The translations under genes and the position numbers were made by a program. Below the pieces are notes generated by a model. That model was not told the DNA's origin. It saw only the letters and a program-made list of their open reading frames with translations, and made no database searches. From Pelomyxa schiedti (taxonomy: Eukaryota > Protista > Evosea): a DNA stretch of 64,000 bases. Location of the stretch: assembly GCA_020536535.1 (NCBI GenBank), contig JAHLWZ010000792.1:124001-188000 (forward strand). The letters run 5' to 3'. Positions 1 through 64,000 of this stretch are shown piece after piece; position 1 is the stretch's first letter; every line of letters starts with the position of its first letter.

Positions 1-3000
1 CAGTAAGTCGTCAAAGAAAGCCCGCATGCGGAACGCCATGTGTGCTCGCGTTTCGGCACATGCATAAAGCGTGGAGAAGAATGTATTGGAAGGATAGTGC
101 TGTAGTGAATCCGCGCAAGAAGCCCGCAATTGCGTAGGTGAAGTGAATGATGTAAGTGAGTGCCAGTAGAGAAGGCGAGCTCTGTGTTCGGCAATACACT
201 CATGCAAATATGTCGCGGGAGAAAACATCATTTTCAAGACTGCATCATATACAACCAGTGCGGCGTCAACTCCCATAGACAGGTACTGAAATAATGCATA
301 ACACAACACCAGTTCGACTTGGTCATAGTTGACTGTTGCAGGTTGGATCCTAGAAATTTGCTCGGCATAAAACCTTCTTGCACGCAGGAGGGTAGTAGGG
401 GAAATTGACACAGTAGCACCCTTCTTCACTTGAACATAAGGGGTAGATAAATCAGCCGCGGAAGCAATTATGTGCAGTGGAAGTAATGATCCTTGAGGTT
501 CATTCTGCATGCACACTTGTGTGTATGCTCGGAAAAGAAGCCGTATGTCTCCTGCTATAGTCTTCTTAGAGCCTCGAGCCTGCGCTGCAGCTAAAGACAA
601 GGCAGCTTCGTAAGTACGAGAAGATTCATTGGGATGCCCAAGGTACAATTCCATCTGAGCATAGCAGTTCCACAATTGAATGTCATTTCTATTGGTAGAC
701 AGCAAACGTTTTGCTAGATTTCTGCATGTAGTGGCATCGCTGTGCCTTAGCTCCAGTAGCAGCCTGCCCATAGAGATTGAACTTTCTCCTTGGAATATAC
801 TAACACACAAGTCTGCTGCTCTCCTAGCAAAGTCAAGTAATCCTCGGGGTAGCTGTGGCTGTTGTGTTGGGGAATTTCTATTGCGGTTCGCATATGTGTC
901 CAGAACAGATTGGCCACAAAATGGTGCACACCACTCACTAGCCCATAGCCAACTTACAGAGCTTGCTTGGAAGTTCCTTTTTATGTCCTTTTCAAGAGCC
1001 AAAATACGAGAGCTCTCTTGAACAAGAACTGAAAAAACTGGGGATTGAGTGACGTCTTCAATGGATGACACTGTATCATGGAAATGCTGGGAACAAGTAG
1101 GCCAAGAAGAAGGGACTGGAATGCCAAGAAAGTGAAGAAAACGATGTGCTAGAGTGAGCTTCTCTGCAGGACTGGAGAAAGTTAAAGATAACAATAATTG
1201 GTAAACAGATTACCCAGATATCACGAATAGAAAATCTTGAATATCCTCGGACATTACTACTGTATCTGGGTCACTAATTTCAACCAGGTCTCCACTGGAT
1301 GAGACAGACAGTGGTCGAATGGGCTGCCACTGGTTTTTATCCTTTTCATCCTCTTCAGTGACCCAGTGTTTAAGTTTCAAGCGCCATTCAACTTCATCTG
1401 CTGGTGGTTGTATTTCTTGTTGAGCGTTATTTTGTAGAGTCTACAACAGCAGGGTGAGTTGAAACTCAAGAAAGAAATACCAGAAACCTTGGGAGCATCG
1501 GACTCGGATGTGGATTTATGATTTTCTACTTCAGTGGCTTGCATATTGACTTCTTCTTGTGGCTGGGTGTTGTTTTGGGGCGCGGCTGTGACGGTGTCAT
1601 GTGGCCGCTCAGGGGCTACTTCAACATCCACCTCCTCTTCCTCATGGTCTGATGTTGGGGAGGATGGAGAGTAACTTTCACGCAATACTGGGTCTTCCAT
1701 TATCTGATCATTGTTAAAACGAAATACGAGAGTTCTTTTGTACCTGTTTCTGAAGCCTCCTGAAAAAGGACTCCGTTGGGTTTTCATGGTCCAATTCTTC
1801 ATTCCATTCACTCCCGTTGGCATCACCGCCTGCTGTTTTTCTGTGCTCCTCACGCTGCAATCGTAGTCTATGCTCTTCCTCCTCAAGATGTCTTTTTGCT
1901 TCTGACTGCCTCGCTTGATCATCCTGTCGCTGTTGAAGCCATTCTCCCCATCCTGTAGGTGTAAGGCAAAAAACGCTATGCAAGAAGAAATACCTTTGGC
2001 GCCCAAATCTCCAACTCTAGGTGCCTCTGATTCCCAAAAACCAATAAAATCCGCTCTTCTAGGAAGGTTTGGTCCAAAACAATTGAATTCCACAACTGCT
2101 TGGAAAATTCCGATTGCCCGTTCAGTATAACCTGCCTGGAGTTCGACAATGCACATTTGGTAGATCAGACTTATCAAGAACTCGTCAATATCACTTATAC
2201 TGACGTCTTATAAAGACATTAGCATTTTCTTTACACAGCACACACAAAGAATACCTGCGTCTGGGTCCTTCATAACGCCAGCTTTCATCCTAGAGAGTAT
2301 AGAAATTGCACGAGTGTATGTCGTTCTGGCCAAGACAATATTGAATGTAGAAAATCCTGCTAAACAGAATCTGTGTTTGAATTAGATGTGGCCAAATGGA
2401 GCAAAGTAGTACCGTATGTACTCTCGCCACAAGCGCCCAGTCATTCTTGGCGCTAGGTCTGTTCCTTGGTGAGCTAAAATTTTCTCCCATAATGCCAAAA
2501 CTTTTGAGGTTTCCCAGGATCTCTGTAATGGGAGGAGGAAGGTTTGTATGTTGCATGGTTGCATGAAGATTACGAGCAAGGAGAATTTTACAAATGCAAA
2601 TGTCACAGAGGATGTACGGAAACAAACCAGGAAGCGGCATTGCAGTTTACCTTGATAACAGAAAGGTAGCCTAGAACGAGTTCTTCAGATGTGGGGTGCA
2701 GCTCCAAGGCTCTTTGGTAAATGGCAATCTTTTTCTCGAGAAGAGCACCTTCAGCGTGTCGATCGCCCAACTTGGCAAACTCATCTTGTAGCTTGATATC
2801 TGAGAAAAAATTAGCATATTGGTAGATATAGAATTCGAGTTACGGACAATCTAACCACGTTTGCTCAGTCTGTGTGGGCTTTTGTGTTGCTTCGTTAAGC
2901 TCACGGGTTCTTCTGAAAAGTGATTCCTCAAAGGTTTCCCCCAACTCAGCTTGAATTGCCTCATCTCTCTTCTCTTTCTCATACGCACTCAGTGACAGCG

Positions 3001-4183
3001 GAATGAAGTCACCACCTGAGGTCATTGCCACAGTGCGTTTTTTTTTCCTTACTTGGTCCGCAGTGATCCTCTTTATGTCAGTCCTCACCTGGGCAATGGC
3101 GTACTGTGGCTTGCAATACCGAGGTATACTGACCACAGTCTTATTATCACACCTGTCCACGATGTTTGACATCCCAGACCTCAAAACGTATCTCTCAGGC
3201 AGCCCCACGCACGGCCTCACACGAGGCGCTGTGAATCGAGGCACATCGAGTCTATAGAGGCTGCCAAACAGAATATTGTTCTTGTCACCAGATCCCTGGA
3301 AGTACCACTGCCCAGCAGGGTGGTCAAAGTCAGCCCACGTGCCACTGGCGGGTGTCCTTGTCAGCCCCGTCAGAGGCATCAACGGCAAAACCGACCCAGG
3401 TTTGGCCTTCTTGTTCCGGTGGTGCCCCTCCAGCTTCTTCTTCAGCTTTTTCTCGTGCTTGCTGCTAACGTGTTTCTTCTTCTTCTTGTTCTTGTGCTTC
3501 TTTCCCTCCTCACCGTTTTCAACTCCCTTCTCACTCTCAGCCTCGCTGCCACTGCCGTTAGATTGCTTCTCTTTTTTGACTGTGATTGTTGTCTGGTTTA
3601 GTGAGGTTTCGGATGTGGTTGTGGTTGTGGTTGTGGTTGTCGTGGATGAGGATTCCGGAACAGAAGCTGAAGCTGCAGTTGCTCTCTCAGAGTTGGATTC
3701 AGTGACACTCACAGTGCTGTGGTCGTCGTCAACTGGCTCTTTCTTGATGTAGACTCCTTGTCGTTGTTGGTGTCCCCCCACAACAATGTCGGCGGCGTCG
3801 TCGGGTTGGAATCGGAGCTGCCCCGGACGCGTTTGCAACTGCGGAGTGACGTCATCGGGTGGCCGAGATTGTGATTGAGAACGAGGCGCGGTCGCGCCCG
3901 ACGCAAACAGCGGTGCGGGGACGCCCAGCGGGGGCAACGCAGAGACCAAGTTGGGGGCCCCGCCGTCGTCGTCGTCGGCGGCGGCGGCGGAGGGCACGGG
4001 GCAGCTTGACATGCGGAGCCAAGACAGGTCCAACGACAACGACGACGACGACGAGGTAGTAGACGGCGCGGTGCCGGGCGCGAGGAGGCCGGACGACGCG
4101 TCGGCCGTAGGCGCGGTCCCCACTCGCGGGAGCATTATGGGAAACAGCGGCCTAACACCCCACTGCTGTCCATCGCCTGCCAT
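1..4183 (-). CDS. NRDE2: NRDE2 nuclear exosome regulator / nuclear RNAi factor homolog (multi-exon; 3' end runs off window)
   Basis: Motifs GDKNNILFGSLYRLDVPRF, RRTRELNEATQKPTQTEQTWL, and AGYTERAIGIFQAVVEFNCFGP...FWESEAPRVGDLGAKGW match NRDE-2 family blocks. ATG at 4183 (MAGDGQQW), followed by a low-complexity Lys-rich N-terminus. Confidence 0.9.
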
Positions 4184-4290
4184 TTCACTTTTTTGTTTGT
4201 TTTTGCTTTTTCTTGTGTGATCGGCACACTGAAAACAAAAAAAAAGGTCCCCCAAGAGAAATTTTCTGTGTGGGAGTTGTTGGTTGTGTG

Positions 4291-5198
4291 ATGGATAAGA
4301 GTCAATTTGTGTACACCAAGTACTACTGTGAGGAGAATGTGTACATGTTCCTCAGGAAGCAGCAGGACCGGTGTCCTGGTCCCAATGTGAGCAGAAACAT
4401 GTACGCTGTGTTGGTGTCCAATGCCAACCAAACGGTGCCATTCTGGGGCACAAATTCACGTGACCCTGTAATTTGGGTGTGTATGGATGGCACTGCCAAC
4501 ACGCAATCTGATTCCCAAACCATTTGTGAGGGTGAAGCGTTGTTTTTCATTTTGATTTTGGGTCACTGTTCGATGGTTGAGCTGACCTCTAGTTCTCCTT
4601 CCCGGGGAAAAGGATTACCATGTATTTTCTGTTGGGACTGGGTCTCAGAAAGGCCCGCTTGTCTATGATTTTGATGGAGGTGTGCAGTTTCCTTGCCCAC
4701 TAGCAGGTACACTCTGTGATTGCTGTTGTTTCTTTTCTTAAGGTTCTTTGTGTTCTTTTTTTGCACCAAAAAAAAATAGACTACATAAGGACTGTTTTAC
4801 GGTTGGGATTGAACATTATCAAATTCCCTCACATTTGTGCAGACCAGAACTCCGCCTGCCACCAATCTTCCAGCGGTGCCTATTGACATCCATTGTTAAA
4901 TCAACATAACAACAAAACCACAGAAAATTTCGTATTGTCCAGGACTCTGATTTCTTGAACACATTCAGCAGTGACCGCTCTCACATGATCAAAAACGGTC
5001 GTTACACTCAACCACCACCTCCATATCCTCCAATTCAAGCAGGTCTGGTTCCCTTCCCCCAGTTCTAAATTCTAGAACTGAACTTATAATAAACCAACAG
5101 ATGGACAACCAAGTACCAATCTTATGAAAATGATTGACATGAATGACACCTGGCTTGGCACCATAGTCGACAACCTGACAGATTTTTTCAGTCTCTAA
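4291..5198 (+). CDS. NTAQ1: Protein N-terminal glutamine amidohydrolase (WDYHV family)
   Basis: Spliced exons give YTKYYCEENVY...YAVLVSN...PVIW|DYHVF...VYDFD...RKFRIV..DFLNTFSSDRSHM...PPPPYPPI. Catalytic Cys-His-Asp present. Stop TAA at 5196-5198. Confidence 0.92.
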
Positions 5199-5410
5199 GA
5201 GAAGTTCTCAAAAGCGGTTTGCGGACCTTTCCGCAGTCCATCAAAAGACGTTACACACCAGTAGATTCCTAGCCATTTCCGTTTCAAGAACGTCCTTTCC
5301 CTCTTGGAACTTCCAATCAACTTCATCAATTGTCAACCGTTTCCGGTGTCATAAAGAGGTTCAATCGTTTTCGTGTATACAACAACATAATAAAAACCTT
5401 GAAACAAAAA

Positions 5411-6512
5411 ATGCTTCACGTCAAAGTAGTGTTCAATGGAGAGATAAGGAGGGCCGTTGTCGATGTTTCGCGGCCATTTCGTGATGTGATGAGTATGGTG
5501 ACGTCGTTGTTTGGACTGGACGAGCGACAGATGTCGTCCGCAGCAATAAGATACACTGACAACGAGGGCTGTCTCGTAACTGTATGAATTCGACTCCGCG
5601 GTTGCAATGACGAAGGCTGCTGCCGACGGTTCGAAATTGCTGAAGCTCACCATAACTGGTATGTTGGCTGCTACTTAACTTCATTTTCTAACTTTTCTTT
5701 TTTTTTTTTTCCCCCTTCTTAGGGGTAGCTGAGTCTCCTTCTCGGGATGTTGCAGATCCTACAAAGAACTCCAAACTTGCTGAGATGCTGCACTATGGAG
5801 GTTGGTTTGGTCAGCCTTTATCTTGTTGTAGCGCTAAGTTTATTTCGTAGAGACACAATATTTGACGACACCGGCGGCTATAGAGCATTTTGTGTGTATG
5901 ATATCGCAGGAGATTGCCCGCATTTCCCAGTTTCTCCCAAGAGAAACCGTGACTGCAATGAGATGTGAAGAAATGACCGGAACTCGAAAGATGCTACCAG
6001 TACTGTACAATGTGGCATCCGACCCCCTGACCGCCCGGAATTTCATTACCGACTTCCCGCTCTTCCCGCCCTTCGCGCTAGAGTTCCTGTCCAGCATCCA
6101 GCCATCAACATTCCCCCCCACCTGTCCAGCCACCACCAACACAAACATCACCGCCTCCATTCCGACGCCGATCCCGATGGCTTTCCACCAGCCACCGCAG
6201 CAGTTGCTTCCCCCACTGTCATCCCCACTCTTTCCTTCCTTATTTCGTTCTCCCTTCCCCCTGGGCAATCCTCTGTTCCCTGTTATTCCCACGTCGACCA
6301 GCATGCTGCCACCCACGCCAGCGACAACAAAATCGCCATTCGCAGAGACCGAGGAGGAGCGCCGTGCTAACGCCGCGTTGGTCTCCATGGGCTTTGCTGA
6401 TGAGAGGCAGAACATGACCTACGTACGAGCCTACAACAGCATCCCAATGGCCATTGCAGCATTACTGGAAAAGAGAAACGCCGCCCAACAAGCGACAAGC
6501 CAACATGTATAA
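5411..6512 (+). CDS. PB1 + UBA domain protein (p62/SQSTM1/NBR1-like ubiquitin adaptor); frameshifted as assembled near 5585
   Basis: N-terminal PB1 (VKVVFNGEIRR...IRYTDNEGCLVTV, continuing EFDSAV...LKLTI in another frame), Pro-rich linker, and C-terminal UBA (ALVSMGFADERQNM...IPMAIAALL). Confidence 0.75.
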
Positions 6513-6654
6513 ATAAAATGAGAAGAGAAACCAAAAACATCCTCTTTTTCTGTGACACGAGTGGCACCACTCCCCTGCGCCCCAATCTTGAGATTTCCTG
6601 AAAACATTAGATATGGCAGAATCTAAGAAAAAGAAAAAAAAACAACAAGCAGAC

Positions 6655-8544
6655 ATGCAACCGGTTGCCCAACAACAGCTGTTGGAAGAAGACTACGAAT
6701 TGGTCGCAAGAGTGAGCCGTGCTGGTGTGTTTGTGTGGCACGTTTGAGATCTAAGATGCCTATTGACTGACTCTTTCTTTTGTGCCTACGTGGCAGAGTG
6801 CTTTTCTGGTATCAGCGTGGAAGGAGCCCCTCCAACGTGTCACGTTGTTGGATGCGGGTGCTTCTCCCTCTTCTTCCCGAAAAAACTCGAAGTACCTTGC
6901 CTCCATCGCATCATTGCACTTACATGTGAAGTCGAGGACACCGATGGCTATAGCCTTCGTGGGTGAATTTTCTTTTCGCTTGCTGCCAGGCCTCCCGTGT
7001 GTCTTTCAACAGCAAGACGGCTGCACATGCATTACATTTCCGGAGCCAAATCCCGCCTCAAACTCTGTATTGTCAATAGCCACGTTTTATACTGTACTGC
7101 TGGGACCGTATGCCAAAATACTTTGAAAAGCAATCTCACTTCCACAGTGAGACCTCCCCAGAATTGATTGAAGGCACCAAAGAACTTCTTCAATTCTTTT
7201 GTACCGTTAAGATTTCAGAGTTTGGCGTTCAGGAGGAATCTGGTTTATTGCTACATATTTGACTTCACTTCTTACGTGAGTCAGAATCAACCAAGGATCC
7301 TGTGTTATCACTTGCCTCACCACCGGACACCCTGCCTGGAGATCAAAAGGAAACACCAACTCTCGTTACTGCACAGCTTGCATCTCCAAATGCAACCCTA
7401 ACTGAAAATGGGGATTCAAACAGCAATACATACAAGGTGTTACATACAGCGGGGAAGGCTATCGATTTCTCCTCTACCGTTGCCGCAGAAGGAATTGCTG
7501 TTGGTGGCTCGTTGATTTCTTCCGGAATAATGAGGCAGGTTTAATGTGCTTCCCGGTTTTTCGTTTTCTCTTAGGCTTTCAATGACAGTGGAGAGCATAT
7601 TGTATCCAAGTTCTTGACTCCCAAAGAAGTTGAGCCTTCTCAAACTCTTCAACTTCTTGTCAGTGCTGCCAAGGTAGTCTCTCCAGTTATGTCGACAGTT
7701 GCCAGTGGGCTCACTTATGGTGTGAACTCCCATCTTTAATATAGCGTTCTAATTCCCCTAGTTGTTGATAGTGCCGGGAGTGCACTGTCTAGTGCAGTGG
7801 TCCAGCCAGCGATAAAACTCGGCTCTGAATACATTACGCATGGAGACAACCCTAGTTCTGCTATGAAAGGCGCAAAAGAGTGTGGAATCGCGTCACTGAA
7901 GGGTTTCGGTATTACTCAGCTCATTTGAATACTGTATTTACATTTCTCAGCTCAGTTATGGAATTCCTTGGAACTTGCAGGCACAACTGTTTTTCTTGGA
8001 ACTTCAGAAGCAATTACTGATGGTGTTACCCACAAGTAGGATTATTCATATTGAAATATGATAATACCAAGTCATCTTCAGATATGGAACCCAGTCTGGA
8101 GAATTAGTGTCTGATGGGCTTGCAGCCGTTGGTAGCACTACTATGTCGGCCTATAACATAAGCAAGCTGGTATCTGCAAAACGACTTGTCCAGAAGCTTG
8201 GCACGAGAACTGCAGTTCATACTCTAAACTCTTATTCTGGTGATAATCCTGAGCCAACAAACACACCCAGTGGCAGTGCCATCATGACATGTTCTACCTC
8301 GAGTGCACAGGAGGAACCCCCGGACTCTGTGCCCAACGAACTCCTCTTCTCTAGCCAACTGGTCCCTACAGGTACAACCGCACCCCCTTCCCCTATACCA
8401 CCCCCACCCCCATTGCAAACAACATCACCTGCCGACACCATGTCTCAATTGTTGTCATCACTTCCAACACTACCCACTTTGCTGGAACAACCACCACAGC
8501 CGTTGCCCCCACCACCATCCTACCAACAGTTATATGGACTTTAA
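6655..8544 (+). CDS. Senescence-domain protein (spartin/ERD7-like)
   Basis: Exons give AEGIAVGGSLISSGI... and LWNSLELAGTTVFLGTSEAITDGVTHK|YGTQSGELVSDGLAAVGSTTMSAYNI, matching the senescence domain (V.HKYG..AG). Pro-rich tail ends PPPSY. An alternative in-frame ATG lies at 6613. Confidence 0.8.
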
Positions 8545-8741
8545 CCTTCGCTTGAACACAACAATCCCATGTCAAAAACTAGAAAATCTTTTCAAAAAAA
8601 AAAGTTTTCTTCACTTCCTCTCATTAAGGACTGGGCATCAAGCAAAAAGAGTCCTACAAACTGCGTGCCCCCAATTCTTGTGGTGGTTTGGCCACACTCC
8701 AGAATCCTCTCACTTTTTCTTGTCTCACATGAGCTCACCTA

Positions 8742-9619
8742 TCAATTCGTTGGATCGTCAATAGCAGGCACATAGCCGAGGTGTGATGTTGTTTGCCTAA
8801 CAACAGATGCACTTTGATGCTGAGCCACCAAAGTCTGTGAGGGCGATGCAAGCAGCAAAATTGTGTTGCAGCACGCAGCGAGAAGGGAACCCAGCGAGGC
8901 CATGAACATTCCGGAAACAAAGACCCTCTGCGAGGCGCCGCACATGACCAGCANNNNNNNNNNNNNNNNNNNNNNNNNNNNNNNNNNNNNNNNNNNNNNN
9001 NNNNNNNNNNNNNNNNNNNNNNNNNNNNNNNNNNNNNNNNNNNNNNNNNNNNNGTCTGTGAGGGCGATGCAAGCAGCAAAATTGTGTTGCAGCACGCAGC
9101 GAGAAGGGAACCCAGCGAGGCCATGAACATTCCGGAAACAAAGACCCTCTGCGAGGCGCCGCACATGACCAGCATCTTGCCGCAGTACAGCGAAAGCGAC
9201 ACGGCGTTGAAGAACCCCACCATGAACTCACACATCCCCGCGGCCGGCGCCACAGCAAACGCCACCGCCGCGACTTCGCCAAACCCATAATCCCCGCCGG
9301 CTCTCATGGCGCCCCCGCCTCCTCTGCCTCGGCCTCCTTGTTCCCCCGCAACATCGTCTCCTCCTCGTCCTCGTCCTCCTCCTCCTCTCCCTGTGCTCTT
9401 TGGGGTTGCCTTTGGGCCAGATGCAGCCCATGGGCCCACTGCCGTGCACACGATGAGTGTGGCGATGAAGAGGTCGTCGGGGTACCATGTGTAGTATGTC
9501 CATGGGAGGGACAGGCTGGCTGCCCCGCAGCGCAGAAGCACGAGGCCCACGAGGGCCACGAGGCAGCCGACCCACGACAGCAGCCTCAGAAACCCACGCC
9601 GCTGGTACCATGTTCCCAT
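8742..9619 (-). CDS. Hypothetical multi-pass membrane protein spanning an N gap
   Basis: GC-rich ORF with several hydrophobic segments and a Gly-rich loop. Collapsing the duplicated gap flanks gives one continuous ORF ending ...PAIDDPTN*. Confidence 0.5.
8833..9174. other. Scaffold gap (100 N) with a 121-bp identical overlap on both sides
   Basis: 8833-8953 is identical to 9054-9174 across the Ns at 8954-9053. Confidence 0.9.
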
Positions 9620-9927
9620 AATAATGCTTGGTCGTGAGCGACGCTGCTGGCTGTGTGCGCACCCGACCCACTTTGCACCTTTGCACTAATGCGACCCCAC
9701 GAAAGCCCCCAGAGGAAACGTCGACTCACTAGTCTTGGTCTTCGTTGAAGCAGATTCTCAGTGCCACTGGTTTTTTGTGTATCTAGATCCAGAGAGCAGG
9801 GCGGACTCCAGACCATCAGGACAACTTAGCCCCTTCTCCTGTTGTCAGTCCAGAGCCTTTCTGCATGTCGAGTTTTTCTTGACCTCCTGAACGACTACGC
9901 ACTTTTTATTGATCATTTTGTGTGGAG

Positions 9928-10809
9928 ATGCTGCTGTGGTTCCTAAGGGTGTTGGTGTCTCTAGCTTCTGGATACTTTTGGGGTTGGCGTAACCAACGCA
10001 GGCGTCCCATAAGTGCAGCGACCGGCGATGCACAACCAAAGTGTGCCTTTTTATACCCAAACGCCAGGAACACGCCACTAATTCCAAAGTTATTCCATAA
10101 CATGTGCTGATTGTTTTGCATTAGAGGTAATTTCATTGACATGGTCACACGATGGTCGAGCATTTGCACGTGGTTCGACTGTGATATCAATATGCATATG
10201 GGTAATGCTCAGGTTCCTCCATTTATCAAATCCTTTACTATCTCTAACTCGCATGAATATATCGTGCAGTATTTTATTATCAACGAACTTGCTCGTTTTG
10301 ACTGGTTGGCAAAGAATGCCCTGTTCCGGCAGGAATACTTCAAAAACAGTTGGTTCTATTCTCCTATCTATATCCTCTGTGACTAACTGAATACTTTCAT
10401 TAAACTTTCCAGGAATGCCATAGCCGTAGGCCAAGCAATAACTTATAGACGTGCTGTGCAGATGTTTCAGTTCTACACAGTTGAGACCAAAGTGGTGGCA
10501 ATTGACAAGAAGTCCCTCACTTTCGAGCACAAGTATCTCAGCAGGACCGGCGCCATTCTTTGCATCACTTTAGCTAGGCTCGTCATAGTACAAAAGAAAA
10601 CCTGGTTTGGAAAATCCGGTACCATCCCTTTCACCCTCTCACTTTCCCCAACAAACACACCATGCCTAATTTACATCACAGAAATCATCCCAATGGAAAA
10701 AGTAGCAGCAACTTTCAAACAACCACTTCCTGAGCTGGAACACAGAAACGATGTTGACGTTTTCCTCCAGTACCAGAACAACTCCCTTGACAACCTCAAA
10801 AGTTGCTGA
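9928..10809 (+). CDS. THEM6-like hot-dog-fold acyl-CoA thioesterase
   Basis: N-terminal hydrophobic anchor; DCDINMHMGNA|..YFIINELARFDWL; AITYRRAVQMFQFYTVETKVVAIDKKSLTFEHKY. Confidence 0.8.
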
Positions 10810-10878
10810 AAAACGAAAACAAAAAATAAAACATCCAACCCAATTTCCGCGAACCTACAAAAAACGAAAAATAACCAA

Positions 10879-13081
10879 ATGTCAGCTGCCACAGCCCAAC
10901 CCAACAAGACACCAACACCAAGAAAAAATACACCAAGAGAGGAGCCCAAAGCCCAAAAACCAGCAACACCGCTGGACTCCCACCGCCAATCCAAGGACAA
11001 AACAACCCCAACCCAGCCGCCCCATAATGCCGCCGCACCCGACGTCGTGCCGCACCCCGACGTAGCCGACAAATCCAACGCACGCTACGACGCCAAGGGT
11101 GCAGCCGACAACGACGCCGAGGGCGAAGAGATCGACCGCGACGACGAGGGAAACGGCGGCGATGGTGACGACGACAACGAGGACGACGACGAGGAGGAGG
11201 GCGACGAGGACGACGAAGACGATGAGGATGACGAGGACGGGGGGCAGAATGATGGAGATGAAGACCGCGACCGAGACCACGACGACGGCGACGAGCAGCG
11301 CCAGATGGAGCGCGCGCTGGCTTATCTGCAGGCGGTGGGCGGAGGAGCAGCAGTTATGGGACAACTGCAGAGCGTGTATGACCACATGGCCGATGTCGTG
11401 ACGGCGTTGTTAGAAAGGAGGCCCAGGGATGCTTATGACACTTTCGAGGCAATATCTTATCAGGTCAAGGCTGATTCTGCAAAGGTGGATTGCCCACCTA
11501 ATAGAACAGTGCAGGTGAGATTCTTCTACTTTTTTTTTCTTTCTTTGTGTGTTTTGTGTACCGGCTCTTGATCTTCAAAAAACCACGCTTTTTATTCTTA
11601 ACTGGGAATGCCAAAAAGGAGTTACCAGAACCCTCAGTAGATATTGGTACTGGCCTTATACATAAGAAGTTGTTTCAGGTTGGAAACTTCAACAGATTAT
11701 CATGTCACTAAATGGCATCTTTCCCTCTAATTCACTCAAAAGTAGACCTACCTTGCACAAGAGGAAGAGCCAGAGGATCCTGCTGCCCACACCGCCACAG
11801 CTGTGACACACGCTCCATCACTCAACTTTCCAAATTTACTGGAGGATTCATTCCTGTTAGACTATATGGGGATAGGACTTCATCAAGAAGATACAGTTAG
11901 GTCGGAGTTTCTTGCTTTTAATGATTCACCAACAATCAATAAGATTACAATTCTCCATGAAGCAATTGGCAGAAAGCCATTCTTTTGTGTATATGAGGTT
12001 CTGGGGAAAGATCTTTGGAACTGTTGCAGATTATTACATATGTGAAACACATAAAATAAAAAATGCTGCAGGTCTACTTCTTAGATAGCGATCGTTATTA
12101 AACCTTCACCTAGATGAAGAAAAAGCAGATGGGACCCTGGAATCAAAATATGGAATCAATCAATTCACATATTGGTATTGCACAACAGGTCTTTCCCGTT
12201 GCCCCTTTTCCTGTTTAGCTGAGTCTATTATGTCAATTAGCTGGGGCTCCCTGGGTGAAATTACCCCGCGTCTCACCCCAACAAATCACAGCTGCTAGAA
12301 GACTTCATCGAATATTTACTGGTATTCCTGAATCCCAGGTACATAAAATAAAACACCAAAACCATCTCATGCCCAGATAGATCAACACCAATGCGACTTT
12401 TCTGGGGTCTGAAATAGATTTCCTTCGAGCCCAAATTGCACGAATTACGGCATCCACCTCCATCAGTCCAAAAGGTTATTACCACGGTATAGGGCAACGT
12501 GAGCAAGGTGTGATGAACGGTTTACAAAAAACTGCAAGAGTTCCACTCAACTATATGGCAGATACGAGTTTTGTAAGCCTGCCAAAGAATGTCCTCCTAC
12601 AACCACAAAATTGGTTTCACCACACCACAGACATCAAAGCAGATGGGAAATGTTTCCCCAATGTGAGTTTGTTCTCTCTTCACAAACACCAAACACATTT
12701 TAGATATCCGAAATTCCAAGTGGGCCAGAACGGTCAATTGCCACTGATGAAGGTTTTTCTAGAATTCAAATACAAATTTCACATCTCATAACGAAATGCA
12801 GCACTTGGAACTACTCCTGCATGGACATTAAAATCACCACAATCAGCATGGCCAAGTCCAGTATTTCTTATTTCCAATCACTGGCCAGGGGCATATGCTG
12901 TTTCTCATGGAAACAAACTCGTCAATATGTATTTTGGGTACGTTTTTTTGCATTTTCTTTCAACTGTGTATTTACTCTTGAAAGTTTTGGAAATAAGAAA
13001 CTGAACATGGTATATGATGAAGAAATCGAAAAGAAATCATGCCACTTAAACTCTATTAGGCCCCTCTGGATGACATTCTAA
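10879..13081 (+). CDS. Radial spoke head protein RSPH4/RSPH6 family
   Basis: SVYDHMADVVTALLERRP; MGIGL; RFWGKIFGTVADYYICE; WVKLPRVSPQQITAAR; SEIDFLRAQIARITASTSISPKGYY; SNHWPGAYA. Acidic N-terminal tract. 3' end approximate. Confidence 0.88.
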
Positions 13082-13846
13082 CACTGAACAATGTTGTCAC
13101 ATTTGTGACCCATCATGAGCAGCGCCTTCGAAGCAGGCCAGTTATTTTACACAGGGATCCAACTTTGGGCTATTATGTGTGCACACACTCATCCACTTCA
13201 AAAGTGCGACAACTAGAGGAGAACTCTTGTGTCTCTATATTGGCCAGCAAGAAGGGCACATTGACAGGGGATTGTGTTCAGGTTGAACCCTCACAAAGAG
13301 CTCTCTTTTGTGATCTAACCCGGCGATAAGGTTGAAGCCACTGTTCAGAGCACAACTGAAAAAAAGATAAAGGAAAAAGCTTGGAAGAACCACAATACTC
13401 AGGTTCACAAACCATTTCCTCCCAATTGTAGACCGTGACAGACACAAACACAGGCACCTTATTCATTCATTGGACCATCTGACCCTTCCTTCCTTGTGCT
13501 TCTTGTTCGACCCACTACAATCGCTGTCAACCCTGGCCAGGTTTAACCTCAAACTTTGATTTCCTTCCATGCCTTTTTTTTGCTGGTACAAGGAATTTCA
13601 ACAAATTTCATTGTTTGAAGGGATTTTTTTTCTTTGTTTATTGTGGGAAGAGTGACTAATGCCACACTTCATGAGGATAAAGTTGTAAAGTTGTGCTCAG
13701 CTGTGACAGCAAGCAAAAGTCGAAGTAAAGGAGGGCACATCATACACCAACCTGCAACAAAGCTATGGGTGACAAATTGGCAAGCACGGACTTGAGAAGC
13801 TCTCGCAGAGCCTTTACATCTGCACAAGCCGGCGAAAAAAAAACAT

Positions 13847-14188
13847 GAAGAAGTGGCTGGAGCACGGAGCTGGGTGTCGTGACGTGGCGCATTGTGACCG
13901 CAGACACATGTTGAGTATGTTGGCACCAACACCGGTGATGCCGGATATGCGACAGTCTTGAGGAGGCNNNNNNNNNNNNNNNNNNNNNNNNNNNNNNNNN
14001 NNNNNNNNNNNNNNNNNNNNNNNNNNNNNNNNNNNNNNNNNNNNNNNNNNNNNNNNNNNNNNNNNNNGAAGAAGTGGCTGGAGCACGGAGCTGGGTGTCG
14101 TGACGTGGCGCATTGTGACCGCAGACACATGTTGAGTATGTTGGCACCAACACCGGTGATGCCGGATATGCGACAGTCTTGAGGAGGC
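13847..14188. other. Scaffold gap (100 N) with a 121-bp identical overlap on both sides
   Basis: 13847-13967 is identical to 14068-14188 across the Ns. Confidence 0.9.
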
Positions 14189-14336
14189 TCCTTCTAGGAA
14201 TAATCAAAGGGATTGAGGCCTCATCACTCCCAAATCACTCCCAAAACGCTCCCACAAGACCTTTTGGGTGAAAACAGCACTGATTAATAGTGAGAACAGG
14301 ACAGGAGGTTCCCAGAGGTGAACTGGTCCCTTTGCA

Positions 14337-14518
14337 AGGCTTGCAGCTGTTGCCTTCAGTGCTTCGGTATCGTCACTGTTGCTATACACGTCTTCATTAC
14401 CCTAGTAATCAGAATTACTACTTTGATGGGTGTTAAAAGTAATAATTCTGATTACTAGGGTCACCAAGATGTGCAACGGTGATGATACCGAAGCACTGAA
14501 GGCAACAGCTGCAAGCCT
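14337..14518 (+). ncRNA. Long fold-back hairpin; candidate pre-miRNA/hairpin RNA (alternative: palindromic MITE remnant)
   Basis: The 46-nt outer arms are complementary except for two G-U pairs on the + strand. Inner stem ccctagtaatcagaatta / taattctgattactaggg, with a short loop. Confidence 0.5.
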
Positions 14519-15858
14519 GTTTTCCCCATGCTCTTAAGTACCATTTCACCAGTAAGTGTGTAATAAGCCACAGTTTTGGTTTATTCTCTCACTGTAAAAC
14601 GATAAGTGCAAGAACAAAACGGGAACGAACATACAATGGATTTTGAACAGTTGATCCCTTTGGTTCAGTTGTTTGTTTGTTGTTAGTCAAAGGGAAAAAG
14701 TTGTGTTAGTTTGCCTTTCCCTGGAGCATAAAGGCCAAGTGATCTCTTTCTGCTTGCATTTATTGTTGCTCAATTTCATTTCATCTCATAAAAATGGGAA
14801 AGCACTTTAGGAAGGGATGTGATCTGAGAGCTGGCTAGGTCTGTGTGAGAAGAAGAGACACGTTCAAGTTACAGTGGTAACAAGTCATAGCCGAAAAAAG
14901 TGAAATGAGAGCAAAAAAAAACAAAAAGCAAACAAGTCTTGTATTATGGTAAGACGCATTCCAAGAGTTGCAAAGAGGAATTGCACTTCCACTTGCAGTC
15001 TTCATGGGCTTCTGAAGGCCTCTCATCGATGTGACTGAAGTAACCTAAAGAAGGGTTTGGAGACAATGTTAGTTTCACTTCACTGTGTTGATTCCATGTA
15101 CCTTCGCCACATGCCTTTGAGACTGCAACATCACCTATTGCTGCAAACCTGGCGAGCACAACTCCCTTCTTTAGGAGTGCAATTTCTGTTGGTGACTTCC
15201 AGTTCTCTTCTGCAAAGATTGAAGTAAAGCTTTGGTGAAGAAAGATTGTTTCAAAGTTCCATCCTCCAAAAGAATTGTGTATGAGTTTCCTGAGCCACGT
15301 GCTTGCTCCTTTACTAAAGTCAGGACAAAATCAAACAAAATGCTGGACAGTGTTTGACTTCGAATCCTGTATTTGCACTAGCTGGGCTCCCGGAGTAGGG
15401 TGGTATGGAAGCCACCAATTGGTGGTGGAGGTCCCCAGTGCACAAACATATTGAGCAGGCCAACACCTCCCAGAACAGCGGTGATTCCATGCATACATCA
15501 GGGATAAGCCGTCCCATAGAAAATGTGCCAGTAACTGTATAAACTTCTCTGTTGCTGGAGCATCAATAAGCATAACCAATGCCTCCTCTCCCTAAAGGCT
15601 TTCAAGGTCAGGGGAAAAGAAAAACAGAAAGGAAATCTAGAAGTAAGAGACAAAGTCACTACCTTGTAATCGAAACCAAGAAATTTCACTGCAGATCATA
15701 AAGAGAAAACTCAACAACTATTTACCAATGGAGATCAAGGACAATTGAGTGCAACAACGTACGGTGGGGATAATCACATACTCACAAGCATTTCTCATTG
15801 GCTCTGGTGCCGTTGCATGGTGATGTTAAAGAACCCAGGGTGAAGGAGGACAGTGCCC

Positions 15859-16115
15859 AGGTAAATCCCCCTCTCCATATTGTTAGCTTCTGTGGGCTCG
15901 AGAATAAGCCCCACAGAGGAAGAAGTGGCAATTTCTTGGCCACCACTTAGGCTCAGGAGTGTATGTTCTGTCTTCTCTGTTTTTATTTTTCGATTTCCAG
16001 CAGTTTGGCCACTAGTGGCTTCTTCTTTCTTCTTTTTCTCATTTCACCTGAGAATAGGTGGTGGATTTTCCACTTACAGTGTAACATCACCAAGGTAAAT
16101 CCCCCTCTCCATATT
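15859..16115. repeat. 23-bp direct repeat aggtaaatccccctctccatatt (15859-15881, 16093-16115) in a degenerate region
   Basis: Identical copies read directly; the surrounding minus-strand ORFs are broken. Confidence 0.7.
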
Positions 16116-17156
16116 CATCACCCCACTCAAACATAATAGGTAACCCAGACTGACAGGCAGGTCCAGGAGAATACATGTGGCTTTGCTCCACTTTCTCAGG
16201 TTCATTTACACCCTCAATCTTACCTCACCTCCAAGGTTGGCTGAATAAAAAAAACAGCAGACCACCAATCCTGAGTGACGGAAACAAAAATGAAATTGGG
16301 GTCAAACCAACTCTACCCAAAAAACACAAAAAAATTCTGGATCCGGTCTGGATGGTGTCAAAATCGTTTCGAACCAGGGGGAGAAGGTAGTACACAGCTG
16401 TGAGCAGGAGGCACTGGGACTGAGGAAACCCAAAAAGTGGTGGTAACTGGAGGGGTGCTGGAAAAAAAAAGTACAATTTTCTGGCACCCGGACCAGATTG
16501 TATCATTCTCCTAAATTGATTAAAAAAAAACCTGTTTGATTGTGGGCAAACTGTTGTGGTATGTGGTAGTGCATAAGAAGTTGTGGTGTGATGGTTTTGA
16601 GGTCTAACACACATCCACAGTCACCATGTCCCAAAATATGACATTGGCTCCACATTTCATAACCTTTGACACCCCAAATCCTCCTCCACCAAGGCTTTTG
16701 TTTCTTTCTGCTGAACCAAGTGAATGGTGACAGCACAAATGGGAAAAGCTAGCCTAAGGGTGCCTTGGATATCCTTGGAATGAGGGGCTATCTCATCCAG
16801 GGTGGTTACACTGATGGACAAAAGGAAGGAAGCTTGATTCCTTTGCAGTGGATCTTCTTAGCAGAAAAAAAAGCTGGTGTGTACAACAACCAGCTTCACA
16901 AGTGGCACCCATTCCCAAGGAGACTGCCACAGCACCTCAGCCAAAACGACCCCGAAAGCGTTAAAACCTTGGCTCCAGACCACATGTGGGTAACAGATTT
17001 CGCAGAATGGTACAATCTTGTCGCATCGTTGTGTCAAAAACCAAGAAATTGGAGTTATTTGACCCCCAGAAATGAGTCAAGGTGACAGAAACTGTTTCAT
17101 TTGTGGCACACGAATACTAAAAACGGATGGTTTCTTTTTAGCTGAACGAACTGATC

Positions 17157-18191
17157 ATGCCAAAAAGCAAGGAGAAGACTCCGGCCGCGTGCTGTACGCC
17201 ATCTACTACAAACAAACTACGTGGCAATGGAGCTCAAAAACTAAAGGACAACAAACGACAGCCTCCAACTTCCACAACCCAACAACGCTCACCACACACA
17301 GACACAACGAAATTCACAGGCACCTCTGCCGCCACCAAGTCTAACAACACCACAACGACCACGTCCTCTACCACCACACCCACACACGGCGCACCCAAGG
17401 CATCATCCTCAACAGCAACAACAACATCGTCATCATCGTCATCAACAACAACAACAGCCACACCCGCCGCGCCGCCACCAGCAACAACGAAAGAAACCGC
17501 AGCGGCCACGACGATGACGACGACGCCCACGGCGACGCCGCTGCACACGCGCATGATCGACGGCAACATGGAGGTGGCGCTGTACAACGAGCAGAGGGGG
17601 GGGTGGCCCCGGACCGGCAAGCACGTCGTCGCGCACTACACCGACGACGCCGTCGTCGTGTACCAGGCGTACAACCGCGACATCGCGGCGTACGCGGCGG
17701 CCAACGGCAGGTTCCTCGGCGCCCCCGGGTGGAGCGACTCGCGCACGACGTGGGTCAAGCCCAACTTCCTGTGGATGATGCACCGCAGCGCGTGGGGCAC
17801 CAAGCACAACCAGCAGGCCGTCGTCGCGATCTGGCTGCGGCGCCAGGCGTTCAACAGGCTGCTGGGCCACGCCCGGATTGTGGGAGAGTTCCACGAGAGC
17901 AACGCCGAGCGCGAGGTCGTCAGGCTGCAGTGGGACCCCGACTACGCGCCGTCGTCGTCCAGCAAGCACCACCTGCACTCGGTGAGGCGCGACATCCAGC
18001 TGGGCCTCAAGAAGGTCTCGGGGTTCGCTTCTGGCGAGGACATTGTCCGAATCGTGGACCTGAGTGACTTTGTGGCTGAGCAGAGGGCCAACATGCAGAA
18101 GTCTGAGGCTCTGCTTGAAATGCCAGTCGAGAGGGTGTACCCTGTGAGCCGCGAAATAGCTTCCGTATTGGCAATGGGCTCTGATGATTGA
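17157..18191 (+). CDS. DUF4291 family protein, intronless, with a Thr/Ser-rich N-terminal extension
   Basis: VVVYQAYNRDIA, RTTWVKPNFLWMMHRSAWGTK, VRLQWDPD and RRDIQLGL are DUF4291 signature blocks. Confidence 0.88.
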   Translation: MPKSKEKTPAACCTPSTTNKLRGNGAQKLKDNKRQPPTSTTQQRSPHTDTTKFTGTSAATKSNNTTTTTSSTTTPTHGAPKASSSTATTTSSSSSSTTTTATPAAPPPATTKETAAATTMTTTPTATPLHTRMIDGNMEVALYNEQRGGWPRTGKHVVAHYTDDAVVVYQAYNRDIAAYAAANGRFLGAPGWSDSRTTWVKPNFLWMMHRSAWGTKHNQQAVVAIWLRRQAFNRLLGHARIVGEFHESNAEREVVRLQWDPDYAPSSSSKHHLHSVRRDIQLGLKKVSGFASGEDIVRIVDLSDFVAEQRANMQKSEALLEMPVERVYPVSREIASVLAMGSDD

Positions 18192-18274
18192 AGTTCCAAA
18201 AACGATTAAGCCGTTATCCCTCCTGGGTACCCAGCAAAAGAAAGTTTTAACAGGGAACAAGAAAATGGTTTTAT

Positions 18275-19443
18275 TTAGTCTTGCTTTTTCCCTCTCTTTT
18301 TGTTGTTTTTGCGTTTTGTGAGGCTGCTTGTGGTTGTTGGGGTTGCAGCAGGTGTTGGTGATGTAGTTGTTGTGGTTGTGGAGGCCTTCTTGGCCTTCTT
18401 CTTACCACGGCTTTTCTTGGGTTTGGTTTCCTTTTCTTCTTCCTCCTCTGGCTCTGGCTCTGGCTCTTCCTCTTCCTCTTCCGGTTCCGGTTCCGGCTCC
18501 GGCTCCTCTTTCTCTTCTTCCTCCTCCGCTTCGGCTTTTTCCTCCTCTTCCTCTTCCTTCTCTTCCTCCTTTTCTTCCTCTGCTTCCTTCTCTTCTTCCT
18601 CTTCCTCCTTTTTCTCAGTTTCTTCCTCTACTTCTTTTTCCTCCTTTGTTTTGTCTTCAGTCTCTTCTTCAGAGGAAGATTCATAGCTGTCATCAGAATT
18701 TGATGTTGCTTCGACCGCAGGTGTAACTGGTGCAGCAGGAGTTGCAGCAGGAGTTGCTGGTGCAGCGGCCGAGCCTCTGAATTAAAGTCAGATTACTTGA
18801 TTAATAGGGTTGCATACAGCCCAAGAAGCTTCATGAGAGCATTCTCAGGGACTGGGAATGGTCGTGGATAAGTCCAGCCCAAAATGTGTGATTGAACAAG
18901 CTTGTTTGTGGCCAGTTTCAAGGGTACAAACAATGTCTGACTGACAAAAATCGTATTGATGTGCCACTTGAGACTCACAAAAAGCATGACTGGAGTCATG
19001 AGAACAAATTCTTTCACGGAACGCATGAGTTCGCCTGAGTCATAAGCCTCAACCGTAGTTTTTGTTTGTTGACCACTGCGTGAAAGAAATTCACGTAAGT
19101 AAAATACGAGAGCCGGTTTCTTGTACGTTAGCATGCCAAGTGAGTCTTTGCCAGGAACAACAACCTCAGTTTTGTCCGCCTTGCGGTGTATAAGGCAGTA
19201 CACAACACCAAAAACGATCATATTTAGAATTTGCATTGCTCCATATGCCTTCACGGATCTTGAGAAGAAAGCACAGTAAAACAGTGGAAAATACGTACAC
19301 ATCGTAGGTAGAACAACCGGACGGGATCGGTCCAGTCGAGTCGACTAGCGTAAGTGCGTAAGTCGTAATTCGTTGTGCATAAGATCCGCAGGAACTTACT
19401 TTAGAAGCAAAATGAGGGGCAACCCCAATAAAACCGGATCCAT
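18275..19443 (-). CDS. Pho88/SND3 family ER membrane protein with a long Glu/Lys-rich C-terminal tail
   Basis: RLDWTDP; TM helix; TTVEAYDSGELMRSVK..MLFVSLKWHI..QTLFVPLKLATNKLVQSHILG..PRPF. The last exon is Glu/Lys-rich with EPEPEP repeats. Confidence 0.8.
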
Positions 19444-19727
19444 GGCGACGTGTCGGCGGTAATGTCTCGCGAATAAAAGAGCAAAAAAGAGCACAATCAA
19501 TCTCTCAACAGTATAAAAAGCAATTGAGATAATTGAGATCAGACATTCAAGGTGACTCACCCGCCGAGGCTGAACGACGCCTGAGGTGCCAAAAAACTTC
19601 TACTTGGTCCAATTGGTGGGCAAATTTTCAAAGACGGCACTTCCCTGCAGATATCTGATCGACGTCGTTCAGAAAAAGCAAGGAAACGAAACGAAGATCC
19701 GGCTACACAGAAAAAGAAAACAAAACG

Positions 19728-22700
19728 ATGAGGAGTGTTGTTGTGTACCAAGCCAGGCTTACGTTGGTGTTGTGTCTGTTGTTGTCGTTGGGGTCATGCA
19801 CACTACCGTCTGTTGTGACCAAATCACACCCGCGATGTATATACACGCAAGCCCTCATGGATCAACTCCAGGTACGAAACGATGAGGGGAAACACCTCGC
19901 GAGAATCGCTTTCTGAGATCTTGACCGTGGGTTCTTGCAGGTTTTAGTAACCGCAGAGGAGGGCACTTGGTACAACTACTTGTATTCGTGGATGGTGAGG
20001 CACGCTTCTGACAACGCCGGCTGGGTAACTGGATACTTACCCATCGTTCTCTATCAAGCGACAGAGGACACTACTTTGCACGCCCCCTATCCAATTCCTC
20101 ATTAAACTGACTGTTATTTAGCGCCGACGATGCCCTTGCGTTGCTCGAATCGCAGTTTTTGCACACAACTCAGAGTGATTGGGGTGGGGACTACTGCCGA
20201 AGATGGCCTACTCGTGTTGCAATGATTTATGACTGGGTTTATGACTATGCAAATTCTACAACGAAGGCGAAGATTATCTCTAAAGGCAACGAATTTTTGA
20301 CCTACATGATGGAGACCAACGCAGATGGGACTTCAAAACATCTCAGCAATAGTGACACTGATGAGGTTGCTTGCTTCACTTTTTTCCTGTTTTTTACCAA
20401 AAAAAAAAAAAAGATATTGGGGTACTATTCAGGGGCAATGTTGTGGTACATTGTCACTGCAGACGAAAACCCAACGGCAATTACAATTGCCAATACTGCT
20501 TGGCTTGGGGGTGTCTCTGCAAGTGGGGGCAGTTACGATACTACTGTTAGGAATGAAATCTTCCAGCTAATTACAGTTGATGCAGCCGGAGGTACTATAT
20601 TCTTTCTCCTCACATGCAATGACTTGATTGTTAGGATCATGGCCCGAAGGTACCTACTACAATCCAGGAACAATGGGTATATGGGCTCTTCAGTACCAGG
20701 CTATGAAAACTGGATTTGGGCATGATTACTTCAGCGAATCTCCTAAATTGTTTAGTGAGCTTGGCCTTCATTGGATTCATTTAACTACACCAGATATTGG
20801 AAGGTAAAGTTGTTTCCTTGAAGCTCCTAACTTTATAGTTTATATCGCTGGGGAGATGAGGGATATGGAGAGGATGCTAGAGATTTTGCAACACGTTCAC
20901 GGGACCCTGTTTCCATTTCATGGATCATGTCCTCAATGGCTGATGACTACACAGTATTCTCATTCAAATTCTAAGATTATTTCCCGAAAAGCGCAACACA
21001 GGTGCAATGCCAGTGTTGGTCATACTTGCAAGCACTTCTAGATCTCTATGCATATACAATGGTGCCCGCAGATGAAGTGTTTTTCTTTTTCATATCTTCC
21101 CATGACTCTGAAGACTTCCGGCAACTTCCAATGGGAACCTGCTCCATTTCATCTACAACCTCTATTCCGGCTTCATCTGGAATATGTCTCTACCGTAGTG
21201 GGTGGACGGCAAATGATTCCCTAATTGGGATCGAATTCCCAAGGTGGGTTTGGCTCGATCACATGACATCTTATCATGGAAATTTTCAGTTATATAGAAA
21301 AGGCAAACAATATCAATAAAGCTGATTCTCATGCTCCGTAGGGGAATGGGTCTTTACCCATCCAGGATCATATGGAGAGCCCACAACTTCGGGAACAGGC
21401 GGTTCCAACACTATGATATTAAATGGATTCCCTATGTATAGGGATGGCAGTAACATTACCCCCGAAATGTGGCACTCCCATGGTACAGTTTGCACTGCTT
21501 CTCTTCTTCTAACATGAGTCTAGAATATAAACCTGGAGCATTCGACTATGAGTTCGGGGAAAACTATGTTTTCATATCTGGAAATGCTGCAGGGGCATGG
21601 AATTACAACGGCTCCTGGTACCCTCAATATTGAAGAAGGCATTAGAATTCATTCTTTTTAGGTATGTGCCACCTTCAAGCCAGCACGAACATACCCGATC
21701 AATCTTGTACTTGTCCTCCCAAGGAAATACGCATGATACGATTATATTGTGTGACAGGCTTTACGTGCTTGATCCAAGACAATTGGATAAGTGGGACGAG
21801 CCATATTACTACACTGATGGTGAAAAAACCCAGATCGAGGATGCCGAACACCGAAAGGCTAGTATCCATGAATTCTAGACTATCTGACTGCGTTTAGATG
21901 TGGTATTTCCACATGCTGACAGTGCCTGAAGTCTCTGGTTCTCAACTGACTTTTGACACTGCTGGGGGACAACACGCTAAATTGCAGACGATCACGCCCA
22001 CAATTACAATTTCTGATGTAGTTGATGAGCATGACATTTGGCCTTCCGATGAATATTATATACCTGACACAGAGAGAATGTATCACGTGGTAATCTCCCC
22101 CTCTGTTGATAGAGACTGGGATGTGATGTTGCACGTCATGCATGCATGGGATAACGAAGACCCACTTTCAATTGGAAGCACTGTTTTTACAAACAGTTCT
22201 ACTGGCGTCTTACTACACAGAACGGGGGAGGAAGACTGTGTTGTTGTATTCAACGCTGAAAAAGGATCCATTTTGCCTTCTCCAGGTGATCCGATTGGAT
22301 ACTGGGACCCTGAAGTCCAGGTAATGGCCCCACAGTCACATTTATTCGATGCAGCAACTGTGATTTCCTTCAAAGTAAGAGTCTCTTGGATTTATTTAAT
22401 TCTAAGAGACCCAAAGGCATGGATACAGACTGCATCCTTAACAATGTACATATCAGACCTGGATCCACTTATTGATTGGGAATTGCGAATTGATGGGGAG
22501 TTGTACTATTCCCTTGATCCAAACGCGGCAGGATTCTACAGAAGAGAGATTCCAGATGTTGGGGAAGGCTCACATATTTTCGATATCTATGACGGTAAGC
22601 CGCACTCGAATTTCTTTCAAGTGGTTCATCTGCATTTCAGGCAGCGAAACAGAGCCACCTTACACGGAATCCGACTTCCCGTCCGAAGAACCTCCCTCCC

Positions 22701-22771
22701 TCTCCACCTCTGCACGAACTCTGTGGTGCTATCCTTTGCTTGCTCTCGTGCTCCTGCTTTCTCTTTTCTGA
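19728..22771 (+). CDS. Secreted, predicted GPI-anchored heparinase II/III-like polysaccharide lyase (copy A)
   Basis: Signal peptide then HPR; GSWPEGTYY; RWGD; LYRSGWTAND...DH...GNFQLYRKGEW...GSYG...NTMILNG. Ser/Pro-rich spacer and hydrophobic C-terminus (…LWCYPLLALVLLLSLF*). Confidence 0.75.
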
Positions 22772-22972
22772 TCAGAAAAAACAACTTTCTACGAACGACC
22801 CCTTTTTCTAACGGAGCTATTTTGCGGAGTTTTCAGTCTAATCGTTTGATTGTACACCGGTGGGTCCTGAATCACAGTTGCACGCCATGACCTAATCTAA
22901 TTACTTAGACATAAAAATTGATTGATTTTTTTTGTCCAAGCCAGATCACTTTTCCTCTCCAGTTAATCGACC

Positions 22973-23661
22973 ATGGCCGGGGGGTACGTCGCGCCCGCAT
23001 CTCGTTTTTTTTTACTGTTCTGTTTCGTTTTATTACGTAGCTACGCTGCCGTTTAACGCTGTTTTCGTTTTCGTTTCTTTTTTTCATACGTCGCCTTCGT
23101 TTCAACGTAACTTAATTCCTTCGCAGTCCCCGAGGTATGCATGCGGCCCGAAAGCTGAAAAAGACACGCAAGAAGCAAAGGTGGGCCGACAAGAAGTTCA
23201 ACAAGTCACACTTGTCCACACGATGGAAATCCAACCCCTTCGGAGGGAGCTCCCACGCCAAGGGAATCGTTCTTGAGAAGGTCGGCATTGAGGCCAAGCA
23301 GCCTAACTCTGCCGTGCGAAAGTGTGTACGTGTCCAGCTCATCAAGAACGGCAAGAAAATCGCCGCTTTCGTCCCCCAAGATGGTTGCCTGAACTTCATT
23401 GAGGAGAACGTATGCGCCCCCCTTCTCTACCTACAATATTAAAATTAATTGCGTCCTAATTCTACACACAATTACTATTAACATTGTGCATTCAACTCAT
23501 CCTCTTTTCCTTTCCTACAGGACGAAGTTCTAGTTGCCGGATTCGGTCGCTCTGGCCACGCCGTGGGTGATATTCCCGGTGTCCGTTTCAAGGTTGTGAT
23601 GGTCTCTGGTGTCTCCCTCAACGCCCTCTTCAGAGGAAAGAAGGAGAAGCCCCGCTCATAA
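22973..23661 (+). CDS. RPS23: 40S ribosomal protein S23 (uS12), 3 exons
   Basis: MAGG|[10 protein letters not shown]...[27 protein letters not shown]...EEN|[26 protein letters not shown]...KKEKPRS*. Confidence 0.98.
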
Positions 23662-23817
23662 GCGACTGGCCTTCAACACGCCAGCCCACACCAAGCCCAG
23701 TACAGCACCACACCCCCCACCACACCCCTTGTGTTTTGGAGAAAATCAAGCAACCATTCAATTCATTCCCTCTTGTTTCTTTTATGAACAAATTCTCTAT
23801 CAAAAAAGACTCTTTCT

Positions 23818-26800
23818 TTAGAGTTGAAGGTTGAGCAGTGTTAGGGCAAGTAGGAAGAGGGAGGAAAGGAGGAGAGAGGTGGGTTTTGTTGGTTTGGTGC
23901 CGGAGATACTCTCTGAGGAAGAGCATTTCCAGCTGAATTCGATGGTCTGTACTTCACATGGGAGGGCCACGTCGCAGGTGAAGTGGTCTTGAGGAGTGCT
24001 GGCGCAGTTTACTCGGCGGGATCCAACAGTAGCGGAGAAGCCACTCACGGGGCACTCAGGGTCATCTTCCGGGGTAAAGTCGAAGGATACAAGGCAGTTG
24101 GAATCACAGTGCGTGTGGAACGCTAGTACCGAGAGGCTAGTGGTCGTGGAATCGAGCAACGATATATCCAGTGAACAACTAGATGAGCTGTATGACATTG
24201 GCATCTGACCGGGGAACTGCAGCTCCCCCTCGGAAGTGTGTAGCAGGCCCCAACTTACGAAATCGGAACCATCTTTTTGGGGATAGGTTTAGAGGTTGTG
24301 AATACAGGCAAGAGACAACGTACTTTGTACAAGAATGAGTGTGTCACCATAGAAAGAGGCAAACATGTAGGAAACAGACACGTTATTGTCAGAAGAGTAA
24401 ACAACGTTATATTGGCCACCAGTGTCATCACTGATAATCACACCAGTGTATCCCTCACCTTCCATCTGTGAAACGACAGGAAAGCTGTTTTTCAAATGTG
24501 AGGAAGAGGAAAAGAACACTCTTGCACACTCAGTAATTCCTGCTCTTACGATGTGCAGTGACGTGAATTCCAGGAAGTCCATCATAAAAGTGGCAGATGA
24601 CTTCAAATTGTATCCGACTTGGATTGCCTCCAAATCTTTGTTATATTTCCCTGAAGTGTGTTAGATTAACTGGGCCTGCACATTGCTACCATTAATAAGT
24701 TCTGGCACAAAATATGTGGGATCTACAGAATTTGCGTATGACGATGGTGACCTGCCGTGAATCAGTGCTTTCATGGGAGTGGATAATAATGCATACTTTG
24801 ACGAATGAAGAAGCCAAGTGCCCAAATAGTACTTACTGGCATTGGTCCAGAATTGATAAGATGCCACCTCAGTGAAAGTACCTGAGAAGAGTATGAAATG
24901 AGATACTGGGAACTGCTTTACATACTGTACGAGTGGATTCTCCAGTCAACGGTATGTGTTGCGGAACTGTTGAATTTTACTCTATCATGTAAAAGGATGA
25001 AGTCCTCTGCAACTTGAATAAGTGTTCTGGTGAAATCAACCAAGCCAAGGGATTGTGGATAAGTGTGAGCAGCTTGCCCACTGGCACCGTTAGAAGGAAC
25101 CAGGCTGAAATACAAACCTCACTGCAGAGTATTGTAAACCAGTGAAATTCTGGTTCCCAGAAATGTACGGAGGTATAAATGACAAAATCTGAACAAGGCT
25201 TTAACAATAAGGGGAGCTCCAAGAAGTAAGCTTACTGTTGCCTCGTAGTACAAGTCTGTTTTTGCTGGTTGTGGAAGCCACATGGAGTTTTCTCCAATCT
25301 GGCCTGAAAAGGATTAATTGCGTTGCACCAACACTTGCGTTAACGAACCCTGTCCATCAAATATTAGTGTATTGTGAGTTTTGGTTTCTTTCTTGTAGCT
25401 GTAGCCATGATCTACAACTAAATGCTTGGCTCCAGAGTCGAGAATCCAACTATTTGCGTCAGGGTGTTCGTGGCCACCTTTTTCTCTGAGTGAAAAAGCT
25501 AATAGAACATAGTAAAATGTACCAATAGGTCGGACACTCTTAAATGAAAGCACTTGGGCATTTGGAAACCAATTCGTCCTTGAAATGGTTATTCCTGTTT
25601 TGTTAAAGTGGTGATAACACGGCATGTTTGCATTAATTGGTCCAGCGGTATCATCAACACTCCCATCGTACCACAAAACATCCCAACTTCACAAATATGT
25701 TAAAGCGTAAAGAAAATGGAGTATCTACCAGAAGTAGTTATAATCGGGAGCCATCCCATGGAGAGCTACCCACTGCGCAATTTGGTCTTGGTACTCACTT
25801 GCAATTTTAAGTAAGCTGGTTCTGCCCGCTATTTTCTTTGATTTACTAAATAAATGTGGCACATCTACATACCACTGTAACCGTTGTATGGGCAATCACC
25901 AAAATCCACAAGCTAAAATATGTTCATTCATTTAGTCCATTAAATTTGAGTGGAAAAAATAACTTACTTGCACTTGATCAGGCAATGTTAAGTAAAGCCT
26001 ATAGAGGGCTGTGTGCTTCAAGTACTCTGATTCTGAAAACCAATTCCTCTCATTAGAAAATCGCCGCATTTCTGCATATCGGACAACGTATTGGAGACCA
26101 TAAGACCAGTATGCTGCTCCCTCATGAGTACCTCCATCGGCATTTCTAAAGGACGTTATTGTAAGGGGGGATGCAAGAAAAAAAATACAGCATATCAAAA
26201 GTGTAACCAAAGTACTGGTCAATGTAGTCCTGCCAGAATGATGTAGGATAGGCAACATCTTCATCATTGAAAACTAAAGCTGAAGTTCCAATAGCACAGT
26301 TGTCGATCTGTCCATGATTGGCAGTATAGTAGCCAATACTGCTTTGGCCATCCTTTGGACCATAAAGGGGTACAACGTACTCAGTTTCTACTAATGCTCT
26401 AATCCGAATCTTGAATATATTTTAGAGTATCCACAAACTGATTCTTTGCCTAACCTCGTGGCGTTGCAATGGAGTGAGTTCTTGATAAAGCCAGTCATAC
26501 CCAAGAGATATCCCCATCAGAAAGTGAGATATAGTCAAATCGGTTCCTCCCCAATAAAATCGCCAGCCTTTTATCATCTTGAGACAACGTGTTCATCAAG
26601 TAACTCATTACCTGAATACTCAGGGTAGGTAATGATCTGCCACATATATTCAAAAGCCTTGTCAAAGTATTGCCGATTTCCACTAACTAGATAAGCAAAC
26701 GCATATGCAGTAATTGTCCATTCATATGTTCTAAAGGGATTTAAATGAAACTACAAGTCACTATTACCTCAGGTCATCATCTACTGTTGGATTCTAGGTG

Positions 26801-29037
26801 CAAAATGTCAATGAGAGGGAAAAGTTTTGAAAAGGAGGAACAACCGTTTTTGGGTGTTTTCCAAGAGAGTTATTACATTGCTTTTCAAGACTATAATATG
26901 CCGTAGCTGCCCACCCACCACTAGCAATTTCAGCTTAAATTGTAAATGATCGGTTCAAATCGAGTGTATCTTACCCTTCAAAGCGTTGATAACATCAAAG
27001 GAGAGATAGACTCTAGGATGGACTGGTTTGAACACATTGAAAGTCGTGGAACTGGAAGCACTCTCTACTCCAACATTTGCTGTCACGGAAACAGACCACA
27101 GCCCAGGAGCATCAGTTTGTGCCAGAGTATAGCTGGGAAGTAAGTTAAAAATTCTGAGAGTAATAGAGTAGAGTATTACGCTTGAAGGTTGTAAAGACAA
27201 TAATTGGGAGTAGGCAAACAATCGGTATCCAGTTCGACAGGAATTGAAGCTCCGGAAGGTGGTATCAATGCAAGTTAAGTGATAAAGCAGGATGAATAAA
27301 TTTTTTATATATGTTGAACAGGATACAAGTACTGCATGAAGATTTGAAATGGGGGAACTTGAGGCAGTTAATACTCCAACGGCAAGTGGGTCCCCTATGA
27401 CAAAAGAATTCACTTCTAGTGAGGGCATGAATATTGTGAGCCCCTTGGACTGCGCTACACTTGACGGTGCCGACTCTACTCCGTGTCAGATTATCCTACT
27501 GGTAGTACAAACCAGAAAGAAAGTCAAAGGAATTTTTGGTGGTATCTCTATTTCCCGGCATCCACAGGTATCTATATTCAGAATAATCTTTACCAACTGG
27601 TCAATAGGAAAAGAGGAATGGGTGGAAGGATACTGGGAAGCCAGTCTTTGGTGCTATATCCATAGGAATCAAAAATGGATGATGAAGTTTGTGCAATTCG
27701 TATGACCTGGAAAACTTGAGAATAGAAGGAGATGAAAGTAACTCAACTCCAATATGATTTTTGTCAAACCACCCAAATCCATACTGATCCGAATTACGAT
27801 AGGCAATCAAGTACTTCATCTCGGTATCCCACACTTGTTCACTTGACAAATTTTTTGTTTGGGTAAAAAAAAAGAGGATAAGAGACCCACATGGATCGAT
27901 CGCCATAGGTGTCGCCATAGATTCGGTCAAATACAATTGCGGGAGTGAGAGAGCGTGAATGCCAAATATTGGAAGTGACAGTGAATCCATCTACAAGTTC
28001 AATCCAAAAACTGCAATCAATGTATTTATTTTGAGAGAACCTGTGGGAACGTCAGTGTGGATAGCCATTGAGAATAGACAACACTCTATACTGTTCCACA
28101 AGTTTTCCTGGGTACCCACCCCCAGGGCCAAATCTGAGTGTGACCTGGGAAAAAACGGGTCCGTTCACCACTTCAACCGCGGGATAAGAGCCAATAGACT
28201 CTGTCTTGGTCACAAATGTCCCATTCTTGTGCCCAAGCCCAATCTTTGGAAGATAAGGGAACTTCCAACTCGAAAAATGGCTATATACAGAAAAATACAT
28301 TCCGGAGACGATATTTCCAGCTGTAGAGTTGATGCCATTTCGGCCATTGAAGCAACGATAAAGTGAAATATCTTGAATGCAAGTGAATACGTTTTGTTTT
28401 AGAAGGGTGCGTAGCCAGTACATTCATTCTCAATCAAGAATCCTCCAGTGGAGCAAATTGCTGGGTTCAAAGTTGCCAAAGTGCCACCAGAACGAGGCAC
28501 CGTGAAAGACTTCTCACGTGATCTTTCCTTACCAGAAGCAGAGGCAGAGAAAGTAGCATCATCATAGTACACAAAAAACAACCTCGGAGTGGATGACCAC
28601 GACACTCCAGGCATAATCCATGCAATTTCATACACCAGTCCAGCATTTGTCACATTGGAAATCTTGCGGTACTGCGAAGTTATGGGAGCAGTGCCTATGA
28701 CGGCGCCAGTAGTCTGGTCTTGTTCCACGATTAAAATGGAGGAACCCACAGGCGCCGTTTTCGAGCCGACGGACCCGAAATCAATCAAAACAGTGGCCAC
28801 AGCGTCGGACTGCGAGATCTCAGTGGTGCCGTTCGCGTTGCACGTGGCGACGGCGATACGCCAAGATCCGCCCCCCGAGAACCACGGCAGAGCCAAAGTG
28901 TCGGGATCTACGGCCGGCGAGTAGTACTCGATGCTGTAGTTCGTCCTCGGGAAATCCGACGGCAAGTAGTTGCCGGTGCACATCCAAGATCCGCATGTTA
29001 CCATCACCAACGCCGCCACCAACGCCCTGCCCGTCAT
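23818..29037 (-). CDS. Large secreted, predicted GPI-anchored heparinase II/III-like lyase (copy B) with additional N-terminal beta-rich domains
   Basis: Signal peptide MTGRALVAALVMV; HPRVYL; DGGTHEGAAYWSYGL; FGD; GITISRTNW...LSFKS...GHEHPDANSWIL...LVVDHGY..KKETKTHNTLIFDGQG; FTRTL..ILLHDRV. Cys-rich segment and hydrophobic C-terminus. Confidence 0.82.
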
Positions 29038-29316
29038 CGCCAACCGGCACTTCGTATAAATCAGGAAACTGTTGATTTCTGAACCAAGTGGAAAGATGCT
29101 TCCCATCTCGTGCAGTGGCATTCTCTGAGTTGTACTCCCCAGAGAGTTTCCAGTGGCGCAGTGATTGGAAAAGAAAGGACCAGGCAGGTCTCATCTCGGT
29201 AGCATTCGAGATTCTTAAGAATATTTTCAAGGTTTGTTCACAGTCACTTGTTTTCTGGTAACTGTGCCACAGTGAAAGTCTTGAACACACATTTTTTTCT
29301 GGGACCGACGTTTGGT

Positions 29317-31230
29317 ATGGAGCGGGTGCCGTTGGACGTTGTTGGGAGGCTGTGCGTGGAACTGGCCGCAGCCGACGACGGCGTGAGCAGCTGGCGCATG
29401 CTCGTGGCGTGGCCCTGCCTGTGGCGGGCCACGCGAGGGGCGCCGGGGAGCAGCGGGGGGGGGGCGCCTGCGGCCTCCGCAGTCCCGCCCCCTGGCCTAC
29501 AGGCTCCAGGAGGAGGAGGAGGAGGAGGGGGGGCTGGGCCAGGGACCGCGAGGCCAGGCGCAGCCGAAGCGGACGCGGCGGTGTGGCTGCCGTTGTTTCT
29601 GGCCACTGGGGGCGATCTCTCGTGGTTCCCTCGGGGTGCGATGTTTGTTTGTCTGTATGGAGGCGGCGGGGGGTGGGGGCGGTATTGCTACTTTGGATCC
29701 ACGTTAACGAGGTGGGTTTTTATTTAAGGCACAGAGGAGAGCGGAGTCACGTGGAGGGAGAGGTTCCTTGAAAACATGAGGGGGCCACTGAGGAAAGCCA
29801 GGGAAGCCGCTAGGTCCATACTAGCGCGGCACCAGTGGTTTATGTCAACAAATTATGGGAACCCTGGCACCATTGGGGATAACGAAGTGGCTTCTTTGGC
29901 GCAACTAATGGATCTCCCACCAGTTCCGGAATTGGACCAACTGCACGCTCTGACAAAGGGCGCAATTTTTCTGCTAAAGAAAGAGCCGAACTTGATTACT
30001 CTGCAGTTCCCGGTGTGGTGATTCAGAAATCTATTTAACTAATTGGTCCACTTTGGTTGATAGTGAGGTTCTCTAACTTCGAAAAGATTGTGATTGTGGG
30101 GGATATCCACGGGCAGCTGGAAGACTTGCACCACGTTTTTAAGCTCTTGGGCTCTCCTCAGCAGCGTTCTTTCCTTTTCTTGGGTGACTATGTTGATAAA
30201 GGGTACTCTCTCGATTTCAAATAATTGTGTTGTACTCAATCTCCCATAAACAGGTATCATTCCCTTCAGTGTATTAGTCTTATATTTGCATTGAAAATCC
30301 TTTTCCCTTCTTCAGTTACTTTGCTCAGGTAGTTGGTATGGAACAGTACTCAAGTAACAAAATGAAATCACAGAGGAAACCACGAAACCCGGCAAATGAC
30401 ACAGGTCCATGGTTTATGTGATGAGTGTAAAACCGCTTACGAAGATATGACGTCCTGGGAATCGTCCTGGGAATGGCTGTGTGATGCATTTGAATGTCTT
30501 CCTTTAGTATGTACACCAGATCAAGCTTGCGATTCAACTTGAAGAGCTAGGCCGCCACTGTAGGTAACAAAGTATTTGCTGTCCACGGAGGCCCAAGCCC
30601 AGGTTAGCACTCCCATCACTTGAACGTCAATAAACTCCAGCCAGAGTTGACTGAGATAAGTGATATCCTAAAACTTGATAGATTCGTTGACATAACCACT
30701 GACGAAGGCATTGTAACTGTCCCTGTTTGTTTTCAAATTACCTGAAAATTACTTCAGATTACAGACTTGCTCTGGTCGGACCCTGACAGTGAAGCTGAAG
30801 ACTGGAGCCTATCCCCTCGAGGAGCTGGGCGTATGTGCATGTCTAATTTCTCAGTTTTGCAGTTATTCTAATACGTTTTTTTTTTTTTGCAGACCTTTTC
30901 GGGCACTGTGCAAGTGAATCGTTTCTTAATAGAAACAATCTGCAGTTCATTATAAGAAGCCACCAGCTTGTCATGGAAGGAATACACTGGGAATTTGACA
31001 ACCGTGTGTGCACAATATACAGCTGCAGCAATTACGCGTATCGCTGTGGCAACTCAGGTGCTGCTGTTGTGATTGAGGAATGCACAGGGCGCCACAGTGG
31101 AACGACTACTGTGGGTACAATGCGGAATGAGAAGATTCTAGCCGGCGGCACCATCCTTGTGAGGGAAATCGCGTGGCCGACCCTGCCACTGTATCCATAT
31201 CCAAGCCAGATGCACAAATACTTCATTTAG
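29317..31230 (+). CDS. PPP-family Ser/Thr phosphatase (PP2A/PP4/PP6-like) with an N-terminal F-box-like extension
   Basis: [55 protein letters not shown]-terminal KYFI. N-terminus [16 protein letters not shown]...W. Confidence 0.9.
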
Positions 31231-31419
31231 TTCCTATCAATCAAAAGTTATTTTTCACAACTTGCTTCTATGTTTGTTTTTGTTTTTCTCACACACACAT
31301 CCACTTGCCGTGTCAGGGAGTCTGGTCCAACCAATGTCAAGTGAGTACACAAAACGACTCAACAACATTGGAATAAGGCCGATTCCTGGAAAAGAACAAA
31401 CAGTTGAAACGTTGCGGAG

Positions 31420-34388
<2,969 letters not shown>

Positions 34389-34598
34389 ACCTGACAAAAA
34401 ACAACAAACGAATCTGCCACACGCCAGTCCATCTAGTCCTGTATTCTCCAGATATCAACAAGCACCAAACAAAGCTACACAAATTTGCTTTTCGGCGTAC
34501 TTCGATCACAACTCCATTTTTTTTCCTTTTTCACTTTGGGGAGGAGCGGAGTGGAAGCGAAAGGGGCGAAACAAAATAAAACAACAACGATTGCAACG

Positions 34599-35421
34599 AT
34601 GGCAGCTACGGCGACGGGGTTTTCTGTTGTCGATCGGTGCATGGCGTTGGTGACGCTGAGGGACATCTTGGGCCCGCATTTCACGACCCATAAGACTGTT
34701 TTGCTGCAGCAGGCCTTTAATGCCTCCGTGCCTCCTCTTTCTGCGGCTGCCATGTTGAGGCAGGTTGTTTGTTGTATTTTTTTTTTTTTTTTTTTTTTTT
34801 ATTGGTTTTTCTTTTGGTAAAAAAAAAAAAAAGCTGTTTGTTGTGTGTTGTGTTTTTAGAAGTGATGGTGGTTGGAATTTTGGATAGAACTTACGGGGAT
34901 TGCAGTTGTATGATATTAGGTTCTTGGATAATAATGACCTTTCCAACTGGACAACCTACTTGTTTGTGAAGGGTTGTGCACCGGCCCCTCCTGGCGGAAT
35001 AGACCCATCTCTGTTGGATAGATGCAGGTCTTTGGTGTATCTTCAGCCTGTTCTGGGTGCCTCCTTTACATCCCATAAGACAGCTCTACTCCAGGCCGCT
35101 TTTGCAGTTCAAATGGCGCCAACTCTTGCTGCCTCAGTTGTGAAGCAGGTCAGTGTTCAGTATAAAAAATAAAAAACCTTGAAATATTCAAATACTAGTA
35201 AGTAATATTCAACAACTTAACCTATTTGAATACCGACTAGTATTTCAATTACCTAACTTTCCTCAAAGCTCTTTGACCTCAAGCTTTTGGACCAAAATGA
35301 ACTTAACCAATGGACTGCTGCTGTACTTGTAGGGTCGCCTTTGCCTATTCACTCCCCACAACGCTTTGTATGTTTTCCTTTTCACATAACATTCCTCATT
35401 CTAAAATTTACCCACTAGTGA
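34599..35421 (+). CDS. Small hypothetical protein made of two tandem ~75-aa repeats
   Basis: Repeat 1 DRCMALVTLRDILGPHFTTHKTVLLQQAF...Q|LYDIRFLDNNDLSNWT; repeat 2 DRCRSLVYLQPVLGASFTSHKTALLQAAF...Q|LFDLKLLDQNELNQWT. Confidence 0.72.
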
Positions 35422-35578
35422 ACGTGTCTTTTTCTTGTGTCGAGAATAGTAAGTGTTAAAACACACCTTTTTCCACCTTTTTCTTTGGTTTTTTTCCCCT
35501 TTTGTATAGTGCTCCTTCCACCAGAAGGACACTTTTTTGGGGATTATTGTACAATTTTTTTAGAGTCCCAGTCCAGGA

Positions 35579-38462
35579 TCAAGAGGATACAAGTGGGTTC
35601 GTGAGAGGTATTTGCATTTCACTTTGTGAAATATTCCTTCTGGAGAACATAATTCCGGCTTTGAGTTTTTGAGCTCCGTCTTGTTGGTACTTTCTCTTAA
35701 GGTACCGCATGCTGAATACAGAGGCAGTTGCAATTCCGGCAATTAGAATGATCAGTACAATAGCAGCGGAAATGGTCACACCAACAACAATGGGTGTGTT
35801 GACTTTTTTGTGTGTTTATGTGAGTAGAAAGGAAGTGGAGGTAGGAAGGTACTTTCACAGGAGAGCGAACCACTTGGCTCTTGGAAGATGCCAACGCACT
35901 CACAATTCAAGCAGTTGCTCTGTGTTGAGTCACACTCCTCACCAAACTCTTTATCCAATTCGCCATTGTGACAAGCTATTGAAGAAAAGTTAGAATTGCA
36001 TCACATAAAGGTTGTGAACAGACGGAAGACTTTGTCTTGGCGAAAGAAGGCACCGGAAATCTTGAAAACATTTCCTTCAAATACTGACATTATTGCGGAG
36101 TCGTTCTTATCCAGCTGGTTAACTATCAGCATGGTATTAATTTAACTATACAGTCCATACGTCGACTGGGTAGTCGGGCATAAGAGCTATTATTTCCCCG
36201 GAGGCCACTGCTTCAAGGGCAGCCGACTTGGAGGGATAAACAGTCATATGGAAGTTTTCAATCCCAAGGGTCAACAGCTCCTCGGCGAAAAGCTGGGCTG
36301 TACCTTGAGGTCTCGCCCCAACCTAAGTAGGTTACTTAATTTCATTGCCAGTTTTGAATTCGAACCGGACCTCCCAAGTCGTGGTTGTGTTCCTCTTCAA
36401 TAGGTCAACCAACCCAGGAAGCGATTTGATACTGTACGATGAAAGCATGACAATTTTAAGAGGTGCACCATATGCAGCACAAGAAGAGAGATACTCTGTA
36501 GGTATTAGCCATTTTGAAAAGTAAAAAGCAAGTACCTAACTTCCGACGTTTATTTGCCTTTGTTATACCTCCAAGACTGAAGTATAGATTTGTACCTTTT
36601 AATAGTCAATGAATTGTTTTTCTTTTTCGGGAATCACAATGAATGTCTCCAGCGTCAAGATGATCAAATATGGCATCAGAATTGGGGTACACCACATAGC
36701 TTATATTTATGGGACTCCCATAACGAAGTGAAATCCTGAAAAACTTGAGTATTGTCGTTCGCAGTTCGCTCTCTTAGTTTACCACGATGCAACTTGTTGC
36801 TCAAGGGTTACTAGTATTCCCGTGGCCTCCCCTTGTGGTGTCACTTTCACAAACGGAAGTGCTTCTACAGGGAAAACTCCAATTTTCAGTTGACGTTTGT
36901 CAAGTACATTAAAAAACGTTCCCACTATGGTTACATTAGTGTCGAGGTAGTAGTTTAAAAAAAAATCACCAGGGGTTTTTGGGTACTCTGCCTTTGTCTC
37001 GTCCAAAGTGCAATCCTCAAAACATGTTAGAATTTCCCCTTTGGGAAGAACTTACTGTTACAAAGTATGAAGGGACTTTGAAGTAGGAAAATAGTTCTTC
37101 ATAGAATCCAGAGGAAATCATATTAGTAAAGGCCAAATCATAGGCAGCAAGTAGTTGCCCGTTTCCAGTCTCCCACCATTCCGTCATATCATTTCGGTTT
37201 ATCTGAGTCGGTTTATAAAAATTAAAAAAATTAAAAAGAAATCAGGTACTTTATTCTCTTCGGGTATCTCCTTCCGAAAAATGACAGACAGGGGTGATAC
37301 AATTTGCGTAAAAAAGGTTGTTACATTTGCTCCCAAGGTGACAACATCCTTAGTGGTACATTGGAAAGAAATAGGCAAACTAGGAACTTACTGAAGTTAT
37401 TCTAACAGCTAAAACTGCTGTATTAAACAAGAGTTCTTGCAAACACTCATTTGCACTTTCTTTGAGCTTTATGTCAACGCCAAAGAATAAATACTGCAGG
37501 GTTTCTATGTCTGATTCCACCCATGTGCATAGCTTTTTTCCGTTAGATTTCGTTTTTTAATTCCTTAGAAGTGTATCCCACTGTCCAGTGCCATTCACAA
37601 CAAATGCAATTTGTTTAAGGGTACATACATAAACCTTCTCAGAAATGAAGATATGGCTTCGCACTGAAGCCCGAAGAGCTGATACATTGTGGATGTCAGA
37701 TGAGTTCCTTGAAGCCATAAGCACATTCCAACCAATCACCGAACAAGACGGTCTCCACAGTGTCAAATTTTGTGTGATACCTCCCACATTCACGTTTGTA
37801 TCGGTTGCTATCAGGCGCAGATGAAAAACAATTGAACCGCGTGGCTCTTAGAAACCTTCTATTTGCCTTGTATACAGTGCTTGCAGAACATGAGTTGTAG
37901 AGTTGAAGTCAATATACTGTACAGTCAATTCTGTCTGATAATGCAGAGCAACCCTGGTAGAGTTTCAATTTTTCTTTTTTGCTCTGTAATAAAGAGGGAT
38001 ACTGATTTGCCAGTGTCGAAAACGGCAAAACAACAGGTGGTACATGAGAACAATTGGGACAACGACCCACTCGGATAGTGTTGTTCACATAAAGAATATC
38101 ATTCATAAGGTCCGTGGTAATGTTTGGGTAGTTGATCGTTTCTTGTAGTGCCAAGCAATCCTACATGGAAAACCGAAAACCGCATAAAAAAAAAGACGCA
38201 ACAATGAAAGGAACAGGAAAAAATCGAATACTTTGATAGTTGTGTAGTCGTCAAGAGAGACATCAAAAACAGAAGACAACTTCAATTCCAACAGAGCCGC
38301 CTCGAACACCTTGAAAAAAAAAAGCTTTGAGTCCCAACAAACCCAAAAAAAAAAAGCTTCAATCAAAACCTGCGCCATTTGCTCGTCACCAACTTCACAA
38401 GTCACAACACCAGCGAGGCCCAAAACCACAACAACAAGAAACATCCACGATGACAACCCCAT
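35579..38462 (-). CDS. Single-pass membrane protein with periplasmic-binding-protein (type II, SBP_bac_3-like) ectodomains and a Cys-rich juxtamembrane repeat
   Basis: Signal peptide; QLKIGVFPVEALPFVKVTPQGEATGILVTLEQQVA; YPNSDAIFDHLDAGDI; YPSKSAALEAVASGEI; an earlier similar lobe (NTIRVG...VLQALYTRQI); CHNGELDKEFGEECD; TM ISAAIVLIILIAGIATASV; short basic tail. Confidence 0.68.
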
Positions 38463-38892
38463 GATGTCCCCACTTTTTAATTTTGTTGTTAATTTCCGCT
38501 TTTCGGGAACGGAACAACCACGATCTCGATGTTGGAAAAATCGGAAAAAACTTACCTTATGAACACGCCTGAGGTTTTCGTCGTTCGCGTTGTAATCTTG
38601 GTGCGTCCCAACGTTCACAAGGAGTGACTTCCACGGTAAATGGACAAAACTAGGCCTCGTTGTTGCTAAGGGAAATGCAAGTCGGCAATATGGGTCTGGT
38701 AAAATACTGTAATGTACTTTTGAGTACGTCACAGACAGTGCAAGGTTTTGTTGTTGTAACATCTTGATGGAAGCATCAGTGTGAAATGGTGTGGAGGTGC
38801 TAGTTATGATGCCACACTAGTGGAAACTATTCCCTCCACCCAAGCCCCATGCGAATTCATTCAGTGCTCAACAAGTACAAAAAGTATTCACA

Positions 38893-40059
38893 TTACTCCC
38901 AGTTAATATCAGCATCAGCCCTGTGAGGAAATAAATAAATTAAACTAAACTAAACTATGGGTATATACGTGGCGGTGGGATCAGGGACATCCAGGTTCGG
39001 GGGAGTTGGTGTTATTACTGGAGGGGATTGGGATTGTATTTGGTTAGGAACTTGTGAGGCTGGCCCAAGGCCAAAGGAACTCTCACTGGAAGGCAATAGT
39101 GAAGACCATGCAGGTTGTGATCCCGGAGAAGTGTATGTTGTGGTCTCGCCTGGTAATCTTATCTCTGGTTCGAGAGTTTCTTCATCAATCATTGAAAATG
39201 ATGATGTGAGAAGTGTAGGTGCCGGCGTTGGTGAAATATTTGTGTCAGTAATGTGAGGAGATGTGATGGCAGGAGTTGTGATGCTGGGTTGTGGTGTTTT
39301 TGAGATATCTGCTGTTGACACTCCACTTCCGAAGTGTGAATGATGGAGGAGGCCTGCCTTGATAATATCAGGTTGGGGGCATACTTGAAGTGGAACGTGG
39401 TCAAAGGGTAAAGCCTCATGTGTCTTCCACGCAACATTGACTGCATATTCAACAAGTACTTGAGGGTCAACTTTGTCTGAAAATGGTTAACCAAGAACGC
39501 AAGCCCCGTAAATCCAACTTTTTTGAGCCAGATCGAAGGCATGAAGTTGTTTTTTAGCCTCGTCCAAAGCATTTGACATTTCCAAGTCAATTTCGTATAG
39601 GTGTTCAACCAAAACTCCTGGGAATAATTGCTTTGTATAAGTTAATAAGGAACAAGTTAACTGTGTGGAAGTCATTGCCACGAAATCGCAAATAACGAAG
39701 CAGGTACCGATGGCTTTGTTCTTTTCATCTATTTTGTCTTGGAGCACATCCAACTCTCTCTGAAAAGATTGCCGCTCACGCAGCTGCTTCAACAAAGAAT
39801 GCAACTTTCTGTCCTGTTCAATGACGAGCTGCATAACCGAGTCCGGAGTGTCGCCAGCCACATTTCCTGAAAGCCCCAACTTTGCATGCTGCACAAAACG
39901 AGGGAAAAAACAAAAAAAAAAAGAAAGAAACTGTGGGCACCACACCAACATGAAAAAGAGGAAACAAACCTGCATATAACCGATCGTAAGCACTGAGTTC
40001 AGCAGTCTCTTGACGAGGAGCGTGTACTCATCGAGGCATTCGTGTACGGTCTTCTTCAT
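38893..40059 (-). CDS. MED4: Mediator subunit MED4-like protein
   Basis: Coiled coil QDRKLHSLLKQLRERQSFQRELDVLQDKIDEKNKAI..L, then VDPQVLVEYA and PQPDIIKAGLL, with a Pro/Ser/Thr-rich tail. Confidence 0.62.
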
Positions 40060-40207
40060 CGTGTCGGGAAAAAAATAGTGAGATCTCACTGGATCTCGGC
40101 TGCACCTTTTTAGCCGAACAGAAGAATTAATTGACAGGTGTCAGATGCCAACGCGAAAAAGAAAAAGTCTCGGCCGTACGAAGCAGAAAAACAAAAAAAA
40201 AAGAGAG

Positions 40208-43200
40208 ATGGCCGACGTAAGTCGCAACAGCGGGGGTGCCAGTTCCAGCGGAAGTGCGAGTCAGCAACAACACGGATCTCCCGTTCCTTTGTGGCAGTCG
40301 TACGTGCGGTTGCAGGCGAGAAACGCGCAACTTGAGAAGGAGGTCACTACGCTGCGCGACGCTCTCAAGCAACTCACGAGCAAGTTTTTGGCGTACCTTA
40401 AGAATCCCGCGTCTGTGCCAGATGCGGCGCAGGCGATCGCCGCCGCCAACGCGGTGGCTGGCGCGCCGTCTCCAAGCGCTCCTTCGGTCACTTCCTCCAG
40501 CGGGCCTACGAAGGAAGGTAAGAAAGTAAGAAAACTACCTACACCCCCTGTGAGCTCCCAGCAGCAATCAGCTTCACGGGTGCTACCTCAACCACAACCA
40601 CGGCCTCTGCCACAGCCGCAGTCGCAGTCACAGTCACAAACACAACCACAACCACAAGCGCAACCACAAACACAAACACTTACACAACCACAAGCGCAAA
40701 CACTTACACAAGCACAAGCTCAGACCCAAGCACAAGCGCAAACGCAAACACAAAACCTGCAACAAAGTACGCAAATACCAGCCACTTCACAAGAACAGAC
40801 TCCTCTTCCGGCACAATCAGAACCTCAAATGCAGACACAGTCACCTCCTCGAATTAAAGACTCAGAAAAGCCCCAGAACAACATAAAACAAGAGGAAACA
40901 AAAGATGTAAAAACCAAGAGCCAGTCAAGTCTGGTTGGAGTGTCTTCCCCAGACTCTACGCAAGTGAAAGAAGATAAGCCTCAAGAAAATTCATATTCTT
41001 TGTGCTCAGATTCAGTTCAACTGGCAGCTGCTTCTCAGTCACAGCAAGACAAATCTCAAGTTTTGGTTCCACAGCCATCACAGGAACTCAACCATGTGGA
41101 AACAGAAAACGTTGCAATGCCAGTCTCAGATCCGGAGACTTTGGAAGCATTTGAGAAACTCACACTTCTCATAGAGACTATCCATATTCAAGACTCCAAG
41201 CCAAACATGGAGAAACCAACAGCCCCTCCATGCAAGCTACCATCGCGAGTAATGCATTCTCGCTGCCGTGCTGTGAAAAGAAAACCAATACCCATCATCT
41301 CAAATCATCTGGCTATTTCACCTCGGACACCAAACTTCTTTACATTTGATTTTTTGTTTCACTGGCAAGAGATTGAGCTTAAACTCCTTGTATTTGTCCA
41401 GCAACTAGACGCTTTACTTGAAGAATACTTAGTCCAATCCCCATCCCTCCAAGAACAGCCCTTGGATGGAATGCCTAGTCACACAAGCCAAGTATTTCCC
41501 TTCAAAAAACCTCATTGAGAGTCACTCTTAAGAAGGATGAGCCATTGTCTTCCAATATAAGACCGTATTCTGTAGATGCCCCAGAAAGACCACTGTCTGG
41601 GACGGTAGTAAAAGAACGAGCACTTTCGGCATCAGAAACGTTGTCCCTTAAGATATCCGATATAGATGGTTTGTCAGTTTGAGTAGCTTTATTTAACAGT
41701 ACCTAGTATCTGCACAACCTGCTGTGTCACCCAGTCCTGAACCAAGGTGTGATTACCTTTCTTTCATATTGAACTATAGCTGCCCTTAGAAAGTGGTATT
41801 TCCCATCAAAGCATTCCTATGGCTGCGCTGCACCTGCTCCCGTTGATAGCAATGTCAGTATATGTCTGATTCCTCCTTCAGATTTGAAGCCAACTCTGGA
41901 AAGTAAAACTGCTTGCTTGTAATCGTCCCACCATGTTCAATAATTCACCCAGAGTTCACTCAGCGGTTTCCCACATCAGCAACGCTTGGGGATCTTATTA
42001 AGGCAGCCTGGGATAATTGGGCAATTAGTATGAAATACAAGTCTGCTGAGGAACAATTCACACAAGTATCTGTAACTGCTTATAAATTACCAAATAACAA
42101 AAAAAAAAAAAAAAAAAAGATTCTTATGGATTACGATTTTGCCATCATCAGAGCACTTTGCACCACTTCAAGTCTTGAAGACCAAGAAAGAGTGGCCAAC
42201 CTTGTTATTCCGTTTTTTGATTCCATCAATCCTATTGAGACCCAAAAAATGCTACACATTGTCATCGATTCTGAAGTAAAGACTTCTGGTTGGCATTCCA
42301 AAATTTTGGCCTCCTAATATTGGCAGTAAATACAAGCGATTTACTAAGAAGCAATGGACCTCTACCGAGATTATTGGTCACCTTTACACAGCTTAAGATG
42401 AAAGCCTTTGTGAAATCGACCATTATTCCCCTTTTAAATAGATGGAATGCCCTTGAGCCTCCTCCTTCATATGAGGTAGTGGGGTTGTTTGTTTAAGACT
42501 TGATAGAATTAAAACTCGTCCCCTGCAGCTTGACCCAAAGAACCTTCCCACTCCCGAAATTCCTGACCTTGTGAAAACAAATGCACAGCTAAATACTAAC
42601 AGGACAAACCTGCAACTTATAACCAAGGAATTTATTGGTCTTCTTACCAGTGAAGTAAATTCCATTCCAAGGTATAATTTATTATTAATACCCAATTACG
42701 GTATTCAACATATGAAGTGAGGTGAGAACTGTTCTTTCACACTTGTGGCATGTTGCTTTTGAAAAATTTGGTAAGACTGCCTACTTAGCTGTAGGCGCAT
42801 TTATCTTTGAGCGAGTTCTCTGCTCTCCAATAGGGAACCCTGAAAAGTACAACATACATGATGGTACAAAACAAAACAAATTTTTTTTACCTATCCTAGT
42901 TACTTTTATGTAGGAACTCTCCGGAGAGGACTGATGCTATTTTTGAAAGTAGCTCATGCCCTTGCATACCAGGAGCCTTTCCATGACGGATTCATGTGCT
43001 GCATGAATGCTTTTATATTAACAAACGTAGACAGCGTCTCAAATTTAATCCGCTTGATTGTGGTGTGTCATATCCACATTAATTCCTAGTCCAACTGCTA
43101 CTTCAGGATGTTGTCTCCACACTTCCCAAGCAACCAAGTTCTGTTGTTTCCCCCTCCAAGGATTCGGACATGATCCTCCTTCAACTTCATTCTCTTTGTA

Positions 43201-46200
43201 AAATCAACTTTGATAAGATTTCTTCATCTCTTTCCGCAATGCAGGAACTATATGTAATTATCTCCAAAAGGAAAAACTTTCACTCAACAGAACAAAACAA
43301 CAAGTCTATAGCCAATCCAGTATTGTGCCGTCTTCAGAAAGTGCTAGTGTCACCTCCTCACATTAAATTTGAATATCCAGTGAAAGTTTGTGCCACTGAT
43401 TCGTACTTTGAGATAAGCTCCTGGAACATCCAATTGTTTTCTTCCGCCCTTCGAAAACATGTTTTAAACTATGGATAGAGAGAATTTGCCGTATGTTAAT
43501 ATATGCAGACGATCCTCACAAATCCCCACTTTCGAGTTTGTTTCAAGAAAAGTGGAAACTGAGGTTTAATACTTCCTCTCACTATGTCATCTGATATTCT
43601 GTAGGAAAAGCAAGTTTGTTCAGAGATTGCAAGTATCCTAGAATGCCCTCAAGATTGGAATTTTCTTGATGAAGAGCTTTTTCAGTGGGAGACGACACTG
43701 TATCGGTAAAATGATGAGCTTCTCATGTAGAACATAATTTAAGCAAGGAGTCTAGTAGAAGTGCAGCGCCCATGGCCCAGCATCCATGCCCGCTTCACAA
43801 TGTTACCACTACCTCCAAATACGCCCACGATGTTATATGCCACTATATACCTTCCTAGTGGCTCAACTACAAAAACTTTCCAATGCTCTGTTGATGTTAC
43901 TTCTACTGACTTACTCGCTGAGGTAATCATAGCATCATCTTCACAGTGGCATTTACTCTCTCTAGGTTATTCAAAAAACAAAAGGACTCCATTCTCTCAC
44001 AGCACGGTCGGCCGTGTTTAAGACAGTTGGCCAACAGCAGTACCTTTTTGACAACATGCCATTGAAGTACTTTGATTTTGTGAGGGACTCTCTTAGACGT
44101 GGTAAGCGAGTCGCTTTCGAACTGTTGTCTACTTCTGGTATCTTGTGGGAATCGCCAGTGAAAGTATATTGAAAATTTATTATCCACTCTTATGTCTCTC
44201 ATACAGATTACCTTCCCTGCACCACCAGTCTTTCCTGCTAGTATGTCTGCCCTTGATGTGCCAAGACCCCTGGAGGTTCAAATCAATTATGTTGTGGGTC
44301 TGCCCCCTGCTCCTCCTGATTCATATGTTGGCGTTGAAGCTGGATTGTACATTCCTCACACAATTGACTTGGAAATCCATTACTAATTTTTTCCCAGATA
44401 CTATGGTGGAAAATTGTTTTCTGAACTCTTTTGTTGTTCTCTTATTGAAATTAACAACAAGACAGTCTGGAACCAGTGGTTGTCATTTGCTGGTTCAAAC
44501 CTTTCAAAACTTCCCAAAGTAAGCTTGTCACATACGAAGTCGAGCTAAAAATTTGTAGGAAACAAGAATCTGCTTCAGTGTATTTATTCAAGAAATCAAG
44601 AATTGGAAGACACGCAGTCAAACAAATGGGAATCGCACTCCAGGTGCATCAAATGGGAATGGAACTTCTTCACCAATCGGATCACCAGATGTCAGGTTTT
44701 GTCTTGTGTTGCCCTCTAATCATTTCATGACTCTTGCCCCAGGCCAAGAAGTGGGACTCTAGCCTTGTACCGTGCTCAAGCTCAAATTCAGACTGCAACT
44801 TTTGGGAAGAGGACAGATTTATTTTGGTCAAGTGTGAGGGTTGGTTTCCAGAACAAGGGATCAAAAGTGATTATTTCTTCCAGATATATAATTTCTGTTC
44901 CCACTTGCGATCAGGGCAAATTACCCTTCCACTGCTTCCTGGAGAAGTTAACCCCATTGGTTTAGCTTATTGTATTCATTTTTCTCTTACACTAAGAGGT
45001 GCTCAGGAATGGCTGTTGACAGTATGAATCTATCCACAGAAGATTCTGTTGGGGAACTGTGCATAACTTTTCCAGCTGGGGCCTCCATAATGTTTCCTTC
45101 TGACGAGCAATTACTTTCCACAGCTTCAACAAAGTCCACAAGGAACTCCGTGGAAGAAGATAAACCAGTCCCATCAGCTGAGGATCAAGCAACATTACTT
45201 GCTCTGTTACAGAGTGGTAAGCTGCCCATAAATCCTCAAGTTATGACCTTCCTAGATCTTCTTTATCCAATGTCAAGTGAAGAAAAGGCGTTCATTTGGA
45301 AGTACAGACATTTTTGTTTATCGGTACAAAATGGTAGTTGTCTCACTTTTCCCCTTGAAAATCAACAATACAAAGGATTTGTTAAAATACCACTGGCAGT
45401 GAATTGGACAGACACTTCTGCTGTCCTGGAGCTCTACAAGTATTCTTCGTTATGTTACAGTCGAACTCATGAACTTGCAGGTTAATGCCCACTGAGGCTT
45501 CACTGGATCCTATGGTCGCAATGGAAGTGCGTTAATTTCTTTTTTTCTATTACCAGTGTCTAAAAAGCCAACGCAACAGCTTTTGGACTCCAAATTCGTT
45601 GACCATAAAATTCGGTCCTATGCAGTAAGCTGTTTGAATCAACTATCATTGGAGGAGTTGTCAGATTTTCTCATCCAACTTGTTCAAGTATTTTCTTTTG
45701 GACTCAAACATTGCTAAGTAGCAAAAAAAAAAAAAAAAAAGGCACTAAAATGTGAATCTTACCAAGACTCCCCTCTTGCCCAATTTCTTCTCTCTCGGGC
45801 CATTGAGAACAGAGTTCAAATAGGACATTTATTCTTTTGGCTTTTGAAGGTAATTTCCTTTTCCTATGTCATTTCCAACCTCGTTTTATAGAGTGAGTCT
45901 GATCAACCAAAAGTATCTTGATACCACTTACTTCACTGTCTTTCAAAAAGTACCTTACTCCTGCTACAGGTGAGGGAGCGCTTTCGTATTTTAATGAAGT
46001 ACTATTTGAGGTTTACACAATTCAATTTGGTGCCAGCTGAAAAAAAGAAAACAGGGGATGTGGGGAGCACAGACATATTTTAAGGAAGCAACAGCTTCTT
46101 ATTCAAAAATTCATGAGTATCACAACCAACCCTAAAGTACACTCTTTTTGCCCCTATTTCATTTCTTCACATTTTGATAGGTACGACAGTCTCGGACACT

Positions 46201-47580
46201 TTTTGAATCCGAACTGGTTTCTTTGCCAATAGAAAACGGTCTTCCCCTTCCTCATGATCCATGGTACGCCTCTTCTTCTCAACCATAGTTGAACGAATGC
46301 CACTTTTAGCCTTTGTGTTCGCCGACTCATGCCAGAGAAATGCAGAGTTCTAGACTCCCTTCGAGTACTGAATTAGATTTTAATTCATCTAACAATGTGT
46401 AGGCCCCTCTATGGCTAGTTTTCGAAAATGAGGATATCCTTGGGGATCCCATTTACGCACTGTTCAAAGCAGATGACGATCTTAGACAGGATATGCTATC
46501 ATTGCAAATTATAACAATAATGAATAAAGTACATTTGGGAAATTTAAATTATCTCCAACCTCACTCCCACTCAGGTATGGCAACGGGAAAATCTCGATTT
46601 GAATCTGACACCATACACATGCCTTGCCTTGGGCCCTGGCAAAGGAATGATAGAAATCGTATTAGACTCCCAAACAATCGCAAACATTCAGAAGGTGTCT
46701 CCTCCACCTTTTTTTTTGAGAACTTAACAGGCTTTGGCGAAGGTATTTGGTGGTGGTATTACATCAGCTTTCAAAGACAGACCACTGGCAACCTGGTTGC
46801 GCGAGCATAACCCCAATGGTTTGCCTGCCAAATCTAGATGTTCCATTCAAAATGAATTAGATGCTGATTACAACAATGCTGTGGACAACTTCATTCGGTC
46901 ATGTGCTGGCTATTGTGTTGCAACTTATGTATGCCTGTGCTGTAGGGTTTAAAAAATAAATGTCAAATACAGGTACTGGGTGTTGGTGACAGGCACAATG
47001 ACAATATTTTGCTTACCAAAAATGGATATCTGTTCCGTGTGTTCCCTTCTGAATTAATAGTGCCCTTATCCTGTTAGACATCGATTTTGGTCATATTCTT
47101 GGAAACGTGGAAAAATTTCACGGCTTTAGTAGAGACAGGGCTCCATTTGTCCTGACACCTGGTATTTACCCACTTCGCATTGTGATGCTTATCACTTTGT
47201 ACTTTGTAGAGTACGTGTACGTAATGGGTGGAGAGAAAAATCCCAAGTGGCAAACGTTCATCTCTTTTTGCTGTGATGCTTACATTATACTACGGAGGCA
47301 TCACAGAACATTTATCAATTTATTTGCCATGGTAAAATGCCACTCACTTCTGTTACACTGACACATGAAACAGATGTTATCTACTGGAATGCCTGAATTA
47401 CGCACGGCTGAAGATATCCTGTACTTACGGGATGCATTTGGGCTCGACAAAACGGAAGCAGAAGCAAGGATTGCCTTTGAGAAGCTGGTGTACAGGAGTT
47501 TAGACACTCTAATGACACGCATCAATAACGCAATTCACATTGCCGCCCACCCAAAGGTTAGTGAGGTGGGCACATCATGA
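40208..47580 (+). CDS. Class I-like phosphoinositide 3-kinase (RBD-C2-helical-kinase) preceded by a RasGAP domain and a Gln/Pro-rich N-terminus
   Basis: Kinase: [25 protein letters not shown]|[40 protein letters not shown]. Helical: LVQ|ALKCE. C2: VWNQWL. RBD: KTVGQQQYL. RasGAP ~42120-43060: [33 protein letters not shown]. Confidence 0.88.
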
Positions 47581-47758
47581 GTGTATCATAGACTAAACTT
47601 ATTTTTAAAATAATTCTGTTTTGTTTCGGATTTCCCCATGTTTCACAGTGCAGTTGCCTATCCTACCTACTACTAGCCTCATACTACGAACTGATCAACC
47701 TCAAAGCCAAAAAGGAAACCAAAGAAGACTCAAAATTGTTTTTGTTTGAAATACAGCT

Positions 47759-49483
47759 TCAAAAATCGTCTTGCTCATATTGTTCATGGTCGGGGTTGTA
47801 GCCTTCACCATCCAGGTTGCTTTTGACATCATCGTCAGGGGGTGGGGATGTTGGTTCTCCTGATGGGCCTTTGCCTTTGCGAGGGGCTTTCTTCACTTTG
47901 GGTGGCTGTGGAGGGCGCTCCTCTGCAACGAGGCCGGCCTCTTCATAGCGGTGATTGAGTTCGTCTAGTGTTATAAACCTGGATGTGGGTTGTTGGGATT
48001 TTACGAGATTATTTCGGGCATTTTACCCAAGGGAAAATAGCTCTTCAAGGTGGTCCATTTCTTCTGTCATGTCTGAAGGGTTGACAGGAAGGGAGTGGGA
48101 AACTGGGAGTGCTGGCTCTGGATGGAAATAAACTTCCTGTTCAAAGGCACCCTAAAAGATTTTAAAGAAAAAAGGTAGGATAAACTGAATGACCTCCGGT
48201 ATTAGACATGATTCAATATCAGCTTCCTCAACCCCAAGCAACTGGGATAATGTGGAATTTGATATAGTCAATACTGACACTTCTGGAGAATCACTGGGAG
48301 GAGTAAATAAAATCCAATATCAATGAATAACGAAAGATGTCGCACCGGAAAGTGGTTTCTCCAGTTATGGTCTCCCACATGGCCTCTTCATCATAGTCTT
48401 CCGCAGGCACACTTTCGTGTGGAAGTGAAGAATACAGGAGAATTTCATCTTCAGTCGCTTTTCGTGGCTTTTCAATAACCTGAACATTTGTATTGTAAGG
48501 CAGGTGCTGGCTAGCCAAGGCTTACTTACACGGAAAGTCTTAAGATAAACCCAACATGGTCCCACAACAGTGCTAACTTCACCAGAAACTGTGTTGATGA
48601 ATTTGGCACAATCCCCTTCAACCACATGAACTTTATCCCGATAGACCTGTAGTTGGCAGTTATACAACTTACTCTTTAAATTAATGAGACACACAACAGA
48701 GCGGGCCTCTCTCGTCTGCTTATTTTTATGATGCTTCTTCCTGCGCAACCTTGGCATGGAATAGAATTGGTAATTTTCCATTTCAATTCGCTCCAAAGCT
48801 TCTCTTTCTCTTTGTTCCCGAAGCATTTTCCCCAACTGTACGCATAGCTCCTCAACTTCAGCCTATTTCTGGGTTAAAAAAAAAGAACAAACTAAACTTG
48901 GAGGAAAACGAACCTTGTTTTTGCGGAAAATATGATTCCACTTGCACACATGGGATGCCTTATATTCATCATCCAGCCTCTGAATCTCTTCCAACTCTTC
49001 TGGTGATGGTTTCTAGGGAAAAGATTAAGTTCCAGGTTACTGACAAGGTGCATACCGTAAGGAAAGAATGAACCCTGGGCCTCCGCTGCCGACCGGGCTC
49101 CGTGGCTCTTTTGCGAGGGCGGGGTGCTTTTGAATGATAAGGTACATCTTCCTTTGGAAGAGCAGCCTCTCTTCTCCAATCCGCGAGCTAATTCTCTTTG
49201 TAAGAGAAGCAACAATGAGTATAAAACTAACTGCTTTGGCCTCAGAAACTGTGAGTCTCATGTCATCAGCTGGGGCAGCCATTTCTTCTGAGTCCCTGGT
49301 AACTGGCAAACTTCTTTTATACATTTTTTCAATGAGTTTGTTTGGCTTGTGGGTGCCCTTGTACATGGCAGCTTGGTGGGCAGCACGCCTATTTGCCACA
49401 GTGTTGGATTTTATTTGTTCTCTAAAATTCACATACGCTTCTTCCTTTCGTTTCAAAATACGAGCGTAATCGTATTTCCACAT
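47759..49483 (-). CDS. Hypothetical multi-exon protein (charged helical N-terminus, Pro/acidic C-terminus)
   Basis: Chain of minus-strand open exons with GT-AG introns ending ...EQDDF*. No family recognised; start uncertain. Confidence 0.55.
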
Positions 49484-50333
49484 ATCAGATGAAAAGGGCA
49501 CCATAAAAACGCTACAGCCATTAGCTTTAAGTAAATAAAATACACAAGGTACCCAGTGAAGTTGCGTCTTCTGAACTTTTGTGCGTCCTCATGAACAGCC
49601 CACACGTTCACACCATCACAGGCCACGACAACGGCCGGAGAACCAGACACGCGTATAGGATCCCCTGTTCGCAACAAATGTTAAAACCCTACGAGGCAAC
49701 GAGATCTAGATGACGTTTCTTTGTGTTGTTTGTAGGGAGGTGTCGCAATACCGGGTCGGACCATGTGGTGCTTCGGTGTGTCTGTCATGATTTCGCTGTC
49801 GTTGGTTGGTTTATTTTTTCTTTTTGTTTCCTTTAAAATGGCACCTTCTTTTTTGTTTGTTGGTGTTCTTCTTGTACTTTATCTCGCTGAGAACGCGTTC
49901 CATTTTCGGAATTTCCGATCACTGCGGAATCTCGCATCTGTTGGCAGTGGGACAGGCGACACCGTTCCTTCAGAGTGTGTGTTCTGTCAGGAGTGCAAAC
50001 ATTTGGAGCTTTTTGAAACTCCTGATACCACATTGTAATCGAGGAAATTGAAAATGCCCCAATAGCCAAAAAGCTATGATGGCTTGCAGACAATTTTTCA
50101 GTTTCAGCATGTTCTGTTAACTGAACTTGACTGCCACATGTGCCAGAGGTTCGTCGTGAGTTTGGATCTATGAAACAAAGCCGAAAAATCCACGCTACCG
50201 AAAAGGAGATCTAAAAGGCCAGGTGGGCGAAAATAAAGAAACAACAGACAACAAAGAGTGCCCTTCGTCGCTTGTGTAGTTACAACGCGTTCGGCTCCCA
50301 TAACCGAGACACACACAACTCCTCGTTGAGTAA

Positions 50334-53300
50334 ATGATGATGGACGCGGCCAGGCTACAACAGCAGCTGTCAGTCAGCCACAAGAGGACGGCCTCGGACT
50401 CGCCGTCGCCCACGTCGCCGCCCCCCATGCTCATGGGGGCCCCGGAGCCCCCCCCGCCCGCCACCAGCGCGCCCATGCCCTTCCCCATCCGCTGCGCCCC
50501 CTCGTCCCTCTCCGAGCAGGCGCTGCTCTCGCCCTCCTCCCCGCACGGCGGCCTCGGCGGCGGCGTGTGGGGCGGCGGGCACCTGCACCACCTCCACCAG
50601 CTGCACGGCCACGGGCCGGGCAGCGGCTGGGGCGGCGGCTACGACGACGACTACATCCCGCCGCCGACGACGCCGGCGCCGCTGCCGCTGGTCACGCCGT
50701 TCCACTCGTCGCCCAACCTGGCGGCCCACATCCCGCCGCCGCCCATCCCGCCCGGCTGCCCGTCGCCGACCGTCGGGGGCACGGCCACGCCCCCGCTGTC
50801 CACCAGCGGGCAGCTCCCGCGGCGCCACCACCGCCCCGCCGCGTCCTACTCGGGCTCCATGTCGCCGGTGTCCGCGTCGGTCCCGCGGCCGCCGGGCTCG
50901 GGCCACTCCAGCTCCATGTCCAACTCGGGGGGCTCCGCGACGACCTCCTCGCGGCCCACCAACATCATCAGCCAGACGTCCGCGTCGGGGGGCAGCCACC
51001 ACCACCACTCGCACCACCGGCCCAGCAACGGCACGGGCTCCGCCTGCGCCTCGCCCTCGCAGTCGCCGATCCCCTCGCCCTCGTCGTCGCCCTCCAGCTC
51101 CGTGCTGTATGTCATGTCGCCCGCGCCGCGGCCGCCCCCGCCGCCGCTGCCTTCCGCTTCCAGCCCAATGAACTCGGCGGCTCTCGCGGCTGCACTTTCG
51201 GCAGCTTCCGGGGCAACTCCAAATGCAACTGCAACTGCAAATGCAAATCCAAATGTGAATTCAGGTCCAAATCCAAGTGCACTACTACTGGCATCAATAC
51301 CACCTTCACCACCTAGAACAACTCGTAAATACTCTTCATCCTTTTCTGCATCTAGTCCAACTCCAGGTTATCTGTGTTCTATGTTTTCTATGTTCTCTCT
51401 AACTTAACGTACTTAACTTAACCTAAACGTTTTGGTTTCCCCTGCAGGTGCCTGGATACAAAAATTTTTCGGAAAAAAGGAACCCCTCATGTCTACTCCT
51501 TTAAAAAGAAATGACTTCTTAACCTCCCAATCAAGTGCTTTCAATCCTCCTCCTAGCAGTCCCCTCTTTGTCCCTCCCCCATCGACTCCTCCCCCAGGGA
51601 CCTTGTCTTCTGTACCATCACCCATTCCTGCTCCCCCAACACACCCTCCTCCACTTTATTATTTACCACCACGGTCATCAACCCGACAAAGGGCCTACAC
51701 TGACTTTCCACAAACACCATCTACATCCCCACCTAATAACAATTCACTTTACCAACCAAATCCAGTTCCAGCACCCCCACCAAGTAATGACATGGTTTAC
51801 ACTCTCCTTTGTGATAAATATGCATGGCCTTGCCTGCGATACCATACCGCAAAACATTCACCTCACCCTGACGCCTTGTGTGACGTTTCTTTTGCTCATG
51901 ACTGCACGTCTTCACTGAATACACACTCTTGCACCCAAGCGTGCAGCAGTAATTCCTCACCAGTTGCATCAACAGCACCTTCTGCTAGCACCAACTTGAC
52001 ACATGTGGAAAATACCACAACTGGGAACACAAATAATACGAACGATGATTTCACACGTTACTGTTCTCATGCACTAGAGGACGTTTATTACCGGTATGAA
52101 AGCCAGTTATCTTTGAAATTGCGAGAGAAAGCAATTCGTTGTCGAACAAATATACACATTGCTGTGGTATACTCTCTCTTTTTTTCTTTTACCAATGTAA
52201 CAGTCGCTCTAAGAAAAGCTTTGTTCTTTGCCTAGAGATGATGGCAGCAGAAATTGTAAATAGCTTTCTTGTAGCATATCCAGCTTTCACTCCAAAGGTG
52301 CAATTTATAAATTTGATTCACATTAGTTACCATTCCCCATAAACCAGACAGGAAATGGACTCAGCATTTCCTCTCCAGGTGAAGATTCTCCACAAAGGTT
52401 TCTTTTTCAGTTGATGCACAACCTCCTAATTTTTGATAGTTTAGCTACAAGTGGAGACCAACGAGATTCCTTTACTGACGACAGGTTTATTTTAGAATAA
52501 TAAAAAACCTTCCATTCTCACCTAAAGGAGGGTGGGATCTGATTCTGACGGGAATGATGCTGAAGTACCATCCCCTGTTTATTTTATTTTCTCACCAAAC
52601 ATCCTTTTGTTCCTCCCAGGAGGAATCCCCTCTCACACGACTCCATCTTGCAACAACTCAGAAAGTGTTAATATGCTCTCCTGGTGTGCCCCTTCATCTA
52701 TCTGTTCAAGTGTAACTTTCCACAAAAAGAGTCCATCACATCATCTTGCTCTGTCAAACGAGGTAGCTGCTCAACATCTTTATGCGAATGTGACCAATAC
52801 TATGGAACAGTTTATGGTTGCTTCCTTCATTCTCTTTTAACTTAGTAGGCTTATAATTGTAGGTGGGGTATGTCAAAATTGCGGTCACAGCCCTACTGTC
52901 CATGAAAATATGGGCCCTGTTGACAGCATATTGAAGAGCACCTCGCAGACCTCTGGGCCGTCTCTTGACGATTTTCCTCTTCCAACAACAACACACTCTG
53001 AAAACCGTTTGGCTGTGTCAGACTCTGAGATCCGCACATTGTCGATTATCACAAAGCATTCTGCAACACAAAAATCCAATCCGGAACTGGCAAAGGGTTT
53101 CTTTATTTGTGTTACTTTTTGTTGACTGACCTTGTTTGTAAGCTGATGAGCATTTGTTGGTGTCGCCAGTACCTTCCCTTGCGTCATCGAACCCTGAGCA
53201 GCCCTCTCCATTAATACATCAAGTTATCCATTGAAACTGTTCATTTATCCAATTCGCCTCACCGACTTGCAGACTTCCATAGATCAAGGAAACCCTAGTC

Positions 53301-54663
53301 ACCAAGTGCCCCGGTCTAGTGATAAAACAGAGCCAGCCACACAACAATCTCCCCTGAGTAAGTCTATATTTGAACAAATTCTTAAACTTAATTTTTTTCT
53401 TCTCTTAAAACAGATGATGCTAAACAGTGGGCTATCCCATGGAGTGAAATAAAGCAGCACATTGAAAAGAAACCTTTTGGTAATGGCAGTTTTGCTAAGC
53501 TGTAAGTGGCACAACCTTTTTAATTTTTTTTTTAATTATTCCTTTCAGGTACAAAGGAGTATGGCGCAATCAATGTGTTGCAGTAAAGGTTTTAAAGGAT
53601 AAACCAGATAAGCGAGCAATACAAGATTTTAAAAAGGAATTCTCCCTGTTAAGGTATCATGACTTTTGTCATTTTATGTATTAATATTTGCCAGTGAACT
53701 TCGATCTCCCAACATTGTGTATTTCTACGGAGCTGTTCTGGAGCCTCGAGTTTGTCTTGTTCTAGAATATTGTTCAAGGGGAAGTTTGGAAACGTAAGCA
53801 TATTTTCGGTCACGGTCACTGTCTCACACCCCAAAGAGTTATGAAGAGTGATGCAAGTTTCACATGGGAACATGTTTTTCAGTATGCGGCAGATACTCTA
53901 AGAGGTCTCCTATGCCTTCATTCATGGGTGCCGCAGCTTCTTCACAGAGATTTGAAATCGTCCAACGTTCTCCTTGCTGATAACGGCGCTGCCAAGTTGT
54001 GGTAAGTAAGTTTTTTTTAGAAAACAGATTTGCATCGTACAACAACTCAATCTCCAAAAAGTGATTTTGGAACCACCCGGATAAATGATGACTCTGACAC
54101 ACTTTACCAAGTGCGGGGGACATATGCTTATAGTTGCCCGGTATAAGAAATTTTCAGACACATACAATTCTAAGTTTCCCCAGGAAGTTTTCATTGGGGG
54201 TGTACACACTGACAAGTCGGATATATTCAGCTTTTCAATATTACTTTGGGAGGTTTGTTTTTAATTTTCCTACACAATTCTTACTCGGAAAATCATATCA
54301 ATGCACAAAGATGGTCACAAGATGTATAAAGGTGCTCCTCACTCCTTACAAAGAAACCAAACACTCACACAAACAATTCAGGGCGAATATGTGCGGCCAT
54401 ACAGTGAGTACACTATGATTCAAGTGGAATTCCAAATACTCGTGCAAGTTGCACAGAAGGGAATCAGGCCCACAATTCCAAGTTCTTGTCCGCACGCAAT
54501 GTCCTCCATTATACAACACTGTTGGAGTGCATCACCATACATGAGACCGAGTTGCTCCGAGGCACAGCACTGGTTGGAAGAAGCACAGGTGGTGTACAAT
54601 TCCAAGCAAAAGAAATGGAACAAGGTGCGAGAGAAGGAGAAGAAGCACAAGAACGATTCGTAA
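50334..54663 (+). CDS. Tyrosine-kinase-like (TKL) protein kinase with a very long Pro/Ser/His-rich N-terminus
   Basis: GNGSFAKL|YKGVW..VAVKVL; DFKKEF; LVLEYCSRGSL; HRDLKSSNVL; DFG; RGTYAYSCP|E; DKSDIFSFSILLWE; RPTIP...CW...RPS. Confidence 0.9.
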
Positions 54664-54759
54664 AGTTTTGTATTTGTAAACACCCAATTTTTCCTTTTTG
54701 GCATAAAAAAGCCTCTTTTTATATATCGAAGTCAACAACAAAACAAAGTGTTATTTCTG

Positions 54760-55873
54760 TCAGGAATGCCATGCCCTATAGGAAGCATAGTAAATATCAA
54801 TGTCAGCCAAAAGGCCCCTTGTGTGTTTTGGTGTCCAGCCAAGCAGCCTTTCTGTCTTTTCCAGTGGCGAAAAGTCAGTCACCTCAAAAGCTACAAAGGA
54901 CTGGAATCCCGTTGTAACGTCACTGTATGTGATGGGACCAGTATAGCCTGTTGCCTTGGCTCCGGCAATCAGCAGTTCTTCATAGGTTGGATTTCCTGCG
55001 TTGTCCAGATAAGGAAGGTTATTGGCATGGGACTTAACGAATTTCATACCGGTTTTTGCTGCAACACCAAAGGTTTGGCCTTGGGCAATAGCTCTATGAG
55101 AGTCAATGAGTACATAGGCCTCAGCCAAATCATCAATATGAACCCATGTCCATTTCCTCAAACGGTTGCCCTTAAATCCAACTCAGAATTTCTAGTCACT
55201 TGTTAGACGTTTTTACCTGGATTTCTAGTGCGTCGGGCCTCTTGAAGTATAAATTCTCACCAACAATGCCACCGGATCCTAGTAGGATAAAGTAAGGAAA
55301 TTAATATGGTAAGGAAATGTGATACCTCCGTAAATGAACCCAGGCCTCACAACGCAGCCAGTAACACCAGGGTGAGAAAGAACAATGTTCTCTAGGGGGT
55401 ATTGCCTAAACCCTGTTGTGAAAATGAACAGCTTTGGCCTGCCAAGTTCGTCATTGCCACTAGCAGCAGTCCTATTCAGCATAGCCTGCATGATGGCTGG
55501 GGATTCAGTCATTGATGCGCATTCAATCACTATTCCAGCCTAGATTGAAATTGGAATTAGAATTTGAACTAAGGTCAAACAAAGATTTTCGTTTTGCGAT
55601 TTGTGTGGCACGAAGCTGGAAAATATTAATTAATAAATAATAATAAACAGGAACGCATGGTACCTCGGCAAAGCAATGGGCGTAAAGATCCGTGTTGGTA
55701 AGATCATCCACTATTATGGGAATGATTTCCTCGTGCACAAGCCTTGCAGCTTGTGCCTTCTGCTCGGTCCTTACGATTCCCATAACTCTGAACCCAGCTC
55801 TGCGGAAGGCGAGGCATACTGCTCGTCCCGTGTAACCGTTGGCACCACTCACAAGCACCACTTTGCTGCTCAT
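54760..55873 (-). CDS. NAD(P)-dependent epimerase/dehydratase-like (atypical SDR)
   Basis: VLVSGANGYTGRAV Rossmann motif; VVRPGFIYG; WTWVHIDDLAEAY; ERLLGWTPKH. Confidence 0.85.
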
Positions 55874-56139
55874 TTTAATTGTTTCTGTCTGTGTAGGAAA
55901 AAAAAATTAAATCGAAGCGGCCCTTAAAACGACGTTTCGGGGTCATTATTCGTTGGTCGTTGCAGCTCTCGTTGATCCCAAAATGACTTCGTCGCACGTG
56001 AAAACTCTGTCTGGGGCCTGAGAGTGTTCCACTCCACAGAAGGTCCCCACTATTCACGCGACCCTCTTAGGATGGAGCCAAGTTCGAACTCCAGAGATTA
56101 CTCATCATCAGCAAACACACACAAAAGAAACAAAAAAAA

Positions 56140-56589
56140 ATGAGGCACTGCTGCCCGTTGGTGGTGCGCCTTTCCGTGTGCGCGTTCCTGCTGTCTGCCA
56201 TAGTCTCGGTCAGCCTCCACTGCCGAGACCACTACAACCTGCGCCTGGAGCCGCTGCCCGGCAACCTCGTGGCGCTGGCGTCGATGCGCCGCGGGGAGGA
56301 GTCCCAGCTCATCGCCATCGGGGCGCGGTACATCGCCAAGAACCGCGACGGCGCCGGCAACGCGGTGGTGGTCTGCGACGACATCACGGGCGCGGACGAC
56401 GGGCTGGGCGAGGGCCTGCACTACCACATGCGCCTCACGTGGCCCGAGCCCCGCACCCCGGGGCAGCACTGGCGCCTGCGGTGGCGCGCCGTCCTCGGCG
56501 CCGTGTGGGTCCTGGGCCCCTGGTGGGCCGTGCCTGCTGCCGCCGCGGCTGCAGTTGCTTTTGTGGCGTCACCCTTGTTGTGCTTTTGA
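56140..56589 (+). CDS. Hypothetical small membrane/secreted protein, intronless, GC-rich
   Basis: 149-aa ORF with hydrophobic N- and C-termini and high GC at third codon positions. Confidence 0.5.
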   Translation: MRHCCPLVVRLSVCAFLLSAIVSVSLHCRDHYNLRLEPLPGNLVALASMRRGEESQLIAIGARYIAKNRDGAGNAVVVCDDITGADDGLGEGLHYHMRLTWPEPRTPGQHWRLRWRAVLGAVWVLGPWWAVPAAAAAAVAFVASPLLCF

Positions 56590-56772
56590 GAGAAAAAAAA
56601 GAGTGCTGCTGCTGCTGCTGCTGCTTTTTTTTTTTTTTTTGCTACTGCTGAGCTTGATTATGACCACTCCGCCCATTTTGACTCACTCCTGCTTGATTTG
56701 AGGCTTAGAAATGCACTGCCCACATTCCTCTTCTAATTGTGTGGTGCACAATGTGAAGTCAAAAGCCTGCTA

Positions 56773-59642
56773 TCAATAAACACAACATGAAAGACAAGTT
56801 CTTTTTGTTTTATTATTATTGTTGCTACTACACACAACAAATGTGGAGAGGGCAAACCGTAACAGCAGTTTGTTATTGAAGAAGACATCTGCTATTTGTG
56901 TGTGAATTTTTGTACTTGAGGGTGACCCAATGTCTGACAGCGTTTTGTAAGAGGGTAACCAAAGACGCAGTAGTGCCAGACATGGCAGAGACCTCATAAA
57001 AGGGTAAAGGTAAAATCCATGACCTGTGTAATGACACTTAGAATACTTGGTCATAGTTCGGAAATTCACAGCAACCTTGAAGAATCCCTGATTTCTTTGG
57101 TTGAAAGGCAGTTTAGACGGGTATCACTTCTGAGGTCACTGTGTATGAAAGCACTTTAAAATCACCACTTGGAGAAATAAATCGTTACACTTTGGATGCA
57201 ACTACAATTAACGGAGTGTGTGGCCTATTCTGTATTATTTCTGGAATCCATTTTTCGTGCTAGGGATGGTTATAGAGAAGCAACATGGTCAAATGGTGTA
57301 CCATGTGAATCAGAGAGTCGTGCCTGTCAACTGAGACCATTAGAAAAAATAGGTCAGCTTGAAGATAACTGCTTGTTGTAACTCAAAGGAAAATCATAAA
57401 ATAACTGACACTAAAGGTCGCAGGCGGAGGCTATCATCCTGGGCTGCCTAATGAACGGATGAGGATGGGATGCCTTAAATTGAGTGGCATGGCACACCGT
57501 ATCCCAAATAGTCACATCGAAACTAGTGCCATCCACATCAAGGAAAACTGTTGTATTAGGTTCATAACCCATTGTGGCAGGAGAAGGGCTAAGGGGAGGT
57601 GTAACGAATACTAAGGTACTAAGGACTTGTTGAATACCACCAAGAACCACTTTCAAGTGTTTTAATCAGTGACGTTTTTCCTACACCAGTGTCTCCAACA
57701 ATAACAACTTGAAGGCTCCGAGTAGCAGTGGAAATATACTTTCTGATGTTGCGTGTTTTCAGAGCTGCTTGGGCATAAGCAAGCACCTTCCAGTATAAGT
57801 TTTAAGAAATACATCAATGAGGAAGTAACTTGGGATCGTGCAGAAAGTTCAATATCTAACAAGTCGAGAGGGAAGTGTTCCAAAAATTGCAACCATAATT
57901 CATCAATGCAAGCTACATGGTACCATTGCTTACAGACAGCGCCACATCTAATTTAACTGAGCAAGCACAGAAACATAAATTTCTCACCTAGATAAATCAA
58001 TGGCAGTTTTCAAGAAAGAAAATATGTGGCGTAAAACGTCATTACCAAGACTGGCCTGGGGGCAGCTCAAACTTTCGCATTCGGTACAAGAAAGTAACAG
58101 GCAGACAAGGGGAATTGAGTTTCCTTTTTGGACAACTTGACCCCCTGTGATAACAAGAGAGTTCCTGTAATGATGTGCACTTCGCCAAAGTAAATAGTTG
58201 CTACCTCAAAATGCATGCGGCACCCAAGGAATGTGACTCAAAAGTATGGAATGTAGAGTAGTTAATTGCCTGACTTCTCCATGTGCCTTTAGGCAAATTG
58301 ACTGCATAGACACTCTTGCAGTTATTTGCCTTCATTCCAGTAGTTCCCCCGAAGATATAGAGCTCCTCTGTGGCAAGGTCCAAGGCATGGGAGAACCCCC
58401 ACCTATTTCGTCATTTATCTTCAGTTATGTATCATGCTGGAAATTCTTGAACAAGTGAGGTAAAGACCTGGAAGCAGGAATATCACCGGTTATTATCACT
58501 GGAGACCATTGAAATGTCCTAAGATTCAACTTCCACAATACATTTTCCACAAGGTCGTGGCCGTTGGAAGAAAGTCCACCAAAGATAAACATATTTCCCT
58601 TGAACTCGCATGATCCATGATAATATCTCGTAAATGTTACTTGTGTATGGCAAAAAGATGGGAATGTGCCGAGGAGGTATTTCCCCTTGAACAGTGACAC
58701 AACTCCAGGTATTAGATACAACGGAGTAGACATAAAGTTCATTACTTGCATTTCTGAAAAAAAAAATCAACTGGGAGAATTTGGTTGAAAAGGAAACCCA
58801 TTGCAGTCAAAACCTCCAAATATAAACATGTTGTCATCAAAAAAAATAGCTGAGTGACCATAGCGCATCTGGTTTGAAAAATATCCCCATTTTTGCCTAT
58901 TCTCTTTATCTCAGGAGATGACATACTGTTGGGACACTTGGGCTTGACAGCCCTTGGCGTGAAAGTAGTTTCCACGAGTTAGTAAACAGGGTCAACTGCC
59001 AGAGGTCATTCAAGAAAAATCTAATAGAACGTGAAACCACCAACATTTTCCTCACAAGGAGAACATACTCATTACGGCCACCAAACACAAGGAGGGAGTC
59101 AGAGGAGGGACAATAAACTGAAGTATGATTCATTCTCCCCAGCAACTCTTCCAGATTTTGGATCAGGAATAGGATTCCCACCAGTAAAATAACACACTGC
59201 TATTTCCTGAACTAGCCACTGAGATGCTTGTGTCCAAATGCACCCACTCTCCCATAATGTCCAGAACCCAAACGTCGTCAAAGAAGCACCTGAGGCCCGC
59301 GCCGTCCACGTCGACGCCCCCAAACATCAACCCACAAACACTCTCCCGAGATTTCAACAAAGCCACAGACGTCGACGCCGTCGATGAGGAATGCGGCGGT
59401 ACAACGCGGTCCCCGTAGCCATCGCCATCGGCAGTGCTGGCGGCAGCTGGTGCGCGAATTGCGTTATGGGACACCACAACGGGCGGCGGCACGGCGGTGA
59501 TCGTGTGCCCGTGCCTTGGCCCTGGAAGACGACCAGATGAGGCCTTACCCTCAGCCACCAATCTGTTGACCCGTCGTGACGTCATGTCGCGCTCGGTGGT
59601 CGTGTCGCATTGGATTAGTCGCCAACCAGTGCGCCGCTTCAT
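56773..59642 (-). CDS. Kelch-repeat + F-box + Rho-family GTPase protein with a C-terminal CaaX-like motif
   Basis: About 6 Kelch repeats (PRHGHT..MFGG, LLVFGG, MFIFGG, LYIFGG); F-box SLGNDVLRHIFS..CGAVCKQWYHVACIDELW; G1 VVIVGDTGVGKTSL; IWDT|AAQDDSLRLRPL; KWIPEI..PLIVVASK|SDLR; ends SCCVY*. Confidence 0.82.
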
Positions 59643-59725
59643 CTTTCTCCACTTTTTCTTCTACTTTGTTTTATGAGAAAGAAGTTTGCCGATTGATGTT
59701 CCGTTGGGTTGCGGCAAGAAGAAGG

Positions 59726-60843
59726 CTACCAAGAATTCTTGCCTCTGACGCCCTGCATGTATTTGAATACAACATTTGTGAAGTCATCGGCAACGGTCAT
59801 AAGAATCTATGTTGTTTGGGTTGTATTAGAGGGCTTTGTGGGATTTGAAGGTACATTCCACGCATTGTAGTCTGGGTACATTTTGTCCACATCTGGAAGA
59901 CCCCCAAATCTTACTCTGTCCACTCTGTCGGCGTTACAAAGAGCGATGGTAACAACGTTGGCTGCTGGGTCGACATGAGGTCTGAGGGAATAGTTCACTT
60001 TCAATCATTAATGGAGCTGGTTAAGGGCTACTTACAAGTGTTGTTCGTGAAACAAAATCGCTTGAGAGACTATGGATATTATGCGGCGGTCAAGGTGCTT
60101 CCTTTTCGCGTAAATTCGCCACACCTAAAATGCGTCGGAACATGTTAAAAACTTGGTCGGCACACATTGGCACCTCGTTCGGCATGCCCAGGGTCATCCG
60201 TCTCATCTGTTGATTGAAGTGTCAGGTTCAAAGTGATTATACTGTGAGATTTGCATTCTTGTCCTGGCACAGTCATGGAAAAATGCACTGTACATGACGC
60301 ATTCCTCCAGAGCACTCAGCTCCAGGTCACAACCATCAACTGAAGCCTGTGTACATAATTACGGGAAAAACGGATACCCACGATATCCTACATTGTAGGG
60401 TACAAAAAAAAAAAAAAAAAAAAAAAGCCTAAAATACATACAGTACTACAGCCGCTAGGATGGTGGGGGTAAACAGTTCTCAGAATGAAGAGGCCATAAG
60501 TTGCAACCCTCAACCAGTGTGACATCCCATGCAGCATTGAATACTCCAAAAGGAAACACTCCCCAACTGCCGTTGCCTTGTCCTCTTCATCGTCCTCGTC
60601 GTCACCGCACTCTGTCCCACAATGGCCATCACTGGGGTCACTTTCTGCCTCACTTGCGCGCACTTTCGCCCTTGACGCAGTGCCTTTCGCAGGGCAATAG
60701 TCTTCGTCCTCCCCGTCGCCGTCGTCGAACTCCGCGGCCTCTGAGCGCTCGGGGGCGGTGTCGACGTAGAGTTGAGTGAATCGTGCCACGCACTGACGAA
60801 GCGCAGCGCGAAGTTGCTCATCGACGGCGGGTTTGGGTGGCAC
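59726..60843 (-). CDS. HD-domain phosphohydrolase of a prokaryote-like subfamily; 5' end unresolved
   Basis: LHGMSHWLRV; AFFHDCART|DETDDPGHAERGA; TIALCNADRVDRVRFG..PD. Confidence 0.7.
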
Positions 60844-61141
60844 TTATGGGCTGTGAGCGCCGCGCCACTACGATTGATTTGATTGCGTTGTGTGGTCGGG
60901 AGAAAGTAAGTAGGCTCACCGTCTACTGCGGTACCAAAGAACACGTTACTGAGCAGTCGGCTTACCATCAAAACGTGCAACACCCAACTTGGCGAAGGTT
61001 AAACTAACTGTTTTCCCCCTGTTCATCAGATTGCACACGGGAGGGAGTAAGGAGAAGACTCTACTACTACGAACCGATAGTACAAAAGGAGAGGGGATTC
61101 TCCTAATGAACTAATGCTCACAGCACTCTGTGTGTACAGTA

Positions 61142-61530
61142 CCAAATTTCTTTTTTGTTATCCTTTCCTCAATTATAACTCCTCAACAGTGCCAATGCCT
61201 GCCTCAAATTGGTGTGAGCCACATTCCTCACACAAAGACGCACAGAACTGTATGCTTGCTTTGGTTCAAGGCCCACATTTTCCTGGCAAACTCAGGAATT
61301 TCGAGGGCTTTCACCCCTAGGAAGCCCTTTGTCCTGAGATTTTTGAGATTTTAGGTCACCCCATTTTGACATCACTGTGAGGGCCCTGGTCCAAAACCTA
61401 CTTCCATGCTCGGCATTCATTCCATTGCTTTAATGCTGGGGAGAATGGTCCAAATTTCTTTTTTGTTATCCTTTCCTCAATTATAACTCCTCAACAGTGC
61501 CAATGCCTGCCTCAAATTGGTGTGAGCCAC
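61142..61530. repeat. Exact 81-bp direct repeat (61142-61222 and 61450-61530) flanking a 227-bp spacer
   Basis: ccaaatttcttttttgttatcc...ggtgtgagccac occurs twice. Confidence 0.85.
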
Positions 61531-61713
61531 TTTCATCTCCACCCAAAAGAGGGGAACACCCCTCTTTTGGGTGGTTGCCTTTTTCCTCCTTTTGCTAGCT
61601 TTGCTGTTGTGCCCCTCGAGAAGTATATTCTGCTGCTGGAAGCACCAACTTGGGTTGGCGTTGATTACGAACAAGTTCTTCGGGGAATACATCGAACACA
61701 CCAAACGTTTGTG

Positions 61714-64000
61714 ATGATGAGCAGCAGTTCGGCGGACGAGATACGAGATCCGGTCGGCGACCACCTAGATCTCAATGCTTTAATTGTAGTGGAGCAGTCA
61801 CAGCAAGAAGTAAAGGTCCACATCGTATGCGGTCTAATGCACCCAAGTCAACAGCAACAGCAGCACCAGCCACAACCACAAAGACTCGCGACCAGCGGCG
61901 TTGCCACGGAAACTACCTCTAATACTTCCCCGGCGTCGGCTGACGGCCTAGCCGTTGGCTCTTGTGCCACGGCGGAATCTGCTCCCAGTCTCGCAGCGAA
62001 CGGCGCGGACGACGGCACCAAATCGACGTCGTCTGGCGCAGTCAAAACTAGTACCCCCACTGGCATGCCTTTTTCCAAGATGTTTTTGGTTGATTCATCG
62101 GCCAAGGCATTGGACCTAACCAAACTTGCTCACACGAAGTTCTCCCAAGTCTGTTCACTTTCACCACTGTCTTTGTTTTCACTGTACAATTACTGCGAAT
62201 ATGGGTCTGGTATTTCTCCCAGACTTCATTCTGTTGCCTAAACCATGGCCATTAGATGTATACTTTCACAAATTGGATGACAATTCCTTAGTGTTGGACG
62301 TTCTCAATGCTGGTAAAAGTCACTGGCGAACGTCACAGCATCGTTTAGTTCTACTTGAAGAAGGTTGCCTTCTGAGAGAGGTGAATTCTTACTTCATATT
62401 TCCAGTTCTCTCACAACATATAGGATCTAGGATTCATGCAACCAACCAAATTAACAATTCCACCTTTCCTACAAGAGCAATCTTCAATGAGCATGGAAAC
62501 TAATCCCTCCAACATATCACATAGAACTCCATTTTATCGTAGCCGTACCATGTCCATGATACCCTCTTCTTCTTCTTCTTCTTCAATTCTGTCACGCCGC
62601 TCACCTTCCACTCTCTTCAACAGAAAGTCGCAGCTATCTCAGAAATCTCCCCCGTTACCAGAGGCACAACAAACACCACCTACTACCACTGCTTCCTCTA
62701 AACCATCATCACACCAACCCCTAACACCATTGTCCGCTTCGGTACCAGTTTCCAGTGGATCAACTGGGTCAATCAAGTTGGGTCAGAGTGCAACTGGTGC
62801 CAACTTGGACAATGTACCGAACATTGGTACTGGTTATTACTTGATACAGACATTCGACAAGAGTTTCTTGTGCTGTGGAATGGCCTCTAATGGAAGTGTT
62901 ACTCTTGCCACTTCTGTGGGGGCTGGAGAATTATGGTTTGTAAGTGTTAAAACTAAACAAGAGAGAAAGGATACCAAGACGTTTCTGGCCTTAAGAGGGT
63001 AAGGTGCCCATTTATTTCATTATTAAGAAGCCAACTATTTTTCCTCCTCAGGAGCAATAAGTTGTGGCTAAAGTTCACAAAAGGGTCTGCTTATCCAACA
63101 TGTGTGAACGGATCACCCAAAGAGGCAGATCACCTTAGAGTTATAAATGCTGGAGCCTCAAGTAGATTTTACTTATGGTGCATTTTCTGTTTCTTTTTTT
63201 TTTTGGACAATAAATATGTCATGGCAAGTGCAGTAACCATATGATAACAGTACACATAATAATCTGTTCCTTGGAATAAGAGAGTCTAAGCTTATCTGTG
63301 ACTTGGAAACTACAACGTCCTCTGATGCCCTTACTTTTTCTCCTGTTGCTGCCCCACCAGCATTTGATGCTACCACTCGTGGTTTCATCAGTGAAGTGCT
63401 AAACGAAGCTTCTCTTCTTGTGTCACAACACAGACTTGATGAGGCTTTGCGATGCTATGAGCTTTTGCTGGGCAAAGAAAAAATGGAAACCCAACAAATA
63501 TTCGAAGTCAAATTGGCAAAAGCGGCCATATTGAGGATGCTCTCAAGATATGATGAAGCCCTGCTATGTGCTGAATCACTTCCTGGTGGAGATGCACGCA
63601 CTCAGGCTTCTCGTGGTTTGGCCTTCCGTGATCTAAGAAAACATGAGGCAGCTGCCTCAGCATTTGAGAGTGCAATTTCGCTTTATGGGCAAGACCAGGA
63701 GTTAATGATATGCAAGGCATCTGAATTGTGGTTGTGTGGAAGGTGCACTGAGGCAAATTCACTGTGGCAAACTATCACATTGGCACCTCCCACCACATCT
63801 CGATCATGTACTATGCTCGGACCTACTCACAACCACGAAACTGGGTGTTCACTCGCCTTAGCTGGAAAGCATAAAGAGGCACTCCAGTGGTTTGAGGCGG
63901 CACTCAGGACTAGCCATCATAATCCTTTCACTTTACGTAAAAAAGCACTGTCCTTACGCTTGCTCAACCGACATGATGAAGCTCTTGTAAGTTTGGACTA
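61714..64000 (+). CDS. TPR-repeat protein with a putative N-terminal ubiquitin-like/RA domain and a beta-rich middle region (3' end off window)
   Basis: TPR helices from ~63400 (HRLDEALRCYE, RYDEALLC, KHEAAASAFESAI, GKHKEALQWFEAAL, LNRHDEAL). FSKMFLVDSSAKALDL resembles an RA/FERM-F1 start. Confidence 0.7.

Follow-up and report, generated by a model that had tools for sequence, protein, structure and literature searches.

The window analysed here, a stretch of 64 000 nucleotides from Pelomyxa schiedti (contig JAHLWZ010000792.1, positions 124 001–188 000), carries on its forward strand a gene that very probably encodes a single long protein in which a RasGAP-type domain precedes a Ras-binding PI3K. 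From the first RasGAP exon at 42120 to the stop codon at 47578–47580, 34 exons separated by 33 GT-AG introns (38–57 nt) form an uninterrupted reading frame of 1324 codons; frame continuity was checked by joining the exons by script, and profile searches were run exon by exon. If translation starts at 40208, the whole gene comprises about 39 exons and its product measures about 1886 amino acids, ordered from N- to C-terminus as coiled coil, low-complexity region, RasGAP-homology domain, linker of ∼170 amino acids, Ras-binding domain (RBD), C2, helical domain and PI3K catalytic domain. The features are as follows.

40208–41491, + strand: predicted exon 1, with the ATG, a coiled coil (∼40289–40366) and then a long Q/T/P-rich low-complexity stretch
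41533–41668, 41707–41746, 41790–41902, 41953–42065, + strand: four small predicted exons, on the shortest frame-keeping GT-AG path
42120–42288, 42327–42475, 42529–42671, 42718–42863, 42914–43059, + strand: RasGAP-homology domain, five exons
42347–42349, + strand: candidate arginine finger, the R of LLRSNG
42806–42814, + strand: F-E-R, the equivalent of the FLR motif, aligning with FLR of p120GAP and neurofibromin
42946–42948, + strand: lysine of the K-x-x-Q-x-L-A-N helix, here LKVAHALAY
43060–43106, + strand: predicted junction intron of 47 nt (GT..AG, phase 0), which separates the last RasGAP exon from the first linker exon
43107–43435, 43479–43563, 43605–43705, + strand: linker exons
43748–43922, 43966–44163, + strand: Ras-binding domain (PF00794)
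44207–45216, + strand: PI3K-type C2 region, six exons
45256–46364, + strand: helical (PIK) domain in ten exons, one of them of 21 nt (45892–45912)
46403–47580, + strand: PI3/PI4-kinase catalytic domain in eight exons, ending in the stop codon 47578–47580

The original prediction of a RasGAP–PI3K fusion is upheld by this single open spliced frame, by splicing seen in RNA on both sides of the junction and by the same layout in two diverged loci. The motifs it quoted were all recovered where it had placed them, upstream of and in frame with the RBD, C2, helical and kinase exons: DLLRSNG (exon 42327–42475), a 16-residue motif (exon 42718–42863), a 10-residue RasGAP motif (exon 42914–43059) and EIASIL (exon 43605–43705). 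Fifteen of the 33 introns are directly visible in RNA contigs, including two in the RasGAP part (42672–42717 and 42864–42913) and two within the linker ahead of the RBD (43436–43478 and 43564–43604). Across three runs the RNA cover is nested, reaching 0.8, 2.9 and 4.9 kb upstream of the 3′ end, as expected of one long oligo-dT-primed transcript.

Sequence comparison with two loci in the ENA assembly ERZ21831265 (an uncultured sample), here locus A (L011–L013) and locus B (L014), provides the strongest evidence for the fusion. Both match exon by exon from the coiled coil to the kinase, with all parts of the model in the same order. Divergence is similar for each pair among the three loci (83–85% identity in the kinase and 37–43% in the RasGAP part). 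Within the P. schiedti genome the RBD and linker exons are single-copy, no contig carries PF00616 and PF00454 matches less than 15 kb apart that would indicate a second RasGAP–PI3K gene, and the closest PI3K paralogue (C526, ∼50% identical) has no convincing RasGAP-like exons upstream.

An exon-by-exon Pfam search of the PI3K part found PF00794, PF00613 and PF00454 as anticipated, with PF00792 weak. The second RBD exon (43966–44163) scored 23.3 bits with PF00794 (cut-off 22), the first (43748–43922) gave a weak collinear match, and the RBD exon of locus A reached 28.3 bits; weak matches of the second exon to PDB sequences were all to the p110γ RBD, and an RNA contig piece lies over 43964–44098. 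The C2 region, situated between the RBD and the helical domain as expected, gave a weak PF00792 match on one exon (14.8 bits, profile positions 12–50); one of its introns (44696–44742) was seen in RNA and its exons are collinear with those of loci A and B. Two helical exons matched PF00613 with 48.1 and 37 bits, and four introns of this part are direct in RNA, with a fifth (45688–45741) suggested by contig pieces. Five kinase exons matched PF00454, two of them above the cut-off singly, six kinase introns were seen in RNA, and the exons are 77–95% identical to those of loci A and B; their translations contain the ATP-site lysine (in a 10-residue motif), the catalytic loop GDRHNDN and DFG. The stop follows directly after the kinase domain, which excludes a PX or C2 tail at the C-terminus. 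No exon upstream of the RBD matched the Pfam p85-binding domain, the adaptor-binding domain of class IA enzymes. What had been called a complete class I PI3K appears complete in its RBD–C2–helical–kinase series, but its assignment to class I is not secured, since the last kinase exon is closest to the class II enzyme PI3K-C2α (E 1.9e-7; next p110α, 1.7e-4) and the RBD exon to p110γ.

The RasGAP homology is divergent but, as judged from the sequence matches, solid. Consecutive P. schiedti exons, scored singly and each below the curated PF00616 cut-off of 28.3 bits, gave collinear matches of 13.0 bits (profile positions 86–132) and 16.9 bits (135–186); an open piece of 132 amino acids from locus A exceeded that cut-off (34.9 bits, E 1.9e-8), and exons of locus B scored 17.1 and 20.1 bits. 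Exons of the RasGAP part also match RasGAP exons of the same genome, and 29 of the 30 Atlas feature matches were RasGAP clusters. Single exons compared with PDB sequences by phmmer returned only noise; exon profiles built from the three species matched p120GAP and neurofibromin and nothing else in the PDB. Together with the collinear PF00616 matches, these bear out the RasGAP-like domain that had been predicted at this place.

Three residues central to RasGAP catalysis have counterparts in the expected order. The candidate finger arginine aligns with LFRSN/LFRAN of RasGAPs from the same genome at a collinear position but with weak statistics (E 0.18–0.25), hhalign placed the finger exon correctly with E 0.019 at low probability, and the equivalent exon of locus B matched PF00616 positions 17–56. 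The arginine of the FLR motif (42812–42814) aligns with GFVFLRLICP of p120GAP and is invariant in all three loci. The lysine of the helix aligns with MSKILQSIAN of neurofibromin and LLCKVLQNLAN of P0001, and its exon gave an hhalign E of 4.9e-6.

As to function, we consider it an even bet that this one gene joins RasGAP homology to a PI3K in such a way that the GAP makes PI3K activation self-limiting. Binding of membrane-located Ras-GTP to the RBD would activate or recruit the kinase, and the GAP-homology domain, being part of this polypeptide, would bind either that GTPase or another of the Ras family close by. In P. schiedti this domain most likely speeds GTP hydrolysis, since its copy keeps the finger arginine, the FLR arginine and the helix lysine. 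Each round of PI3K activation would then limit itself, the effector bringing its own off-switch as PLC-β does for Gq.

A reading with the same layout, to which we assign an appreciable but less than even probability, takes the domain as a pseudo-GAP that can bind a partner, Ras-GTP or some other, but does not accelerate hydrolysis. It would serve as a second sensor of Ras (for avidity or coincidence detection) or as a cis-acting regulatory or adaptor module like the BH/RhoGAP-like domain of p85 or IQGAP-type domains. This reading draws on the variation of the catalytic positions across P. schiedti, locus A and locus B, where the finger is R, K and R, the middle residue of FLR is E, Q and L (the leucine of the motif being absent in the first two) and the helix residue is K, R and R. 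The residues invariant in all three loci (G-x-F-x-F-x-R, P-E, LRRGL and D-x-F-M) are of structural or interface type, and the domain is so divergent that the Pfam RasGAP model misses it in a genome-wide scan. Varying catalytic residues and faster evolution of the GAP part (∼40% against ∼84% identity) are no less compatible with a role in binding or regulation than with catalysis. Against this, P. schiedti and locus B keep the finger arginine in the canonical L-[LF]-R-x-[NE] context together with the FLR arginine, whereas known inactive RasGAP-fold domains such as that of IQGAP lack the finger arginine.

Whether one gene or two lie here turns on the junction. Splicing of the intron at 43060–43106 keeps the frame, and its retention leads to a stop at 43087–43089; an improbable alternative has a RasGAP-like gene ending at that stop and a separate PI3K gene beginning at the ATG at 43170. 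No RNA contig covers 43036–43300, which leaves room for this, and the splice itself rests on frame logic and the two relatives; a frame-compatible GT-AG pair could also arise by chance, and the spacers next to this gene are short (∼100–200 nt). However, a GT-AG intron of 42 nt interrupts locus A at exactly the corresponding point, after ...LI, and in the same phase, and in locus B a single GT-AG solution, 40 nt long and placed a little further downstream, preserves the frame. In place of the methionine at 43170 locus A has L and locus B has S, and a conserved motif, D-x-D-x-[IV]-L-x-x-L-H-x-x-C-K, runs straight across it. In neither relative does an in-frame ATG lie upstream of this motif within its exon, between the preceding stop or acceptor and the motif, so there it can be translated only if spliced to the upstream RasGAP exon. 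In addition, the 80-nt stretch from 43089 to 43170 is free of the A/T runs found in nearby spacers, RasGAP and PI3K exons have similar RNA depth within the same run, and the adjacency of the two parts is kept in three deeply diverged lineages. That the fusion arose through faulty assembly or reading (from a chimeric contig or mis-joined region) is scarcely credible: the source assembly derives from amplified single cells (PMC8887013) and the related contig L011 looks chimeric with bacterial DNA further downstream, but an 11.6-kb DNA contig shows no difference from the window over the whole compared stretch and the same arrangement recurs on three independent contigs of another sample.

The frameshift suspected in the original prediction near 43150 does not exist. 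The run at 43150–43154 contains five C, not four, frame 0 is open from 43083 to 43475, and past the intron the exon reads straight on in frame 0 through 38 residues; a frameshift or pseudogene at this place is thereby ruled out, and the supposed TGA at 43170 is the ATG at 43170–43172 read one base out of frame. One DNA run (X4) agrees with the window without any difference, although it may be the window's own source. All three linker exons are conserved in loci A and B. The first (43107–43433) had no matches among 1.84 billion representatives, a result of little weight, since some of the tools seem to omit records of its own genome. The idea that its start forms a C-terminal helix of the RasGAP fold is an impression only and found no support, with no matches by Atlas search or BLASTP, Smith–Waterman z-scores of at most 1.2 and an hhalign probability of 0.1.

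Upstream of the RasGAP exons, the open frame 40208–41515 holds exon 1, over which the RNA contigs compared gave no cover from 41300 on. Between 40208 and 42120 there are 8424 open GT-AG splice paths, so an open path alone is no proof; it is the two relatives that lend support to the N-terminal part. A coiled-coil motif also precedes the RasGAP exons in locus A (L013:58–135) and locus B (L014:3739–3819), which lends comparative support to the plausible start at 40208 proposed earlier; in locus A the coiled coil and the motif at the end of exon 2 occur within one open exon. This end motif, DIDGLS in the P. schiedti exon 41533–41668, resembles DVDGLS of locus A. The protein encoded by exons 41790–41902 and 41953–42065 is conserved in locus A and/or B, and the former, with its open frame, has no ATG; exon 41707–41746 is unsupported beyond its place on the shortest path. 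The N-terminal extension may also serve adaptor or localization roles in cis, a suggestion prompted by the absence of p85-type adaptors from archamoebae: Entamoeba histolytica has neither a p85 homologue nor an adaptor-binding domain, and the latter is also missing from Dictyostelium PI3Ks (PMC6563779).

The same RBD–C2–helical–kinase order is found in p110γ, Dictyostelium PI3K1/2 and the six class I candidates of E. histolytica (PMC6563779), all of which, like the P. schiedti protein, have intact catalytic motifs and no p85-binding domain. No RasGAP domain is reported in them, whereas the P. schiedti protein has ∼850 extra N-terminal residues that include the RasGAP homology. A literature search found neither a RasGAP–PI3K architecture nor anything on the ENA accessions, and in two surveys of PI3Ks from Amoebozoa the domains listed are confined to RBD, C2, helical and kinase (PMC4617754; PMC6563779), exactly these four in class I and II enzymes (PMC4617754), in agreement with the earlier statement that the architecture had not been described. 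Compared with NF1 and p120GAP, the P. schiedti domain shares the finger arginine, FLR arginine and helix lysine in the right order and spacing but is very divergent (13–17 bits for single exons, FLR replaced by FER and QNLAN by HALAY) and is joined in one polypeptide to a Ras effector kinase. Plexins likewise combine a RasGAP fold and a ubiquitin-fold GTPase-binding domain in one cytoplasmic chain, although their RBD forms an insertion within the GAP domain, and they have a receptor ectodomain and no kinase. The class IA subunit p85 also ties a GAP-homology domain to a PI3K catalytic subunit, a Rho-GAP domain being listed in PI3K regulatory subunits (PMC4617754), but p85 is a separate protein with a RhoGAP fold, bound via SH2/iSH2, whereas the P. 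schiedti domain is covalently attached and of RasGAP type.

The proposed self-limiting enzyme would share its logic with PLC-β (for Gq) and the RGS domain of p115-RhoGEF (for G13), effectors that are GAPs for their own activators, in that the GTPase-activated protein also carries a domain able to switch the GTPase off, which makes signalling fast and self-limited; those systems, however, involve heterotrimeric G proteins and unrelated folds. We know of no Ras-family equivalent. Tentatively, the protein could be the first Ras-family effector with an active GAP of its own, a PI3K retained by at least three lineages of pelomyxid type that hydrolyses the same Ras-GTP by which it is recruited.

The excitable circuit with which amoebae and leukocytes mould their macropinocytic and phagocytic cups and direct their migration consists of Ras-GTP, PI3K and RasGAPs such as NF1; Ras, PI3K and RasGAP are, to our knowledge, separate proteins in all described systems. 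An off-switch domain welded to the effector kinase and kept through deep divergence offers a natural test of what coupling the two does, be it a self-limiting pulse, extra avidity for Ras or regulation in cis, and hints at how class I-type PI3Ks may be controlled in lineages without p85/p101 adaptors. If the domain is an active GAP, PIP3 would be made in pulses that time themselves, and a single polypeptide, instead of separate NF1-type GAPs, would determine how large Ras/PIP3 patches, the structures from which amoebae form feeding cups, become and how long they last. The natural combinations at the three GAP positions (R/E/K in P. schiedti, K/Q/R in locus A and R/L/R in locus B) constitute a ready mutant series.

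The RasGAP-like domain and the PI3K are very probably encoded by a single gene, as the original prediction had it: one spliced frame is open across 42120-47580, splicing is confirmed by RNA on both sides of the junction and the same domain order recurs in two related loci, A and B. The parts of this gene referred to here are as follows.

40208-47580, plus strand, RasGAP-PI3K gene
42327-42475, plus strand, finger exon of the RasGAP-like part
42718-42863, plus strand, FLR exon of the RasGAP-like part
42914-43059, plus strand, lysine exon of the RasGAP-like part
43107-43705, plus strand, linker between the RasGAP-like part and the PI3K

The window corresponds to C792:124001-188000 in an assembly of 52,367,397 bases and 5337 contigs; the published single-cell assembly (PMC8887013) comprises 52.4 Mb in 5337 scaffolds and has 7.43 introns per gene. 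The neighbour on one side of the gene is transcribed divergently and ends near 40089, and that on the other is convergent and starts near 47760. All protein motifs initially quoted for the gene were found in the window, but the frameshift suspected at a C-run near 43150 was not: positions 43150-43154 are five C, and frame 0 is continuous past a GT-AG intron at 43060-43106, being open over 43083-43475. DNA run X4 is in accord with the window but is probably the source of the window itself.

Three single-cell RNA-seq runs directly displayed 15 GT-AG introns (41-53 nt) in RNA contigs, with several further introns backed by contig pieces and loose ends. When RNA-backed and inferred introns were combined in a scripted frame check, 42120-47580 resolved into 34 exons and 1324 codons, with the sole stop at the end. 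RNA-confirmed introns include 42672-42717 and 42864-42913 in the RasGAP-like part and 43436-43478 and 43564-43604 in the linker; RNA contigs of the three runs leave 43036-43300 uncovered, and with it the key intron 43060-43106. Cover extends upstream from the 3' end by about 0.8, 2.9 and 4.9 kb in the three runs, a nested pattern to be expected of a single long transcript primed with oligo-dT. The 38-nt intron 46365-46402 must be removed for an open kinase frame, yet is kept in one RNA contig (record 4 of run X1, unbroken over 46309-46404), which would be consistent with nascent or incompletely spliced transcripts in the single-cell libraries.

All similarity searches were run per exon. In the region predicted to be RasGAP (42120-43060), successive exons gave collinear matches to PF00616 positions 86-132 (E 0.097) and 135-186 (E 0.0059). 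With five RasGAP loci from this genome as local tblastn targets, three exons matched collinearly, at E 1e-6 to 2e-5 for the FLR exon, 4e-5 for the lysine exon and about 0.2 for the finger exon, and the sole non-self matches of the FLR exon across the whole genome were four exons, all of which the Pfam RasGAP model also finds. RasGAP clusters accounted for 29 of the 30 best matches of this exon by protein-language-model features. In the PDB, exon profiles built from three species found p120GAP and neurofibromin and nothing else, with the FLR arginine and the helix lysine aligning as expected; hhalign gave E 4.9e-6 for the lysine exon and placed the finger exon at the correct position with weak statistics. 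Judged by these Pfam, same-genome, language-model and profile matches, the RasGAP-like part is a genuine but highly divergent RasGAP domain. Across the 52-Mb genome, several dozen loci have exons that the Pfam model recognises, and the RasGAP repertoire of P. schiedti is strongly expanded; two annotated RasGAP members are P0001 (1642 aa) and P0003 (1655 aa), with relatives (P0002 and P0004) in ENA/Logan data.

Exons of the PI3K half gave Pfam matches to PI3K_rbd (23.3 bits, above the cut-off), PI3Ka (48.1 and 37 bits) and PI3_PI4_kinase (on five exons) and a weak one to PI3K_C2. The kinase domain carries the ATP-site lysine, the catalytic loop GDRHNDN and the DFG motif, and is directly followed by the stop, a PX or C2 tail being absent. 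Originally taken as class I, this half is here called class I/II-type, because the last kinase exon is nearest to class II PI3K-C2alpha, then to p110alpha, while the weak matches of the RBD exon are all to p110gamma. The last kinase exon also has matches, at 31-59% identity, in about ten more PI3K-type loci (contigs C526, C809, C373, C953, C518, C991, C628, C573/C1176/C2436 and C275; C573, C1176 and C2436 score identically, perhaps as copies of a single locus), an expansion of similar extent to that in Entamoeba, which has six class I candidates.

No RasGAP-PI3K protein emerged from literature searches. A survey of amoebozoan class I and II PI3Ks gives four domains only (PMC4617754), as does one of Entamoeba (PMC6563779), and in genome-wide searches this is the sole RasGAP-PI3K gene detectable in P. 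schiedti despite the several dozen RasGAP loci. Searching with the last exon returned ORF fragments, 86% and 76% identical, on contigs of an uncultured sample (ENA assembly ERZ21831265) and in Logan runs ERR12015700 and ERR12015701. Locus A (L011, L012 and L013) and locus B (L014) showed successive matches to the model exon peptides, from the coiled coil through two of the small exons before the RasGAP part, the RasGAP exons themselves and the three linker exons to the RBD, C2 and helical exons and the kinase. In locus A a precomputed RasGAP match already marked an ORF that lies upstream of the kinase end by 4.4 kb, and when scored this ORF reaches 34.9 bits, above the Pfam cut-off. The P. schiedti gene, A and B are roughly equidistant (83-85% identity in the kinase, 59-64% in the RBD and 37-43% in the RasGAP part), which argues that the layout is old and maintained; the tiny introns of A and B and their similarity to the P. 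schiedti gene point to pelomyxid-type relatives.

The protein is predicted to be a Ras-regulated PI3K with, on its own chain, a RasGAP-like domain that would bind Ras-GTP and probably promote its hydrolysis, which would make PI3K activation self-limiting. In the P. schiedti copy the finger arginine, the FLR arginine (motif F-E-R) and the lysine are all present. The main rival is a pseudo-GAP serving as a second Ras sensor or cis regulator, for which speak the rapid evolution of the GAP domain and the differences at catalytic positions among the three loci (R/K/R, E/Q/L and K/R/R).

Retention of intron 43060-43106 could give two separate genes, with the RasGAP frame ending at 43087-89 and a PI3K able to start at ATG 43170. 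Against this, locus A has Leu and locus B has Ser in place of that methionine, the conserved motif D-x-D-x-[IV]-L-x-x-L-H-x-x-C-K extends across it, neither locus has an in-frame ATG from the preceding stop or acceptor to that motif, so that it is translatable there only via a splice to an upstream exon, and the junction intron is identical in position and phase in locus A and has one frame-keeping GT-AG solution (40 nt) in locus B.

The start of the single RasGAP-PI3K protein is likely at 40208, giving a predicted product of ~1,886 aa, because exon 41790-41902 lacks an ATG and is kept in both loci, and because the coiled coil and the motif closing exon 2 of the model share one open exon in locus A. 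The small exons placed between 41492 and 41790 are tentative. Exon 1 opens with 450 bases (40200-40650) of ~60% G+C, whereas the remainder of the gene and the flanking DNA have ~40%. A-runs directly precede the AG of introns 42066-42119 (~21 bases, 42098-42118) and 45688-45741 (~18 bases, 45723-45740); the former intron is 54 nt long without a stop, so that 18 in-frame residues would be gained if it were retained.

About 1.5 kb past the locus A gene, the 454-kb contig L011 (L011:11700-20201; ctg81888l of ERZ21831265) carries clearly bacterial genes (sigma-70, peptide deformylase, PilZ and GHMP kinase), while eukaryotic genes come next on the other two locus A contigs (SURF6 and XPG); L011 has the look of a metagenomic chimera, or else of amoeba DNA adjoined by bacterial DNA. 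Ahead of the locus B gene (L014:353-3332) lie tubulin-tyrosine-ligase-like and IFT46 genes, so the locus B organism has ciliary or flagellar genes, and local synteny is absent since these neighbours are unlike those in the P. schiedti window. The window also holds an elongation factor 2 gene on the plus strand (31420-34388), with the GTP-binding motif AHVDHGKTT and an open stretch of 528 codons (32162-33748).
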